A stretch of DNA of 64,000 nt, taken from the NCBI GenBank assembly GCA_963817525.1, contig CAWFOU010000001.1, positions 1,101,902-1,165,901 on the forward strand, given 5' to 3'. The stretch is from an uncultured archaeon. Lineage in GTDB: Archaea; Thermoproteota; Nitrososphaeria; Nitrososphaerales; Gagatemarchaeaceae. The first letter of the stretch is position 1, and each line of letters begins with the position of its first letter. Position numbers and translations under genes: made by a program. The notes beneath the pieces are model-generated. The model was not told where the DNA came from, did not search any database, and saw only the letters and a program-made list of their open reading frames with translations. This document shows positions 1 through 64,000 of the stretch, in pieces.

Positions 1-2
1 TA

Positions 3-218
3 GGGGAGACCGCCGGCTACCTTCTCGACCCTGCCGCCTCGCACTCGGTGCTAGAGTCCCTCTCCCACATCCTCGGGCTGAAGATCGATCTGACCTCCAT
101 CGAGGAGAGGGCGAAGGAGGCGCAGCAGATCTTCGGCCAGGTCCAGAGGATGACGGAGCAAAACGTCGAGGAGGCCAGGGGTACGAAGGAAGAAGGGAAG
201 CCCGGCTACATAGCCTGA
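3..218 (+). CDS. PAC2-family proteasome assembly chaperone, C-terminal part (5' end outside window)
   Basis: Frame 3 reads GETAGYLLDPAASHSVLESLSHILGLKIDLTSIEERAKE...PGYIA*; GETxGYxxDP is typical of archaeal PAC2 proteins. Confidence 0.75.
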   Translation, partial: GETAGYLLDPAASHSVLESLSHILGLKIDLTSIEERAKEAQQIFGQVQRMTEQNVEEARGTKEEGKPGYIA

Positions 219-225
219 CGCCGGC

Positions 226-3183
226 TCAGCCCTTTATGTTTCCGATGGGCCTGAGGGCCGCGACCTTCAGCGAGATGCCGGCCTGGTGCATCGTCTCGAC
301 GACCTCGGAGATGTCCTTGTAGGCCATCCCGGCCTCCTCGGCCAGTCCCTCCCACGTGGCGGCCTTGACGTAGATGCCGCGCTTCTCCATCCTCTGCTGT
401 AGGTCCTTGCCGCTCACCTGCCTCTTCGCTGCCGTCCTCGACATCGTCCTCCCCGAGCCGTGCGCGGTGGAGCCGAAGGTCTCCTCCATCGCCTTCTCCG
501 TCCCCAGGAGCAGGTAGGAGCCGGTCTCCATCGAGCCGCCGATGATCACGGGCTGGCCCAGCGCGCGGTAGGCCGGGGGTATGTCGGGGTGGCCTGGGCC
601 GAAGCTACGGGTGGCCCCCTTCCTGTGGACGAGCAGGTCCTTCGAGCCCCCGTCGACCTTGTGCCTCTCCACCTTCGCGATGTTGTGGCAGACGTCGTAG
701 ATGATGTGCATGTCGAGGGCCTCGGGGTCCTTGCGGAAGACCTGCTTGAAGGCCTCGCGTATCCTCATGACTATGACCTGCCTGTTGGCGAAGGCCATGT
801 TGGCGGCGCAGACCATCGCGCCGTAGTAGTCCTCGCCCTCCTTGGAGGAGAAGGGCGCGCAGGCGAGCTCCCTGTCCCGCACGGTGATGCCGTACTTCTT
901 CATCGCCCCGTCGAAGACCCTTAGGTAGTCAGAGCCTATCTGGTGGCCGAAGCCCCTGCTGCCGCAGTGGACCATGACCACGACCTGGTCGTCGTGGACC
1001 AGGCCGAAGTGCTTGCCCATCTTGGCGTCGAAGAACCTGGCGGGGTCGACCACCTGGACCTCGCAGTAGTGGTTCCCCGAGCCGAGCGTTCCCAGCTGGC
1101 TGATCCCCCGGCTGGAGGCCTGCTGGCTGACCTTGGAGGGGTCCGCGCCCTTGATGTATCCGCCCTCCTCGACCTTCTCCACGTCGTCGTCCCAGCCGTA
1201 GTCGTTCTCGGCGCACCACTTCACTCCCCACCTCATGATGTCCTCGAACTGCGGCTGGTTGAGCTTCACCAGCCCCTTGACCCCTACCCCGGTGGGGATA
1301 AGCCTGAAAAGCAGGTCTACGAGCTCCTTTATCCTGGGTTTGACCTCCGAATAGCGCAGATTCGTCCGAACGAGTCGCATTCCGCAATTGGAGACCACCA
1401 TCCCGTCGGAGACGAAGTTGTGGTTGGCGTCGCCGATAGTCACGTCATACACGAGACCTTCATATGGTATCGACTCGATCGAGACGATCTTGTCGTAGAC
1501 CAAGCCGCTCTTTCCCTCCTCTGAGCTGGCTGCGAACTGCTCCAGTCGGACTGACCGCCAGACCCTGGCGTGTCCTCTGGTCTGCCAGATTGAATGGCGG
1601 ATGAAGCTTGGGCCCGCCACGTCGGAGGCAAGAGAGCTCACTATCTCTCGGGCGGGGACGCCGGCAGCGCGCATCGCCACCGCCTGCGCGCGAACCCTGT
1701 CCCTTTCGTCGCGGATCGTCTGGACGTGCGAGAGGAAGCATGATGCGACGCTGGCTAGCCTCTGCTTGTCGCGGTTGTAGAGGTAGCCAACCTGACCGAA
1801 GAATCTGAGAAGGTTGGGAGTGTTCGAAAGTATCGAGAGGCGGTGACCCGTCGAGGGGCCGTCGATTCCTGCGTAATCGTAGCCTTCCACACGCACGGGA
1901 TTGGAGGTCTCCACGCCGAGTGACAAGAGAACCCCGCGGAAGTCCTCGAGGAGCTCGACCGCGCTCTTCGAGAGCCGGACCAGCTTGCTTACGCTGAAGG
2001 ACGGCATCTGGAAATCGTAACCGTTTCCGGTGATAGGTTTCGAAAGCTCGGCGCCGAAGAAGGCGCCGAGGAAGAGCTTTTTCTGCCACGCTTCCGCGGA
2101 GAAGAGCCATTCAGGAAGGCGATACGCCTGATTTGTCTTCTTCCCATAAGGGGCGCCGAGCGCCACCATGAGGACCGCGAGCGCGGTGGAGGAGGCCTGA
2201 AGTGAGTGCTCTGTGAAGTCGAACTCGGACGTGCCATAGGCCGTCTTGATCCTGTGGTGACGATCCCTCGTGAAGCTATGGGATGCGAATCCGAGAGAAC
2301 TGATATCCTTCTGTATGTCTGCGAGGTCTTCGGGATTTCCCCAGAAGGAGGTGTAATGCCCTTTTTTCACCGCGGGGATGTTGCCGTCTCCGAAGATGAA
2401 GCCTAGCAACTTGGCAACTGCTACCATCCTCGGGTCGCTGAGCAACAGACGGTCGAGGCCGCGTTCCCTGAGCTCGCGCAGAATCTGAGTCCTGGAGTTT
2501 CCTCGATCTGTTATGCCCATCCTCGTCATCGCGAGGTCGAGCGTGTCCGAAGAGACGATCTCAATCGAATAGGGCTCCGTGAAGGGGATGCCTTCGACTC
2601 CGGTCGTCAACAGCGTGTCTTCGATCGTGAGCTTACCTGCAGGGACCATCCCGGCCGGGGTGCGGATGGGATGGTCGGCGGTAGCCAGCAGAGTCTTGCC
2701 GGCCTTGGTCTTTATCTTGAGGATCGACTCGGCTTCCCAACGGCGCTGTTTCAGCACCGCCCGAGTGGGAATCCCAGACCGCGTAGTCTCGTCGAAGGTT
2801 AGGAACCCCTGGGTGGTGGTGTCGATGTCTGCGATTCTTCTCCAAATCCCGTTCTCGTCGATGACCTTGGAGTCCGGGTGGAGGCAGTTGATATCAAATC
2901 CGATTCCGCCAGGTGAAATTATCCCATTTTCAGGGTCGAACGCGGCGACGCCCCCTATAGGGAAGCCGTAGCCCCAGTGGGCGTCGGCCATGGCGTAGGA
3001 GTACTTTACGATGCCAGTGAGGGACGCGACGTTCGTGACCTGCTCGATCACCCCGTTGTCCATCTCCTCGAGGAGCTTCTTGGTCGCGTAGATCCGGGCG
3101 GGGACGTTCATCCCGGCCTTGTAGGAAGTGGGAATCTCCCAGACGACGTCCGAGATCTGCTTTGCGTTCTTGACGTCGGTCAT
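226..3183 (-). CDS. rtcB: RNA-splicing ligase RtcB containing an intein
   Basis: DAHWGYGFPIGG, GFDIN/CG, GTLGSGNHY, HCGSRG, HNIAK, HRKGAT and HGSGR motifs; 500-aa insert before the metal-binding Cys. Confidence 0.97.
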   Translation of the reverse strand: MTDVKNAKQISDVVWEIPTSYKAGMNVPARIYATKKLLEEMDNGVIEQVTNVASLTGIVKYSYAMADAHWGYGFPIGGVAAFDPENGIISPGGIGFDINCLHPDSKVIDENGIWRRIADIDTTTQGFLTFDETTRSGIPTRAVLKQRRWEAESILKIKTKAGKTLLATADHPIRTPAGMVPAGKLTIEDTLLTTGVEGIPFTEPYSIEIVSSDTLDLAMTRMGITDRGNSRTQILRELRERGLDRLLLSDPRMVAVAKLLGFIFGDGNIPAVKKGHYTSFWGNPEDLADIQKDISSLGFASHSFTRDRHHRIKTAYGTSEFDFTEHSLQASSTALAVLMVALGAPYGKKTNQAYRLPEWLFSAEAWQKKLFLGAFFGAELSKPITGNGYDFQMPSFSVSKLVRLSKSAVELLEDFRGVLLSLGVETSNPVRVEGYDYAGIDGPSTGHRLSILSNTPNLLRFFGQVGYLYNRDKQRLASVASCFLSHVQTIRDERDRVRAQAVAMRAAGVPAREIVSSLASDVAGPSFIRHSIWQTRGHARVWRSVRLEQFAASSEEGKSGLVYDKIVSIESIPYEGLVYDVTIGDANHNFVSDGMVVSNCGMRLVRTNLRYSEVKPRIKELVDLLFRLIPTGVGVKGLVKLNQPQFEDIMRWGVKWCAENDYGWDDDVEKVEEGGYIKGADPSKVSQQASSRGISQLGTLGSGNHYCEVQVVDPARFFDAKMGKHFGLVHDDQVVVMVHCGSRGFGHQIGSDYLRVFDGAMKKYGITVRDRELACAPFSSKEGEDYYGAMVCAANMAFANRQVIVMRIREAFKQVFRKDPEALDMHIIYDVCHNIAKVERHKVDGGSKDLLVHRKGATRSFGPGHPDIPPAYRALGQPVIIGGSMETGSYLLLGTEKAMEETFGSTAHGSGRTMSRTAAKRQVSGKDLQQRMEKRGIYVKAATWEGLAEEAGMAYKDISEVVETMHQAGISLKVAALRPIGNIKG
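1387..2886 (-). mobile_element. Intein with LAGLIDADG homing endonuclease in RtcB (500 aa)
   Basis: Starts CLHPDSKV, block B ATADHP, LAGLIDADG-like LLGFIFGDG and FLGAFFGAE, ends VYDVTI..HNFVSDGMVVSN followed by Cys+1. Confidence 0.95.
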
Positions 3184-3240
3184 CTTGCTGAGAGCGTCTC
3201 TCCCCGCGGCGCCTGCTCACCCGACTTAAGCCTTCTGCGT

Positions 3241-3693
3241 TCAGATGTCGAGGACGACGGTCGCCTCCCACCAGCCCCGCTTCCCTTTCTTCTTCACTTC
3301 GAACATGTGCATCGTCACCGCCTTCACGTCGTTCCTGAGCGCGTGCCTCTCCCTGTCGATCTCCTCGCCCAGCATCACGCAGTCGAGGGCGTGTCCCTGC
3401 GAGGCGATCGAGACCTTGTAGTCCTCGAAGAGGAGCGAGTCGACGTCCTTGATCACTATCAGCTCCGTGAGAAAGTCGTAGAGAAGCCTATCGACGGAGG
3501 GAGATTCTACCTCGATCCTTCGCTCGACCCTCCCTGCGACCGTCCTCCTGTCCACCATTACGTCGGTGAGTGCCCTCGCCGCGGCCTCGAAGAGTGAGGG
3601 GAGTGAGTCCGCGCGGGCGACGAACGCCACGTCGGCTAGTGCGATGTTGGAGAGAAAGCGGTAGTCCGAATGGCGCCGGCCTGGGCTGACCAA
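3241..3693 (-). CDS. Archease (RtcB cofactor)
   Basis: YRFL..ADV, LFEAAARAL, VKAVTMH and C-terminal VVLDI; adjacent to rtcB. Confidence 0.93.
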   Translation of the reverse strand: MVSPGRRHSDYRFLSNIALADVAFVARADSLPSLFEAAARALTDVMVDRRTVAGRVERRIEVESPSVDRLLYDFLTELIVIKDVDSLLFEDYKVSIASQGHALDCVMLGEEIDRERHALRNDVKAVTMHMFEVKKKGKRGWWEATVVLDI

Positions 3694-3924
3694 CGCCCCG
3701 ACGCGAAATCAGGCTCTTAAGAACGTGCGTCAGGCGCCTACCCAGTGGCGGCATGACCACGTGGGCGAGAAGATTCCTTAGACGAGACCCAAGCAAAGAG
3801 CCTTGACAAACGTGTGATATTGGATCAAGCTACAACCTATCAGGCGCCAATACGCTTTTCACGATGGAGGCGCGGGGATTCATCATTGACGGGATCGGGT
3901 GACGAGTGGGGCCCGGCGAGGGCG

Positions 3925-4710
3925 ATGCTGCCACGCCAGCCGGGAGTGGTCGAGGCGGAGCCCGCCGCCAACCTCGCGCTCGAGGAGGCGCTCTTCCTCA
4001 GGAACGAGGGGTTCCTCGCAAGGGTCTGGGAGAACGCAGAGTCCGTGATCATAGGGCGGGCCCAGCTGGCGAGCCACGAGACGGACGTCGGGTATTGCAA
4101 GTCGCATTCCATCCCTATAGTCAGGAGGTTCACCGCGGGCGGGGCCGTCTACAACGGGCCGGGGAACCTGAACTGGTCGCTCTTCGTGGCGAGGAGCCTC
4201 GACTCTGGGCCGCTTAGGTACGAGTCGAGCCCCCACGCGATATTCAGGGGCGCCTCGAGGCCCCTCCTCTCCGCCCTCGAGGAGTGCGGCGTGGGCGCCT
4301 GGCTTGACCCGCCAAACAGGATCCTCACAAGGGAGGGCAAGATCTCGGGGATGGCCGCCTACGTCTCGAGGAGAGGGTTCCTCTGCCACGGGACTCTCCT
4401 GGTCGGGGCGGACATGGGGAGGGTGAAGGCGCTCACGACGCCGTCGCCCGAGGCCATCGGGAGGAAGTACACCAGGAGCAGGGACGTCAAGACCGCGAAC
4501 GCCCCGTTGGACGTAGATTCGTTTATTCGCACGTTCGTGGGGACTCTCGCCGACGAGACCAAGATGGAGATGAAGACGACCTCCCCTGACGCGCGCGAGC
4601 TGGCCCTCATGAGGGAGCTGATGGCGGCCCGCTACGGGGACGAGGGGTGGAACCTGGGCGACCCGTTCGCCTGGAGCGAGAGGGCCGTCGCGGACGCCAT
4701 GGTGAGATAG
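3925..4710 (+). CDS. Lipoate-protein ligase A family (catalytic domain)
   Basis: NLALEE, IVRRFTAGGAVY, KISG and HGTLL motifs; ATG 3925 preferred over GTG 3814. Confidence 0.85.
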   Translation: MLPRQPGVVEAEPAANLALEEALFLRNEGFLARVWENAESVIIGRAQLASHETDVGYCKSHSIPIVRRFTAGGAVYNGPGNLNWSLFVARSLDSGPLRYESSPHAIFRGASRPLLSALEECGVGAWLDPPNRILTREGKISGMAAYVSRRGFLCHGTLLVGADMGRVKALTTPSPEAIGRKYTRSRDVKTANAPLDVDSFIRTFVGTLADETKMEMKTTSPDARELALMRELMAARYGDEGWNLGDPFAWSERAVADAMVR

Positions 4711-4713
4711 CGG

Positions 4714-5934
4714 ATGGAAGACCAAGAAGTCACGCTCGAGGAGATCGAGAGGGCGGCCGCCGTGCTAAAGGGAGTGATCCGGGTGACGCCCCTCGACCGC
4801 TCCAGGACCCTCAGCGAGGAGACGGGGATCGACCTCTACCTCAAGATGGAGAACTTTCAGAGGGCGGGCTCCTTCAAGATGCGCGGCGCCTACTACAAGA
4901 TACACTCGCTCTCGGACTCGGAGAGGAAGAGGGGGGTCGTCGCCGCCTCCGCGGGCAACCACGCCCAGGGCGTGGCCAACGCCGCGACCCTCCTGGGGGT
5001 CAAGTCTACCATCGTGATGCCAGAGAGCGCCTCGCCCGCCAAGATAGACGCGACCAAGGGCTACGGCGCGCGGGTGGTCCTGCACGGGGCGAACTTCGAG
5101 GAGGCCCTGGAGATGGCGCGCGAGATAGGCCGGAAGGAGGACGCGACCCTCATCCACGCCTTCGACGACCCGTTGGTCGTCGCGGGGCAGGGGACCGCCG
5201 GGCTCGAGATGATGGAGGCGGCTCCCGAGCTCCAGACCGTCGTGGTCCCGATAGGAGGGGGCGGTCTCATCTCCGGGGTCGCCGTCGCGTGCAAGAGCAT
5301 CAAGCCCTCGATCAAGGTGGTCGGTGTCCAGTCGGAGGCGTTCCCCAGCATGTACATGGCGTTCAAGACCGCGAAGATGGTGCCCTACAAGACCCAGGAG
5401 ACGATCGCCGACGGCATCGCCGTGAAGCAGCCGGGCAAGCTCACCTACAAGCTGATTCGGAAGTTTGTGGACGACGTGGTCCTCGTGAGCGACGCCGACA
5501 TCGCGAGCGCGATCTTCTTCATGCTCGAGAGGATGAAGGTGGTCGCGGAGCCCGCGGGGGCCGCTAGCGTCGCGGCCTGCATGGCGGGGCTCGTAAAGGC
5601 GCGGGGGGAGAAGTGCGCCACGGTGGTCAGCGGCGGCAACATCGACATGTACCTCCTCGACCAGATAGTCACGAAGGTCCTGGAGAAGCAGCACAGGCTG
5701 CTCAGGATCAGGATCCTGATCTCCGACAAGCCCGGCGCCCTCAAGGACATTATCGAGGTGATCGCCCAGTCGAGGGCCCACGTCATCAGCATCGAGCACG
5801 ACAGGGTGGGAGAAGGCGTCCCGATCGGCAGGGCGGAGGTCATCTTCGACCTGGAGACCCAGAACGCACAGCACACCAAGAACCTCATCTCGGCGCTGGG
5901 CAAGTCCAGGGTGAAGTACAGGGTCGAGAGCTGA
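4714..5934 (+). CDS. ilvA: Threonine ammonia-lyase with C-terminal ACT domain
   Basis: KMENFQRAGSFKMRGA PLP lysine motif, ASAGNHAQG, PIGGGGL, SGGN, DKPGAL ACT domain. Confidence 0.93.
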   Translation: MEDQEVTLEEIERAAAVLKGVIRVTPLDRSRTLSEETGIDLYLKMENFQRAGSFKMRGAYYKIHSLSDSERKRGVVAASAGNHAQGVANAATLLGVKSTIVMPESASPAKIDATKGYGARVVLHGANFEEALEMAREIGRKEDATLIHAFDDPLVVAGQGTAGLEMMEAAPELQTVVVPIGGGGLISGVAVACKSIKPSIKVVGVQSEAFPSMYMAFKTAKMVPYKTQETIADGIAVKQPGKLTYKLIRKFVDDVVLVSDADIASAIFFMLERMKVVAEPAGAASVAACMAGLVKARGEKCATVVSGGNIDMYLLDQIVTKVLEKQHRLLRIRILISDKPGALKDIIEVIAQSRAHVISIEHDRVGEGVPIGRAEVIFDLETQNAQHTKNLISALGKSRVKYRVES

Positions 5935-5937
5935 GCC

Positions 5938-7047
5938 TCAGTCGCCCCGGCCGTGAAGGGCCTTTATCTCCAGGAGCGCCCCGGATATCACCTTGATCGA
6001 CCCGAGGTAGTCCGGGATGTCGACGAACTCCATGTCGGTGTGCCCCAGGTTGGAGTCGGCGGGGCCGTAGGTGAGGCAGGGGAGCCCCATCCTCTCTGCG
6101 AGGGTGTTCATGTCCCCCGTCCCGGTCTTGTTGGTGAGCACGGGGCGGGTGTTGAGGGTCTTCAGGATGGAGCGCTGGAACGCCCTCACCACGACGGAGT
6201 CGAGCGGCGCCGAGTAGGGCTCGGTGAAGCCGTCGAACTCGACCTTCGCGTCGATCCCCCCCTTCATCCGGGCGTAGCCGTCCACGATCGCGGTAAGGTC
6301 TTCCTGCACCCTCGACGAGCTGGTCCCCGGGGGGATGCGGACGTCGAAGGTCATCTGGCACTTCTTCGGGACGACGTTCGAGTAGGCGCCGCCCCTGATC
6401 ATCGTCAGGGAGGCGCTCAGCGACCGAAAGTGGTTCCCCTCCACCGTGTACTTCCTCTCGTATTCCTTGATCAGCGACATTATGGCGAGGGACTCGTCGA
6501 CCGCGCTGGGGTGGGCCCAAGAGGAGGAGGCGTGGCCTCCGTGCGTCCCCACGGTTATCTTGGCGGCGGTCCTCCCTCGGTATCCCACGGTGATCCTCGC
6601 TGCTCCCGCGGGCTCGCCGAAGACGGCGTAGTCGTAGTCTCCCCCTGAGTCGATGAGGGTCTCCACGCCCAGGCTGTCACCCTCCTCCCTCGTCACGCAC
6701 GCCATCGTCACCTTCATGCCTTCGGGAGGCGCGCTGGCCGCTGACATCATGGCGCACATGGGGGACTTGGCGTCGGCCGCGCCCCTTCCGTAGACCCGCC
6801 CCCCTTCCACCCTGACCTTGAGGAACCCCGGGACCGTGTCCATGTGGCCGCAGAGGAGGACGTGTGGGTGGCCGCTCCCGACATCCCCTATCGCGTTGCC
6901 CGCCTTGTCCGTCCTCACGTTGTTGAACCCCATCCGGCGCATCCGGTCTCTGAGCAGCTTGGAGAGCCTCTCCTCCTTGGTGGAGACGGAGTAAGTCCTG
7001 ATGGCCTCCAGGAGGAGGTCTACCGCAGGGTCGTTCTTGCTCTTCAT
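5938..7047 (-). CDS. lysK: [LysW]-lysine/[LysW]-ornithine hydrolase (M20 family)
   Basis: GHMDTVPG, GRGAADAK, EE and GTGDMN motifs; follows lysX. Confidence 0.9.
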   Translation of the reverse strand: MKSKNDPAVDLLLEAIRTYSVSTKEERLSKLLRDRMRRMGFNNVRTDKAGNAIGDVGSGHPHVLLCGHMDTVPGFLKVRVEGGRVYGRGAADAKSPMCAMMSAASAPPEGMKVTMACVTREEGDSLGVETLIDSGGDYDYAVFGEPAGAARITVGYRGRTAAKITVGTHGGHASSSWAHPSAVDESLAIMSLIKEYERKYTVEGNHFRSLSASLTMIRGGAYSNVVPKKCQMTFDVRIPPGTSSSRVQEDLTAIVDGYARMKGGIDAKVEFDGFTEPYSAPLDSVVVRAFQRSILKTLNTRPVLTNKTGTGDMNTLAERMGLPCLTYGPADSNLGHTDMEFVDIPDYLGSIKVISGALLEIKALHGRGD

Positions 7048-7078
7048 GCGCTCAGCCAAGCTTCGTGGGTCAGCGCTA

Positions 7079-7933
7079 TCATCGCTTGTCGAGGGACGCG
7101 AGGTAGTCGACGGCGAGTCCTGGGATGTCGATGCCCGTGGCTGGGACCGAGTTCTTGAACTCCGTGGTGTTGTTGACCTCGTGGCAGACCAGGCCGTCCT
7201 TGGACTCCATGAGGTCTACCCCCACGAACCTTCCCCCCACTGCCTTCGCCGCCTTCACGGAGATGTCGTCGATCTCTTTGGTGACCTTGCAGGGCTCTGC
7301 CTTCCCCCCTCTCGCCGTGTTCGTCCGCCAGTCGCCGGCGGAGGTGCGGTAGATGGCGGCTATCGTGCTGTCCCCGATCACGTACGTCCTGATGTCCCGA
7401 GGAGGCCGCTTGACGTACTCCTGGAGATAGTAGACCTGGTAGCTGGGGTGCATGTACTCCCTGTCCTCGATGATTGCCCTGGCGAAGTCCTCGTCCTTGA
7501 GGAGGGCGGCGAGCCGGCCCCAGCTCCCCACCGCCGGCTTTAGGACGGCAGGGTAGCCGAGTTTGGCCAGGGCGCGCATCACCCCCTCCTCCGTGAACGC
7601 GAGGCGGGTCTCCGGCGTGGGTATCCCGGCCTTCTTCAGCGCGAGGGTGCAGAGGACCTTGTCGCTGGAGTTCCAGGCCGTGCTCAGCGAGTTGACCACG
7701 GTGTGCCCGGCGGCCTCGAGCGCGGCCGTGGAGTAGAGGTTCCGGTAGTGGGAGACGCACCTCTGGAGGACGACCCTCTCGGCGATCCTCGGGTTGGCGC
7801 CGCCGCCGGTGAGCCCTATCTCGGTCTCCTTGAGGTCGACCATGGCCACCTTGACCCCCTTCTTCTCGGCGGCCTGTGCGAGGGCCTTCTCCTCCCACCT
7901 GATCACGTCGTATAGCAGAGCGAACGAGGGCGT
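7079..7933 (-). CDS. lysX: Alpha-aminoadipate-LysW ligase LysX (probable ACG start at 7933; first canonical GTG at 7906)
   Basis: ATP-grasp KPAVGSWGR, WRTNTARG, EVNNTTEFKNS (Asn-Ser signature of LysX); conserved LLYD strand lies upstream of the GTG. Confidence 0.9.
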   Translation of the reverse strand, partial: TPSFALLYDVIRWEEKALAQAAEKKGVKVAMVDLKETEIGLTGGGANPRIAERVVLQRCVSHYRNLYSTAALEAAGHTVVNSLSTAWNSSDKVLCTLALKKAGIPTPETRLAFTEEGVMRALAKLGYPAVLKPAVGSWGRLAALLKDEDFARAIIEDREYMHPSYQVYYLQEYVKRPPRDIRTYVIGDSTIAAIYRTSAGDWRTNTARGGKAEPCKVTKEIDDISVKAAKAVGGRFVGVDLMESKDGLVCHEVNNTTEFKNSVPATGIDIPGLAVDYLASLDKR

Positions 7934-7937
7934 GCCT

Positions 7938-8111
7938 CTACTCGCCCCAGTCCTCTTGCTCTTTCTCTGCTGGCTTTAGTGTGATGAGCCCGGAGGCCAC
8001 GTCTTTCCTGACCTCGTAGGACGCGCCGCAGTCCTTGCAGCTCACGATCTCGCCTTGTATCGCGTCGCCGGGAATCGTCAGCGGGGCTTCGCATTCGTCG
8101 CAGTTCGTCAG
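7938..8111 (-). CDS. lysW: Amino-group carrier protein LysW (copy 1), probable CTG start
   Basis: CDEC...CKDC zinc ribbon and C-terminal EDWGE; GAGGTGAG precedes the CTG. Confidence 0.93.
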   Translation of the reverse strand: MTNCDECEAPLTIPGDAIQGEIVSCKDCGASYEVRKDVASGLITLKPAEKEQEDWGE

Positions 8112-8273
8112 TGGCTCACCTCGATTCCTTTGACCCGTCGACGGCCGATTATATTTAACGGTAACGACGGCGCATGACATCATTATATCGGAGCTTGACC
8201 CCTGTGGGAATAGGCGAAAAGTTGGACTGGAAGGAGCTTGTGGGTAGAACGTTGAGACGAAACTGGTGATATT

Positions 8274-8972
8274 ATGGCAACAGCAAAAGCAACACTAGAA
8301 AGGAAAAGAAATGAATTAGGATTTCATGAAATTGGAAAGGCCCATGGAATACCAATATACATGCTAAATGAGAAAGCAAATGCGTCGCAGTCGGCGAAGC
8401 GCATGGTAGGGCTTAGATTGGCGCTGCCTACTTTCCAGTTAATGCTTTCTGCATTTGGCTCAGAAAGTTCACTCAAAGATAAATTCAATGACAGTGGGAA
8501 AAGCGACTACTCTTTTTGGATGACGGGCACCGGTAAGGACACAAATCATCTGATAGACGAATCCCAAGAGTCAGAAATCACACCTGCTCAGGAAGCAGAG
8601 GCCATGAAGCTCGCTGACTCAGGCATGAACTACCAGGAGATAGCCAAGAAGTTAGGCGTCACTGCTTTGAGCGTATATTACGCACTGAAGAAAAAGGGGA
8701 AAACCAAAGCAAAAAAGCCGATCAAGCCAAGAAGCTCGGCTCTTTGCACGTTTGACAAGAAAGGAGATCTTAACGTAGGCAAGGGAGCCTCCTTGGAAAG
8801 TACAGTCCGTGTTTCCAGAGGCTCGGACGACATGCCTCTTCTCTTCTTCGTTCTCCGTGACAGCTACTCCAGGATTGGCGGTGCGCGTTTCGTCATTGCC
8901 GCATGCAATGGCAGACAGTTTACTCCTGTTACTGCCGCTAGAGTGGTGGTAGGAGTTCCGCAAGAAGCGTGA
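8274..8972 (+). CDS. Hypothetical protein with a helix-turn-helix, low GC
   Basis: GMNYQEIAKKLGVTALSVYYALKK HTH; visibly AT-richer than its flanks. Confidence 0.6.
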   Translation: MATAKATLERKRNELGFHEIGKAHGIPIYMLNEKANASQSAKRMVGLRLALPTFQLMLSAFGSESSLKDKFNDSGKSDYSFWMTGTGKDTNHLIDESQESEITPAQEAEAMKLADSGMNYQEIAKKLGVTALSVYYALKKKGKTKAKKPIKPRSSALCTFDKKGDLNVGKGASLESTVRVSRGSDDMPLLFFVLRDSYSRIGGARFVIAACNGRQFTPVTAARVVVGVPQEA

Positions 8973-9109
8973 GCCTGGATACATGGCAGATAGCGGCCAT
9001 TCTGGGAAGGGTTTAGTCTGTGCCCCGTTGATGCCCAAACTGTCTGTAACAGCGTCTTTTGTTAAGCTAAATCAGCGATATCGCGCGAGACAACGCGGTT
9101 CGGGGAGTC

Positions 9110-9430
9110 TCAGGAGAATCTGACGAACCAGAGGGCGAGCATCAAGACTATCGATATGCCGAACATCTTGAACAGCCCGCCCGCGAGCCTGGTCCTTTGA
9201 GTGGAGACGAGCAAGGCAGCCCCGACCAGGGCGACGCCGATGGCGAAGACGTCCTGCGAAGAACCCATCTGTCGAAGGATGCGACCGCAGACGCCCAGGG
9301 TGGCCGTGCCGCTACAGCTGCGGAGCGGCTGGAGGAACCAGTCTCCCAAGAATATGATGCCGGATATCCCGGCCGCCACGGCTCCGGCCCCACCGAGGCA
9401 GTAGCTTATCGCGAGGCGAATGTCGAGCAA
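9110..9430 (-). CDS. Small membrane protein
   Basis: Three hydrophobic segments; fills an intergenic gap. Confidence 0.45.
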   Translation of the reverse strand: MLDIRLAISYCLGGAGAVAAGISGIIFLGDWFLQPLRSCSGTATLGVCGRILRQMGSSQDVFAIGVALVGAALLVSTQRTRLAGGLFKMFGISIVLMLALWFVRFS

Positions 9431-9487
9431 GGCCTGAAGGATGGCGGCGGCCCTTGCATTTATGGGATGCCTTGAGCCGCCCGAGGC

Positions 9488-9904
9488 TCAACGAATGGTC
9501 CGCAGGATTATCGTCGTCTCGGTCTTGAGGACGCCCTCGAGACGCCTAATCTCCTCGACGGACTTGTTGACCTCCGAGATGCTGGTCCCCTTAATGATGG
9601 CGGCGATGTCGAAGGGGCCGGTGGTCTCGTAGATGGTCTCGACCCCCTTCACGGACTTTAGCTTCCTGCTCACGTCGGCGGTCGGGGCGGCCGGGCTGAC
9701 CGAGACGTAGGTGACGGCGCTCGTGGCCGTCTGCGGCTCGTCGACGTCGATGGTGAACCTCCTGATCGTGCGAGCTTTGACCAGGTTGGCGACCCTCCTC
9801 CTCACGGCCGCTTCAGAGAGCCCGACCTTGGCCGCTATCTCGACGAAGGGGAGCCTGGAGTCTTCGCGCAGGATCGTGAGGATCTGCTCGTCAGTCTTGT
9901 CCAT
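9488..9904 (-). CDS. lysM: Lrp/AsnC-family regulator (LysM-like)
   Basis: MDKTDEQILTILREDSR..EIAAKVGLSEAAVRRRV HTH plus RAM domain; last gene of the arg/lys operon. Confidence 0.85.
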   Translation of the reverse strand: MDKTDEQILTILREDSRLPFVEIAAKVGLSEAAVRRRVANLVKARTIRRFTIDVDEPQTATSAVTYVSVSPAAPTADVSRKLKSVKGVETIYETTGPFDIAAIIKGTSISEVNKSVEEIRRLEGVLKTETTIILRTIR

Positions 9905-11126
9905 CTTTCCCGCCGCCCCCGGCGCCCGCCCTTCGTGCCTCCTCAGCGCCGACCGCGTCGCCCAGAAGCTTGACGGCCTTCTTGATCTGAGCCTCGGTGA
10001 TGACCAGCGGCGGGAGCATCCGGATGATCGTCCGGCCCGAGTACGTGAAGATCACGCCGCGCGCCATCGAGTCGTTGAGGACGTCGGGCATGTCCACCCG
10101 CATCTCGTAGGCGAGCATCAGGCCCATGCCCCTCGACTCCCTGGTGAGCTTGTGCTCGGCCCCCATCTTCTTGAGCAGGTCTAGGTAGAGCCTCCCCTTC
10201 CTCTTGGCCTGTCCGGGGAGGTCGTTCTTCACGATGTGGTTGAGCGTCGCGGTGCCCGCCGCACAGGCGAGCGGGTTCCCCCCGAAGGTGCTGGTCGCCT
10301 CGCCCTTCTTCAGCGAGTCGAGTATCTCCGCGCTGGTAACGGTGGCGCCTATCGGCACCCCGCCTCCGAGCCCCTTGGCCAACGTCATCACGTCGGGGAC
10401 TACGCCCCAGTTCTCCATCGCCCAGAGCTTGCCCGTCCGGCCTAGGCCGGTCTGGATCTCGTCCGCGATGAGCAGCACCCCCTTCTTGTCGCAGATCTCG
10501 CGCACACCCTTGAAGAAGCCTTCCGGCGGGAGCATTATCCCTCCCTCGCCCTGGATCGGCTCGAGTATCACGGCGCCGACGTCGGAGTCCACCTCCCTCT
10601 CCACGGCGGCGAGGTCGCCAAGCTCTACGTGCTTCACCCCCTCGAGGAGCGGCTCGAAGGGCTCCTTGTACTTCCTGCTCCACGTGGCCGAGAGCGCACC
10701 CGCCGTCTTGCCGTGGTACGCGCCCTTCATCGCGACTAGGCCCTTCTTCCCGGTCACCTTCCTGGCGAGCTTGAGCGCGACTTCGACGGCCTCCGCGCCG
10801 CTATTGGAGAGGAAGGCCGCGTCAAGCCCCTTTGGCGAGTAGTTGGTGAGCGTCTCGAGGAACTCTGCCCTCGCGTCGTTGTAGAGCGAGCCGTGGCATA
10901 TTATTAGCTTCCCGGCCTGCCGCTTTATCGCGGCGACCACCGCCGTGTTCGAGTGGCCGACGATGGCCACCCCGTATCCGCCCATGCTGTCGATGTACTC
11001 CTTCCCCTTGTCGTCCCACACCAGCGCCCCCTTCCCCCTGACTATGGCGATTGGGAACTTCTGGTAGGTGTGAGGGCCGTGGGCGTCCTCCGTCGCGATT
11101 ATGTCGAGCTTCTTCTTTGTTGCCAA
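9891..11126 (-). CDS. lysJ: [LysW]-aminoadipate/glutamate semialdehyde aminotransferase (ArgD/LysJ)
   Basis: NSGAEAVE, EPIQGEGG, DEIQTGLGRTG, AKGLGGG and TFGGNPLA motifs. Confidence 0.92.
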   Translation of the reverse strand: MATKKKLDIIATEDAHGPHTYQKFPIAIVRGKGALVWDDKGKEYIDSMGGYGVAIVGHSNTAVVAAIKRQAGKLIICHGSLYNDARAEFLETLTNYSPKGLDAAFLSNSGAEAVEVALKLARKVTGKKGLVAMKGAYHGKTAGALSATWSRKYKEPFEPLLEGVKHVELGDLAAVEREVDSDVGAVILEPIQGEGGIMLPPEGFFKGVREICDKKGVLLIADEIQTGLGRTGKLWAMENWGVVPDVMTLAKGLGGGVPIGATVTSAEILDSLKKGEATSTFGGNPLACAAGTATLNHIVKNDLPGQAKRKGRLYLDLLKKMGAEHKLTRESRGMGLMLAYEMRVDMPDVLNDSMARGVIFTYSGRTIIRMLPPLVITEAQIKKAVKLLGDAVGAEEARRAGAGGGGKDGQD

Positions 11127-11135
11127 TTTCGACCA

Positions 11136-11945
11136 CTATGCGTTTGACATGACCGTGCACCCGTTGTGCATGAGGGCGTTGGTCAGGGGCTCTGGACCGA
11201 ACCCCGAGGCGATTATCGCCTCCCCCACGCCGGCCTCGACGGCCTCGACGCCCGCGAGTATCTTCTTCTGCATCCCGAAGCCCGTCTTGGGCAGGAGCCC
11301 GCGCGCCTCCTCGGTGGTGAGCCTCTCGACGACCTTCCCGTCCATCAGGAAGCCCTTGACATCGGTGAGGAAGATGACCGAGTTGGCGTGGATCCCCATG
11401 GCCATGAACGCGGCCGCCCTGTCGGAGTCCACGTTGAGCGGCTCGGCCTCCTCCCCCATCGCGACTGGGGAGACTACCGGGACTACCCCCAGCTCCAGGA
11501 GCGCGTCAATCACGGGGCCGCCCGCCGACTGCATCTTGCCCGTGTAGCCCCCCTCTATGGCCACCTTCCTCCCTCGTTCGTCGACTATGAGCAGCTTCTT
11601 CTTCCGCGTGGCACGGAGGACCCCCCCGTCGAGCCCGGAGAGCGAGACCGCGGTTATCCCTCCACGCTCAAGGAGCTCCACGAGCTTCTTCGCGATCATG
11701 CCGCACATCACCATTGTGAATATCTCGACCGTCGCCCTGTCCGTGTACCTGCTCTTCATCCCGTCCGGGGAGACGACGAAGCGCTGCTCCTTGCCCAGCT
11801 TCGTGGCCACCTCGGTCACTACGTCCCCTCCCCCGTGGACGAGGATTACCTGGTTTGTCTGGACCAGCTTCTTCAGGTCGGCCATGAAGTCGGGCGGTAT
11901 CTCTCCCTTGACGATGTCGCCCCCCAGCTTCACTACTGTCCTCAT
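11136..11945 (-). CDS. lysZ: [LysW]-aminoadipate/glutamate kinase (ArgB/LysZ)
   Basis: VVKLGG, VHGGG, SRYTD, LNVDSDRAA and GMQKK motifs. Confidence 0.92.
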   Translation of the reverse strand: MRTVVKLGGDIVKGEIPPDFMADLKKLVQTNQVILVHGGGDVVTEVATKLGKEQRFVVSPDGMKSRYTDRATVEIFTMVMCGMIAKKLVELLERGGITAVSLSGLDGGVLRATRKKKLLIVDERGRKVAIEGGYTGKMQSAGGPVIDALLELGVVPVVSPVAMGEEAEPLNVDSDRAAAFMAMGIHANSVIFLTDVKGFLMDGKVVERLTTEEARGLLPKTGFGMQKKILAGVEAVEAGVGEAIIASGFGPEPLTNALMHNGCTVMSNA

Positions 11946-11949
11946 CGGC

Positions 11950-13011
11950 CTACACCGGGTGGAGCGGGGCCGCCGCTATCCCCTGCTTCTCATCCAGCCC
12001 TAGCATCAGGTTCATCACCTGGACCGCGTTCCCCGCAGCTCCTTTCAGGAGGTTGTCGATGGCCCCGAGCGCCACTATCCTGTGGCCCCTCTCGTCTATC
12101 TCGAAGCCCACGTCGCAGAAGTTCGACCCTATGACGACCTTGGGGTCGGGGAGGCGGTACGGCCCTCCCTTGTCCTTGACCATGCGGATGAAAGGCTGGC
12201 CGTTGTAGAGCGAGCGATACATCTTCCACACGGTCGAGTTCTGGACGTCGCCCTCGTAGAAGACGTGGCAGGTGGAGAGTATCCCCCGGACCATGTTGAT
12301 GGCGTGCGCTGACATCGAGACTGTCACCTTCGCCCCCGAGAGCCCGCTCATGACCTGCTCTATCTCCCCGCTGTGCCTGTGCCCCACCGGCTTGTAGGGC
12401 CTGACGACGCCGTACCTCTCCGAGAAGTGGGTCGCGAGCGAGGGCTTGCCTCCCGACCCCGACGAGGCTATCTTGGCGTCGACCACCACGTGGTCGATGT
12501 CGATCTTCACCTCCCGCTGCTTGAAGAGGGGTGCTAGCGCTAGGATCGAGGTGATGGCCATGCACCCTGGGGAGGACGTGAGGCTGGCCCCCTTGATCTC
12601 CTCTTTGTTGATCTCCGGGACGGCGTAGACGAACTTCTCCAGCATCTCTGGGGCCGGGTGCTTGAAGCCGTACCAGGTCTCATAGTCCGTGGGGTTCTTG
12701 AGGCGAAAGTCCGCGCTCAGGTCGACCACCTTCACCCCGGTCTTGATGAGGTCGGGAAGGAACTTCATCGCCTCCCCGTGCGGGAGTGCGGTGAAGATCA
12801 GGTCTGCCCCTCCCTGGACCTTAGAGAGGTCGTTGCCCACGAACTGCATGTCCGTGACGCCCCTCAGGTTCGGGTGGACCCGGAAGAGGTACTCGCCAGC
12901 GTATCTCCGGGAGCTCGCGAATGCGAGCTCGACCCCCCCGTGGCCTAGGAGGAGCCGGAGGAGCTCCCCGCCCGCGTATCCAGAGGCCCCCAGCACGCCT
13001 ACCCTGACCAC
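11950..13011 (-). CDS. lysY: [LysW]-aminoadipyl/glutamyl-phosphate reductase (ArgC/LysY)
   Basis: GASGYAGGEL, DLSADFRL, PGC and DNLLKGAAG motifs. Confidence 0.93.
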   Translation of the reverse strand: MVRVGVLGASGYAGGELLRLLLGHGGVELAFASSRRYAGEYLFRVHPNLRGVTDMQFVGNDLSKVQGGADLIFTALPHGEAMKFLPDLIKTGVKVVDLSADFRLKNPTDYETWYGFKHPAPEMLEKFVYAVPEINKEEIKGASLTSSPGCMAITSILALAPLFKQREVKIDIDHVVVDAKIASSGSGGKPSLATHFSERYGVVRPYKPVGHRHSGEIEQVMSGLSGAKVTVSMSAHAINMVRGILSTCHVFYEGDVQNSTVWKMYRSLYNGQPFIRMVKDKGGPYRLPDPKVVIGSNFCDVGFEIDERGHRIVALGAIDNLLKGAAGNAVQVMNLMLGLDEKQGIAAAPLHPV

Positions 13012-13868
13012 TAGTGCTTCGCCTCCCGTATCACATAGTCCACTATCTTTCTGGCGATCCTGTCCTCCGTGGACGCCTGCGCCCCCTTGAACTCGACGGT
13101 GTTGTTGACCTCGTGGATGGTGTAGCCGTGGTCCTTAGTCTCCATCGCGTCGACCCCCAGTATGCCCCCTCCGACCGCCTTCGCGGCCTTGAGGGTGATG
13201 TCCTCGATCTCCTTGTTCAGCTTGAACGCCGTCGTGGTCCCGCCCCTGGCCACGTTGGTCCGCCACTCCCCCTTGGGGGCGTTCCGATATACTGAGGCGA
13301 TGACCTCGTCCCCGGCCACGATCAGCCTGATGTCTCGTGGAGGCCTCTTGACGAACTCCTGGATGTAGTACATGTGCTCGACTGGGCTCTGCATGGACTC
13401 CCGGTACTCCACTATCGTCCCCAGGGTCTGGGGCTCCTTGGCGATGTCCACCATCCGCCCCCAGCTCCCCGTGAACGGCTTGATCACCACGGGGTAGCCC
13501 ACCTTCTCGGCGGTCTCGAAGACGGACTCGGCGTCTAGCGCGACGTAGGTCTTCGGGGTAGGGACTCCCGCCTTGGCCAACAGCATGGAAGTGACCAGCT
13601 TGTTGCCGCAAGCCTCCGAGACCTTCGTGGAGTTAATCACGTGGATCCCGAAGTTCTCGAGTATCCGGGCGAGGAATATTGACCGGTAGTAGCTTATGCA
13701 GCGCTGGAGCACTACGTCGCCGAAGCCGTTGTTGATCTTCTTGCCGGTGACGTTGAATGAGAGCTTTCTCACGTCGATGAGCTCAGACTTGCATCCGGCC
13801 TTCAAGGCCTCCTTCTGCAGCTCCTTCTCCTCGAGGCGCAGCCTGTCGAAGGTTATGGCGAGCTTCAA
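13011..13868 (-). CDS. argX: Glutamate-LysW ligase ArgX (LysX paralog)
   Basis: ATP-grasp KPFTGSWGR, WRTNVARG, EVNNTVEFKGA (Gly at the ArgX signature position); lies within the argGH operon. Confidence 0.85.
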   Translation of the reverse strand: MKLAITFDRLRLEEKELQKEALKAGCKSELIDVRKLSFNVTGKKINNGFGDVVLQRCISYYRSIFLARILENFGIHVINSTKVSEACGNKLVTSMLLAKAGVPTPKTYVALDAESVFETAEKVGYPVVIKPFTGSWGRMVDIAKEPQTLGTIVEYRESMQSPVEHMYYIQEFVKRPPRDIRLIVAGDEVIASVYRNAPKGEWRTNVARGGTTTAFKLNKEIEDITLKAAKAVGGGILGVDAMETKDHGYTIHEVNNTVEFKGAQASTEDRIARKIVDYVIREAKH

Positions 13869-13874
13869 TGGAAT

Positions 13875-14048
13875 CTACTCGCCCCAGTCTTCCTCGGCGA
13901 CCTCTGCAGGTTTGAGCTTGACGACGCCCTTGGATATCGACTCCACTTCGTAGTCTGATCCGCACTCCTTGCACTTCACTATCTCTCCTACTATTGCGTC
14001 GTCTGGGACGTTGATGTCCGCATCGCACTCTTCGCACTTTGTCTTCAG
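13875..14048 (-). CDS. lysW: Amino-group carrier protein LysW (copy 2, ArgW-like), CTG start; absent from the ORF track
   Basis: Manual translation LKTKCEECDADINVPDDAIVGEIVKCKECGSDYEVESISKGVVKLKPAEVAEEDWGE*; GAGGTGA lies 8 nt upstream of the CTG. Confidence 0.93.
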   Translation of the reverse strand: MKTKCEECDADINVPDDAIVGEIVKCKECGSDYEVESISKGVVKLKPAEVAEEDWGE

Positions 14049-15548
14049 CTAGCTTCTCACCTCTCGTTTCAGATAGGGGCGCACTTCGCCGCGGAGGCTG
14101 GTAGTTGATTCATTGAGCTTGTTCTCTTTCTCTTTGAGCCAATTGTGTAGTGTTTGTATGTCTTTCTTGTCCTGCACCATCTGTCGCGTCGTGAACTTTG
14201 GGTTCGCTCCGCCGGCGCTTCCGATAAGCGTCAGGGTTTTGAGTGCATCGAGAACCGCCCGGAGACGGGCCTTATCAATCTTTATCGCCCGGCCCGTGAT
14301 TTTCTTGGAGACACCTTCGAGAGACTGCTCGGCGGCCTGCTCGAGGCTCATGTCCTTCTCGAGCGCGACGCGCACGATCTCTCCCACTATCTGGTGCGCC
14401 TGGCGGAAGGGGACCCCGTGGGCGCGTACGAGCTCGTTGGCCAGCTCTGTCGCGGTGGACATGTCGCCCTTGAAGGCCTCCTTCAGCACGTCCGCTCTGA
14501 ACTTCGCGGTCGAGAGCATCCCCGCCATGTGGGAGACCGAGGACGTGGCGTCGTCGAGCGCGCGCCAAAGGTGCGGGGTCATCTCCTGGAGGTCGAGGTT
14601 GTAGGCGTTGGGCAGGCCCTTCGCGATGGTGAACGCCGCGGTCGCCTCGCCTATGACCGACCCTGACTTTGCGCGGATCGTCTCGGCGACGACCGGGTTC
14701 TTCTTCTGGGGCATTATGCTGCTCGTGGCTGAGTACTCGTCCCCGAGCTCGACGAAGCCGAACTCGGTCGAGCTCCACAGGATGAGCTCCTCAGCGATCT
14801 TGCTCAGGTCGACCATGAGGATCTCCAAGACCGCGAGGGTCTCCAGGAGGAAGCTCCGCGATGAGACAGCGAACATGGAGTTCTTGATGAGGCCGTCGAA
14901 CCCGAGAAGGGTCGCGACAGAGGCCCTGTCCACCTTTACCGAGGTCCCCACGAGGGCGGCGGCGCCCATGGGAGAGAGGTTCACGCGCCCGTAGAGCTGC
15001 TCGAGGCGCTCCGCGTCCTCGGAGAGGGCCTCGAAGTGCGACTGCATGTGGTGGGCGACCGTCGTCGGCTGGGCGCGCTGGAGGTGAGTGTACCCGGGGA
15101 GAGGCAGCTGGCCGTAGCGGGCCATTACCCGCACCAGCGAGGCCTGCAGGCCCTTCACCTCCCGCAGCATCCGGAGCACGCCGTCGCGGGTCTCCATGCG
15201 GAGTGCGGTCGCGACCTGGTCGTTCCTGCTCTTCCCCAGGTTGAGGTAGCCCGCGGCCTCCATCCCGATCGAGGCTATGGCCTCCTGCTCGAGCCAGTGG
15301 TGGACGTCCTCCGTCGAGGGGTCGACCTTCATGCGGCCAGGGAGGCGGTCGAGGAAGAGCAGGCAGGCGGCGCCCTCCTCCTTCCCCACCTCACCCGAGC
15401 GGACGAGGGAGAGCATGTGAGCCTTGTTGATCTCCACGACGTGCCGGCTCAGCGGGCCATCGAAGCCGACCGAGGAGGTGAAGGCGTTGGCCTTCTTGCT
15501 AGACCGCTTTACCCTGCTTCCTCTCAGTATGTTGCTCACGCTTTGCAC
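14049..15548 (-). CDS. argH: Argininosuccinate lyase
   Basis: GKSRNDQVAT, PGYTHLQRAQP and SSIMPQKKNP motifs. Confidence 0.95.
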   Translation of the reverse strand: MQSVSNILRGSRVKRSSKKANAFTSSVGFDGPLSRHVVEINKAHMLSLVRSGEVGKEEGAACLLFLDRLPGRMKVDPSTEDVHHWLEQEAIASIGMEAAGYLNLGKSRNDQVATALRMETRDGVLRMLREVKGLQASLVRVMARYGQLPLPGYTHLQRAQPTTVAHHMQSHFEALSEDAERLEQLYGRVNLSPMGAAALVGTSVKVDRASVATLLGFDGLIKNSMFAVSSRSFLLETLAVLEILMVDLSKIAEELILWSSTEFGFVELGDEYSATSSIMPQKKNPVVAETIRAKSGSVIGEATAAFTIAKGLPNAYNLDLQEMTPHLWRALDDATSSVSHMAGMLSTAKFRADVLKEAFKGDMSTATELANELVRAHGVPFRQAHQIVGEIVRVALEKDMSLEQAAEQSLEGVSKKITGRAIKIDKARLRAVLDALKTLTLIGSAGGANPKFTTRQMVQDKKDIQTLHNWLKEKENKLNESTTSLRGEVRPYLKREVRS

Positions 15549-16752
15549 TCCCCTTGCCGCCCTTCGATGAGATCGCGTTGGCCGCTGTGCGAGATTGAAG
15601 GCCCCAGAGCTCGATGAACCCCACCGCGGAGTTCTGGTCGAAGGTCGACCCGCTCGAGTAGGTCGAGAGCTTCAGCCGGTAGAGGGAGTTCGGCGACGAC
15701 CTTCCCACCACCCTCATCCCGCCCTTGTGGAACTTGAGCCTCACCTTTCCCGAGACCCTCCCCTGGGTGGTCTCGATGAAGCTGTCGAGGTCGAACCTGA
15801 GGGGCTCCATCCAGAGCCCTGAGTAGACGAGCCACGACCACTCACGCTCTACCGAGGCCTTGAACGCGAGCTCGTTCCTCGTTAGCACCAGCTGCTCGAG
15901 GTCCCTGTGTGCCTCGATTATGGCCAGGGCGCCAGGGCACTCGTATACCTCGCGCGACTTTATCCCGACGAGGCGGTCCTCTATGTGGTCGACGATCCCG
16001 AAGGCGTGCTTCCCGGCGAACTCGTTGACCTGGCGTATCAGCTCGATGCCGTCCAGCTTGCGCCCCCCCAGCGAGACGGGGACCCCTCCTTCGAAGCCTA
16101 CCTCCAGGTAGCCGGGCGAGTCCGGCGACTCGTCGACCGGGGCGACCCACTCGAAGGCCTCGGCGGGAGGCTCGGAGTCGGGGTCCTCGAGAGGCCCGCT
16201 CTCGATGGACCTCCCCCAGAGGTTCTGGTCGGTGCTGAAGACCGACTTTTTCGGCTTGATGTTTATCCCGTGCTCCTTGGCGTACTCCATCTCCTTGTCC
16301 CGGCTCATGTTCCATTCCCGGACGGGCGCGATCACCTTGATGTCCGGGTTGAGGGAGCGCACAGTGACGTCCATCCTCACCTGGTCGTTCCCCTTCCCGG
16401 TGCACCCGTGGGCGACAGCGTACGCGCCCTCCCTCTCGGCCACCTCGACGAGCATCGTCGCTATGAGCGGCCGCCCGAGAGCGGTCGCTAGCGGGTACTT
16501 CCCCTGATACATCCCGTTGGCCTTTACCGAGGGGTAGACGTAGTCCGTCACGAACTCCTCCCTCGCGTCCATCTGGAAGTGCTTGATGGCGCCGGTGGAG
16601 TACGCCCTCTCCGCTATCTCCCGGAAGTCCTCGCGCTGGCCAAGGTTGAGCGTGAGCGTGATCACGTCGGCGTCGAACTTCTCCTGTAGCCACTTTATCG
16701 AGACGGAGGTGTCCAGCCCGCCCGAATAGGCCAACACTATCTTCTGCTTCAA
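15499..16752 (-). CDS. argG: Argininosuccinate synthase (TTG start at 16752)
   Basis: VLAYSGGLDTS, HGCTGKGNDQVR and GIKSREVYECP motifs. Confidence 0.96.
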   Translation of the reverse strand: MKQKIVLAYSGGLDTSVSIKWLQEKFDADVITLTLNLGQREDFREIAERAYSTGAIKHFQMDAREEFVTDYVYPSVKANGMYQGKYPLATALGRPLIATMLVEVAEREGAYAVAHGCTGKGNDQVRMDVTVRSLNPDIKVIAPVREWNMSRDKEMEYAKEHGINIKPKKSVFSTDQNLWGRSIESGPLEDPDSEPPAEAFEWVAPVDESPDSPGYLEVGFEGGVPVSLGGRKLDGIELIRQVNEFAGKHAFGIVDHIEDRLVGIKSREVYECPGALAIIEAHRDLEQLVLTRNELAFKASVEREWSWLVYSGLWMEPLRFDLDSFIETTQGRVSGKVRLKFHKGGMRVVGRSSPNSLYRLKLSTYSSGSTFDQNSAVGFIELWGLQSRTAANAISSKGGKGSAKREQHTERKQGKAV

Positions 16753-16792
16753 TCGCGATTTTCCGACCCGACCTGAAATCCTTTTATAGATT

Positions 16793-17521
16793 TTGGCCAG
16801 CAACGTCCCAAAACAGGAGGCTTTTGACACGAAATCGGTCAACCCGGGTGCTATAATCGACGCGGTGAGGGAGGAGATCAGCTACGACCTCTCCATACAG
16901 GACGCCCTCGCCAGGGACTACGCTAACATCAGCGCCATCTCAAGGATGCTCCGGCCCAGGATCAAGGAAAGGCTGGGGAGGGACGTCAACTCGGAGAGCA
17001 TAATCACCTCCCTCAAGAGGCTCAAGGGGTCCTACTCTCCGGCCTCGGGCGAGATCAGGTCGATAATCGCCGAGAGCGTGGTGAACGTTAGGACGAACGT
17101 CTCCAAGATCTCTGTGGAGAAGACGAGGAAGACCCTCGAGGCTGTCAGCTCCCTCATAGCGAGCCACCAGCAGGACTTCCTCCACGTCTCGGAGAGCATA
17201 TCCAACATCACGCTCATCTTCGACCAGAAGCTGCACAAGAAGGTCCGGAGCAAGCTCGGCGACGCCGCTATCCTCGAGGAAGGGGACGACTACGCCGCGA
17301 TAATCGTCCAGAGCCCCGTCGAGATAACGAACACGCCAGGATGCCTCATCAACTTCTACAACCAGATCGCGCGGAGGCACGTCAACATAGAGGACACCGT
17401 GAGCTGCCACACCGACACAATCATAGTAGTGAAGATGAAGGAGGTCGGCAAGGCGTTCACCTCCCTGACCGACCTCATCTCCGAGGAGAGGAAGAGGATA
17501 GAGACTAGCGGGCGAGCGTGA
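16793..17521 (+). CDS. ACT-domain protein, putative amino-acid-responsive regulator
   Basis: N-terminal helical region (DALARDYANISAISRML) plus two ACT-like repeats; divergent from argG and upstream of carAB. Confidence 0.7.
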   Translation: MASNVPKQEAFDTKSVNPGAIIDAVREEISYDLSIQDALARDYANISAISRMLRPRIKERLGRDVNSESIITSLKRLKGSYSPASGEIRSIIAESVVNVRTNVSKISVEKTRKTLEAVSSLIASHQQDFLHVSESISNITLIFDQKLHKKVRSKLGDAAILEEGDDYAAIIVQSPVEITNTPGCLINFYNQIARRHVNIEDTVSCHTDTIIVVKMKEVGKAFTSLTDLISEERKRIETSGRA

Positions 17522-17614
17522 CTTTGGTATTCGGCCACGATTTCGCCGCGATGCTCTGAATCTGGTCAAAGAGTTTAAAAAAGGAACGGGCGGAACTTTT
17601 CTTCTTTAAGAGAC

Positions 17615-18793
17615 GTGATGGAAAAGCCCGAGGGCAGCAGGCCCGCAGTTCTGCTTCTGGAGGACGGGACCCTTATCCTCGGGAAGGGCTTCGGGGCCGA
17701 GGCCACCGTGGTCGGGGAGCTCGTCTTCAACACCGGGATGGTGGGCTATCCCGAGTCCATGACCGACCCATCGTACGCCGGCCAGATCCTTTGCTTCACC
17801 TACCCCCTGATTGGGAACTACGGCGTCCCCTCGGCCCAGGAGAGGGACGTCTTCGGGCTGCCCAGGTACTTCGAGTCGGGCGGCATCAAGGTCACGGGCC
17901 TGGTGGTCCAGGAGCAGTGCGAAAGGCCCAGCCACTGGGCGTCGGTCCAGACCCTCTCGAGATGGATGGCAGACCAGGGCGTCCCAGGGATAGAGGGGGT
18001 CGACACGCGCGCCCTGGTCTCGACGATAAGGGAGCGGGGCGTGATGATGTGCGCCCTGGCGAACGGTCCGGACGTGGCGAACAGGCGGGAGCTGAGGAGG
18101 CTCCTGGAAAAGTCGGCCAGGTACGACTCAGTCGACTATGTGAAGCGGGTGTCGGTGAAGAGCGCCGAGACTTACGGCGTCTCGGACAAGAGGGTCGTGG
18201 TCATCGACTGCGGCGCGAAGGAGAGCATCATCAGGAACATGCTGGGAAGGGGGTACGCGGTCGTGAGGATGCCCTTCGACTCGTCGTACGCCGACGTGAT
18301 GAAGCACGACCCGTCTGGTGTGATCGTCAGCAACGGCCCGGGCGACCCGCGGCTCTGCGTCGAGACGGTCAAGACAACGGCGAGGCTCGTCGACTCTGAG
18401 GTGCCAGTCCTCGGGATATGCCTCGGAGAGCAGGTCCTCGGGATGTCCCAGGGGGCGGAGACTTACAAACTGAAGTACGGCCACAGGGGCCAGAACAAGC
18501 CTGTCGTCGACCTCGTCTCCGGGAGGGGGTACGTCACGAGCCAGAACCACGGCTACGCGGTCGACCCCGAGACCCTCCCCAAGACGGAGCTGAGCCCCTG
18601 GTTCGTCAACGCGGACGACAAGAGCGTGGAGGGCCTCCTCCACGCGACCAAGCCGTGCGTCGCAGTCCAGTTCCACCCCGAGGCGGCGCCGGGCCCGTAC
18701 GACACCGAGTTCGTCTTCGACAGCTTCGCGGGGATGATGCTGTCCCAGAAGAAGAGCGTGGTAGGTGAGAGAGTTCGAAACATGAAAGCGTGA
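17615..18793 (+). CDS. carA: Carbamoyl-phosphate synthase small subunit
   Basis: GELVFNTGMVGY, SNGPGDP, GICLG and QFHPEA motifs. Confidence 0.97.
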   Translation: MMEKPEGSRPAVLLLEDGTLILGKGFGAEATVVGELVFNTGMVGYPESMTDPSYAGQILCFTYPLIGNYGVPSAQERDVFGLPRYFESGGIKVTGLVVQEQCERPSHWASVQTLSRWMADQGVPGIEGVDTRALVSTIRERGVMMCALANGPDVANRRELRRLLEKSARYDSVDYVKRVSVKSAETYGVSDKRVVVIDCGAKESIIRNMLGRGYAVVRMPFDSSYADVMKHDPSGVIVSNGPGDPRLCVETVKTTARLVDSEVPVLGICLGEQVLGMSQGAETYKLKYGHRGQNKPVVDLVSGRGYVTSQNHGYAVDPETLPKTELSPWFVNADDKSVEGLLHATKPCVAVQFHPEAAPGPYDTEFVFDSFAGMMLSQKKSVVGERVRNMKA

Positions 18794-21700
18794 AGAGTGC
18801 GCTGGTCCTCGGAAGCGGGGCAATAAAGATCGGAGAAGCAGGTGAAAGCCGCTAGGCGGCCGCCAGTTCGACTACTCCGGTTCTCAATGCCTCAAGGCGC
18901 TTCGCGAGGAGGGGATACGCTCCATACTGGTCAACCCGAACATCGCGACAATCCAGACCGACGAGAGGATGGCGGACAAGATCCACTTCCTCCCGGTCAA
19001 CCCTGAGTTCGTGACTGACGTCATCGAGAAGGAGCGGCCCGAGGCTATACTCCTCGGGTTCGGGGGACAGACTGCCCTCAACTGCGGGGTGAACCTCTCC
19101 CGGATGGATGTGCTGTCAAAGTACGGGGTGAAGGTGCTCGGGACCCCGGTGAGGGGGATCGAGGTCACCGAGGACCGCCAGCTCTTCAAGGACACCATGC
19201 TCGAGATCGGGATAGCCTGCCCGAGGAGCAAGCCCGCCTACTCCATCGCGGAGGCTCACGAGGTCGTCAAGGAGATAGGCTACCCCGTGATAATGAGGGT
19301 CGCGTACACGCTCGGCGGCCGCGGCGGTGGAGTCGCAAGGAACGACAGGGAGCTCGACGAGATCGTCCAGAGGGGGCTCAACCTCAGCATGGCGCGCCAG
19401 GTGCTGATCGAGGAGTATATCGGCCACTGGAAGCAGATAGAGTACGAGGTGATGCGGGACGCGGACGACAACGGGCAGATAGTCTGCAACATGGAGAACG
19501 TCCTGAGCATGAGGGTGCACACCGGGGACAACATCGTGGTCGCCCCCTCGCAGACGATATCCAACCGGGAGTACCACATGCTCCGGTCGCTCTCCCTCAA
19601 GGCGGCGAGGAGGTGCGGGATAGTGGGCGAGTGCAACATGCAGTTCGCCCTCGAGCCCGAGTCCGAGACATACCGCGCCATCGAGATCAACGCCCGCCTC
19701 TCGAGGTCTTCCGCGCTCGCGTCCAAGGCGACGGGCTACCCCATCGCGTACATCGCGGCCAAGATCTGCCTGGGTTACTCCCTGACGGAGCTGAAGAACA
19801 AGGTCACGGGGGTGACCACGGCGATGTTCGAGCCCTCGCTCGACTACTGCGTCCTGAAGATGCCCCGGTGGGACACCAAGAAGTTCGAGGGCGCGTCGAG
19901 GGGGATAGGGACGGCGATGAAGTCGATAGGGGAGGTGATGGCGATAGGCAGGGGCTTCGAGGAGGCGGTGCAGAAGGCGTCGAGGATGCTCAACATCAGG
20001 TACGACGGCGTGATAAGGCGCCTGCTCGAGGAGGACGACGTAGAGGTCCTGAAGGCCAGGCTCAGGAACCCCACCGACCAGATAATCTTCGACGTCGTGG
20101 AGGCCCTGATGGTCGGGATACCCGAGGACGAGGTGGCGAGGCTCAGCGTCATCGACCCGTGGTTCGTCAGCAAGCTGAAGAAGATCGTGGACGCCTACCG
20201 GAAGGTGGAGCTCAGCGGGAGGGAGGGCGTCGACCGCGACCCGGAGGTCCTCCTGGAGGCGAAGAGGCTCGGGTTCTCGGACAAGCAGATAGCGAACGCG
20301 GTCGACATCGACGAGGACGACGTGCGCGCGATGCGCGAGAGGATGGGGATAGTCCCGAAGGTCAAGGCGATAGACACGCTCGCCGCGGAGTGGCCGGCGC
20401 GTACCAACTACCTCTACGTGACCTACAACGCCTCGACCGACGACGCCAAGCCGACCGACAAGAGGAAGATCATGGTCCTCGGCGCGGGACCCTACAGGAT
20501 CGGGAGCTCCGTGGAGTTCGACTGGGGGACGATGAACATGGCGTGGGCGTTGAAGGAGAGCGGGAAGGTCGACGAGATAATCGTGGTGAACTGCAACCCC
20601 GAGACGGTGTCCACGGACTTTGACATGAGCGACAGGCTCTACTTCGAGGAGCTGACCGCGGAGCGGGTGCTCTCCATCTACGAGAGGGAGAAGCCGATGG
20701 GCGCGGTCCTTTGCGTGGGCGGGCAGACCCCCAACGACCTCGCCCTCGAGCTCGACAAGAAGGGCGTCAACGTGATGGGGACGAGCGCCGAGTCCATCGA
20801 GAGGGCGGAGGACAGGGAGAGGTTCGCGTTCCTCCTCGACAAGATAGGCATACCCCAGCCCGCGTGGGGGAGCTTCAGGTCGATGAAGCAGGCCCGCCAG
20901 TTCTGCGACAAGGTCGGGTACCCGGTCATCGTGAGGCCGTCGCACGTCCTCAGCGGGTCGGCGATGAGGGTCATCTGGGGCAGCAGGGAGCTCGAGAGCT
21001 TCCTCGCAAAGGCCGCGGAGGTCAACCCCAACTACCCGGTGACGATAAGCAAGTTCCTCGAGGACGCGAAGGAGGTGGAGGTGGACGGCGTCTCCGACGG
21101 GGAGACCACGGTCATCGGCGCCATAATGGAGCACGTCCAGAAGGCGGGCGTCCACTCGGGGGACGCGATAATGACCATCCCGACGGTCTCGGTGAGCGAG
21201 GCAGCGAAGGCGAAGATACGCGACTACACGCGCGCGATCGCGAAGGAGCTGGGCGTCAAGGGGCCGTTCAACATCCAGTACCTGTGCGTCAAGGACGACG
21301 TCGAGGTGATAGAGTGCAACCTCCGCGCGTCGAGGTCCCTGCCGTTCGTCTCCAAGGCGACGGGGGCGAACCTCATCAAGCTCGCCGCGAACGTCATCCT
21401 CGGCGGGACGCTGGAGGGGATGGGCGACGTCCCCGAGCCCAAGCAGTTCGCGGTCAAGGCGCCACAGTTCTCGTTCATGCAGATGGAGGGGGCTGAGCCC
21501 ACGGTGGGGGTGGAGATGCGCTCCACCGGGGAGGTCGCGTGCTTCGGCAAGACCCTAGCCGAGGCGATGAGCAGGGCACTGATAGCCTCGGGGCTCAAGA
21601 TACCGTCCAAGGGGGGGACGGGGATAATCCTGGCCGACGAGGACTCCGACCTGGGCGAGGCGAAGGCCCTGATAGAGGGTTTCAAGAGGGCTGGGATAGG

Positions 21701-21959
21701 GTTCGTCACTACCGAGTCGCTCGTCCCGACCCTCAGGGACGCGGCCAAGGTCGCGACCGTGGAGGCCATGCTCGAGATGATCAGCAAGGGCGAGGCGGCC
21801 TTGGTCCTCTCGCTCAACACGAACCTCAACAAGGTGAGGAAGGACCTCTACAAGGTCAGGCGCAAGGCGGTCGAGCTCCAAGTGCCGTTCCTGACCACGG
21901 TGGAGGAGGGAGAGGCGGTCCTCCTCTGCGTCCGCTCCCCGTTGAAGACGCTCAGCTGA
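18790..21959 (+). CDS. carB: Carbamoyl-phosphate synthase large subunit, join(18790..18846,18867..21959), 1049 aa after removing a 20-nt intron
   Basis: GTG overlapping the carA stop gives VKSALVLGSGAIKIGEAGE; after the 20-nt insert the frame continues FDYSGSQCLKALREEG..VNPNIATIQTD into the 996-aa ORF. Confidence 0.95.
18847..18866 (+). other. Candidate bulge-helix-bulge (BHB) mRNA intron in carB
   Basis: GGUG/CGCC 4-bp central helix, AAA and AGU 3-nt bulges, GCCGC/GCGGC inner stem; canonical cuts give an in-frame GAA|TTC junction. Confidence 0.85.
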
Positions 21960-21961
21960 CT

Positions 21962-23245
21962 TCAGGCCTTGCTCAGGCGGGCGAGCAGCCCGTCGATGGG
22001 GACCCTCTCCTCGGCCCTGCTCCTCATGTCCCTCAGGACTAGCTGGCCGGTCTCCAGCTCACGCTTGCCGACGATGACCACCCACGCGAAGCCCCTCGCG
22101 CTGGCGTCCTCGAGCTGCTTCCCCAGGCTCTTGCCCTTCGTCCCGAGCTCGCTGCGTATCCCTCCCCTCCTCAGGGAGGCGACCGTGGAGAGCGCCTTCT
22201 CGGCGAGGGCGGCCTCCGTGTAGGCGACGTACACCGAGGTCTCGAGGTTCGCGCCGCCCGCCATGCGCCCCATCGACAGGGCGATCCTTTCGACCCCTCC
22301 CGCCGCACCCGTGGCGGGGAGGTCTGGCCTACCGAAGAGCTTCGGGAGGACGTCGTAGCGCCCTCCGCCGCAGAGTGAGCCGAGGTCAGGGTGCCTCCTG
22401 TCTACGACCTCGAAGACGATGCCGGTGTAATAGTCGAGCCCCCTCACTATGCTCAGGTTGTACTCGGCGCTCTGTATGCCCCTCGACCTGAGCGAGTCCC
22501 TCAGCGCGAGGAGCCCGCCGTCCCCGGAGGAGGCCAGCCCCAGCTCCTCGAGGCGCGAGCAGACCATGTCGGGGGAGCCCCTCGTCCTCCCGAACTTCAG
22601 GAGCTCAGAGAGAGACTCCCGGCTCACCCCTTTACGCGAGTACTCCTCGACCAGCTCCTCCTCGGTCTTCTTCTGGACCTTGTCGAGGGCCCTCATCATC
22701 TCGATCATCTTGTCGTCCGAGGAGACGCCCATCGACTTGCTGATGTAGTCCTCGACGACGCGACGGTCTCCCACCTCGAGGGAGAAGTCCTGGAGCCCGA
22801 CCTTCCTGAAGAGGTTGTAGCACAGGTCCATCACCTCCGCGTCGGCCTCGACGCTCTGGTCGCCGAATATCTCGACGTCCCACTGGTAGAACCACCTGTA
22901 TCTCGCGTGCTGGGGCTCGTCGTATCTCCAGACCCCGCCGTAGGAGGCGAGCTTTATCGGCGGCTTAAGGCCCTTCTTCGAGGAGACGTTGCGCGTCATC
23001 CCCACCGTGAGGTCGAATCGCAGCCCTATGTCCCGGTCGGCCTTGTCCTTGAAAGCGTAGATCTGCTCGTCGACCTGGCTCCCGCTTTTGGCCCTAAGCA
23101 CCGAGAGGCTCTCGAGGGGGCCGGGCTCCATCAGCTTGAAGTTGTAGGCGCGCGCGACCTCCTCGAAGGCCCGCCTGACCTTGAGGTGCAGGTCGAACTC
23201 TTCCGGCTCGATGTCCCGTATCCCGCGAGGCTGGGACAGGTCCAT
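21962..23245 (-). CDS. hisS: Histidyl-tRNA synthetase
   Basis: PRGIRD, LRFDLT, WRYDEPQHARYR, RGLDYYTG and GGGRYD motifs. Confidence 0.96.
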   Translation of the reverse strand: MDLSQPRGIRDIEPEEFDLHLKVRRAFEEVARAYNFKLMEPGPLESLSVLRAKSGSQVDEQIYAFKDKADRDIGLRFDLTVGMTRNVSSKKGLKPPIKLASYGGVWRYDEPQHARYRWFYQWDVEIFGDQSVEADAEVMDLCYNLFRKVGLQDFSLEVGDRRVVEDYISKSMGVSSDDKMIEMMRALDKVQKKTEEELVEEYSRKGVSRESLSELLKFGRTRGSPDMVCSRLEELGLASSGDGGLLALRDSLRSRGIQSAEYNLSIVRGLDYYTGIVFEVVDRRHPDLGSLCGGGRYDVLPKLFGRPDLPATGAAGGVERIALSMGRMAGGANLETSVYVAYTEAALAEKALSTVASLRRGGIRSELGTKGKSLGKQLEDASARGFAWVVIVGKRELETGQLVLRDMRSRAEERVPIDGLLARLSKA

Positions 23246-24220
23246 CTAGCTCGCCCCGGCGCCTGTGCGGAGCGCGGCCAGCTCGGCGAGGAGAGCGGTG
23301 AGCTGGATCTCCGGGTTGGCGCCCATCGCGAGGCGGTAGTCGTACTCTGCGAGTATCTTGATCGCCTCGGCGGTCTTCGCCCCCTCCCCCTTTGCGATCT
23401 CTTCGTTCGCGAAGCGGAGGAAGTCGGACTCCGGGATGCCGTAGACCCGGGTGAGCTCGACCAGCTTGAGCCTCGCCGCCCCAAAGTCACCCCCCAGGGC
23501 GAGCTTGACTATCTCCGCCGCGCGCTCCTTCACGCTGGTCCCCGTCGCGGCGTTCACCTTGTCGAGCGTCACCTCGGCGCCGCCGGCCGCCGCGGCCTGG
23601 AGGAGGTTGATCCCCTGCCTCAGGTCTCCGTCGACCGCCTCGCTTATCGCCTCCAGGACCTTCTCTGTCGCCTTCACGTCCTCGTTCTTCGCGATCTTCT
23701 TGAGGCGCGCCGTGAGCTCGTCCCGGCCTATCTTCTTGAAGCGGAAGATGGCGCACCTGCTCTGGATAGGCTCGATGATGTTAGAGGAGTAGTTGCATAT
23801 GAGGATGAATCGCGTTACCCTGGAGGTCTCCTCCATTATCCGCCTGAGCGCAGTCTGCGCATCGCGCGTCAGCTCGTCCGCTTCGTCTAGGATGACCAGC
23901 CTGAAGGGGACGCCCTCGCGCCTGTCCGAGTAGCTCGCGAACGTCTTTATGCGGTCGCGGACGGCGTCGATCCCCCTCTCGTCGCTAGCGTTGAGTTGGA
24001 GGGAGTAATCGTTGACGAGGTCGCCGAGCAATTCCCTCGCGATCACGAGGGCGGTCGTCGTCTTGCCAGAACCGGGAGGGCCCGCGAAGAGGAGGTGCGG
24101 GAGCTCGCCCTTCTTCTCGAGGAGGGGTTTCAGTCGCTCCTTGACCTCCTCCTGGTTGACGACGTCGTCGAGCTTGTGGGGCCTGTATCTCTCCACCCAC
24201 ATCAATGACTCGAGCGACAT
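23246..24220 (-). CDS. rfcS: Replication factor C small subunit
   Basis: WVERYRP, GPPGSGKTT, LNASDERG, LDEAD and SRC motifs. Confidence 0.96.
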   Translation of the reverse strand: MSLESLMWVERYRPHKLDDVVNQEEVKERLKPLLEKKGELPHLLFAGPPGSGKTTTALVIARELLGDLVNDYSLQLNASDERGIDAVRDRIKTFASYSDRREGVPFRLVILDEADELTRDAQTALRRIMEETSRVTRFILICNYSSNIIEPIQSRCAIFRFKKIGRDELTARLKKIAKNEDVKATEKVLEAISEAVDGDLRQGINLLQAAAAGGAEVTLDKVNAATGTSVKERAAEIVKLALGGDFGAARLKLVELTRVYGIPESDFLRFANEEIAKGEGAKTAEAIKILAEYDYRLAMGANPEIQLTALLAELAALRTGAGAS

Positions 24221-24321
24221 CTGTCAGGGTGCAGCTCCGGAGGTCATCACTAATAATCCGGCGGAGCCTTTTGAGTATATATCTGTCTTGGGAATGGGAT
24301 GGGAGAGGAAGGACAAGACCC

Positions 24322-25299
24322 TTGAGAATACTCCTGCTGGACGCCGAAGAGGTCGCGGAGGCCTGCCCCATGTCGGACTGCATCGACGCGATGGCGGACG
24401 TGTTCGCCCTCGAGGGCCGGGGCAAGGTGGACTCGCCTCTCAGGTCCAGGCTCGCCGCCCCCTCGGGGGACGTCCTGATCATGTCCTCGATGGCCGAGCG
24501 GGCCGCGGCTGAGGCGAGCGTCAAGGTGGTGAGCGTCTTCCCGAACAACAAGAAGGGGGTGCCCTCGACCAACGCGGTGACCATCCTGGTCGACGGGGAG
24601 ACCGGCGAGCCGAAGGCGATGCTCTCGGGCGGAGTGCTCACCGCGATAAGGACGGGGGCGGTGTCCGGGCTCTCCTGCAGGTACCTCGCCAGGAAGGACT
24701 CCGAGACCCTCGGGATGGTGGGCGCCGGCGGGATGGCGTATCAGCAGGTCAACGGCGTCGCCACCGCGCTTCCCTCGATGAGGAAGGTCAGGATATTCTC
24801 GATGGACAGCGCGGCCAGCAAGGCGCTGGCGAGGAAGTGCGCCGAGTCGCTCGGCCTGGACGCCAAGGTCGTCGATTCCGTCGAAAGGTGTGTCCGGAGC
24901 GACGTGCTGGTCACTGCTACGACCTCGAAGACGCCGGTCTTCAGGGGGACCGACGTGGAGGACGGCACGCACGTCATTGCGATGGGCTCCTACAGGCCCG
25001 AGGTGCGCGAGGTGGACTCCGACCTTGTGTCGCGGGCGTCCATCTTCGTCGACTCTAGGGAGGCGGTCCTCGAGGAGGCGGGCGACCTTCTCATCCCGAT
25101 CAAGGAGGGGAGGCTGACCAAGAGCGCGATAAGGGCGGAGATGTCCGAGCTCGTGAGCGGGAGGAAGCGCGGGCGGGCATCCGCGTCGGAGGTGACCTTC
25201 TTCAAGGAGGTGGGGCTGGCCTTCGAGGACAACGCGGCGGGCTGGCTCGCATATCGGCGAGCCCTGAAAGGGGGGATCGGAAAGTGGTCGGAGCTCTAG
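24322..25299 (+). CDS. Ornithine cyclodeaminase / mu-crystallin / alanine dehydrogenase family
   Basis: VKVVSVFPNN, LTAIRTGA, GAGGMA and FKEVGLAFED motifs; TTG 24322 chosen as start. Confidence 0.88.
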   Translation: MRILLLDAEEVAEACPMSDCIDAMADVFALEGRGKVDSPLRSRLAAPSGDVLIMSSMAERAAAEASVKVVSVFPNNKKGVPSTNAVTILVDGETGEPKAMLSGGVLTAIRTGAVSGLSCRYLARKDSETLGMVGAGGMAYQQVNGVATALPSMRKVRIFSMDSAASKALARKCAESLGLDAKVVDSVERCVRSDVLVTATTSKTPVFRGTDVEDGTHVIAMGSYRPEVREVDSDLVSRASIFVDSREAVLEEAGDLLIPIKEGRLTKSAIRAEMSELVSGRKRGRASASEVTFFKEVGLAFEDNAAGWLAYRRALKGGIGKWSEL

Positions 25300-25490
25300 A
25301 AAAGGCGCATGGACCTTACTGCAGCTGCGGCACTGGGTTATCAACTAAGAACCGCCCAAAGTCCGGGGACCGGCGGGCCTGAAGTTCGACCTCGCGCCTT
25401 CATCCCCCTCCCGAATCTCTGTCGAGAGGCAGGTCGCCCGAAGAGTTCTCCAAACCCGTTATTAGGAACGCGACCGCCGTCGAGCTCCAA

Positions 25491-26906
25491 ATGAAACGCA
25501 AGGAGGGAGCCTTCGTTGTCGCTCAGGCTGCCATTTTTGTCGGCGTCATCGCGCTGATAGCCCTCCCCGCGCAATCAATCAACCAGATGCAGGTCGAGAC
25601 GACGTCGACCTCGAGCGGGGGGCAACTCGCCTTCACTTCTGGGGTCTCGCCGCAAGGCCTCCAACTCAGGGTGATGCTGAATTCCAGCGGCATCCGGTCG
25701 CATGGAGTACTTCGGGCAAGCGTAGAGGTCCTCAACACGGTCAATCAAAACGTCTCGTTCTCGGGGGTGTCGGAAAACCAGAACATCTCGGAATGGAATT
25801 ACGACGACTACCTTTGCCCTGCATCCTTTCTTCTGGGCTTCGCCGTATTTCAGGGGCACTTTGCTGCCGGCAACATCTCTTCGGCGGGGCCTCCGCTGAG
25901 GGTTGTCCCCGATTTTGGCGTTCTTTGCCCGTCTAGCCCCATCTCTGGCGCGGTCACCTTCCTTCCGGGAGGGGACCGAGCCGTTGTGGGGTCTGGGGCC
26001 TTTGCCTATCAAGCGACCCTACAGCTCAACGCGACGACGAAATACATCAACGGCAATGAATTGGCCGGAGGAGGAGGGGAGTTTCACGGAGGAGCCAGTC
26101 CGGGACTCGTAGGATACTGGAACTACAGCGTTCCAGCCGCAGACGACATGAATTTCACCTCCCCCGGCTTTGTCTACTTCCCTCCCGGAGAATACACGAT
26201 AGCGGCCGCGGACGACTGGAACCAGTACGTCTACGCCGCCTTCGTGGTCGAGCCGTCACCGCCGGCTATTACGTTCGCCTCAGGAGCAACACCAGATGGG
26301 CTCCGACTCGAGCTTACGCTGAACGCCACCACCATGAGTTTCGGCGGGGCAATCACGGGGCAAATGAGGGTGGTGAACACGTTGGACCAAAACGTCACAG
26401 TCTCGGCCGTTCAGAGTCAGAACCTCACAACCTGGAGCAGTTACACCAACGTCTGCCCCCCGGGTTACTTCATGGGCTACGCTGTCTTCCCCGGGCACTT
26501 CACGGCGGGAAACATCTCCTCTGCGGGACCGCCTTTGGAGATGGTCCCTGGCGACACGGGAATGATATGCCCCCCTTCAGTATATCTTCCTCCAGATCCC
26601 CAGTCAAGCAGTCAGATTACTTTCCTACCTGGACCAGCCCTACAGACTAGGGCCAACGAAACCTTCGACATCAAGACAGTCTCTGGCTCATTCATAACAC
26701 CCTCCTACTTGATTCCCGACCAGCTCGGCGTTACCACAGTCCTCTCCAATACGCAGGAAAGCTGCGGCTGCACGACTCCAGGACTGGTTGGTTACTACCA
26801 AGATGTCGGTAACGGGATCTTCGTGCCCTTCTCTCACGGCGAGTATACCATCGTCGCCTGGGATGACTGGAACCAGTACGCCTACGCCACCCTCCTTGTC
26901 CTTTAA
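25491..26906 (+). CDS. Secreted or membrane-anchored protein with an internally duplicated domain
   Basis: N-terminal KRK plus hydrophobic segment; two ~200-aa repeats sharing AVF.GHF.AGNISSAGPPL, PGLVGY and GEYTI.A.DDWNQY.YA. Confidence 0.75.
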   Translation: MKRKEGAFVVAQAAIFVGVIALIALPAQSINQMQVETTSTSSGGQLAFTSGVSPQGLQLRVMLNSSGIRSHGVLRASVEVLNTVNQNVSFSGVSENQNISEWNYDDYLCPASFLLGFAVFQGHFAAGNISSAGPPLRVVPDFGVLCPSSPISGAVTFLPGGDRAVVGSGAFAYQATLQLNATTKYINGNELAGGGGEFHGGASPGLVGYWNYSVPAADDMNFTSPGFVYFPPGEYTIAAADDWNQYVYAAFVVEPSPPAITFASGATPDGLRLELTLNATTMSFGGAITGQMRVVNTLDQNVTVSAVQSQNLTTWSSYTNVCPPGYFMGYAVFPGHFTAGNISSAGPPLEMVPGDTGMICPPSVYLPPDPQSSSQITFLPGPALQTRANETFDIKTVSGSFITPSYLIPDQLGVTTVLSNTQESCGCTTPGLVGYYQDVGNGIFVPFSHGEYTIVAWDDWNQYAYATLLVL

Positions 26907-27087
26907 CGATCAGACTCTCCTCGATGAGGAGATTGTGCGGATCAGCTGAGGCAGACTCGAAATGGATGTGGAATGGATCTCATCGGCTCCGGTAGACGAG
27001 GGAAGATTATCGCGGTAGACTTTATTATGCGGGCCAAAGCGTTGTGCAGTCCCAGCAAAAAAAGGAAAGGAGTTGTTGATTTTTCTC

Positions 27088-27645
27088 TTGGAGGACGATG
27101 GAAACGAGGTAGCGAGGATATTCGAGCAGAGGGAGAGGGAGTTCCTCCTCGCGCCGGTGAGGGTTACAATGAGGACATCCACCGAGCAGCTAGAAGTCGG
27201 CGACCTGGTCCTCAACAAGGCCAAGGAGGGAGAGAGGGTCGAGATGCCCCGGTGGGTCGCCGAGGAGCTGGTGGAGCTGGACCTGGCCGAGACGCAGGAG
27301 GAGTCGTTCGACGTCGAGATATTCAGGGCGCTGACCAGGGAGAAGATACTCGCGTCCCCCCAGCTCTCCCCTCTCGAGCCCAACTTCTACATCCGCATGC
27401 GCAGGCGGATCGCCGCCGTGCGCGCCGGGGTGGAGAGGGGGAAGTATAGGAAGGAGGACTATGAGAAGCTGAAGAACACCAGCTACGACCTGATAGGGAG
27501 ACGGCTGAGCAAGCTCCTCTCGATGAGCTCATCGGCGAGCGTCAAGACAATCGCCGACAGGATCACGCCCGAGGAGAAGGAGTTCTTCTCGATGTCGAGC
27601 TCGCTTTCGACTTCCTGGAAGAAGGCCCTGCTCGGAGAGCAGTAG
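27088..27645 (+). CDS. GINS complex subunit (Gins23/Psf2-like)
   Basis: EGERVEMPRWVAEEL, LSPLEPNFY and RRLSKLL; directly upstream of mcm. Confidence 0.85.
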   Translation: MEDDGNEVARIFEQREREFLLAPVRVTMRTSTEQLEVGDLVLNKAKEGERVEMPRWVAEELVELDLAETQEESFDVEIFRALTREKILASPQLSPLEPNFYIRMRRRIAAVRAGVERGKYRKEDYEKLKNTSYDLIGRRLSKLLSMSSSASVKTIADRITPEEKEFFSMSSSLSTSWKKALLGEQ

Positions 27646-27666
27646 CGAGGAGAGTTCGACCCCGAC

Positions 27667-30600
27667 ATGGCGGTCTTGACGCGCGGGCTGTCCGAGCTAT
27701 TCGAGGAGTTCCTGAGGGGCTTCGAGGACAAGGACGGGGAGCGCAAGTACCAGGTCCTGCTCGCCCAGCTCGCCGCCTCTGGGTCCAAGTCGGTCATCGT
27801 CGACTACGAGGACCTCATCCACTTCAACACTGACCTCGCCGAGAGCCTGCTGAAGGACCCGGACAGGGCCCTGAGGGAGTGCAAGGCAGCTGCGTTCGAG
27901 GTCCTCAGCACTGAGAACCCCGGATACGCCAGCGAGATCAAGAAGAGCCTCACGGTGAGGCTCCGGGGCGTCACCGACAGGGTGAACCTCCGCAAGGTCG
28001 ACACCTCGCACTTGGACAAGATGATCGCCTTCGCGGGCATGCTCGTGAGGACGTCAGAGTTGCGACCCCTGCTGGTGGACGCGGCGTTCGTCTGCCCGGA
28101 CGGGCACACCACGAGGGTCGTGCAAGAGGGCCCAAGCATCAAGAAGCCGGCAAAGTGCGAAGGTTGCGACGAGACGAGGAACTTCGAGCTCGACCAGAAG
28201 GACAGCACGTTCATCGACAGTCAGATTCTCAGGGTCCAGGAACTGCCGGAAGAGCTTCCACCAGGTCAGCTCCCGCGGTTTTTTGACATCGACGTCGAGG
28301 GGGACATCGTGAACACGGCGAGGCCGGGAGACAGGGCCATCATGACGGGGATAGTGCGCGCCGAGCCGGACTTTTCCTTCGGCATTCCCAGAAGCAGGTC
28401 GTTCCGCTCGAAGATCGACGCGAACTACATCGAGGTGGTGGGGAAGGAGCCTAGCCAGATCCACATCACCAAGGAGGACGAGGCGATAATCAAGAGCATC
28501 GCCGCCGGGCAGGACGCCTATGCGAAGCTCATCAAGTCCATGGCGCCTGGGATCCTGGGGCACGACGCGGTGAAGGAGGCGATCCTCCTCCTGCTGGTGG
28601 GAGGGCCGCAGACGGTCCTGCCGGACGGGACTAAGCTCAGGGGAGACATCAACGTCTTCCTCGTGGGCGACCCCGGCGTCGCAAAGTCCGAGATGCTGAA
28701 GTTCGCGGCGCAGGTCGCGCCGAGGGGGATGTTCGCCTCGGGGAGGGGATCAACAGCGGCGGGGCTTTCGGCGGCTGTGATACGCGAGAAGAACACGCTG
28801 ATGCTCGAGGCGGGCGTGGTGGTCCTGGCAGATCAAGGAATTGCGTGCCTTCATCCAAATACAAATATAATATTCGACAATGACATTGTCAAAATTGGAG
28901 ACCTGGCGAGTCGTGTCGTATTCGAGAAAGCCAGGTCTGGAAAGGATGAAGTAGAGGTCGCCCTTCTCCAGGGCTCTGTTAATTCTCTCGACCTGAATAG
29001 TCTCTCAGTAAAGAGAACTGACAGCACAGTACTTCGGAGGAAGATGTTCAAAGGTAATCTCAAAGTCTTCCGACTCAAGAGTGGGAATTCGATAATGCTG
29101 ACTCCTGATCATTTGCTTCTGGAAGGCGATTCGATCACCTGGACACGCGCACAAGAATTCGCTGTTGGAGAACACGTTGTGGCCCCGCTAAGATTACCTT
29201 CATCCAACACTGATACGTACATCTGGGACATTCTCCCAGACGATGCAAAGCCGACTTTGGATTTCGAAGAAAGGGTCGAATTAACAGCGCTCATTCGTGA
29301 AAGATTTGGTACTCTCTCTGCAGCGTCTCGGGAGCTCGAGATTCCTCTCGTCAAGAAATCCAACTATGCTAATCTGAGACTAGGGCAGCTAAAGAAAATT
29401 GTGAGGGCGTTGAATGTCGAAAACAAATGGCGCGGAAGGTGTCTGAAGTACTGGAACACGCGGCTCAAGACACCCGTCATTACCCCGGAGGTGGCGTACC
29501 TCGTTGGGTTTGTTTTTGGGGATGGGCACGTCGCAAACAGGAGTGATGGAGGATTAGCAATCTCCATGCTCCAAGCTGATTGCAATGTCTCGTACATGAA
29601 TCGGTTCATAGAATTCTGGAGAAGAACCTTCGATTCTAGTGTGGGAACGGTGAGGTCAAAATCGTCAGCGATGATTCGAGGAAAGCGGGTCACATCCAGC
29701 GGTCAAACGGTTAACATTGGAAAGAGAATCTTTGAAGCCATCTACAAGTATCTGACTGAACAGAATCTGCAACATTGCCTCAGGCTCTCTGATTCTTCCA
29801 TCGCCGGTTTCGTATCCGGACTTATCGATTCTGACGGTTGTCTCTCAGAGAAGACCTGTAACAAGAACGGGAGATCTTTCAGTACATGGGAAATCGTGTT
29901 CGCTGTAAGCAATCAAGAACAGACGAACCTCAACCTTGGACTGCTGCTCAGAAGGTTTGGTTGTCTGGCCTTCGTACACGACACACGCCAGAATGTTTTC
30001 CACGTCTCAATTAGCAGCAGAAGAGATTGCAAGCTACTTCAGGAAAAAACATCTCGCCTCTCGGTCAAGATGAGCAAAGAGGTGCCAGAAAGGAAAGCCA
30101 ACATGCCAGGTGTCTCTGAACTTCTTCCTAAGAGGATCGTTGGTGATTTAATCCGAAACGGGTATCGCGATGTCCCTCGCGCCCCACTTCTAAAAGCAGG
30201 AGTTTGGTCGACCATCTACAGCTACATGCATGAAACACGGAATCCGAGAATGGGTCAGATACAGAAGTTGCTTGACCGAACTGGAGATATGCTCGAAAAA
30301 GATTGCGTGCAGAGCCTTTCAACATTAATTTGCGGGAACTACTTTCTGGATCAGATAACGGCTATCTCTGATGTTCCGTACGAGGGTTACGTTTACGACC
30401 TATACGTACCGGGTCAACACAATTACATTGCTGACGGTATCATAGTAGAAAATTGCATCGACGAATTCGACAAGATGAAACCGGAGGACAGGAGCGCACT
30501 ACATGAGCAGATGGAACAGCAATCCTACCACCCGTCCACCGAGGTGCTGCTTTCAAGCGGCAAGGTAAAGATCGGCGACTTTGTTGAGGAGGCGATCCGC

Positions 30601-32889
30601 TCTCATCCTGAGCGCGTCGAGCAAGGGAAGGCTTGTGAGATCGCGAGGGTGAGCCTGCCGGATAGGATATTCTCGGTCGACCTTGGAGATGGGAGGGTCG
30701 AGAAGACATCGTTAGCAAATCTTAGCAGACACCGTGCACCGACACGATTCATCAAGGTCAACTTCTCAAACGGCAGGTCGATCTTGGTCACGCCGGAGCA
30801 TCCCATCTTCACGTTCAGCGGGGCGGGGATGTCGACCATCCCTGCGGAGAGGCTACGGCCTGGGGCGTTCGTCCCCGGCCCCACGTTCGTGCCGAACTCC
30901 TCGATGCCCGTCGTCTTGGAGCCGGTCATGGGATCCAAGTGTTCCAAGGAGGTCGTGCAACCCGGCACGCTGACGATTAAGATCGCACGGATACTCGGGT
31001 ATCTCGTCACCGAAGGAAACTTCTACGTCGGGTCTTCTGTCGAGGTCGACTTTACGAATTTGGACGAGAGGCTGCTCGAAGAGATGAGGGTGCTGATGCG
31101 CGGCGAGTTCGGCCTGGAACCTACGATCAGGATCTCCGAAGGAAGATGGGCAGGCCTCAGGTACGTCTCGACGACGTTCCATGCGTGGCTGACCGAGAAC
31201 TTCCCTGAGATGATGTGCAAGGCAAGGAGCAAGCGGGCCCCGGCGAAGATCATTGGGGCGTCTGTCGCGCATGTCAACGAGTTCTTGACGTCGGCCTTCC
31301 TCGGCGACGGCGGTGTCGAGACTGACGCGGTGTGTTATCGCACGGCGTCCCGGGGTCTAGCCGAGGACTATCAAGACCTCTTACTCAAGTTGGCGATTGC
31401 ATCAAGGATAGTCACCGACAGTTCGAACGACTCGTTCAAGGTCTACATCAGAGGGGATTCCCTGGGCGACTTTCTGGAGAGGGTGGTCGACCAGCGGGAC
31501 CACAGACGAGGGAGGATCCAGGAGCTCGTGGACAGGAGCAAAACAAACAACCGGAGCCACGACGTGCTTCCGACGAGCGTGGGGAGGATGCTCATCCAGC
31601 TCCTCGACGACGCAGGGCTGAGCTACAACGGATACTTCTCGCAGCATATCAAACGTGGGAACGGCATAACCAAGTCCACTGTCCACAGGTACCTGGGTCT
31701 GATAGAGGAGAGGCGCCAAGAGGTCATGTCGGCTCTGGAGGGGAAGAGCTCCATCCAGCAGTTGCGCGAGGCCGTGGGGTGGTCGCAAGAGCGGCTGGCC
31801 CACGAGTGCGGGGTGAAGAGGGGAACGATAGAGTACGCTGAGCGCGGCGGATACGGGCCGCGGCAGGTGGAGGAGCTGACGTCGAGAGTACGTGGCGCGA
31901 TAAGCCAAAGGCTTGCGGCTGTAGGCGAGAGCGCACGATTCATCGTCGGCCTCATGGGACTGAGGTTCCTCAGGGTCACGGGCGTAGAGTCCGTTGCAAA
32001 TAGCGGGGCGGTGGCGACGGACTGGGTCTACGACGTCACGGTCGAGCCCCGACACAATTTCGTGTCCGCGGGCGTCGTCCTTCACAACACCATCACGATA
32101 GCCAAGGGCGGGATCTACGCGACCCTGAACGCGAGGACTGCGATCCTCGCCGCGACCAACCCCATCTTGGGCAAGTACGACCCGTACCAGAACCTCATCG
32201 ACAACATCAACCTTCCGATCCCGTTGCTCACGAGATTCGACCTGATCTTCGTGCTCAGGGACACCCCCTCGCCAAGCCAGGACGAGAAGCTCGCCACCCA
32301 CATCCTCGACGTCCACAGGAAGAGGGCGTACGTAGAGTCGCCGCCCATCCAGTTCGAGCTGCTGAAGAAGTACGTCGCGCACGCGAAGAACTATTCGCCT
32401 GTCCTCTCCATGGAGGCCGAGAACAGGATCAAGGAGTACTACCTCCAGCTCAGGAGGAGCGTGAGCGAAGGGCAGATAGGCGCGACCCCCAGGACCCTCG
32501 AGTCTCTCATACGGCTCGCGAGCGCCAAGGCGAGGCTCATGCTGAGAGAAGTGGTCACGGAGGAAGACGCGCTCACGGCGGTCTCGCTCATGAACAAGAT
32601 GGTCGAGGACGTCCTGACCGACGCAGAGACCAAGACCAAGGGAGACTTTGGGATCCTCCTGGGCCAGCCTGCCGGAGAGAGGGGGAAGCTCGCGACGCTG
32701 ATGGACACGCTCCGCGCCCTGGAAGGCCCCGAGCGCAAGCCCATCGAGGCGAAGGTCTTCAAGCAGGAGCTGATGAGGACCAACAAGTTCGCGAACGAGG
32801 ACGAGGTCGACAAGCTCATCCAGAAGATAACCAAGGAAGGCATCATCTTCGAGTCCAAGCCCGGGTTCTACAGAAGAGTCCAGGGCTAG
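27667..32889 (+). CDS. mcm: MCM replicative helicase with two inteins (682 aa after splicing)
   Basis: GDPGVAKS Walker A, IDEFDKM Walker B, MEQQ/TITIAK, LLTRFD and TPRTLES motifs. Confidence 0.97.
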   Translation: MAVLTRGLSELFEEFLRGFEDKDGERKYQVLLAQLAASGSKSVIVDYEDLIHFNTDLAESLLKDPDRALRECKAAAFEVLSTENPGYASEIKKSLTVRLRGVTDRVNLRKVDTSHLDKMIAFAGMLVRTSELRPLLVDAAFVCPDGHTTRVVQEGPSIKKPAKCEGCDETRNFELDQKDSTFIDSQILRVQELPEELPPGQLPRFFDIDVEGDIVNTARPGDRAIMTGIVRAEPDFSFGIPRSRSFRSKIDANYIEVVGKEPSQIHITKEDEAIIKSIAAGQDAYAKLIKSMAPGILGHDAVKEAILLLLVGGPQTVLPDGTKLRGDINVFLVGDPGVAKSEMLKFAAQVAPRGMFASGRGSTAAGLSAAVIREKNTLMLEAGVVVLADQGIACLHPNTNIIFDNDIVKIGDLASRVVFEKARSGKDEVEVALLQGSVNSLDLNSLSVKRTDSTVLRRKMFKGNLKVFRLKSGNSIMLTPDHLLLEGDSITWTRAQEFAVGEHVVAPLRLPSSNTDTYIWDILPDDAKPTLDFEERVELTALIRERFGTLSAASRELEIPLVKKSNYANLRLGQLKKIVRALNVENKWRGRCLKYWNTRLKTPVITPEVAYLVGFVFGDGHVANRSDGGLAISMLQADCNVSYMNRFIEFWRRTFDSSVGTVRSKSSAMIRGKRVTSSGQTVNIGKRIFEAIYKYLTEQNLQHCLRLSDSSIAGFVSGLIDSDGCLSEKTCNKNGRSFSTWEIVFAVSNQEQTNLNLGLLLRRFGCLAFVHDTRQNVFHVSISSRRDCKLLQEKTSRLSVKMSKEVPERKANMPGVSELLPKRIVGDLIRNGYRDVPRAPLLKAGVWSTIYSYMHETRNPRMGQIQKLLDRTGDMLEKDCVQSLSTLICGNYFLDQITAISDVPYEGYVYDLYVPGQHNYIADGIIVENCIDEFDKMKPEDRSALHEQMEQQSYHPSTEVLLSSGKVKIGDFVEEAIRSHPERVEQGKACEIARVSLPDRIFSVDLGDGRVEKTSLANLSRHRAPTRFIKVNFSNGRSILVTPEHPIFTFSGAGMSTIPAERLRPGAFVPGPTFVPNSSMPVVLEPVMGSKCSKEVVQPGTLTIKIARILGYLVTEGNFYVGSSVEVDFTNLDERLLEEMRVLMRGEFGLEPTIRISEGRWAGLRYVSTTFHAWLTENFPEMMCKARSKRAPAKIIGASVAHVNEFLTSAFLGDGGVETDAVCYRTASRGLAEDYQDLLLKLAIASRIVTDSSNDSFKVYIRGDSLGDFLERVVDQRDHRRGRIQELVDRSKTNNRSHDVLPTSVGRMLIQLLDDAGLSYNGYFSQHIKRGNGITKSTVHRYLGLIEERRQEVMSALEGKSSIQQLREAVGWSQERLAHECGVKRGTIEYAERGGYGPRQVEELTSRVRGAISQRLAAVGESARFIVGLMGLRFLRVTGVESVANSGAVATDWVYDVTVEPRHNFVSAGVVLHNTITIAKGGIYATLNARTAILAATNPILGKYDPYQNLIDNINLPIPLLTRFDLIFVLRDTPSPSQDEKLATHILDVHRKRAYVESPPIQFELLKKYVAHAKNYSPVLSMEAENRIKEYYLQLRRSVSEGQIGATPRTLESLIRLASAKARLMLREVVTEEDALTAVSLMNKMVEDVLTDAETKTKGDFGILLGQPAGERGKLATLMDTLRALEGPERKPIEAKVFKQELMRTNKFANEDEVDKLIQKITKEGIIFESKPGFYRRVQG
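28846..30453 (+). mobile_element. MCM intein 1 with LAGLIDADG endonuclease (536 aa), low GC
   Basis: CLHPNT start, LTPDH block B, LVGFVFGDG and FVSGLIDSDG, ends HNYIADGIIVEN before Cys+1. Confidence 0.94.
30523..32088 (+). mobile_element. MCM intein 2 with LAGLIDADG endonuclease and XRE-type HTH (522 aa)
   Basis: SYHPST start, VTPEHP, LGYLVTEG and FLTSAFLGDG, LREAVGWSQERLAHECGV HTH, ends VVLHN before Thr+1. Confidence 0.94.
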
Positions 32890-32952
32890 GGTAGCGAGGA
32901 GGCGGGCTGGCGCGGCTGTTCGCTCGACCGAGGCGGAGGGGAGCTTCCGAAG

Positions 32953-35100
32953 ATGAAGGTGAAGGACCTCCCGCTGCCCCAGGAGTTCATCTCCCACCTC
33001 GAGTCTATGGGGTTTGTGGAGCTCTTCCCTCCGCAGGCGGCCGCAGTCGAGGCTGGGCTGCTCGAGGGGAAGAGCCTGCTCGTAGCCTCTCCGACGGCGA
33101 GCGGCAAGACGCTGATAGCCGCGCTCGCGGCGTACAAGAGGATAGTCGAGGAGCACCGCAAGGTCGTCTACCTCAGCCCCCTGCGCGCCCTCGCCTCGGA
33201 GAAGTACTCCGAATTCAGGAACCTGCTCGAGCGCTTCGGGGTCAGGTGCGTCATCTCGACGGGCGACTTCGACTCGGCCGGAGACGCCCTGAAGACCTAT
33301 GACCTTCTAGTCCTCACCAACGAGAAGTTCGACTCGCTCCTCCGCCACGGGGTCCCCTGGCTGCCAGACGTGGGGCTCTTCATCTCCGACGAGGTGCACC
33401 TTGCAGGGAGCGGCGACAGGGGGCCGACCCTGGAGATGATACTAACCAAGGTCATCCACAGCGGCATCAAGGCCCAGCTCCTGTCGCTCTCGGCCACGGT
33501 GAGCAACGCGGAGGAGATCGCAAAGTGGCTCAAGTCGGACCTGGTGGAGCTTACCTGGAGGCCGGTCCCCCTGCGCGAGGGCGTCTACGACCATGGCCGC
33601 GTCTGGTTCGGCGACCTCCAGGGGGAGATAGAGACCGTGAGGTCGACCTACGGCGGCGCGATAGACGTGGCGATCGACTCGATCTCGCACGGCGGGCAGT
33701 CGCTGATCTTCGCCTCGACGAGGAGGCGTGCGGTCAGCCTGGCGACGAAGGCGTCGGAGCTCACCTTCAGGCACCTGAGCGAGCCGGAGAGGCAGGCCTG
33801 CGCGGAGGCGGCGAGGAAGATCCGAGAATCGGGGGAGGAGACGAGCCTGAGCAGGCTCCTCGCCGACCTGGTGGGCAAGGGCGCGGCATTCCATCACGCG
33901 GGGCTGCCGCACGAGCACCGCAAGCTGGTGGAGGACGCATACCGCGAGAGGGCCGTCAAGCTCCTCGCGAGCACCCCGACGCTTGCCGCGGGAATTAACC
34001 TCCCCGCCAGGAGGGTGGTGATAGCCGACCTCTCGAGGTACGACGGCGAGGCGGGGATGAGCGCGCCGATCTCCGTCCTGGAATACAGGCAGATGGCCGG
34101 GAGAGCTGGGAGGCCGCAGTACGACGATTTCGGCGAGACGGTGATGGTCCCTCCGCCCACCTACAGCCCCGAGGAGGCGATGCGCCACTACGTCGAGTCG
34201 AGCCCCGAGCCGATAGAGTCGAGACTGGGGGGTGAGAGGGGGATGCGGGTCCACCTGCTCGCGGTGATAGCAAGCAGGATGGGCGTCACGCGGGAGGAGG
34301 TCGACTCCATCTTCTCGAAGACGCTCCTGGCCGCGCAGACCGGGAGGGAGGGGGTCTCGAGGCACGTGGACGAGGCCCTGGGCTACCTCTTCGCCGAGCA
34401 GCTCGTAGTGGAGAAGAACGGCGCGTTCCAGGCCACGGGGTTCGGGAAGAGGATCTCGACCCTCTACATCGACCCCAAGACCGGGGTGCTCTTCAAGAAG
34501 AACATGGGCGGGTTCGAGGCTGGCCCCGACCACACGGTGAAGCTGCTCCACCTCGTCGCGAGGAGCCCCGACTTTGAGCCCAAGTTCCCCATGCGGGAGA
34601 AGCACTACCAGCAGGCCTACGAGTTCCTCGAGGCGAATAGGGGGTCCTTCTCGCTCGCCGACGAACGGAGGACCTCCTTCCTGGAGTACGAGGACGCGCT
34701 CCAGGACGTCAGGACGATCATGGTCCTCGAGTCATGGATAGACGAGCAGAAGGAGGACGCCATCCTCGAGAGGCTCGGGGCGGAGCCCGGCGACCTCCAC
34801 AGGGCCGTGGACAGCGCGGACTGGCTCCTCTACTGCCTCACCGAGCTCGCCAGGCTCTACGGCAAGTACGACGTGATCAAGGAGGCCGGGTTCCTGAGGA
34901 AGAGGGTGGAGAAGGGGGTCAAGGGCGAGCTGGTGGAGCTGACGAAGCTGCGCGGCGTGGGAAGGGTGAGGGCTCGGGCGCTATACAACTTCGGGTTCAA
35001 GACGGTGAAGTCGATCAGGGACGCCCCGGCCGAGAAGCTGGGCCTGGTGGACAAGATAGGGCCGGTCACGGCGCAGAAGATCAAGGAAGAGGCCGCCTGA
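32953..35100 (+). CDS. hel308: Ski2-like SF2 helicase Hel308/Hjm
   Basis: PTASGKT, DEVH, LSAT, FHHAGL, TPTLAAGINLPA and QMAGRAGRP motifs; C-terminal HhH. Confidence 0.94.
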   Translation: MKVKDLPLPQEFISHLESMGFVELFPPQAAAVEAGLLEGKSLLVASPTASGKTLIAALAAYKRIVEEHRKVVYLSPLRALASEKYSEFRNLLERFGVRCVISTGDFDSAGDALKTYDLLVLTNEKFDSLLRHGVPWLPDVGLFISDEVHLAGSGDRGPTLEMILTKVIHSGIKAQLLSLSATVSNAEEIAKWLKSDLVELTWRPVPLREGVYDHGRVWFGDLQGEIETVRSTYGGAIDVAIDSISHGGQSLIFASTRRRAVSLATKASELTFRHLSEPERQACAEAARKIRESGEETSLSRLLADLVGKGAAFHHAGLPHEHRKLVEDAYRERAVKLLASTPTLAAGINLPARRVVIADLSRYDGEAGMSAPISVLEYRQMAGRAGRPQYDDFGETVMVPPPTYSPEEAMRHYVESSPEPIESRLGGERGMRVHLLAVIASRMGVTREEVDSIFSKTLLAAQTGREGVSRHVDEALGYLFAEQLVVEKNGAFQATGFGKRISTLYIDPKTGVLFKKNMGGFEAGPDHTVKLLHLVARSPDFEPKFPMREKHYQQAYEFLEANRGSFSLADERRTSFLEYEDALQDVRTIMVLESWIDEQKEDAILERLGAEPGDLHRAVDSADWLLYCLTELARLYGKYDVIKEAGFLRKRVEKGVKGELVELTKLRGVGRVRARALYNFGFKTVKSIRDAPAEKLGLVDKIGPVTAQKIKEEAA

Positions 35101-36314
35101 TGCGGACCAACGGGTTCGCCCTCTTCGTGGGCGAGCGCGCGCCTGAGCGAGCCCGTGAGGCGGCCCGAAGGGTGGCCCGGTATTCCAAGGGGGTCGTGGT
35201 CTCCACGGACGGGGAGTTCAGGGAGCTCGCGGGGGCGCGCCTGTCGGGAAAGAAGCAGGTGGTCGTGGCGTACTCGCTCGAGGGAGGAGGCCTCCCGCTC
35301 GTCCACGGGTCCTCGGGAGACGCCGGCGCCCAAGAGGGGGAGTTCTCCATCCTCGGCAGGGGCGCTTCCGGGTTCTACGGGGCGAGGGACGCTCTTGGGA
35401 CGAGGGGGCTCTGGGTTGTGGAGCGCGGACCCGGCGCCGGCTCCATGGCAAGCGACTACCGCCTGTTGCGAAAGGGCGCCGCGCTCCAGGCCCCTGGCAC
35501 GACCTACGCAGGCGGGAAGGCGGAGAAGGCCGCCCGGAGACGCGCGGATGCCCCGGTGCCGCGTTCGTTCGAGGAGGCGGCTCGGGAGCTCGCGTCCCTC
35601 ATCGAGGAGGCGGTGAAGAGGCGCGTCCTCGGCCAGGGGCGCGTGGCGGTCTCCTTCTCGGGCGGGCTCGACAGCTCGCTCCTAGCCGCCGTGGCGTCCA
35701 GGCACGCCGAGGTAGTCCTGTGCTCCGCGTACGCCGCGGGCGCGAGGGACGAGAGGCAGTCGGACAGGGCCGCCGCGCTCCTCGGGCTGAGGCTACAGTC
35801 GGAGACACTGGAGGAAAAGTCCCTGGCCAGGGCTGCTCGAAGCGCGGAGCTGCCTCCCGGCGAGTCCACGGCGATGGACGAGGCGCTCTGGTGCATCTAC
35901 TCGGCCGCGAGCCGGCTCGCGGCGGCGAACGGGGCGAGGACGATCATCCTCGGCCAGCTCGCGGACGAGCTCTTTGGCGGGTACATGAAGTACGCCCTCG
36001 CCGCGAAGGGGAAGGGCGCTCAGGAGGCCGAGAGGATGATGCGGGAGGACGTGAGGCGATGCGCCGACAGGGGGTTCCTCAGGGACGAGGCGGCGTGCTC
36101 GGCCTCCTGCGAGGTCAGGTTCCCCTACGCCGACGAGAGGATCGCCTCGTTCGCAGCGGGGCTCCCGCTTGACTATAAGGTCAAGGGCGGGGAGCGCAAG
36201 GCGGTCCTCCGGGCGGCTGCCCTCGAGCTTGGGCTCCCGGAAGAGCTCGCGACCGCGCCCAAGAAGGCGGCCCAGTTCAGCTCGGGCGCGGCGAGGCTGC
36301 TCAAGAGGAGATGA
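35100..36314 (+). CDS. Asparagine synthetase B-like protein with degenerate N-terminal domain
   Basis: ARDALG, SFSGGLDSS, GQLADELFGGY and PKKAAQFSSG; ATG overlaps the hel308 stop. Confidence 0.8.
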   Translation: MRTNGFALFVGERAPERAREAARRVARYSKGVVVSTDGEFRELAGARLSGKKQVVVAYSLEGGGLPLVHGSSGDAGAQEGEFSILGRGASGFYGARDALGTRGLWVVERGPGAGSMASDYRLLRKGAALQAPGTTYAGGKAEKAARRRADAPVPRSFEEAARELASLIEEAVKRRVLGQGRVAVSFSGGLDSSLLAAVASRHAEVVLCSAYAAGARDERQSDRAAALLGLRLQSETLEEKSLARAARSAELPPGESTAMDEALWCIYSAASRLAAANGARTIILGQLADELFGGYMKYALAAKGKGAQEAERMMREDVRRCADRGFLRDEAACSASCEVRFPYADERIASFAAGLPLDYKVKGGERKAVLRAAALELGLPEELATAPKKAAQFSSGAARLLKRR

Positions 36315-36358
36315 AAGGCCCCCATTCCTTTTATCGCGGCCAATCTTCCCCCAGGCCC

Positions 36359-36625
36359 ATGACACCAGAAGGACCCGCACCCAAGGGGAAGCTCGTGGGA
36401 TTCAAGCCCCTGCAGGAGACATACTGCTACTACTCGCTGGACGACGGCAGCGTGCTCGGCGTCAAGCCTGTCATGGTCAAGGTTTTCAGGATGTTGGGCC
36501 CCGACGGGCGGCCTGGGAACGGCCCCGACGGCGCGCCTGCCTATTTCTATCAGACGCAGAACGTGACGCAGGTGCTGACGCCTGAAGAGTACAAGGTAAT
36601 GACGAGCCGCGACCTTCAGCAATAG
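36359..36625 (+). CDS. Small hypothetical protein
   Basis: Open frame with YSLDDGSVLGVK; TTTTAT box about 25-30 nt upstream of the ATG. Confidence 0.55.
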   Translation: MTPEGPAPKGKLVGFKPLQETYCYYSLDDGSVLGVKPVMVKVFRMLGPDGRPGNGPDGAPAYFYQTQNVTQVLTPEEYKVMTSRDLQQ

Positions 36626-36629
36626 CCCG

Positions 36630-37226
36630 GTGGGGGGGCCGCCCGCTGGCCCAAGATATCTGCACGTCCGAGAGCAAAGGCGAAGATACCTCCCGGCCGA
36701 GGACACCTACCTCCTTATGGACGCCCTCAAGGGGTTTGGCGGCGAGTCCTGCCTGGAGATGGGGTTCGGGAGCGGCGTGGTGATCTCCAGCGCATCGGAG
36801 AGGTTCCGACTCGCCGTCGGGACGGAGGTCATGGGGCTCCAAGACGCGAAACTCGCGAAGGGCCCTCGCGTGGAACTGGTCCTCGCGGACCGGGCGACGT
36901 GCTTCCGGGACGGCGTCTTCGACCTCGTGTTCTTCAACCCGCCCTACCTTCCCTCCGCGCAGACGGAGGACCCCGTGGTGGACGGCGGGCCGACCGGCGT
37001 GGAGGTGCCGGTGCTCTTCCTCGAAGAGGCCTTGAGGGTGACGGGTAAAGACGGGACTATAGTCGCGCTCCTCTCGAGCGAAGGCGACCTCAAGTCCTTC
37101 CTCTCCCACTGCGACGACCTCAGTCTAGAAGTCGAGTCGATCATGGAGAAGAAGCTCTTCTACGAGACGCTGTCGGTGTTCACCATAAGGAGAGGCGCGG
37201 CAGCCCGCGCTGGGCGCCAAGGATAA
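36630..37226 (+). CDS. HemK2/PrmC-family (release factor) N5-glutamine methyltransferase
   Basis: YLPAEDTYLL, LEMGFGSG, NPPY and DGGPTG motifs. Confidence 0.88.
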   Translation: MGGPPAGPRYLHVREQRRRYLPAEDTYLLMDALKGFGGESCLEMGFGSGVVISSASERFRLAVGTEVMGLQDAKLAKGPRVELVLADRATCFRDGVFDLVFFNPPYLPSAQTEDPVVDGGPTGVEVPVLFLEEALRVTGKDGTIVALLSSEGDLKSFLSHCDDLSLEVESIMEKKLFYETLSVFTIRRGAAARAGRQG

Positions 37227-37253
37227 TACCCCCCATTCGGGGATTCTCCTGAT

Positions 37254-38393
37254 TTGCCCCCCAACAAGGTATATCGAGTCCTCATGGCCGCGATGGCCGT
37301 CGTCCTGCTCGTCGCGCCGCCGAGCCTCGCGAACGCCGAATCCTTGGGCTCGTGGACCTCCACGACAAACTACTCTGCGCTCAACGGCGTGTCTTGCACC
37401 GCAGTCTCTTCCGAAGTCTATTGCGTCGGGGGGGTCGGCGGTGGGGGAAGCAGCCACAACCAGGTCGACTACGCTACCCTGGGCGCCTCCGGGATAGGGA
37501 CCTGGACGTCGACGACCGCGTACCCCACGTCGATCGACAGTGCCTCTTGCGTCAACGCGACGGGCGGGATATACTGTGTCGGCGGAGAGGACGGCGGGAC
37601 CGTCCTGGACGACGTCTACTTCGCCTCTGCGTCCTCTTCGGGAGTCGGGACCTGGACGAGCGAGGCCTCGTACCCGAACTCGCTGGCGGCGATCTCCTGC
37701 GTCGCGTACTCGGGATACATCTACTGCGTCGGGGGGTTCGACAACAATGGGGACGAGACTAGCTCGACATACTACGCCTCGGTCTCCTCCGGACTGACCT
37801 CCTGGACTGGGACGACCCAGTACCCGCTGGCCGTCGACAGCACGTCATGCAACGCCTACGCGGGATACATCTACTGCGTCGCTGGGGAGACGGAGGTCGG
37901 CTCGGACCAGAACAGCCCCGTCTCGAACGTGTACTATGCCCCCCTCAGCTCCTCAGGTATAGGGCAGTGGCAGACTGCGCTGTCCTACCCGACGGCCCTT
38001 GCTGCGCCCGCGTGCGCAACGTACTCGGGCTATCTCTACTGCGTCGGGGGGTTCGACAGCAACCTCTACAGCAGCACCGACACGTATTACGGGGCGGTCA
38101 ACTCTTCGGGCGTCGTGTCTTGGTCCAACGCCACGCCGTACCCGATCCCAATCGACACCAGCACGTGCGTGGCCTACGATGGCAGCGTGTACTGCATCTC
38201 CGGGACATCGGACACGCAGAGCGGCCAGTCGGTGGTCGGCTCTTCCTACTACGCGCCCATCTCCGGCGCGGTGACGACCTCAACTACTCCTGAGTTCCCC
38301 GTAGCATTGGCCATCCCGATCATACTGGTGTTAGGCCTGATGGTGGTCGCGGGCCTGAGCCGGATCGGCGGGAAGAAAGCCGGAAAGCCCTAG
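37254..38393 (+). CDS. Secreted Kelch-like beta-propeller protein with PEF-type C-terminal sorting signal
   Basis: Signal peptide; about six repeats of W....YP.....C..Y.GYIYCVGG; TTPEFP plus TM helix plus basic tail. Confidence 0.8.
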   Translation: MPPNKVYRVLMAAMAVVLLVAPPSLANAESLGSWTSTTNYSALNGVSCTAVSSEVYCVGGVGGGGSSHNQVDYATLGASGIGTWTSTTAYPTSIDSASCVNATGGIYCVGGEDGGTVLDDVYFASASSSGVGTWTSEASYPNSLAAISCVAYSGYIYCVGGFDNNGDETSSTYYASVSSGLTSWTGTTQYPLAVDSTSCNAYAGYIYCVAGETEVGSDQNSPVSNVYYAPLSSSGIGQWQTALSYPTALAAPACATYSGYLYCVGGFDSNLYSSTDTYYGAVNSSGVVSWSNATPYPIPIDTSTCVAYDGSVYCISGTSDTQSGQSVVGSSYYAPISGAVTTSTTPEFPVALAIPIILVLGLMVVAGLSRIGGKKAGKP

Positions 38394-39496
38394 AGCCCTA
38401 TGCTGTTGATGGGAGCCCCAGAGTTCCCGTCGAATACGAAGATCAGCTTCGTCCCCTTGTGGTCGTACCTGACGAACCACACAGGTACGTGGAGCAGTTC
38501 GCCGTCGGAGACGTCCATCTGCGTCTGTATCTGCTGGACCATCTTGTGCTGCTCGTGGGCTTTTTGGGACTGGAGCTGGTCGACGTAGGTCTTGGCCTGG
38601 GCCTTTGCGACGTCCTCGCTGATGTCCCCGTTCAGGACCTTTATGCTCTTGTCAATCTTTGAGACGTCGAAGAGCACCCTCTGCGCGAGCGCGAAAGTGT
38701 AGTCCTTGGGTTGGTACTCGGTGAGGTCACGCATGGCGACGACGGGGAAGTTGTAGTTCTGGTCGAGCTGGTAGGTCTTCCTGGCGCCCCCTCCGCCCAT
38801 CCCCATGCCCATCCCGTACATCATCGTCCCCGGCAGCCTTCCCAGGAGGAAGCCGCCCTTCAGCCCGCCTGTCAAGGAGTTCGCCGGACCGAGCAGGCTC
38901 GTCATGTCGAAGGACCGTCTTCTGCCCCCTCCGCCGCCGCCTCCAAAGCCACCCCCCAGGCCCCCCAGTATCACTCCCATCAGCGCAGCGCTGGTCGCGG
39001 TCTGGGCCACCTGCTGCATCTCGTCGATGGCGGTAATCTGGGTCCGGGCCGAGATCGGGATTATCCAATAGGGGATGAAGGTCGCGGTGCACTCCTCGAG
39101 GGTCGATTGCTCCTGGACGTGGTGCTTGAAGACGCCCTTGTCCATCATGTCGTGGATGGACGAGAGGACCTGGTCCTTTGTGAACTTCATGGGGAGCATG
39201 GTGTGCTTCTGGATGTCCTTCCACCCTTGGTTTCCAAGGGTGATGCTCGCGCCGCAGTACTCGCAGGTGATGACCATCTCCCCGAACTTGGGGGATATCG
39301 GGGCGCCGCAGCTCGGGCACTTCAGGGCTGTCGCTCCGGCGGGGGCGATGACCTGCGCGCTGCTCTGCTGAGGGGAGGGCGCCTGCGAGGAAGGCGATCC
39401 GCCCTGACCTCCTCCGCCGGGGGCGACGCTCGCGCCGCACTTGTAGCAGAAGGCCGCTCCGTCGGGCAGTTGGGTTCCGCAGTTGGGGCAGTTCAT
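38390..39496 (-). CDS. Zinc-ribbon domain protein
   Basis: MNCPNCG...FCYKCG and CPSCG...CEYCG; co-oriented with the SPFH gene. Confidence 0.75.
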   Translation of the reverse strand: MNCPNCGTQLPDGAAFCYKCGASVAPGGGGQGGSPSSQAPSPQQSSAQVIAPAGATALKCPSCGAPISPKFGEMVITCEYCGASITLGNQGWKDIQKHTMLPMKFTKDQVLSSIHDMMDKGVFKHHVQEQSTLEECTATFIPYWIIPISARTQITAIDEMQQVAQTATSAALMGVILGGLGGGFGGGGGGGRRRSFDMTSLLGPANSLTGGLKGGFLLGRLPGTMMYGMGMGMGGGGARKTYQLDQNYNFPVVAMRDLTEYQPKDYTFALAQRVLFDVSKIDKSIKVLNGDISEDVAKAQAKTYVDQLQSQKAHEQHKMVQQIQTQMDVSDGELLHVPVWFVRYDHKGTKLIFVFDGNSGAPINSIGL

Positions 39497-39501
39497 GGTG
39501 A

Positions 39502-40662
39502 TCAGAACTTGGTCCCGCAGTTGGGGCAGAACTTGGGCGACCCTGTTATCGCCGTCCCGCAGTTGGGGCAGAACTTCGGGGTCGTCCCCGTCGCGCCCTG
39601 CTGCTGGGGCTGCTGAGGCGATTGCTGCTGGGCCTGCATCGGGGAGCTGGGCTGAACCGCTCCGCAGTTGGGGCAGACCGCGCTGTTGATCGGGATGATA
39701 GAGCCGCAGTTTGAGCACGACCTCGTGGCGCCCTGTCCCATTCCCATGCCTCCCATCCCGCCCATCATGGCCTGGCCGAACATCCCGCCGACCCCGACAC
39801 CCGCGCCCAGGCCGACGCCGAGCCCTGCGCCGACGCCAGCGACCCCCGAGGAGTTCTTGGCAGCGTCGGTCATCGCCTGGCCGGCCTGATACTGGAGGTA
39901 GTTGACCCCGAGCACCTGCATCTGCGACCTGGTGTCTATCGCCTTCTGGACCTCGTCTGGTAGGCTGATGGTGAGCCCGGATATCTTGTTGATCTCGATG
40001 CCGTACTGCCCGACGTTGTCGGAAGAGGTGGCGAGCACCATCTGCTCGACGTTGGTGAGGTTCCCCGCAAGGTCGGTGACCTTGAGGCCCTGGGCCTTCA
40101 TCTTCCCGAGGGCGTTGTAGACGAGGATGACCATCTGCTCCTTGATTCTGTCCTCGACGTCGGACGAGGTCTCGGCGCTGAAGGTGCCCACGAACTGGTT
40201 GATGAAATTCTCAGGCGAGGAGACCCTCCACCTGTACTCCCCGAAGACCCTCAGGCTCACAATCCCGAAGGTCGGGTCGGTGAACTGGTAGGGCTGGGTG
40301 CTCCCGAACTTGCCGTCCATGAACCTCTTCTGTAGGTAGTAGACCTCGGCCTCCTGCACGACCCCCGTGAAGTACTTCAGGAGGTTCCCGACGATGGGAG
40401 CGTTGAAGTCGGTCAGCGCGTACCTATTGGGCTGGTCGAAATAGGTGAGGACCTTTCCGTCCCTGTAGAAGACTGCTATCTCGTCCTCCCTCACGACGAT
40501 GTTGTCGTTCAGCCTGATGTTGCGCGGGACCTTCCACATCACGTTGTTCTGCTTATCCGCGTCGTCCCACGCTATCGTCGTCGAGCCGAGGACGCTCCCG
40601 CCCGTGGCTGGGACAGAGCCGTTGCCGCTCGCCGCGGGCTTCTTCCCGAATAGGCTAACCAT
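39502..40662 (-). CDS. SPFH/band-7-like domain protein with C-terminal double zinc ribbons
   Basis: IVVREDEIAVFYRDG, FTDPTFGIVSLRVFGEY, ISLPDEVQKAID, Gly-rich linker and CPNCG repeats. Confidence 0.85.
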   Translation of the reverse strand: MVSLFGKKPAASGNGSVPATGGSVLGSTTIAWDDADKQNNVMWKVPRNIRLNDNIVVREDEIAVFYRDGKVLTYFDQPNRYALTDFNAPIVGNLLKYFTGVVQEAEVYYLQKRFMDGKFGSTQPYQFTDPTFGIVSLRVFGEYRWRVSSPENFINQFVGTFSAETSSDVEDRIKEQMVILVYNALGKMKAQGLKVTDLAGNLTNVEQMVLATSSDNVGQYGIEINKISGLTISLPDEVQKAIDTRSQMQVLGVNYLQYQAGQAMTDAAKNSSGVAGVGAGLGVGLGAGVGVGGMFGQAMMGGMGGMGMGQGATRSCSNCGSIIPINSAVCPNCGAVQPSSPMQAQQQSPQQPQQQGATGTTPKFCPNCGTAITGSPKFCPNCGTKF

Positions 40663-40683
40663 GATGCGATCTCTCCTGAAGGC

Positions 40684-41232
40684 TCACTGCTTCACCAATA
40701 TACCCTTTACCGCTTCCATCCTCACGCCCCACTTTTGTTTGAAGTCCGTCATGGCCGCGCCCACGCGCGCGAGAGGCGCCATGACGGAGGCTGGGCTGGC
40801 GGGGTCGTACGAAAGGTTGGGGGGAGAGGTCGCCGTGACCAGGTCGAACGCGGCAGCGACAAAGTCATAGTCGTAGTCGTACAGCTGGTTGAGCCTGGTC
40901 TGGTCGATCGTCACGCTGGCGACCCAGCCCGAGTAGCCCTGCTCGGCGTGCCTCACCTCGCCCGCAATCTGCTGCAGCTGGGAGATGAGCGACCCGACGT
41001 TGGTCAGGTTGGAGTAGTCTCCGGCGGTGGCCATCGCCTTCCTTGTCGCCTCGAGGTTCGCCTTGGCCGCGAGGAGCTTGTCCGCGACCTGGTTGCGGAG
41101 CATCGCGTCCGCGACCCTGAGGTCGTCGAGCTTCCTGTAGTTCCTGAGGCCCGGGATGAGAAGCTCGAGGTCCTTCTGGGGACCCCTGCTCGCGTCAACC
41201 TGGCTCCTGATGTCTGGATTATCCTGCGACAA
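40684..41232 (-). CDS. Conserved helical hypothetical protein
   Basis: LELLIPGLRNY...R.AD..LR and LYDYD; first gene of the SPFH operon. Confidence 0.7.
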   Translation of the reverse strand: MSQDNPDIRSQVDASRGPQKDLELLIPGLRNYRKLDDLRVADAMLRNQVADKLLAAKANLEATRKAMATAGDYSNLTNVGSLISQLQQIAGEVRHAEQGYSGWVASVTIDQTRLNQLYDYDYDFVAAAFDLVTATSPPNLSYDPASPASVMAPLARVGAAMTDFKQKWGVRMEAVKGILVKQ

Positions 41233-41297
41233 GAACGTTCGACCTTGATGCTTCGCGACTTCGGCTCAGTTATAAAGCCTGTTAGGGGTTCGGGGCT

Positions 41298-42239
41298 CTA
41301 TCGGGCGACCTGTCTCGGGTGCTCGCGCAGGAAGCGGTCCGCGTCGAGGACCGCCTTGCACCCGTCGGCCGCCGCCGTGACCGCCTGCCTGTACTTGTAG
41401 TCCACGACGTCGCCGGCCGCAAAGACGCCCGGGATGCTTGTCTCAGTCCCGTTCTTCGCCTTGATGTACCCGTTGGGCTCCAGCTCGAGCTTCCCCTCGA
41501 AGAGCTTGGTGTTGGGCTCGTACCCGATCGCTACGAAGACGCCGTCGACATCCATCTTGGTCTCCTTGCCCGTCTTGAGGTCCTTGACCTCGAGCCCCTG
41601 GACCTTGCCGTCGCCGATTATCTCCGTGACGACGGAGTTCCAGTTGAATTTTATCTTCGGGTTCGACATCGCCTCGTCGCGCAGGACTGCGCTCGCCCTG
41701 AGCTCGTCCTTCCTGTGTATCACCTGGATGGAGGAGGCGAGGTTGGTGAGGAAGGTGGCCTCCTCCATGGCGGTGTCCCCTCCGCCGACTACGGCCACCT
41801 TCTTCCCCTTGAAGAAGAAGCCGTCGCAGACCGCGCAGTTGGACACGCCCTTCCCCTGTAGCCTGGCCTCAGAGGGGATGTTGAGGCGCCTCGGGGTGGC
41901 CCCGGTCGCGACTATCACCGAGAGGGCGATGACTTTCTCCCCTCCCGAGGTGTCTATCTCGAAGGGGTACCTGTCGAACCTCACTCCGATGACGTCCTCC
42001 TGGATCATCCTGGTGCCTAGGCGCTGGGCCTGCTCCTTCATCTTGTCCATGAGCTCCGGACCGAGGACTGGGTCGGGGAAACCCGGGTAGTTCTCTACCT
42101 CGCTGGTGAGCATCAGCTGTCCGAGGGGGACGCTCCCCATGTACATGACAGGGTGGAGGTTGGCCCTGGATGCGTAGATTGCCGCGGTCAGCCCGGCGGG
42201 TCCCGAGCCTATGATGACCAGCTTCTCCAGCGACTCCAT
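41298..42239 (-). CDS. trxB: Thioredoxin reductase
   Basis: IIGSGPAGLTAAIY, CAVCDG, GGGDTAMEEA and FAAGDV motifs. Confidence 0.96.
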   Translation of the reverse strand: MESLEKLVIIGSGPAGLTAAIYASRANLHPVMYMGSVPLGQLMLTSEVENYPGFPDPVLGPELMDKMKEQAQRLGTRMIQEDVIGVRFDRYPFEIDTSGGEKVIALSVIVATGATPRRLNIPSEARLQGKGVSNCAVCDGFFFKGKKVAVVGGGDTAMEEATFLTNLASSIQVIHRKDELRASAVLRDEAMSNPKIKFNWNSVVTEIIGDGKVQGLEVKDLKTGKETKMDVDGVFVAIGYEPNTKLFEGKLELEPNGYIKAKNGTETSIPGVFAAGDVVDYKYRQAVTAAADGCKAVLDADRFLREHPRQVAR

Positions 42240-42311
42240 GCCCTAAAATTCCCGAGAGGGGCTCATAAAGATATGCGCCAGGACGGGTGACTAGGTATCG
42301 GCTAAGCTACC

Positions 42312-43415
42312 TCAAATCGGCTCGAAGGCGCGGGGCTGCTGCGTAAAGTCGAAGGCCTCCGCCAGGTTGTTGGCCGCGGCGTCCCTGGTGCTCAGGGGCG
42401 AGAGGCCGAAGCGGTCCTCCACGAACTTCAGTATGGAGGTGTGGTCGTTGGTGGCCTCGTCCAGGAAGCCTTGCTTTGCGAATGGCGAGATGACTAGGCA
42501 CGGGACGCGGAACCCGTAGCCGTACTGGTCGACTTGCGGCGGGGCCACGTGGTCGTAGAAGCCCCCGAAGCAATCCCACGTCACGAAGATTGCAGCCGAG
42601 TCCCAGTGGGCGCTCCCACCGACGTTGTTCACGACGTCGTCCACCACCGAGTTCTGCCCGGCCTGGACGCTGCCCGAGGGGTGCTCGTTTCCCCCGGGCG
42701 CTCCGATTATCCAGGAGACCTGGCTCAGGGCATCGTCCTCGACATCGGTCGCGAACTGGCTCGCGGGGAGGAAGTTCTTCTTCGCGGTGGGCGAGTTCTG
42801 CACGTACCCGAAGTTCTGGAGCCACGTGGACGTGGAGCTGTACACCTTCCATGAGACGCGCTTCTGGTCGAGCTGCTCGAATATCGGGGGGAAGCTGATC
42901 GTCTTGGGGACCGTGTCGTCGATGATCCCCCCGCACGTCCCGGCGACCAGGGACAGGTGGTTCGGGAGGCTCTCGCTCATGACCGACGAGAAGTAGCCCT
43001 CGCAAAGGACGTACTGCTGGGCCGCGTTCCAGTATCGCGGGATGTCGCTCTGGTCGAAGTAGCCCATGGTGGCCTGGTTCCCCTCCGAATACACAAAGCC
43101 GTCCATCTTCCCGCCGTCGTAGTCCTGGTGGGCTGAGGCCCAGGTGTGGTTCATGTCGACTGGCGTCAGCGTGGGGGAGTGGAACGGGGAGACGCAGGGG
43201 GTCGGAGAGCTTTGCTTCTGGGGCAGGCAGATGCCGCCTGCTAGTCCGTCGGCGCCTGGATACGTGCCGAAGTAGTTGTCGAAGGTGTGGTTCTCCTGGA
43301 AGGCCACCACGATGTTGCCTATCGGGGAGAAGTCAGACGGAGGAGGCGCCCTCGCAGAGGTCCTGCCGGTTGGGCCCGCCTTTCCGCCCTTCCGGCGCTT
43401 CGACCTGGGTGCCAT
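42312..43415 (-). CDS. Phosphoesterase family protein (phospholipase C / acid phosphatase)
   Basis: [33 protein letters not shown] and DHTSILKF motifs. Confidence 0.9.
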
Positions 43416-43484
43416 GGAGGTTCTGAGCCTGACTTTGCCTAAAAGGATGACCGAGGAATCCTCTTGGCGAGAGCAAGGCCGGAC

Positions 43485-43916
43485 CTAGCTGGCTATGATG
43501 TAGCCCGTTATCGCAGGGCTCGCCCTGGGGCCGTTGATCACGCTGGGAGGCGTCGAAGGGACGAACATCTTGTAGACTCCGGTTTGAGGGACGGTCAGGG
43601 ATATCCGGATCGTGTCGTCCGAGCCTATCGTCTGGTTGATGTTCAGCGCGCTGATCTCGAAGGTGCGCGGCTCGTCGTCGTTGTTGAGGACCGCGAGGGT
43701 GTAGGCCGTGCCGTGGGTCACGGTGATGTTCACAGGGTCGAAGCTGTCCGCCTGGGTGACGGGGTTGCTCTCAACTATGGTGATGTCGATGATGCTAGGG
43801 CCGCTTCCTGGCTTGCCGGAGGTGACGAAGTAGGCGCCCGCCCCGGCCACCACAAGGACGACCAAGACGACGACTATCCAGACAGTCCGGGTGATAGCCG
43901 ATCTCTCCGCGAACAA
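43485..43916 (-). CDS. Membrane-anchored cupredoxin-fold-like protein
   Basis: N-terminal TM; FDPVNITVTHG...N.D...F...GVY pattern. Confidence 0.6.
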   Translation of the reverse strand: MFAERSAITRTVWIVVVLVVLVVAGAGAYFVTSGKPGSGPSIIDITIVESNPVTQADSFDPVNITVTHGTAYTLAVLNNDDEPRTFEISALNINQTIGSDDTIRISLTVPQTGVYKMFVPSTPPSVINGPRASPAITGYIIAS

Positions 43917-43974
43917 CGCGCAGTGTAACCCTCCCCTGGCTGATTTTAAGGGTATGGGAACGCCGTGCGACCGG

Positions 43975-44367
43975 CTAGCCGCGCCTCTTCTTGGGAGCGG
44001 CCGCCTCGTCCAGGTAGACGGAGTCGTACTTCTCCTTCTTTGGGACGATGCAAAGGAACTCCGCGTCCTTCTTCCCGGCGTTCTTGTACCAGTGGACGGT
44101 CCCCGCGGGGATGTATAGCGAGTCGCCCGCCTTGACCCTGTGGACTTCCTTGCCTAGGCCCACCTCGTAGTCTCCGGACAGGACGTACTGCTCGTGCTCG
44201 ATGTCCGGGTGGTAGTGCCTCGGGATGCTACCGCCCGGCCTTATCCTGAACTTCCTCAGCTCGAAGTTGGGCGCACCGTCGTGCCTGTCGATCAGCCACT
44301 CTATCTCGGTCTTCACCGCGGTCTCGACGGGCTTGGCTTCGACCTCGCCCTTAGTCTTCACGACCAT
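43975..44367 (-). CDS. Cupin domain protein
   Basis: PGGSIPRHYHPDIEHEQYVLSG and GDSLYIPAGTVHWY motifs. Confidence 0.88.
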   Translation of the reverse strand: MVVKTKGEVEAKPVETAVKTEIEWLIDRHDGAPNFELRKFRIRPGGSIPRHYHPDIEHEQYVLSGDYEVGLGKEVHRVKAGDSLYIPAGTVHWYKNAGKKDAEFLCIVPKKEKYDSVYLDEAAAPKKRRG

Positions 44368-44470
44368 GGGAGGAAGGGCCGCCCACCCGCCCATTAAACG
44401 CTTGTCCGGGGAGGTGGGGCTCCGGCGGCGTGCGCCCGCGTTAAATAATTCGGACTCGCAAGGGGCCGAG

Positions 44471-44797
44471 TTGGCAGACGAGCTTCCTCTCGGAATCAGT
44501 GTCCTCACCGGCGGGAGGACGACCATCCCGGAAGAGGTCATGGAGTTCCTGGACTTGAGATATTCACCAAAGGGGCGGCAGAAACTGCTGTGGCTGCAAG
44601 AGGGGACGGACGTCATAGTCAAGAAGGGGACCCTGCAGTCCAGCTTCAGAAAGACGATCCTGACCAGAGGCGGAAAGGCGGCCGTCCCCAAACACATCCG
44701 GGAAGCTTTGGAACTGAGCTACACCTCCGACGGTGAGGAGAGAATCCTGTGGAATCGAAGAGGTGACGACGTCGTTGTCATCAAGGAGAAGTCGTAG
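44471..44797 (+). CDS. Tandem AbrB/SpoVT-like DNA-binding protein
   Basis: Two repeats: GGRTTIPEEVMEFLDL..LLW and GGKAAVPKHIREALEL..ILW. Confidence 0.6.
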   Translation: MADELPLGISVLTGGRTTIPEEVMEFLDLRYSPKGRQKLLWLQEGTDVIVKKGTLQSSFRKTILTRGGKAAVPKHIREALELSYTSDGEERILWNRRGDDVVVIKEKS

Positions 44798-44912
44798 AGA
44801 TGCTGGGTCGTCGACGGTTTTCGAACAGTCCTCACGAGGGCCCGAAAAGTCGATGCGAACGCGGGAACGAACTCGTGAAAGGTAATTAGGCTCTCAGGAC
44901 GACTGGGATCCT

Positions 44913-45371
44913 ATGAAGCCGGCGCAGAAGGGCACTCAAGAGTCCAGCAAGAAGTCCAAGGGATTCACGGATGAGGAAAAGGCCGCGATGAGGGCGCGCG
45001 CTCGAGAGCTGAAGGAGGCAGCGGAAAAGGCGGACGGGGAAAGCGCCGCGCTCGAGGCGATCGCCGCAATGTCGGAACCGGATCGCGCCATGGGCAAGAG
45101 GCTCCACGCCATCATCAAAGCCAGCGCATCATCCCTCTCTGCGAGAACCTGGTATGGGATGCCCGCGTATGCCAAGGACGGGAACGTCGTCTGCTTTTTC
45201 AAACCAGCGGAGAAGTTCAAGACGAGGTACGCGACGTTGGGCTTCAGCGACGAGGCGAACCTCGACGACGGCCAGATGTGGCCGACCGAGTTCGCGCTGA
45301 AGGGGTTGACCGCCGCCGAAGAGGCAAGGATTGCCGCGCTCGTGAAGAAAGCGGTTTCGCTTCAAGGGTGA
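44913..45371 (+). CDS. DUF1801/YdhG-like protein
   Basis: [18 protein letters not shown] and [17 protein letters not shown]. Confidence 0.8.
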
Positions 45372-45649
45372 GCTCGTCGAACCTGAAGGATCGCGTCGTC
45401 GTCTTGCTGCGTCGCGACATTTCTATTTTGGCGGGTGACAAAGCTCGTGATGTTGCCGTTCTTGTCCATCTTTACCCTGTAACGTGTGATGCCCTTTGTC
45501 TGAATAGTCACGTCTACCAGTACTGAATAGCTGCCGTTGGCCAGTTTACCGAAATCGGAAACTCTCACTTTTGCATCTGATGGGAGAGCCTTTTTCTTCA
45601 CGACGTGATCTCTTGCAATCCGTCTTGCCTCGGCCGGAGCCACGGCCAT
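45362..45649 (-). CDS. Small basic hypothetical protein (PepSY-like pattern)
   Basis: PAEARRIA...YSV.V....[11 protein letters not shown]. Confidence 0.45.
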
Positions 45650-45707
45650 CCTTCTCAGAACGTGAAAATCGTCTAATAATGCTTTGGCCTAGAGCCTGAG
45701 GGACCGC

Positions 45708-47117
45708 CTACGGTTCGAATCTCTCGCTGGTCCTTGCCTGAAGCATGGGAGGCCCGGCTTGGGCGGCGCCGGAGCCTGAGCTGGGACACGGCCCCGTCTG
45801 GACATAGATTGCAGTCAGCGTCGTGTTGGAGTACAAGGGGACGGACCTTGATGAGTTGGTGTCCCCGTTGTTCGCCCATGACTGGAATATGATGCACCCG
45901 TCGTAACCGTCGGTCATTGTCACGACATAGGTCTGGTCCCTAAACAGGACGAACGGGAGTATGCTCCCCCCGGTGAAGGCCCCCGTGAAGGGCGTGGTCG
46001 AGTTTGGAGGCGTGACCGTCAGCCACATGCCGGGTGTGTGCTGGATGTAGTCGGTGTTGTTGAAGGTCGTTCCGATGACGGTCCCGTTGGCAAATTGTGC
46101 TTGGACATCGAGCGCGGCTGCCTCGTCCACGGGCACGTACTGGTAGAGTCCTTCGAAGCTTGTTGTGGTCAGCCCCGTCGTGTTGAACGTGGTAAGGGCG
46201 TACCTGTTGAGATCCCCGTTGGAGAGCTCCCTCAGGTAGTAGTTACCGTACCAGTAGAAGACCACCTGGAACGGGATGCCCGGCTCCAGGTTGGTGAAGT
46301 TGACCGGGGTGTACCCGCTGGCGATGTAGTATCCGTTAACCCTCAAGTCGACGTAGAACCCGTTGACACGCGTCCCGTTGATGTCCTGGCTGGTGACCGA
46401 GATCGTGTACGGCGTCCCCACGGGAGGCGGCTGGGCGGAGGCCGCGTAGACCGCCGTGTAGGTGACGTCCTGGGCGGTTCCGATGACCGGCATCACCCGC
46501 ACCGTGAAGTTGTCGCTCCAGTGGTTGAAGTATTCTTCGCCGCCATCGGTCGCCGTGATAGTAAAGTTTAGGCCCGCGGTGACGTTGAACGTTACAGGTG
46601 TGTATCCGTCGACCAGCACCCCGTCGTTCGACTGCTCCAGGACGACGTAATGCCCTGTGAGGGGCTGCCCGGTCATGCTGACGGAGTCCACCGTGATCTG
46701 TGGAGCGAGCGCTTTGGTCGTGGTCGACGATGTTGTGGTCGTCGAGTTGGTGGTCGAGGAGATGCTCACAGTCGCGGTCGAGGTGGTGCTGCTAGTCGCG
46801 GTCGAGGTGGACGCAGAGGCCGTCGATGTCGCCGTGGTTGTGGTCTGGTTGGTGGTGCTAGTAGACGTTGACGAGGCCGTCGTCGTGGAATTGAGAGTCG
46901 TAGAGGCATCAGTGGTCGAGTTCGACCCGGAGCTCGTCGACACCGTCTCGGTCGTAAGCGGAATGACGTCGATGTTCGGGACGGTCATCTCGGCTGACGT
47001 GGACGCAGTGGATGTCGACGTGCTGGAGGACTGACTAAAACTTGCGGACTCTGAACTGTCTGATCTGGCTGACCCCATCGCCGGCAGCGCCGCTTGGAAG
47101 GCGATTAGGAAGATCAC
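45708..47117 (-). CDS. Secreted Ser/Thr-rich surface protein
   Basis: Hydrophobic N-terminus, long S/T tract, repeated GYTPV.F beta-rich domains, many NxS/T sequons; true start may lie up to 47171. Confidence 0.75.
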   Translation of the reverse strand: MIFLIAFQAALPAMGSARSDSSESASFSQSSSTSTSTASTSAEMTVPNIDVIPLTTETVSTSSGSNSTTDASTTLNSTTTASSTSTSTTNQTTTTATSTASASTSTATSSTTSTATVSISSTTNSTTTTSSTTTKALAPQITVDSVSMTGQPLTGHYVVLEQSNDGVLVDGYTPVTFNVTAGLNFTITATDGGEEYFNHWSDNFTVRVMPVIGTAQDVTYTAVYAASAQPPPVGTPYTISVTSQDINGTRVNGFYVDLRVNGYYIASGYTPVNFTNLEPGIPFQVVFYWYGNYYLRELSNGDLNRYALTTFNTTGLTTTSFEGLYQYVPVDEAAALDVQAQFANGTVIGTTFNNTDYIQHTPGMWLTVTPPNSTTPFTGAFTGGSILPFVLFRDQTYVVTMTDGYDGCIIFQSWANNGDTNSSRSVPLYSNTTLTAIYVQTGPCPSSGSGAAQAGPPMLQARTSERFEP

Positions 47118-47401
47118 GACCCCGACCCCTACACTGGCTGACGCTAAGAGCGCCTGATGTTTCTTCGTGATTCAGGTCATAATCGCGTGTCTTTATTTAT
47201 CGATATAGAAGGTTTCATCTGTCCACGAATCTAGAAGAATGTTAGCAAAGAATGTTAGCAAAGATTGGCGGCCGCACCAAAATCATTACGAGTTCTGCCA
47301 TGGAATCGGCTATCTCAAACGCCCATGGAGCTTCTTCTATTGGCTGAAGCAATTTCCAACCCTTGATGAAACGCAGATGTCGGCTCAGACTCTAGGAAAT
47401 G

Positions 47402-48445
47402 CTAGAAGCGCGAGCGCTTGTGGCCAGGGAACACGCCCTCGACTCCGGTCAAGACCACGATCACCCTGACCCTTCCGTGCATGTCCTCCTCGACCCTAGC
47501 GCCCCAGACGATCTTCACTCCTGGTCGGAGAACTTTCGTTATCTCCTCGCCCGCGGCCACGACCTCCTCAAGAGTCACGTCCCCTCCCCCCGTTACATGC
47601 ACCAGAACTCCGTACGACTTTGACGCATCGCGCAGGTCTAGGAGTCTGCTGTCTATTGCCTTCTTCGCCGCCTTCTCGATTCTTCCCTTACCAGAAGATT
47701 CGCCTACGCCTATGGCGGCCAGCCCTCTCCGCTCCATTATCGCCTTCAGGTCTGAGTAGCCGATGTTGATGAGAGATGCCGTTGTCACTGTCTCAGTGAT
47801 GCCCTTCACGAATAGGCCGACCAGTTCGCTTGCTACTCCCAGCGCCTGCTCGAGCGGTAAATCCCCTGCGACCTTGGAGAGCCTGTTATTATCGATCGCG
47901 ACCACCGTGTCGCAGTACTCCCGAAGCTCCTCGAGGCCCTTCCTGGCTTTCTTGTACCTGTATCTCTCAAAAGAGAAGGGAAGCGTGACGACGCCGATTT
48001 TTAGGATGCCTTCTCCTGGGACCGCCTTCGCGAGAACGTTTATGGCTCCAGTGCCGGTCCCTCCCCCCAAACCCGCACAAAGGAGGAGTATGCTCGAGCC
48101 AACAACCGCCTTTCTCAGCTCGTCAAGACTTTCCTGGGCTGCCTTTTCACCCACATCAGGATAGCCACCGGCACCTTGACCGTGGGTGAGCTTCTCACCG
48201 ATGAGGATCCTTCTGTCGGCTCTCGTCACACTCAAGTGGACGGCATCCGTGTTTGCGGCAATGAGCGTGCCTCCAACCACGCCCTTCTCCTTCAACCAAG
48301 AAACGATGTTGCTGCCGGCCCCGCCCAAGCCTACGATGCATACCTTGGGGCGTGCGGCGAGCATAGAGGCTACTATCTTGTCGGCATCCGACTGATCGTT
48401 GGATGCTGAGTCTCCCCCCATGGCATTCAGCTTTTCGAGTGTCAT
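47402..48445 (-). CDS. ftsZ: Cell division GTPase FtsZ
   Basis: VGLGGAGSN, ANTD, GAGG, GLGGGTGTG, TLPFSFE and DNNRL motifs. Confidence 0.93.
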   Translation of the reverse strand: MTLEKLNAMGGDSASNDQSDADKIVASMLAARPKVCIVGLGGAGSNIVSWLKEKGVVGGTLIAANTDAVHLSVTRADRRILIGEKLTHGQGAGGYPDVGEKAAQESLDELRKAVVGSSILLLCAGLGGGTGTGAINVLAKAVPGEGILKIGVVTLPFSFERYRYKKARKGLEELREYCDTVVAIDNNRLSKVAGDLPLEQALGVASELVGLFVKGITETVTTASLINIGYSDLKAIMERRGLAAIGVGESSGKGRIEKAAKKAIDSRLLDLRDASKSYGVLVHVTGGGDVTLEEVVAAGEEITKVLRPGVKIVWGARVEEDMHGRVRVIVVLTGVEGVFPGHKRSRF

Positions 48446-48591
48446 TCATAAGAATGAGCAGAGTGAACGAGGTAAACGGAGCAGAAATCCGCCCATCCAG
48501 ATTAGGTCATAGCCTGCTCCTTTTGGTCAGCTTAAGCTCCTGACCCTCCAGGGAGAGTTCGAAGAGCGACGAGGAGTTTGGACTCGAACGG

Positions 48592-48633
48592 TGACGGGCC
48601 CGGCAGGATTCGATTAAATAATTAAGCGAATCC
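48592..48633. repeat. att-like site A: tRNA 3'-end-like core plus 11-6-11 inverted repeat
   Basis: TGACGGGCCCGGCA then GGATTCGATTA-AATAAT-TAAGCGAATCC; minus strand reads TCGAATCCTGCCGGGCCCG. Confidence 0.7.
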
Positions 48634-48971
48634 GAGGCGGAGCAATTCGAGTCTCGGATCCCTGCGATCACACCTAGCTTTCTCTTTTCGGTAGGCGCGG
48701 GCGGGCTACCTTGAGAGATCGACCTTATGACCCAGGAGGCCCCTGAAAGAGGTCTAACCGCCGCAAAAAATTCTAGGGAAAATTACTGCAGTTGGATTTG
48801 GACTTCCGCTTCGCTGCCCACGGCTTAAGGCGTCCTAGTTCAGGGAAGCCGAACTGCTGAGTGCGGCAAGTGAAAGGTAGTATTTGTAGTCAATACCAAA
48901 TTCACATTCAAAGGGAAGAGAGAGCACACTTTGTATCTCTCTCTGCTCAGCATGATACTCGAGCCCTGACG

Positions 48972-49265
48972 CTAGACTCGAGGCTCGATTTCCGCTTCCT
49001 TGACGAAGCTCTGGGCCTTCAGGGTCTTCACAAGCTCCTCCGGAGTCACCTTTGCGTTGGCCATCTCCAGATAGAAGAGGTCGTACCCCGTCTTCTTGTC
49101 GTCCGAGCACTCGATTCCTCCCGCGAGAATATCGATGTTCCTCTCCCCCAATATCATGGCAATATTGGCAAGAATCGAAGGGCGAGATTCGACCGTGAGG
49201 TAGAGGTCGAAGACCTTTTCGCCGGGGGGCGATGTTACCCTCATCGACCTTAGCCGCTCGGACAT
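48972..49265 (-). CDS. Stand-alone ACT-domain protein (possibly truncated)
   Basis: VESRPSILANIAMILGERNIDIL ACT signature. Confidence 0.65.
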   Translation of the reverse strand: MSERLRSMRVTSPPGEKVFDLYLTVESRPSILANIAMILGERNIDILAGGIECSDDKKTGYDLFYLEMANAKVTPEELVKTLKAQSFVKEAEIEPRV

Positions 49266-49340
49266 AAGTCGGACTTGCCCATGGTAGGATTTAAGGGGAG
49301 CGGCTGCGAGATTGCGAACTCGGCTTTGGCAGTCTGCGCG

Positions 49341-49368
49341 TGAAAAGTTGGCGGGCCCGGCAGGGCCC
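49341..49368. repeat. att-like site B (28-bp identical to site D)
   Basis: TGAAAAGTTGGCGGGCCCGGCAGGGCCC. Confidence 0.8.
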
Positions 49369-49396
49369 GCACCTAAACGGGTTCGGAAAGTGGATT

Positions 49397-49774
49397 TCAC
49401 TTTCCAATCTCTTTCTGCAGCAGCTCGGCTTGGTGCTTGTCGAACGTTGCGAGGTCTGAGGTCAGCTCTAACGCTAGAGCGATGAATATCGCGTCGTATA
49501 TCGGGCGGTGGCTCTTGGCCGCAAGAGAGTATCCACGCTTCATCAGTTCTTCCCCTGGACGAATCACTCGAATTCTTCCCGATTCTACCAACCCATAGAG
49601 TATGGAAACATAGGGGACCCCGTCGCCCAGATCTTTTATGAGGAATTGATGCTTCCATACTGCATTGACCGCTTCATACAGGGCCAAGTCGACCGTGATT
49701 AGGATGTCCCGTTGAAGCAGTTCCTTGCGCCTGAGAAGCCCCTCAACTATGTAACTGCTGTCCGCAACCCTCAA
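49397..49774 (-). CDS. VapC PIN-domain toxin
   Basis: VADSS, LALYEAVNAVWK, IYDAIFIALA and LATFD motifs. Confidence 0.9.
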   Translation of the reverse strand: MRVADSSYIVEGLLRRKELLQRDILITVDLALYEAVNAVWKHQFLIKDLGDGVPYVSILYGLVESGRIRVIRPGEELMKRGYSLAAKSHRPIYDAIFIALALELTSDLATFDKHQAELLQKEIGK

Positions 49775-49989
49775 CGCCTTCTGTCCTCGTTGATCAGCCT
49801 GACCTCTTCGGCGGTCGTCGTCCTAATCTGGTTATTCCGTTGGAGCTTCTCTAGCTTTCCGATGAGCTCGTCAGACTTCCTTGTGCTCAAGTACAGTTCG
49901 AGCGCCTCTCTGACCGACTTTGAAAGCGCTCCGTGTTTGAGGAGCCTCTTCTTTTCTTCATCTGAAACCCGGACGGTAATGGTAGGCAT
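49771..49989 (-). CDS. VapB antitoxin (ribbon-helix-helix)
   Basis: MPTITVRVSDEEK...VREALE and C-terminal INEDR; 4-nt overlap with the PIN gene. Confidence 0.85.
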   Translation of the reverse strand: MPTITVRVSDEEKKRLLKHGALSKSVREALELYLSTRKSDELIGKLEKLQRNNQIRTTTAEEVRLINEDRRR

Positions 49990-50019
49990 GTCTTACTCTG
50001 TGTAAGACACTGTGTCTTA
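49989..50019. promoter_or_regulatory. Probable autoregulatory operator of the RHH antitoxin
   Basis: Overlapping palindromes TGTCTTAC-N5-GTAAGACA and TAAGACAC-T-GTGTCTTA at the gene start. Confidence 0.6.
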
Positions 50020-50025
50020 AGGTTT

Positions 50026-50070
50026 TGGCGGGCCCGGCAGGATGCGATTAAGTTATTAAGCGAATCCTGC
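50026..50070. repeat. att-like site C: tRNA 3'-end-like core plus inverted repeat (same type as A)
   Basis: TGGCGGGCCCGGCA then GGATGCGATTA-AGTTAT-TAAGCGAATCC-TGC. Confidence 0.75.
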
Positions 50071-50154
50071 TCCTCGTAACGGCGTTTCGAAAATGATAAT
50101 GACGGTTAATTTGAACGTCATCCTTAAGTAGTTATTACGTTATAACGCAGTTCG

Positions 50155-50373
50155 ATGTCGACTGTGTTCGAGGGAAAGGTAAGAAGATTGGGCAATTCAA
50201 TGGCAGTGATAATTCCAAAAGAAGTTCTTGAAGAGACCGGAGCAAGAGAGGGAGACACTGTGAAGCTTTCAGTCCCAATACCTAGGCAAAAGCGCAAAGT
50301 GGCTATCAAGAAGATGGCCGGTGTGGATGCCAAGTCGGAGCCCTTCATCAGAGAAAAGAGGGATAGATTTTAG
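50155..50373 (+). CDS. AbrB/MazE-family antitoxin
   Basis: KVRRLGNSMAVIIPKE..EGDTV; palindrome CGTTATAACG at 50138-50147. Confidence 0.88.
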   Translation: MSTVFEGKVRRLGNSMAVIIPKEVLEETGAREGDTVKLSVPIPRQKRKVAIKKMAGVDAKSEPFIREKRDRF

Positions 50374-50763
50374 GTGCTTCTAGATACGAGTGCGATTGTG
50401 GAGATATTTAGAAACCCGGCCGATTCTGCCGTTGTTAATGACATAACTGTCAAGATTGGCGAGGAAGAAGCTTACATCTCGATGATACAGCTTGCCGAGG
50501 TGGCTGATTGGGCGGCAAGAAACGAGGCGCCTCTTGAAGAGAGAGTAGAAGCGGTGAAAGAGCTAGCCCGTATAGTTCCACTGGACGAGAGGGTTTGTCT
50601 CGACGCGGCGGAGATCAAACGCGGGCGACGAAAAGCAGGCTTCAAGTCATTTGGATTGATTGACGGAATCATATTGGCGACCGCTCGTTCGATAGGACAG
50701 CAAGTCCTGACTTTCGACAAAGACTTCAAAGGAGAGGCAGACTGCATTTTGCTTTCGTATTGA
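50374..50763 (+). CDS. VapC PIN-domain toxin
   Basis: LLDTSA, LAEV, GLIDGIILATA and LTFDKDF motifs. Confidence 0.9.
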   Translation: MLLDTSAIVEIFRNPADSAVVNDITVKIGEEEAYISMIQLAEVADWAARNEAPLEERVEAVKELARIVPLDERVCLDAAEIKRGRRKAGFKSFGLIDGIILATARSIGQQVLTFDKDFKGEADCILLSY

Positions 50764-50854
50764 GCTTGATTCCGGAGTTCTTGAATCCCCGGTCGCTCCG
50801 CACTTGAGCGTGTACAACCTACTGGGAAAGGGTTCCATGCGAAGAGACTCGGTT

Positions 50855-51361
50855 CTACCCCTCCCGGGGTTTCTTCGAGCGTCCCACTTCCTCTTTCAAG
50901 GCCGCCTTCACCTGGTCGATGTACGCGGCACCAAAATATTGCCTTCCGATGCCTACGATCACGCCCGAGAGTCTGGCGAACTCCTCGGGGTTCCTGCCCT
51001 TCACGATTGTGTTCTTGTCGAGCCCGAGGAGTTTCTTCGTCATCTCGAGCGCGATCGCTCCTATCATGTCTTCGTCAAGGAGCTCGGGTCTTATGCTGGT
51101 TACAGCTGTCACGGTGGCATCTGCCCAGGCGAGTCCGAACTTTCGGGTTGGCTTGTAGTTGTCCTGATCCTGCAGTCTTTTCTTGGCCAGATAGCCCCGC
51201 TTCACGAGTAAATCTACGTAATCTCCCACCATCGCGATGGATGGCTCGAGCATTGCCTCTGCCCCGGCCCGTTCCGCCGCCTCGTTGAGCTCATGAGAGG
51301 AGGGGGCGTGACCGCCCATGCCCTCCTCAAAGACTAGGTCTAAGATAAACTCTGAGGCCAT
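50855..51361 (-). CDS. Hypothetical protein (winged-helix-like N-terminus)
   Basis: Open frame from MASEFILD; YVDLLVKRGYL followed by beta-hairpin-like residues. Confidence 0.55.
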   Translation of the reverse strand: MASEFILDLVFEEGMGGHAPSSHELNEAAERAGAEAMLEPSIAMVGDYVDLLVKRGYLAKKRLQDQDNYKPTRKFGLAWADATVTAVTSIRPELLDEDMIGAIALEMTKKLLGLDKNTIVKGRNPEEFARLSGVIVGIGRQYFGAAYIDQVKAALKEEVGRSKKPREG

Positions 51362-51436
51362 CCGAGAACCATGAGGCTTCTGATTCATTCTTCCGCTTCG
51401 AATGCTCCTCCAAGCAACCCCGAGCTCGGTCAAGCT

Positions 51437-51464
51437 TGAAAAGTTGGCGGGCCCGGCAGGGCCC
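51437..51464. repeat. att-like site D, adjacent to the integrase
   Basis: 28-bp identity with site B; minus strand CCTGCCGGGCCCGCCA resembles a tRNA T-stem, acceptor strand and CCA. Confidence 0.8.
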
Positions 51465-51519
51465 CCTCCCGAGCGGGTCCAGAGCCAGCCCGTTATTAGG
51501 CGGAAACGCCCGGAAGACC

Positions 51520-52845
51520 GTGCAGCAGCTGTTTCCGAGGAGCAGGTACAAGGAGCTACTGGAGGACGAGAGGCTCTGCTCGTGGATAGAGAACATCGCC
51601 AGGGGAAGCAAGGTGAACGGGGAGGTCACCCTTAGGCGGATGGGGCACATCTGCGCCCTGCTCCAGATAACCCCGCAGGACCTGGCGAGGATGTCGAAGG
51701 GCGAGGCAGGAGACCTCCTGCTGAGAGCTGTCTCCCGCCTGGAGAAGGACGGGAACAGGAGCTCGACGATCCTTGGCTACGTAAAGTCCCTCAAGGGCTG
51801 GTGGCTCTTCAACGACATCGAGGTGACCCGGCAGGTCAGGCTCTCGAGGGAGACCGGATTGTATGACAACGAGCGGATCCCCTCACACCAAGAATTGCAC
51901 TCCATCTTCGAGCACGGCGACCTCCAGAAGAAGGCCGCCTGCGCGCTCATGGCGCTCTCCGGCGTGAGGCCCGGAGTGCTGGGCAACAGGGACGCGGACG
52001 ACGGGCTGAGGGTCTCGGACCTGCCTGAGATGAAGGTCGTGGGCGGGGGGGACGGGCAGGAGCCAAAGGTCGAGTTCCTCAAGGTGCCCACCATCGTCGT
52101 GGTCAGGAGGACGATATCCAAGGCGGGGAGGCAGTACCTCTCGTTCCTGCCAGAGCAGGGCTGTGGCTACGTTAGGCAGTACCTCGAGTGGCGGATGCGC
52201 ACCCTGAAGGAGGAGATAACCGGAGATTCCCCGATCATTACGGCGAACCCCACCAACCCGCGCCACGTGGGCAGGTTCGTGAGGGTCAACAACATAGGGG
52301 ACACCGTCAGGTACGCAATCAGGGCGGCTGGCTTCGGGTGGAGGCCGTACGTGCTGAGGAGGTACTTCGACACGAGGATGATGGGCGCGGAGCAGGAGGG
52401 GAAGGTGATCAAGGACTATCGCGTCTTCTGGATGGGCCACATCGGGGACATCGAACACGTCTACACCCTGAACAAGGGCCAGCTCCCGCAGGACCTTCTG
52501 GAAGGGATGAGGGACGCGTACGCGCGGGCCGCCGAGAAGCACCTCGCAACGGTGGTCCAGCCGAGCATCAGCAAGGACGAAGTTGTGAACACGGCGCGGG
52601 TCGAGGCGCTGAAGATGTTCGGGTACACCGAGGCAGAGATCCAAGCGTTGGGCGACGTCACGAACCTCACCCTGGAGAAGCTGCAGGAGCTCATCCACGA
52701 AAAGTCCAAGCAGATGCTGGGGCTCAAGCAGGGGACCCAGAAGGTCGTTCCCATCGGCGAGCTGGAGCAGTGGATTGAGCAGGGGTGGGACTACAAGCGG
52801 GACCTGCCCAACGACAGGGTCGTGATAGGGCTGAGGACGGCCTAG
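51520..52845 (+). CDS. Tyrosine recombinase/integrase
   Basis: SGVRP (R), SKAG (K), YVLRRYF, MGH and HVY (Y); TTATTAGG box 27 nt before GTG 51520; frame is open back to 51436. Confidence 0.9.
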   Translation: MQQLFPRSRYKELLEDERLCSWIENIARGSKVNGEVTLRRMGHICALLQITPQDLARMSKGEAGDLLLRAVSRLEKDGNRSSTILGYVKSLKGWWLFNDIEVTRQVRLSRETGLYDNERIPSHQELHSIFEHGDLQKKAACALMALSGVRPGVLGNRDADDGLRVSDLPEMKVVGGGDGQEPKVEFLKVPTIVVVRRTISKAGRQYLSFLPEQGCGYVRQYLEWRMRTLKEEITGDSPIITANPTNPRHVGRFVRVNNIGDTVRYAIRAAGFGWRPYVLRRYFDTRMMGAEQEGKVIKDYRVFWMGHIGDIEHVYTLNKGQLPQDLLEGMRDAYARAAEKHLATVVQPSISKDEVVNTARVEALKMFGYTEAEIQALGDVTNLTLEKLQELIHEKSKQMLGLKQGTQKVVPIGELEQWIEQGWDYKRDLPNDRVVIGLRTA

Positions 52846-52846
52846 G

Positions 52847-53074
52847 TCAGGTATTCAGGACGAGAGGCCCCTTCGATTCGTACTTCTCGAGCTCCCTCTC
52901 CAGCCTCTGAAGGTAGTGGGGAATCAGCACTTCGGCCTCGGCGATGGGCATCGAGTCCGGTTCCTCAAGGAGGTCCATCAGAACTGGGCTGTCGGGAGGC
53001 ATTTTCTTCTTGAGCCTCTCCTTGAGAGGACGCACATCAACTGTAAGACTTCGAATCTTGGGCTCCAGTGCCAT
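52847..53074 (-). CDS. Small hypothetical protein convergent with the integrase
   Basis: Open frame MALEPK..VDVRPLKE..PDSP...LLEEPD. Confidence 0.6.
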   Translation of the reverse strand: MALEPKIRSLTVDVRPLKERLKKKMPPDSPVLMDLLEEPDSMPIAEAEVLIPHYLQRLERELEKYESKGPLVLNT

Positions 53075-53226
53075 GACGGTAATGCTGCTGAGCGCTTTTA
53101 ACAGGGCCGAGCCGATTAATCCTATTTGAAGGACGGTGAGTCCCGACGCAAGACACCGATTCGTCGCAGTCGCACCCAAGCCGGCCGGTCGTCGAAGCCA
53201 GGATCGCGTATAATGGCGGGGAGAAA

Positions 53227-54714
53227 TTACGGGCTTGAGACTTTTGAGTTATTCAGACTGACTTTGATTCCTCCAACTTGGGCCTCGGACGGAATTGTCT
53301 TTGCTCCGACTGCCTTCTCAAAATTGGTCAGCGCCTTTGGGTCGCCCTCTAGGATTTCCCTTTTCATTCTCGCATAGGCTGACTGGAACTCTTGGAAATA
53401 GTCAACGACATGAAATTCGATATTGTCACCAGCAATGACGATGCCCTTGTGTTTCTCCGTGGTTCCCCATAGGAAGACAGTCGATTCCTGTTTGATGAAA
53501 TATTGATGCGTCAGTCCGCCCCTGACCAACCCATAGATTCTCCCTGCATCCTTGTACCCCATGTGTTCGAGGAAAGTCTTGTGATTGTTGAATTTCCCAT
53601 CGCCTTTATCCTCGAATGCGCCGTTTAGTAGACCTCCGAGGATTTCGGAATAAACGGATAAGGCTAACGCTGCAGCGAAGTTTGCTTTTCCTTCTATGCA
53701 GGCCTTAATGTCGTTGAACATGAATTGTTCAACATATTTTTCGAGCCACTTCCTAGCCGCCTCTCTTCTCTGGCTGAGGTCTTCCATTCCCTTTTCCTCT
53801 GGGCGCGACAGGTTTTGTGCTTTTCCGAGAAGGCCGCTATCGCTTATCCGAAGGTAATCTGCAATCGTAACAGTCATAATTCCATCTGCTGCAACGACGA
53901 TTAGGAGAATGTTAGACCACCCAACCGAGGCCGAGTTCGGGAAGAACCAGCCGAGGGTACAGAATAGTCCAAATGATGTCAGAAACATCACGAGGACTCT
54001 CTTATGTCGCGGGACGAAGTCAAGACCGGCCAGACCGAAATCTAGCAGACTGGGCAGAACGTATTTCCAACTCCTCTCGAATGCGTAGTCCAAGGCGTTT
54101 TGCGCCTTGTCGCCACGTTCATTGACTAGCATCGGCGTTTGAAGCACTTCGCACGTCCTCTCAGCTCCGATTATGACCAGTGACAGCGCAAGCAGAGGCC
54201 AGACAAAAGCGAGGTAGGAGATTATCAATGGAAAAGTGTGAGCTACCAGCCATGCCTGTAGCAACAAAGAGGCAACGGTCACTATCACGGAGAAGAGAAG
54301 CGGAAAAATCCCCGAACCGACTAGGATCCTCATTGTGTTGCGATTCATATCCAGCGGATATGCGCGAACCAACTTGGCTGCGATATACCAGGCCGTCATC
54401 AAACCTACAATCGAAACGGGATATTCGGGGAAAGCTTGGTTGGTGTACTGCACAATCAGCAAGCCGAACATCGTGAAGTTTCCGACGACCAAGATTATCC
54501 AACCGCGGACTTTGTCCAGTGGAGAATTTCTGATGACTGCGCCCCTGACATATCCGACATAGAACGGCAGCGCGACTCCGGCTAAGAGGACTGGCAAGGC
54601 GACGATCAGAGAATCTAGATCGTTCCTACTGGTTTGGACGATAGTGAAAGCGAGGGTTGCGAGTGTAAGTATGAATAGAAACGCGTCGTCTAGTTTCTCA
54701 TGAATCAGCGGCAC
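53227..54714 (-). CDS. Multi-TM protein fused to a HEPN-like domain
   Basis: About 8 hydrophobic helices, then a helical domain with RGGLTH (Rx4H); possible internal start at ATG 53787. Confidence 0.65.
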   Translation of the reverse strand: MPLIHEKLDDAFLFILTLATLAFTIVQTSRNDLDSLIVALPVLLAGVALPFYVGYVRGAVIRNSPLDKVRGWIILVVGNFTMFGLLIVQYTNQAFPEYPVSIVGLMTAWYIAAKLVRAYPLDMNRNTMRILVGSGIFPLLFSVIVTVASLLLQAWLVAHTFPLIISYLAFVWPLLALSLVIIGAERTCEVLQTPMLVNERGDKAQNALDYAFERSWKYVLPSLLDFGLAGLDFVPRHKRVLVMFLTSFGLFCTLGWFFPNSASVGWSNILLIVVAADGIMTVTIADYLRISDSGLLGKAQNLSRPEEKGMEDLSQRREAARKWLEKYVEQFMFNDIKACIEGKANFAAALALSVYSEILGGLLNGAFEDKGDGKFNNHKTFLEHMGYKDAGRIYGLVRGGLTHQYFIKQESTVFLWGTTEKHKGIVIAGDNIEFHVVDYFQEFQSAYARMKREILEGDPKALTNFEKAVGAKTIPSEAQVGGIKVSLNNSKVSSP

Positions 54715-54723
54715 GAAGGGCTC

Positions 54724-55404
54724 CTACTCCTTTGCTCGCTCGCTGATGACTTTCACTGGTTTGCCACCAATCCATTCCTCTACCTTTATTGCGAGTTCTG
54801 AGATATCTTTGACCGAATAGTCAACGGCCAATTCTACGACCGCGTCCTCTCGTTTCTTCCTTTTCAATTCTTCAAACGGATAAGCGTCAATCCGTTCGAA
54901 AGTTCTGACCCCCCTTCTCCCCGTTCCGTAGATTGCGGCGCCCGAATTTATGTGCGAGAGCGAGATGTCACTTTGGTGCTTCTTCAGCAAGGCTTCGGTG
55001 TCGACCGTCAAGACTGTGTGGGCTCTGCCCTTGTATGCCCTTGCGTTCAGAAGCCTTTCGAGTCTTTCTCTCCGCACCCAAAAGAAAGTTTTACGATTGA
55101 GCAACTCGTAGTATTCTCCGGCTGACATTCCGTCGACGAGCTTCTGCAAAGTAGCTTCAGGCAATGGCTTTTGATCCCGAATGACGACTGACCCGTAATC
55201 AGGATGAGTAATGGTTACGCTCTTTGGTCTCCATTGTGATTCTATCTTGTATCGATCCCTCCCATTAATCTGAAACAGGTCAAGTAGCGCGGTGGTGCTT
55301 AACAGGCCATTTTCGCGGATGCTCGGCCAACTCCCCGCTTCGGCCATGTGGTAGACTCGTGGGTAGAATCTTACTAAATCATCCATCCTCATGCTGGTCA
55401 CCAC
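54724..55404 (-). CDS. DarT-like ADP-ribosyltransferase-fold protein
   Basis: VYHMAEAGSWPSIRENGLLS N-terminal motif, TFFW strand and late VELAV glutamate. Confidence 0.65.
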   Translation of the reverse strand: MVTSMRMDDLVRFYPRVYHMAEAGSWPSIRENGLLSTTALLDLFQINGRDRYKIESQWRPKSVTITHPDYGSVVIRDQKPLPEATLQKLVDGMSAGEYYELLNRKTFFWVRRERLERLLNARAYKGRAHTVLTVDTEALLKKHQSDISLSHINSGAAIYGTGRRGVRTFERIDAYPFEELKRKKREDAVVELAVDYSVKDISELAIKVEEWIGGKPVKVISERAKE

Positions 55405-56996
55405 TTACGCCGGTCGATTACACTGCGAAGGCTGAAGCCAGTGGAAATGAGAGACACCGGCGCGCCCGAGACACGCTCCACTTCTTCAATGAAATTGATC
55501 GTCTCCTTCGTGAGCTGGTCAAATCGCATCGCCTTTCGGTTGCTCTTTGACAGGTAGTCAGTAAAGGTAAGCGCTATGTCCGTAGGACCGTTTAGAAAAG
55601 TCGCCTTTCGCAGGAGAACCCAGTCGAACTCTCCGATGCGTCTCTTTCGGTCTGTGGTTGACGTTCGCTCGACTCTCTTCAATTCCTTCAATCCGATATG
55701 CGACCGCCTGCTGATTTCTTCTAATGAGATTTCAGCCCACATCGGTCCAGAAGTACCTTGCTGAGGGCTCTCGACCCTGATCGGATAAGTCCGACTTACA
55801 CTGATGACCTTTCTGACCCTTGACGGCGGGATTCCTGCCTCAGCGAGGCAGCCCGCGACAGTAGTGTCGCGAGAAGTAACGTATGGATAGTAGCCATGGT
55901 AGAGGCTGAGGCCCGTGCCTTGCGTGCCTTCAAGCAATACTCTTTGGTTCTTGGCATAGGCGTCGGTGAGGACGCTCTCAGCAGTCCTGATGAATGGCTT
56001 CAATTCCTTTATGTCTCTCGCCAGTTTCACGCCTCTCTTACCGCGGTCCGTAATCTTGCGTGCCGTCGCTTCTCCGACCCCTTGAGCCGTCGACGCGATC
56101 CGTTCCTTCACCCCTTCCTCTCGTCTGACGTCGTCTTCAGAAATTATCATGACCTGCGGGTCTATGCTCAACCGGTGCGCGTCGACTCGACATTCTCCGA
56201 TTTCTTTGAGTAGCTTTTCGACGTTTACAACCATGCCTGGAGCCAGAAGCAGACGAGCACGACTCCGCCGTGTACCCGAAGGCAGCTGATGGTGCGTGAA
56301 CGGGCCATCCTTCTCAGGCACCTTATGTCCGGCGTTTGGACCTCCAACTCTGACCAGCAAGTCGTACTCCCTCGATAGGTAAGCTACAACCTGGCCCTTC
56401 CCTTCGCTCCCAAATTCTCCTCCAACGATGACGTCAACAAAACCGCCTCCTCGTTCTCCGTAGAGTGATAGCTTGCCAGCGGCCCGGACTAGGACATCCT
56501 CAGGCCTGCAACGATTTGTATCTATTACGATATCAGCTATGTGCCTTAGCTCGTCGACATTGCGTTCGGTGAGGTTTTCTCTCACCTTCGAATAGGGTTG
56601 GGGAGTCCTCCCTTTCGTATGAGGTCGCCTGAGATACCTTCCTTCGAGGACACCTAGAGGGGCTGTGAGGTGCACATGAGTGACAGGCGAAAAAGCATCA
56701 CGTATCGCAGTAACCTGTTCCCTGATTCTAACTGCATCAACTACGAATATTGCATCTTGTTGTGACTCCCGAAAAGCTCGATCGAGTGCCTCGAGAACCC
56801 ATCGGCCTTTTGTCTCCCGGTCTAGCCGGTCGCCTTCTTCCTGCAATGGAAGGCGATTCCCGGTCGAGTCCTTGAGCTGCTGTTGCAGTATCTCTCTCGT
56901 CTTGATGATACGTGCGCCAAAATTCTTCCTTAGATTGTCCGCGAGCTCGGATTTTCCCGAAGAAACGGGACCAGAAAGTAGAATGAATCTGGGCGT
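55398..56996 (-). CDS. NMP-kinase-like P-loop domain fused to a PurA/PurZ-family synthetase (probable ACG start)
   Basis: LLSGPVSSGKS P-loop upstream of the ORF-track start; VGGEFGSEGKG, GGPNAGH, EGTQG..LS..HG.YPYVTSRD, RTYPIRV and TFTDY motifs. Confidence 0.85.
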   Translation of the reverse strand, partial: TPRFILLSGPVSSGKSELADNLRKNFGARIIKTREILQQQLKDSTGNRLPLQEEGDRLDRETKGRWVLEALDRAFRESQQDAIFVVDAVRIREQVTAIRDAFSPVTHVHLTAPLGVLEGRYLRRPHTKGRTPQPYSKVRENLTERNVDELRHIADIVIDTNRCRPEDVLVRAAGKLSLYGERGGGFVDVIVGGEFGSEGKGQVVAYLSREYDLLVRVGGPNAGHKVPEKDGPFTHHQLPSGTRRSRARLLLAPGMVVNVEKLLKEIGECRVDAHRLSIDPQVMIISEDDVRREEGVKERIASTAQGVGEATARKITDRGKRGVKLARDIKELKPFIRTAESVLTDAYAKNQRVLLEGTQGTGLSLYHGYYPYVTSRDTTVAGCLAEAGIPPSRVRKVISVSRTYPIRVESPQQGTSGPMWAEISLEEISRRSHIGLKELKRVERTSTTDRKRRIGEFDWVLLRKATFLNGPTDIALTFTDYLSKSNRKAMRFDQLTKETINFIEEVERVSGAPVSLISTGFSLRSVIDRRKW

Positions 56997-56999
56997 CCT

Positions 57000-58442
57000 C
57001 TATTCTCCCCGATTCCCAGATTGAGCAAAGCTTTCTAGCACCGAAGCATTCTGCTTTCTTCGCTCATCGTGGAGGGGGAGGTCGTAGACCGTGACCTCGA
57101 CTCCTTGGCTCACGAGCGTATCGTAGACGATTTCGCTAATCACGTCCCAGTTCCCTCCCGCTTGGCCGGCTCCGATGCGCGGCATGTGTACGGTAGCCCG
57201 ATTTGGCGAGGCAACTTGGAAGAGTTTTTCCAAGCAACCCCTTAGAGCGTTGTAACGAATTCGGGGCTTGGTGGAGGGGCCATAGCCGTGTTGAGCCACC
57301 ATGCTGTACACGCTGAGTGACTCAGAAGCTTTAGTGATGTGGGATTCTCCGAGCGAGAGGTTTGCTCCCTCATTAGCAACCCACGCTTGGAAATCTCGCT
57401 GGACTTCAGGCCACTTTCGTGCGACCGCGATGGCAAATCCAGCACCCCAGTTCGCCGTCTTATCATTCACGACGTGTGCGATGATTCTTGGACCTGTGAC
57501 TCGAGGTTCGGTTGCATCGCCGACAAGGTACATGATACGGTGCGTCTCGGGAACCTGCTTGGCCGCCGAACGGACCATTCCAACTACGCGAGGGTAGGTA
57601 TTGCCAGGATACGGAGCCACGCCTACGCACTCGACTTCGAGTTCCGGGAGGCCTGAAGTCCACTCCTCCTTTCTCTTTGCGGTATAGCCTATGGCAGTAC
57701 ACTCCGAAAGCACTGATTTCGCAGGCACTATGGTTCTTGCAGGTATGATTACAGAAGATGCTGATGAGCTCTCGGAATAGTCAATGCGATAGGGCGCGCC
57801 CTCTTCGTCACGTTCGCGGGCTGCTGCGAAAATTGTGATCGGTTGAGCAGTCAGTTTTGCGAGTCTCAACAAGATTGCTTCAACGGAGACGTCGAAGTTC
57901 TTTCTCTGGTTGAGAATCTCATCGATTGTGATGGGAGAAGCCAGAATTTGAGAGGCCGAGCTTACTGGCATCAGAATCTCAGCGGCTGAAAGGTTGCAAA
58001 GAAGTTCCAGTTGCCATTCGTCTCGTCGACGATGTGTGACAGTCGTTCGGTTCCTCGCCATTTCCGCACAATCAGGAAACAAAGTATGGGCGATTTCGTG
58101 TGCTATTGAGAACCTTGTACGACCGCGCGGCTGGGTTGGATTATACTCGATGCCGAGCTCTTTTGCCGAATCAGCAACAACGCGGGCATCCAAGACATCA
58201 TCCCTTGCCGTGACTCGAAGTTTCAAGTATTCCGCAAGCCAGAATGGATCGAATGGAGGCCCTTGCCAGCCATCGTCCATGGCCTTGAGCACAAGCTCGC
58301 GTGTTTTTGAAATGATGTGAGCCATCGGTTCAGAGCCTCCTGCTAGAAACAAGACCGAAGGATTAGTCCAGTTGATCTTGTTCGTACCGCGCAAGCCAAT
58401 TGAAGAATTGGCTTGATTTTGGGTAGACGTGATTCTCTTCAT
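57000..58442 (-). CDS. ImmA/IrrE-family HExxH metallopeptidase fused to a Macro domain
   Basis: RFSIAHEIAH...ELLCNLSAAEILMP; GDAT, IAHVVND, WGAGFA and MPRIGAGQAGG Macro motifs. Confidence 0.85.
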   Translation of the reverse strand: MKRITSTQNQANSSIGLRGTNKINWTNPSVLFLAGGSEPMAHIISKTRELVLKAMDDGWQGPPFDPFWLAEYLKLRVTARDDVLDARVVADSAKELGIEYNPTQPRGRTRFSIAHEIAHTLFPDCAEMARNRTTVTHRRRDEWQLELLCNLSAAEILMPVSSASQILASPITIDEILNQRKNFDVSVEAILLRLAKLTAQPITIFAAARERDEEGAPYRIDYSESSSASSVIIPARTIVPAKSVLSECTAIGYTAKRKEEWTSGLPELEVECVGVAPYPGNTYPRVVGMVRSAAKQVPETHRIMYLVGDATEPRVTGPRIIAHVVNDKTANWGAGFAIAVARKWPEVQRDFQAWVANEGANLSLGESHITKASESLSVYSMVAQHGYGPSTKPRIRYNALRGCLEKLFQVASPNRATVHMPRIGAGQAGGNWDVISEIVYDTLVSQGVEVTVYDLPLHDERRKQNASVLESFAQSGNRGE

Positions 58443-58768
58443 ATACCATTAGGCTACCTTGCAATATAAGCTTAGACTGCAGCTGCTTTGCGGTTCTGTT
58501 TGGTTGTACAAGATTGATAGCTTCCTGGTGCCCGGCTTCCATACGGCTCAGAGCATGATTGCTGCCTTGCACTTGGTAGATATCCCAGAATCCCTGGGAA
58601 CGCGAAACGCCGGACGATAGCGCTGGTGAGAGTCTCGAGTCTCGCGCAAGGGCTTGTCACGATATCGTTGAGACGTAGGGCAGAGGCGGGGGCTGCGCCG
58701 GGAACCATAATGGCGCATAAGCAAACGTCAAAGCTTAACTAGAACGTCGGCCCCCAAGCATCCAGAAA

Positions 58769-59008
58769 ATGGCTGTCGTTGCCGAGTTCAGGAAACGGGT
58801 TGGCGACATCAAGCCGCTCCTCGTGAGGATCGATGGGGTCGTGGGGGTCGCGCTCGGAGGGACCTCCGAAAACCCGCGAATCATCGTGATGGTCTCGAGG
58901 GACGATGACAAGGTGAGGGCAGGGATTGCCCATGTTGCGGGAGACCTTCCGCGCGAGATTGTCACCACGGGGGAGTTTAAAGCCCGTCAGACGATGACAC
59001 GTCGTTGA
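58769..59008 (+). CDS. Small protein resembling a protease pro-region
   Basis: LVRIDGVVGVALG...IIVMV...IVTTGEF; 4-nt overlap with the protease gene. Confidence 0.6.
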   Translation: MAVVAEFRKRVGDIKPLLVRIDGVVGVALGGTSENPRIIVMVSRDDDKVRAGIAHVAGDLPREIVTTGEFKARQTMTRR

Positions 59009-59946
59009 CGATATTTGAAGCAAAGCAGCAAGCCGTTTCCTATCTCTTCGGATCGGGTGGCTCGCGAGCCTTCGCCTATGAGACCCTGAATTCGTCCGCC
59101 ACTGGCGCTGTCAACGGGGTCGGGATCGAGTCAACCGACAAACTCGCCGTCTTCTTTCGCAGGCGGATTCCCGACCAAAAGGCCATCCTGCAACAGGTGG
59201 CTGACAACACCGGTTACGATACTCGCGCCGTCGTGACAGGAGAATTCAGCGCAGTGCCCCCGCTAGCGTCGGGATTACAGAACAGGCAAGGGTACGTCCA
59301 AAGACCTGTGCCGTGCGGGGTCAGCATCGGTCACTACCAGGTTACGGCAGGCACCCTAGGATGTATGGTGAGACACTCGAACGGGCGCAACTATATTCTA
59401 AGCAACAACCACGTCCTGGCGAATTCGAACTCTGCCAGTCAGGGCGACCCCATCTATCAGCCGGGGCCCTACGACGGAGGAAGTTCAGGTTCGACGATTG
59501 CCAATCTGTCTTCCTGGGTAGACCTTGTCGGAGGCACCAACCTGATCGACGCCGCTCTGGCGGAACCGCACGACAGTTATGTCGATCCTGAGATACTCGA
59601 CATCGGCCGGCTGAGCGGCATAAGCGATCCTGTATTGGATGGCCCTGTGAGAAAGAGCGGGAGAACCACAGGGTTGACCGCGGGGATTCTGCGGTTCACT
59701 GGAGCGTACCTTCAGGTAAACTACGGGAATCTCGGTAGCCTCCGCTTTGACGACCAAATAGTGATTGAATCCGCCGACGCCTCTGCGCCTTTCAGTTCCG
59801 GTGGCGATTCGGGAAGCATTGTAGTCGACGAGGCGAGCAACGCGACCGGGCTGCTCTTTGCAGGGAGCGATACCTTCTCTCTAGCGAACCCAATCCGGAC
59901 GGTCTTTGAACGCCTGAATCTGACGCACGTGCTTGTCCCTGCCTAG
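59005..59946 (+). CDS. Trypsin-like serine protease without signal peptide
   Basis: AGTLG, LSNNHVL (His), IDAAL (Asp), KSGRTTG and GDSGS (Ser). Confidence 0.88.
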   Translation: MTIFEAKQQAVSYLFGSGGSRAFAYETLNSSATGAVNGVGIESTDKLAVFFRRRIPDQKAILQQVADNTGYDTRAVVTGEFSAVPPLASGLQNRQGYVQRPVPCGVSIGHYQVTAGTLGCMVRHSNGRNYILSNNHVLANSNSASQGDPIYQPGPYDGGSSGSTIANLSSWVDLVGGTNLIDAALAEPHDSYVDPEILDIGRLSGISDPVLDGPVRKSGRTTGLTAGILRFTGAYLQVNYGNLGSLRFDDQIVIESADASAPFSSGGDSGSIVVDEASNATGLLFAGSDTFSLANPIRTVFERLNLTHVLVPA

Positions 59947-60099
59947 GGCGGACTGGAAACCGGTCCGTGAAGCGAGAGGCCGACACGAAACGAGTCCGCA
60001 AAGTCCCAAGTGAGGATTTGCTCGCGAGCGTCAGTTGCGTCAAGAGAAATCTAGAGTATCAAGTTAACCTTCCAGCCCCTAGTCAGTGTTGACAATTGC

Positions 60100-61533
60100 T
60101 TAACGCTTGTTTCGGGACGCTCTGTCAGCGCGGGCCTTCTCTGCTACCTCGTGCCTCGCCGTCAGCGTCATCCCAGCCCTATCTCCGAGTCCTGTCAGCG
60201 GGGGGAAAGCGCAGCCTAGTTCGCACGTCTTCGATGTGCTATTTAGAACTCCCGGCACCATACTGTACATCTGGGCACCTATGTTTGAAATCCCATGAGG
60301 CGCCACGACGATCGAGAGGATCTGCAAGAGTTCCATCGAAGCCACGCTAAGGTTGAAAGAGAAGACATTCTCGTTGTGGCGGAAAGGCTCGTCTTCTGGC
60401 AAGCCCGAGATATACTCGGGGTCGTCAAGGAGCCCATCTCGTTCGGCCGACACTAAGCCCGGGTCGTATTGCTCCAGACAGACCATGCACCTCCGCGCAG
60501 GACCTACAACGTGGGCGCCCCAGTAGGCCCTCTTCAAGGTGCCTTTCGGACTGACAATGACTCTGACACCACCGTCGACCACGGGAATCAGGTGGGCGTA
60601 CGCGATGAAATTCAATGCACTTCTCGGCCAAGGTCTGTCAACACAGCTGAACAGAATATCACAGTCCAAGGCAAGCTTGAACCCCTCAGGCTCGACTACG
60701 CTCCATTCCGATGCTATTACATCAAAACCATCCGCTGTGGCACTCTTCCTAAGCGCCCCAGATACAACCCGGACCTTGGGGCGGCTTCTGTCGGCATCTT
60801 GCTTGGTGGCGTGCAGCTGCCGGTCCAAGTTCACGGACTCAACAGAGTCGAAATCAATGAGAGTAATTTCCTTCAGACCCATTCGCGCCAGAGCCTCCGC
60901 GACGATTCCTCCGACCCCACCCAGACCGATTATGCCTAAACGAAGCCTTGCCAGCTTGGCCTGCGCGACCTCGCCCCACGCTGAAACGGTCCGAGTCAAC
61001 TCAGGCTTGGATCTCGGAGCAGGCAGGAGCTCAGGGTTGAATGACACGTTCAACGAAGATCCAATCACTCGGACTTTTTCACAGGGAACGGACTCGTACC
61101 TGCGCTTTCCAGTCCTAACCCAGGCACGCGAACTCCACATTTCGTCCCCGCTCAAGGTCATGCCGAGCAACGGGAGCCCGGTTCCGCCTTGGGTGGTGTG
61201 AGCGAATGTGTTCTCCGAATTGGCGTCGTCCTCGCTGGACGCCTGCCAGCCGGATCCTGATGGGTGACTGTGCATAATTGCGATGCCCATCTTCCTCTTC
61301 AGGGCCATGCCCAATACGCGGACGAAGTAGTGAGTTGCAACATGGACATTGCCGCGAACGATTCTCTCTCCCTCCTCGGGGAGGACGATCTCAGTGACAA
61401 GACCAGTGAATCTTCGGCTCCCCTGGCTTGGCATGTAGAGACCAAAGCACGCGTCCTCTTGTCCGTCGCCCCTGAGCAGATGAGAGACCGCTCTCTCGTT
61501 CGTTCCAATTGCCATCGCAACGCTGTAGTTCAT
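60100..61533 (-). CDS. JAB/MPN peptidase fused to an E1/ThiF activating enzyme
   Basis: QEDACF plus MHSHP..S..D (JAB); GLGGVG, DFDSVESVNLDR, CVD and CMVC (E1); ATG overlaps the E2 stop. Confidence 0.88.
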   Translation of the reverse strand: MNYSVAMAIGTNERAVSHLLRGDGQEDACFGLYMPSQGSRRFTGLVTEIVLPEEGERIVRGNVHVATHYFVRVLGMALKRKMGIAIMHSHPSGSGWQASSEDDANSENTFAHTTQGGTGLPLLGMTLSGDEMWSSRAWVRTGKRRYESVPCEKVRVIGSSLNVSFNPELLPAPRSKPELTRTVSAWGEVAQAKLARLRLGIIGLGGVGGIVAEALARMGLKEITLIDFDSVESVNLDRQLHATKQDADRSRPKVRVVSGALRKSATADGFDVIASEWSVVEPEGFKLALDCDILFSCVDRPWPRSALNFIAYAHLIPVVDGGVRVIVSPKGTLKRAYWGAHVVGPARRCMVCLEQYDPGLVSAERDGLLDDPEYISGLPEDEPFRHNENVFSFNLSVASMELLQILSIVVAPHGISNIGAQMYSMVPGVLNSTSKTCELGCAFPPLTGLGDRAGMTLTARHEVAEKARADRASRNKR

Positions 61534-61901
61534 ACGTCCGCGAACAACCTCCGGATGTATCCCAGGTAAGCCCTGACTGTCCTGTCGGTCGAGTTCCATC
61601 CCGGGAACGGGCGGCTCCAGTACTCCCAAGAAGGGCCCAGCTGGTCGCTCGGGTGGACTGCGCCATGAGGATGCGGGAGGTCGTTCGAAGTGTGCATTGG
61701 AAGCAGTCGGGGGCTGACGTGCGGCCCTCCAGGCGGGTTTAGGGGGAAGTCTTCTCCGACTGCAAACGCCAACTTGATTTTCTCACCTCTCTTGCTCCCG
61801 ATGGGTATTTCGTAGTCAAACACCACGAACCCTTGGGGCGTGACCGAGTCCAACCGATATCCAAGGTTCTTCAATTGCTCAATGAAGTCAGCCCTTGACA
61901 T
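61530..61901 (-). CDS. Prokaryotic E2-like protein lacking cysteine
   Basis: DFPLNPPGGPHVSP and WEYWSR motifs; lies between the Ubl and E1 genes. Confidence 0.75.
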   Translation of the reverse strand: MSRADFIEQLKNLGYRLDSVTPQGFVVFDYEIPIGSKRGEKIKLAFAVGEDFPLNPPGGPHVSPRLLPMHTSNDLPHPHGAVHPSDQLGPSWEYWSRPFPGWNSTDRTVRAYLGYIRRLFADV

Positions 61902-61949
61902 CGTGCCGTCACTGTCTCAATGATTCAAGAATCCGCACGTAGTCCGGGT

Positions 61950-62189
61950 TCAGCAAGAGAGCGGCACAGTTCCCTGTAGCGTTACGGAAACGAATGTCAT
62001 GTTCTCGTGCATGTGGATTTCCTTGGTCGGATCGTCCTTGTATGATACCTGATTGTCGCCCACGATTTCCACCAAGTAGTTCTTTGTTGGGTCGATTTTC
62101 GCGCTTTGGAGAATCTGGATGGCAGTTAGGTCATGACTATCCGTGGATAAATGCTCTCCGTCAACGGTGTAGTCGAACTCGGCAGGCAT
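61950..62189 (-). CDS. Ubiquitin-like (multi-ubiquitin-type beta-grasp) protein
   Basis: YTVDG...LTAIQIL..A.IDP..NYL...I.M...M.F pattern; 79 aa; operon context. Confidence 0.75.
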   Translation of the reverse strand: MPAEFDYTVDGEHLSTDSHDLTAIQILQSAKIDPTKNYLVEIVGDNQVSYKDDPTKEIHMHENMTFVSVTLQGTVPLSC

Positions 62190-62763
62190 GAGATTGCGCT
62201 AATGGTGCAAGGCCCACATTGATTTATCTTTCGGCGTGACATCCTCCGCAGAGGCTTCGCGACGGATTGGCCGTATCATGCCATTGGCAAAGAAGGCTAC
62301 AGACAAACAATTACGAAAGGATTGAGGTACGCGGAAACCACAGAATCCGAGTCTAGCCCGCCGGTTCGGCGTCGCAGCCGCTGCGCAGGTAGAGATGCGG
62401 AAATCGGGCAAAAAATACACAAGGAGAGGGCATCTACAGAAACCGGTCCAAAAAAAGGAGAGGGGTGGATATGAATAATATCCGCATTCATGTGAGGGCT
62501 CCAGGATGGCTCTTCGCCTTCCTGCTGATGCGGAGGGGTGGGCACGGCTCGTTATTAGCCTAGCGACTCGACCGGGGTAGCAGCTCGCCACGCTCCGCTT
62601 TTACCGCATGCATTCGATAAGCGCTCCACCTATGGTGGGCGTATTCTGACGATTCAACGGAAGCGGAGCATGCCACACTCAACGGGCAAAGCTCTCGGAG
62701 CTTGCGCTCCGCGCTCAGCGGATATAGAGTGGTCAGGCGTGCTGCCCTGTCCCGACTGTCGCG

Positions 62764-63910
62764 CTAGGCTACGCCGCCACCTCCTCTCTCGAGGCCTTCG
62801 AGCTTCTTGTTCGTGAGCGCTTCGTTCTCCCACCTCCAGTGCTCCCTCGTCTTCAGGACGTGGTAGGTCATCCGGAGCAGCTTCTTCATCGCGAGGACGT
62901 GGGCTCGCTTGCCGCTCTTTGTCCTCTCCTTCTGGTGGACGTAGTACCGGTGGAGGTGGGGGTTCCAGTGCATGACCGTGTCGGTCATGATCCCGAGGGT
63001 CCACCTGGCTATCGACGGGCCGTCCTTGGACATCCTGCCTCTCCTCTTCACGTTCGCGCTGTCGCGCGTCTCCGGTATGATCCCGAAGAAGCTCGCCAGG
63101 TGGTCGACCGTCGGGAAGCGGTTGACATCCCTGACGTACGAGGAGAAGAGCGCAGCGAGATAGTAGTCCACCCCGGGGATCGTCATGAGGAGCTTCACGT
63201 CCTCGTTGTCCTTTACGAGCGCCTTGGTCCTCTCCTCGAGCGGAGCGCATCTCTCCTCGTAGAACGCGATCTTCTCCATCATCGTCTTCAGGACGAGGTC
63301 CCTGTCGTCGCCGAACCTGATCGACCTGATCGCCTCCCTCCTCGCGGCGCTGAAGTTGTTGTTCGCCTTCGGGAGCGTCGCGTAGACGTCCTCTCTCTTG
63401 AGGTAGCTGATCGCCGAGCTCTTCGTCCTCGCGATCTCCACGCCGAGCTTCACCCGCTGAATCAGGAGGTCCCCTCAGGATCTGTTCCTCCCTCGTGAGG
63501 AGGTGCGACTCTGGCAGCATGTCCATGAAGAGTAGCCTCGCGATCTTCTCGGAGTCTGCCCTGTCGTTCTTCTTCTTGGACCTCACGATGAGCGCGAGCT
63601 CCTTCGGGTGGGCGACCGTGATGTTCTGATATCCCATCGCCCGCAGCCTCCTGTTGACGGGATAGGCCATCGTGCTCGCCTCGTACCCGATCCTCGCGTC
63701 CTTCGGTATCCTGCTGGAGAAGAGGGCGTAGCCCGCGTCGTCCATGGAGAAGTTGAACCTCTCCGATATCTCGCCCAGGACGGAGTACATCGTCGCGACG
63801 CTGAACTCTTCGCCCAGGTCCAGTCCTACGGCAGGTGTCCTCGGAACGCTCAGTTGGCTCATTGCCCTTCGAGCTGTCCTCGTGTCGTTTTTCTCTTTCT
63901 TCGTTGTCAT
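62764..63910 (-). pseudogene. IS110-family transposase with a 1-nt frameshift
   Basis: VGLDLG, EAS and KNDRADS (DEDD RuvC) in one frame; LMTIPGV, LASFFGIIP..RDSA and SKDG in another; extra base in the C run at 63471-63474. Confidence 0.88.
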
Positions 63911-63931
63911 TCTCTTCACCCTGACGCAGTA

Positions 63932-63957
63932 GCGACTCCCGTCCTGACGGGAGTCGC
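63932..63957. repeat. Perfect 12-bp inverted repeat upstream of the IS110 transposase
   Basis: GCGACTCCCGTC-CT-GACGGGAGTCGC. Confidence 0.8.
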
Positions 63958-64000
63958 GGGCGAAGAGCCATCCGGAGGAGAGCCCTCACAATTCAGTCAA

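Follow-up and report, generated by a model that had tools for sequence, protein, structure and literature searches.

What does an archaeon do with a homologue of adenylosuccinate synthetase (PurA) that has exchanged its catalytic aspartate for serine and carries an additional kinase domain? The gene in question lies on a 64,000-nucleotide stretch of DNA (the window) from an uncultured member of the Gagatemarchaeaceae, and an initial annotation had proposed that its product makes and phosphorylates a succinylo-diaminopurine or related nucleotide, in the manner of the phage enzymes PurZ and PurZ0, which serve the making of 2-aminoadenine (Z) DNA. The reading preferred here, to which we give about an even chance, is that of a bifunctional enzyme, kinase plus PurZ0-like ligase, exapted into a conflict cassette controlled by ADP-ribosylation. 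The coordinates of the gene, its motifs and its two partner genes are collected in Table 1.

The fusion gene and its two domains

All of the motifs quoted in the initial annotation fall in one minus-strand frame, and the match of the C-terminal domain to Pfam Adenylsucc_synt (E 3.9e-61) is far beyond chance. The best solved relative of this domain is the PurA of P. horikoshii (5k7x/2d7u, E 5.6e-59, residues 190-531), and the PurZ of phage phiVC8 (6fko) matches at E 2.1e-35. The reported Asp-to-Ser switch is genuine, with a loop that reads GSEGKG and a serine that is common to PurZ and PurZ0. The serine is a trait of the family and no private substitution of this copy; all 27 aligned homologues share Ser198, and the P-loop serine is present in all 88 kinase-fused loci (79 genomic and 9 viral) and in 118 of the 126 library representatives, among the best 150, for which the P-loop pattern was found. 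The canonical short PurA of the phylum has GDEGKG at 30 of the 30 loci sampled.

Several further residues (K201, N222, H225, S303/T304, Q360, T375, V409, T448/T449, R453/R454 and D481) are invariant or nearly so among the 27 homologues, and presumably map to the 5'-phosphate, catalytic, aspartate and guanine sites of E. coli PurA. In the alignment, the TTDRKRR loop keeps the arginine equivalent to R303 of E. coli PurA, a residue that contacts the ribose 2'-OH. D481, itself invariant in the 27 homologues, is of the GTP type, as in PurZ0. At this guanine-specifying position PurZ has Asn or Gln (Q308/N297), and the available part of PMC8342488 ties the exchange of Asp to the use of ATP. Past the conserved Arg-Val, canonical PurA reads 'RVG-xGPF', and the fusion has a longer loop with a 'GTSG' core common to PurZ0 and PurZ; residues 408-421 of this loop have low pLDDT in the predicted model. 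In the PurZ of S-2L, an insertion in the Arg-Val loop is tied to 2'-deoxy selectivity (PMC8342488, available part).

Table 1. Positions of the fusion gene, its domains and motifs, and the neighboring cassette genes in the window
Feature	Position	Strand	Description or basis
Kinase-PurZ-like fusion gene	55398..56999	(-)	533 codons + stop, counted from first codon past upstream stop
Gene junction	56997..57002	(-)	Upstream TAG stop (57000-57002), then AGG directly
P-loop nucleotide-kinase domain, N-terminal, residues 1-183	56451..56999	(-)	Profile and Pfam matches
Walker A GPVSSGKS (within SGPVSSGKS)	56949-56972	(-)	Motif in fusion frame
VVDAVR	56727-56744	(-)	Motif in fusion frame
HVHLTA	56661-56678	(-)	Motif in fusion frame
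Short (archaeal-type) adenylosuccinate-synthetase-fold domain, Ser type, residues 186-533	55401..56444	(-)	NCBIfam, PDB, trees
Phosphate-binding loop GGEFGSEGKG	56394..56423	(-)	Ser198 at 56406-56408, in place of E. coli PurA Asp13
GGPNAGH	56325-56345	(-)	Motif in fusion frame
Lengthened loop past conserved Arg-Val (RVESPQQGTSGP)	55743..55778	(-)	Alignment
Aspartate/ribose loop TTDRKRR	55638..55658	(-)	T448, T449, R453, R454 invariant
TFTDY	55554..55568	(-)	Asp481 at guanine-specifying Asp site of PurA [ST]KLD motif
M78-macro gene, upstream, 480 aa	57000..58442	(-)	M78 (IrrE/CapP-like) metallopeptidase, middle domain, C-terminal macrodomain
M78 metallopeptidase motif HEIAH	58086-58100	(-)	Upstream gene
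Macrodomain motif VVND	57459-57473	(-)	Upstream gene
Macrodomain motif PRIGAG	57165-57182	(-)	Upstream gene
DUF7002 gene, downstream, 226 aa	54724..55404	(-)	Predicted DarT-like ADP-ribosyltransferase fold; 7-nt overlap with fusion gene
DUF7002 invariant H19 (YHMA)	55342-55353	(-)	
DUF7002 invariant F107/W109 (FFW)	55075-55086	(-)	
DUF7002 invariant E191 (VELAV)	54823-54837	(-)	

The kinase-like domain described ahead of the PurA fold was likewise borne out, with its three motifs in frame and a Pfam AAA_18 match at E 6.1e-9. A profile built from 25 kinase domains (A4) has its best PDB match, over near full length, in the 'AdkA-like' Sulfolobus protein SSO1041/UPF0200 (3lw7/3h0k, E 1.5e-9), followed by adenylate kinases as the next-best structures. 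The NCBIfam model of the anti-phage dCTP deaminase (NF041025) is matched by 19 of the 25 kinase domains at E<=0.1 (best 7.9e-6) and the PADLOC dCTPase model matches the fusion kinase at E 5.8e-4, though RapZ and UPF0200 models score the kinase domains equally well as NF041025. The deaminase, which reportedly depletes dCTP (a finding attributed to Tal et al. in 2022), likewise joins an N-terminal P-loop kinase to a nucleotide base-modifying domain, but the catalytic domain of the fusion is a PurA-type ligase and no deaminase, and the similarity is weak and limited to the generic kinase fold.

The span given in the initial annotation (55398..56996) stands as one open frame, with an upper bound that moves to 56999, where the frame begins right after the upstream TAG. 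Full-length homologues have ~533 aa and are ~60% identical, and the AGG that follows the stop occupies the position of their start codon. No ATG, GTG or TTG occurs upstream of Walker A in the fusion frame of the window; the first canonical start is a TTG at 56846, the use of which would remove the P-loop. Among the 65 homologous loci that the survey pattern could score (14 of 79 were without a pattern match), 44 have ATG, GTG or TTG exactly 4 codons ahead of the first strand, and the window is the sole locus of the 65 without a canonical start. The AGG is covered by contigs from three public runs (two studies), one of which stops 7 nt past it, and no other letter occurs there, so assembly error does not account for the AGG. 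Since this genome lacks the canonical start, translation may miss the kinase P-loop, or expression of the gene may be poor.

The fusion gene encodes an altered PurA that exists beside the regular one, and is not the PurA of the purine pathway. A separate canonical purA, for which the initial annotation had advised a search, is present elsewhere on the same contig as a long-type gene with GDEGKG (PF00709, E 2.9e-132), and the fusion is thus not the only purA of the genome; purB (369 bits against a cut-off of 326) lies ~470 kb off on that contig. Curated equivalog models of PurA score the fusion below their cut-offs, with 297.7 bits against 368 for NF003295, 215.6 against 395.55 for TIGR00184 and 179.3 against 402 for NF002223. 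The genome is without the short PurA that was found in 10 of 10 sampled genomes of its order.

Relation to PurZ0 and PurZ

In a careful maximum-likelihood tree of 107 rows, the bootstraps of which had not settled, a Ser/Gly superclade of 91 rows (support 100/96) excludes 13 canonical short PurA rows and contains the kinase-fused sequences as a clade of 29 rows (93/97), together with phage PurZ0 (100/100, inside a separate 21-row group) and PurZ, which joins Bacillus phage BpsS140 (100/98) apart from the kinase-fused clade. The fusion therefore does not group with canonical archaeal PurA, the outcome that the initial annotation had set against its own proposal, and in this tree it is a member of neither the PurZ nor the PurZ0 clade. 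The NCBIfam PurZ model (NF038379) gives the fusion 200.4 bits, short of its 300-bit cut-off.

PurZ0 is the GTP-dependent enzyme with which actinophages, for example Gordonia phage Archimedes (PDB 7VF6), synthesize N6-succino-2-amino-2'-deoxyadenylate. The fusion shares with it the short PurA fold, the serine for Asp13 (GSE[GA]KG in both), the Ser-type superclade, the Asp at the guanine-specifying position, and, following Arg-Val, a 'G[NT]SG' insertion that is longer in the fusion (ESPQQGTSGP). The two differ in that they are only ~31-35% identical over the domain and belong to separate clades, that the fusion has an N-terminal kinase and an Arg where PurZ0 has Lys (T-x-[KR] loop), and that the fusion occurs in cellular genomes within an ART/macro cassette, whereas PurZ0 occurs in a replication module. 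The ATP-dependent PurZ (phiVC8 6FKO/6FM1, S-2L 7ODX; NF038379) has in common with the fusion the serine switch, the loop insertion and the superclade, but combines GSTGKG with Asn/Gln where the fusion combines GSEGKG with Asp. Conversely, canonical short archaeal PurA (NF003295; P. horikoshii 2D7U/5K7X) resembles the fusion in its length class, GTP-type Asp and R303-type Arg, and is set apart from it by the GSEGKG, the extra loop residues, the fused kinase and the position of the fusion outside the canonical clade. The PurZ0-type fit put forward earlier is supported by the serine switch, the GTP-type Asp and, in addition, the 'G[NT]SG' loop, but not by the placement of the protein, which belongs to its own kinase-fused clade outside PurZ0 and PurZ. 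The arginine of TTDRKRR has to be withdrawn as a sign of PurZ0, as it is the canonical-PurA state and PurZ0 and PurZ carry Lys or another residue.

The scan of the neighborhood took in the operon genes and, with Pfam, the twelve larger ORFs between 42 and 64 kb. The claim that purB, datZ, mazZ and polymerase genes are absent nearby is confirmed among the ORFs scanned, and no DpoZ, dutZ/dmtZ or other Z-pathway gene and no replication module was found among them; within the fusion clade, only basal phage members have such neighbors.

The three-gene cassette and its partner genes

The cassette context, which was absent from the initial annotation, consists of an M78-macro gene, the fusion and a DUF7002 gene, in this order. 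Both partners are present in 71 of the 79 genomic fusion loci (DUF7002 in 77, M78-macro in 73), and at six loci the M78-macro gene is missing while the fusion and DUF7002 are kept. Strand and order within the cassette are constant and the flanks differ between loci; at one locus (L048) the fusion and DUF7002 share one frame. The distribution is patchy, with at least 580 species matches across bacteria and archaea, among them Nitrososphaerota, Thermoplasmata, Chloroflexota, Acidobacteriota, Planctomycetota, Verrucomicrobiota, Pseudomonadota and other phyla. DUF7002 is above the cut-off in just 2 of 201 sampled genomes of its own phylum. Across the island in the window, GC falls from ~0.63 to 0.51-0.58, and an IS110-type transposase gene lies near the cassette.

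PADLOC matches at E<=1e-10 were obtained for 30 of the 145 immediate flanking ORFs, at 27 of the 79 loci, counts that stand without a matched control set. They include restriction-modification types I, II, IIG and IV, a CBASS 2TM effector, AbiU, JetA, QatA, BilD, IetA-like proteins and PD-T4-6. The cassette itself matched no described system in PADLOC-DB 2.0, and DUF7002 had no match in it; partial domain matches, beyond the dCTPase match of the kinase, were those of the M78-macro gene to capP (2e-21) and DarG (9.6e-5). The three-gene unit looks like a mobile, widespread and undescribed microbial conflict system. The non-replicative role in a cellular archaeal island that had been proposed is best read as a role in such a system. 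The conservation of the cassette across bacteria and archaea means that the fusion is no archaeal peculiarity.

The M78-macro protein matches Pfam Peptidase_M78 (3.8e-10), and its profile (A3) finds in the PDB bacterial macrodomains (2afc/2fg1/5e3b, E 1e-46 to 1e-49), ALC1 (5e-20), TARG1/OARD1 (~4e-12), IrrE (1.2e-10) and CapP (4.2e-8). By these matches, the macrodomain is of the ALC1/TARG1-related class, nearest to SCO6735, ALC1 and TARG1.

For the downstream gene, Pfam DUF7002 (2e-65) is the sole family matched at E<=0.02, so the Pfam DarT model is not matched, and the DUF7002 profile reaches DarT1 (8baq) only within the first 36 residues, at E 0.23. The AF2 model (pLDDT 94.5) superimposes on DarT1 8baq with Z 10.8 and an rmsd of 3.1 A over 161 residues, and on other DarT structures with Z 8.4-9.7 (7omu 9.7, 7yk3 8.9), the DarT alignments covering 153-162 residues; Tpt1 follows with Z 7.4-8.6 over about 95 residues, and Foldseek finds DarT at E 4.4e-4. 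The model thus predicts a DarT1-like ADP-ribosyltransferase fold. H19 and E191 are invariant and motif II is F-F-W as against the H-Y-E triad, in agreement with the available part of PMC12522546. That part describes an ART-like family, 'Lmac_3114' (BMC Genomics 2025), with the motifs Hxx, FFW and xxE, a distant relationship to DarT/Tpt1, an AdSS domain nearby in 60% of cases and sometimes an 'AAA' domain, and reports it in bacteria only. On the strength of the motifs, 'Lmac_3114' and DUF7002 are very probably one ART family, with one and the same AdSS association. The available part of PMC12522546 makes no mention, for 'Lmac_3114', of the Asp-to-Ser switch, a relation to PurZ/PurZ0, an M78-macro partner, archaeal members or phage relatives.

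A close parallel is with DarTG (DarT1-NADAR, DarT2-DarG macro), which likewise combines a DarT-like ART fold with a partner, here a putative ADP-ribose-removing macrodomain of the TARG1-related class, in a mobile, defence-island context. The known antidote of DarT1 is NADAR and no macrodomain. The cassette differs from DarTG in that its macrodomain is fused to an M78 peptidase, DarG's being fused to the DarG C-terminal domain, and in that a third, predicted nucleotide-modifying enzyme is obligatory in it. In addition, motif II of DUF7002 is FFW and that of DarT Y-x-x (PMC12522546, available part).

Readings of the cassette's function

The conserved residues of the fusion enzyme suggest that its ligase domain would phosphorylate a guanine nucleoside 5'-monophosphate on O6, with GTP as the donor, and that aspartate would then displace the O6 phosphate to give an N6-succino-2-aminoadenine nucleotide, as in phage PurZ0. 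Between dGMP and GMP, dGMP is somewhat more likely to be the substrate, though the fusion, in contrast to PurZ0 and PurZ, still has the counterpart of Arg R303 of E. coli, a feature that makes GMP or even IMP possible. The kinase domain may phosphorylate either a precursor of the ligase substrate or the ligase product. The genomic context suggests a conflict module, anti-phage/abortive or addiction-type, in which the IrrE/CapP-like peptidase would sense a trigger and the fusion enzyme would then divert or poison the guanine/2-aminoadenine nucleotide pool. DUF7002 would write, and the macrodomain erase, an ADP-ribose mark; the two may work on nucleic acid like a toxin and its antidote, or the mark may be an on/off switch. 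The substrate, product, ADP-ribosylation target, trigger and phenotype are those that we infer, and the cooperation of the three enzymes is our conjecture.

It is possible, though unlikely, that the three enzymes instead build and degrade one metabolite. DUF7002 would ADP-ribosylate the succino-2-aminoadenine nucleotide, on the succinyl carboxylate or the phosphate, to give a dinucleotide-like signal or toxin that the macrodomain hydrolyses or senses, with the M78 peptidase as the output. Such a pathway would account for the strict co-occurrence of the genes and for the in-frame joining of ligase and DUF7002 at one locus. It also suits the macrodomain class, as members of the SCO6735/ALC1/TARG1 group cleave ADP-ribose esters of carboxylates, and the resemblance of DUF7002 to Tpt1/KptA, which ADP-ribosylates phosphate monoesters; in type II Thoeris, macrodomains sense ADP-ribose conjugates. 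The best fold match of DUF7002, however, is the DNA-modifying DarT, over a far longer alignment than that with Tpt1, we know of no ART with a free nucleotide acceptor in such a pathway, and the six loci that lack the M78-macro gene retain the other two.

Rather more doubtful is a scheme in which the fusion is a toxic effector that depletes or converts guanine nucleotides and is itself held under reversible ADP-ribosylation, with DUF7002 marking the enzyme and the macrodomain removing the mark, as DraT/DraG do on nitrogenase. Writer, eraser and a plausible target would then lie in one operon, with a natural target-writer fusion at one locus, and, as a kinase joined to a base modifier, the fusion is built like the anti-phage dCTP deaminase, a nucleotide-depleting enzyme. 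The macrodomain class is also related to enzymes with protein de-ADP-ribosylating activity. Against this, DUF7002 is nearest to ARTs that act on nucleic acid, and its H/FFW/E motif set is uninformative on a protein acceptor.

Phage relatives also count towards the reading preferred here. The basal members of the fusion clade occur in phage replication modules, beside PolA, DnaB, primase and dNMP kinase, and some adjoin NDT-like and MazG-like fusions that recall the DmtZ/DutZ genes of PurZ0 phages (PMC12884076, available part). This context matches a deoxynucleotide (Z-type) pathway, and the fusion gene of one basal viral member (L121) matches phrog_1211, '2-aminooxy adenylosuccinate synthetase', at 5e-70. 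Taken with the low-GC island and the transposase gene in the window, these relatives could indicate that the gene is a leftover of an integrated or degraded virus with 2-aminoadenine (Z) DNA, and its neighbors unrelated cargo. We regard this as very unlikely, as the ORFs scanned at 42-64 kb include no polymerase, helicase, capsid, DatZ, MazZ or NDT gene, the same three genes recur between unrelated flanks in 71 of the 79 cellular loci, and the cellular versions, 82 rows in all, come out as a derived clade (SH-aLRT 95) in a quick-search tree rooted on four long-branched outgroup rows.

An ordinary or back-up PurA, which would give the cell a second adenylosuccinate synthetase, with an accessory kinase, to make or salvage AMP, is disfavoured and hardly credible: P. 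horikoshii PurA is the best solved relative, the GTP-type Asp and the counterpart of R303 are both retained and the genome is without the short PurA of its order, but the catalytic Asp is Ser in every fusion member, the equivalog scores fall short, a canonical long-type purA is present, and the gene, rare and patchy in its distribution, has an ART and a macrodomain for neighbors, in contexts that are mobile and rich in defence genes.

Kinase-fused relatives of PurZ

The fusion gene joins a P-loop kinase to a ligase domain of the adenylosuccinate-synthetase fold in a single open frame, and the motifs that the initial annotation had cited for the protein were all recovered there. The phosphate loop of the ligase reads GGEFGSEGKG, with Ser at the place of the Asp in the GDEGKG of P. 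horikoshii PurA, the best solved relative of the domain (E 5.6e-59). In the PurZ of phiVC8, S-2L, and SH-Ab the P-loop is DLQFGSTGKG, the GSTGKG of the phiVC8 enzyme standing at the Ser-type position. The kinase domain is nearest to the Sulfolobus UPF0200 'AdkA-like' protein and has weak matches to the anti-phage dCTP deaminase, in the kinase region of that enzyme. Judged by the curated NCBIfam sequence models, the protein is neither a short archaeal PurA (NF003295, the top model, at 297.7 bits for a cut-off of 368) nor a PurZ (200.4 bits, cut-off 300). The AF2 model (pLDDT 80.4, pTM 0.81) is of low confidence in the active-site loops, as is expected for an unliganded PurA fold.

Features of the fusion gene and its surroundings (positions within the window unless a contig is named; G000:C1 is the window's own genome and contig)
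Feature	Position	Strand	Basis
Fusion gene, single open frame, 533 codons	55398-56999	-	Translation
P-loop kinase, Walker A GPVSSGKS	residues 1-183	-	Pfam AAA_18, E 6.1e-9
Adenylosuccinate-synthetase fold	residues 186-533	-	Pfam PF00709, E 3.9e-61
AGG at homologues' start-codon place, directly after upstream TAG	56997-57002	-	Frame and homologue comparison
495-aa gene, predicted membrane spans and soluble C-terminal part, directly downstream of DUF7002	53227-54714	-	
FtsZ/tubulin-family gene, low-GC island	47402-48445	-	
Trypsin-like/Nal1_C protease gene, low-GC island	59005-59946	+	
ThiF-type E1-like gene, low-GC island	60100-61629	-	
IS110-type transposase-like gene, low-GC island	62654-63919	-	
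Long, bacterial-type housekeeping purA (locus L001), outside the window	G000:C1:962655-963851		

The fusion protein is not the cell's PurA. The question of a separate canonical purA, raised by the initial annotation, is settled by the long-type gene on the same contig (P-loop GDEGKG, PF00709 E 2.9e-132), which also carries a purB (369 bits, cut-off 326). Short PurA was above the NF003295 cut-off in 62 of 81 sampled genomes of the phylum, including 10 of 10 from the same order, and among those 81 a 533-aa match below the cut-off occurred in the window's genome alone. The window also holds a 540-aa lyase-family (PurB/ArgH/fumarase-like) open frame at ~14331-15260 on the minus strand, scoring 62.8 bits with the purB model, well under its cut-off; this frame, 40 kb off, is probably unrelated to the fusion gene.

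The family is large. A word-indexed search returned 5561 proteins at E<=0.001 among 8000 candidates scored, and the best 120 of these are mostly ~530 aa in length, with a few shorter gene calls, and ~58-65% identical, most of them combining kinase Pfam domains with PF00709. An exhaustive search with the ligase domain returned 8896 representatives at E<=0.001. The P-loop pattern was present in 126 of the best 150 of these (118 Ser, 4 Gly, 3 Asp, and 1 Asn) and absent from 24, mostly fragments; both kinase-fused (~500-560 aa) and stand-alone (~340-370 aa) forms occur among the 126. Within the protein library, representative P0128 has two tandem kinase domains ahead of the Ser-type ligase, and P0239, a Ser-type ligase of the stand-alone form, carries a dCTP-deaminase/dUTPase-like (DCD) domain at its C-terminus.

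Across 27 aligned members, Ser198, Lys201, the NAGH motif, S303/T304, Q360, T375, V409, T448/T449, R453/R454, and D481 are invariant or nearly so. These residues correspond to the E. coli PurA sites for the nucleotide 5'-phosphate, phosphoryl transfer, aspartate, and the guanine of GTP. Because these PurA-type residues are conserved, members of the family look like working ligases that depend on GTP and aspartate and take a nucleoside 5'-monophosphate as substrate.

The placement of the family was determined in a ligase tree of 107 rows (LG+G4, with bootstraps not fully settled), comprising 20 of the 42 kinase-fused representatives and all 66 of the stand-alone ones, four phage proteins of PurZ0 type, three PurZ, Bacillus phage BpsS140, 12 of the 30 canonical short PurAs of the phylum, and, as outgroup, the long PurA of the window's genome. 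The canonical short PurAs lie outside a Ser/Gly superclade that takes in 91 rows (support 100/96). Within this superclade, the kinase-fused proteins form a clade of 29 rows (93/97), while PurZ0 (100/100) and PurZ with BpsS140 (100/98) fall in a separate group of 21 rows (88/91); the quick trees were concordant. The fusion is a new kinase-fused variant and a third lineage of the PurZ-type Ser superclade. To our knowledge, PurZ and PurZ0 are known solely as phage enzymes that start 2-aminoadenine (Z) DNA synthesis. A 2026 paper, whose source is the PurZ0 paper of Tong et al. in 2023, has four archaeal sequences with Ser or Gly that are basal to PurZ0 and PurZ (PMC12884076).

Two or more extra residues past the conserved Arg-Val ('G[NT]SG') are common to every Ser-type protein, PurZ0 and PurZ among them, and the window's clade has a longer insertion at this point, ESPQQGTSGP. 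Additionally, an Asp at the TKLD position is common to the fusion family and the GTP-using PurZ0. E. coli PurA R303 contacts the ribose 2'-OH, and PurZ0 and PurZ are without an equivalent Arg, whereas the fusion family keeps it. In S-2L PurZ, an insertion in the post-Arg-Val loop draws the Val toward C2' of dGMP, and Ser23 adjoins the 2-amino group (PMC8342488). The ligase substrate is likely a guanine nucleotide, either deoxy or ribo.

Start of the window's copy

The upstream gene ends in a TAG stop, with the fusion frame starting immediately behind it, and no ATG, GTG, or TTG precedes the Walker A motif in that frame. Pattern scoring was possible for 65 homologous loci (14 of the 79 gave no pattern match). 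A canonical start lies exactly four codons ahead of the first strand in 44 of them, and the window's copy alone among the 65 has no canonical start at all. The AGG found in its place is real, as contigs from three public runs (two studies) show no other letter; one of these contigs stops 7 nt beyond, and the single nearby difference among them is 56946 C>T, which is synonymous. It should be noted that this comparison is one of contigs, and that runs X5 and X6 span the stretch just in pieces. In one RNA run, 0.06 of the stretch's words were present. As read from the frame, translation must use a non-canonical start, re-initiation, or the TTG at 56846 with loss of the kinase P-loop.

A conserved and mobile cassette

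The fusion gene is conserved together with its two neighbors, an upstream M78 peptidase-macrodomain gene and a downstream DUF7002 gene. In a survey of 79 genome loci with the fusion, searched by HMMs built from the window's neighbor genes, DUF7002 was present in 77, both misses being at contig ends, the M78-macrodomain gene in 73, and both together in 71. Order and strand are constant among the loci, the genes overlap or are spaced by a few bases, and the flanks differ from locus to locus. Hosts among the matches listed include Nitrososphaerota, Thermoplasmata, Chloroflexota, Acidobacteriota, Planctomycetota, Verrucomicrobiota, Gemmatimonadota, Actinomycetota, Pseudomonadota, and others. The Ser-type kinase-fused lineage, matched in at least 580 sampled species, is nearly always tied to an ADP-ribosyltransferase (ART) and a macrodomain-peptidase, often in defense islands. 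DUF7002 was above cut-off in just 2 of 201 sampled genomes of the window's phylum. In one of the 79 loci (L048:5992-8265, a Bryobacterales MAG), the fusion gene and DUF7002 form a single 757-aa frame (...IIDRRKW-S-MPDTT...), either a natural fusion or the product of a lost stop codon.

DUF7002 was placed by fold search because the tests on its sequence were nearly blank: Pfam gave no family other than DUF7002, and among solved structures DarT1 was matched at E 0.23. The predicted model (pLDDT 94.5, pTM 0.90) is structurally closest to DarT1 of E. coli (8baq; Z 10.8, rmsd 3.1 A over 161 residues), followed by other DarT (Z 8.4-9.7) and then Tpt1/KptA (Z 7.4-8.6, ~95 residues); Foldseek gave E 4.4e-4. 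The invariant residues H19, F107-F108-W109, and E191 agree with the motif set Hxx/FFW/xxE of the 'Lmac_3114' ART family; an adenylosuccinate-synthetase domain is reported near members of that family in 60% of cases (PMC12522546). In the upstream protein, the M78 site HEIAH is intact and the macrodomain motifs are invariant. Its profile matches the bacterial macrodomains 2afc, 2fg1, and 5e3b (E 1e-46 to 1e-49), with ALC1 and TARG1/OARD1 next, and its N-terminal part matches IrrE and CapP.

In the mainly open-access literature searched, this three-gene ADP-ribosylation cassette is undescribed, and the only paper found on the association of ART and adenylosuccinate synthetase was PMC12522546, in whose accessible text the PurZ-type features go unrecognized. 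Searches, mainly of open-access papers, for DUF7002, for 'PurA-like' with macrodomain, and for PurZ with toxin-antitoxin returned nothing.

The immediate flanks comprise 147 ORFs, two of which were left out for size; 30 of the remaining 145, in 27 of the 79 loci, matched PADLOC defense models at E<=1e-10, a count that stands without a matched control set. A PADLOC scan of the cassette genes themselves gave no system-level match. Across the window's island, GC drops from ~0.63 to 0.51-0.58, and ThiF/JAB-type genes near the cassette also occur in a few other loci. Two neighbors in the window, the trypsin-like gene and the 495-aa membrane protein, were ruled out as cassette members, each being found in 1 of 79 loci, the window's own record. 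No Pfam, NCBIfam, or PADLOC model matches the membrane protein, which may be an addition particular to this lineage. No HTH/CapH-like partner is conserved 5' of the M78 gene among the 79 loci, and just 6 of them have a sigma-70-like gene ahead of it. A fourth gene of ~240-330 aa, without a Pfam match, lies beside the cassette in 14 loci from Dehalococcoidia and Thermoplasmata (L006, L007, L010, L012, L014, L017, L019, L020, L022, L023, L042, L055, L061, and L064); in L010, L012, and L014 the M78-macrodomain gene is missing, and the fourth gene and DUF7002 are divergently placed.

Phage relatives and possible role

Among 80 IMG/VR loci, the full fusion occurs in 11 and stand-alone Ser-type domains in the other 69. 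The whole cassette accompanies only 2 of the 11 viral fusions, with DUF7002 alone in one more, and the remaining viral fusion genes adjoin PolA, DnaB, primase, DEAD helicase, dNMP kinase, and 5'-nucleotidase. A quick tree of the fusion clade has 92 rows and takes four long-branched stand-alone proteins as its root; in it the phage fusions branch first, and the versions from cellular cassettes group as a derived clade (82 rows, SH-aLRT 95). With this weak rooting, the most basal relatives of the kinase-fused lineage lie in phage replication modules, and the tree suggests that a cellular cassette captured a deoxynucleotide enzyme from phage. The initial annotation had proposed a PurZ-type enzyme with a role outside housekeeping; the enzyme type and the non-housekeeping role both stand, and the account was incomplete in having missed the cassette, its distribution, and the phage relatives.

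In the likeliest mechanism, the ligase would convert (d)GMP, Asp, and GTP to an N6-succino-2-aminoadenine nucleotide, and the kinase would feed or extend this step. The cassette would act in conflict, with DUF7002 writing and the macrodomain erasing ADP-ribose and the IrrE/CapP-like peptidase serving as the trigger. The acceptor of the ADP-ribose, on which the main reading and its rivals differ, may be DNA, in the manner of a DarTG-like toxin and antidote; it may be the fusion enzyme, in a DraT/DraG-like switch; or it may be the nucleotide product, as a signal or toxin. A rather unlikely joint reading is that a captured phage PurZ-type enzyme has become a cellular immune weapon across many phyla of bacteria and archaea. 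Upon infection, (deoxy)nucleotides of Z or succino-Z made by the kinase-PurZ-like enzyme would flood the cell. The DarT1-like transferase would then put ADP-ribose on 2-amino-purines of DNA under replication, or on the nucleotide, and the M78-macrodomain protein would sense infection and reverse the mark. Should this immune role hold, a Z-type nucleotide pathway would be known from cells for the first time, and the system would represent a new defense class joining base substitution to ADP-ribosylation. Should the chemistry be PurZ-like, cells would be able to make Z-type or succino-purine nucleotides, the cassette would be a candidate for a new defense or addiction mechanism in which rewriting of the nucleotide pool is tied to reversible ADP-ribosylation, and the family would offer a concrete case of PurZ-fold traffic between phage and host.

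On two of the viral contigs (L121:1624-2409 and L129:2677-3381), a protein fusing NDT-like (phrog_355, DUF1937/DUF4406) and MazG-like (phrog_715) parts is encoded beside the viral fusion gene, in what looks like a Z-type nucleotide gene set, so far unreported, whose PurZ is fused to a kinase. On one further viral contig (L128:3169-4923), a vWA-domain gene lies directly upstream of the kinase-PurZ-like gene.
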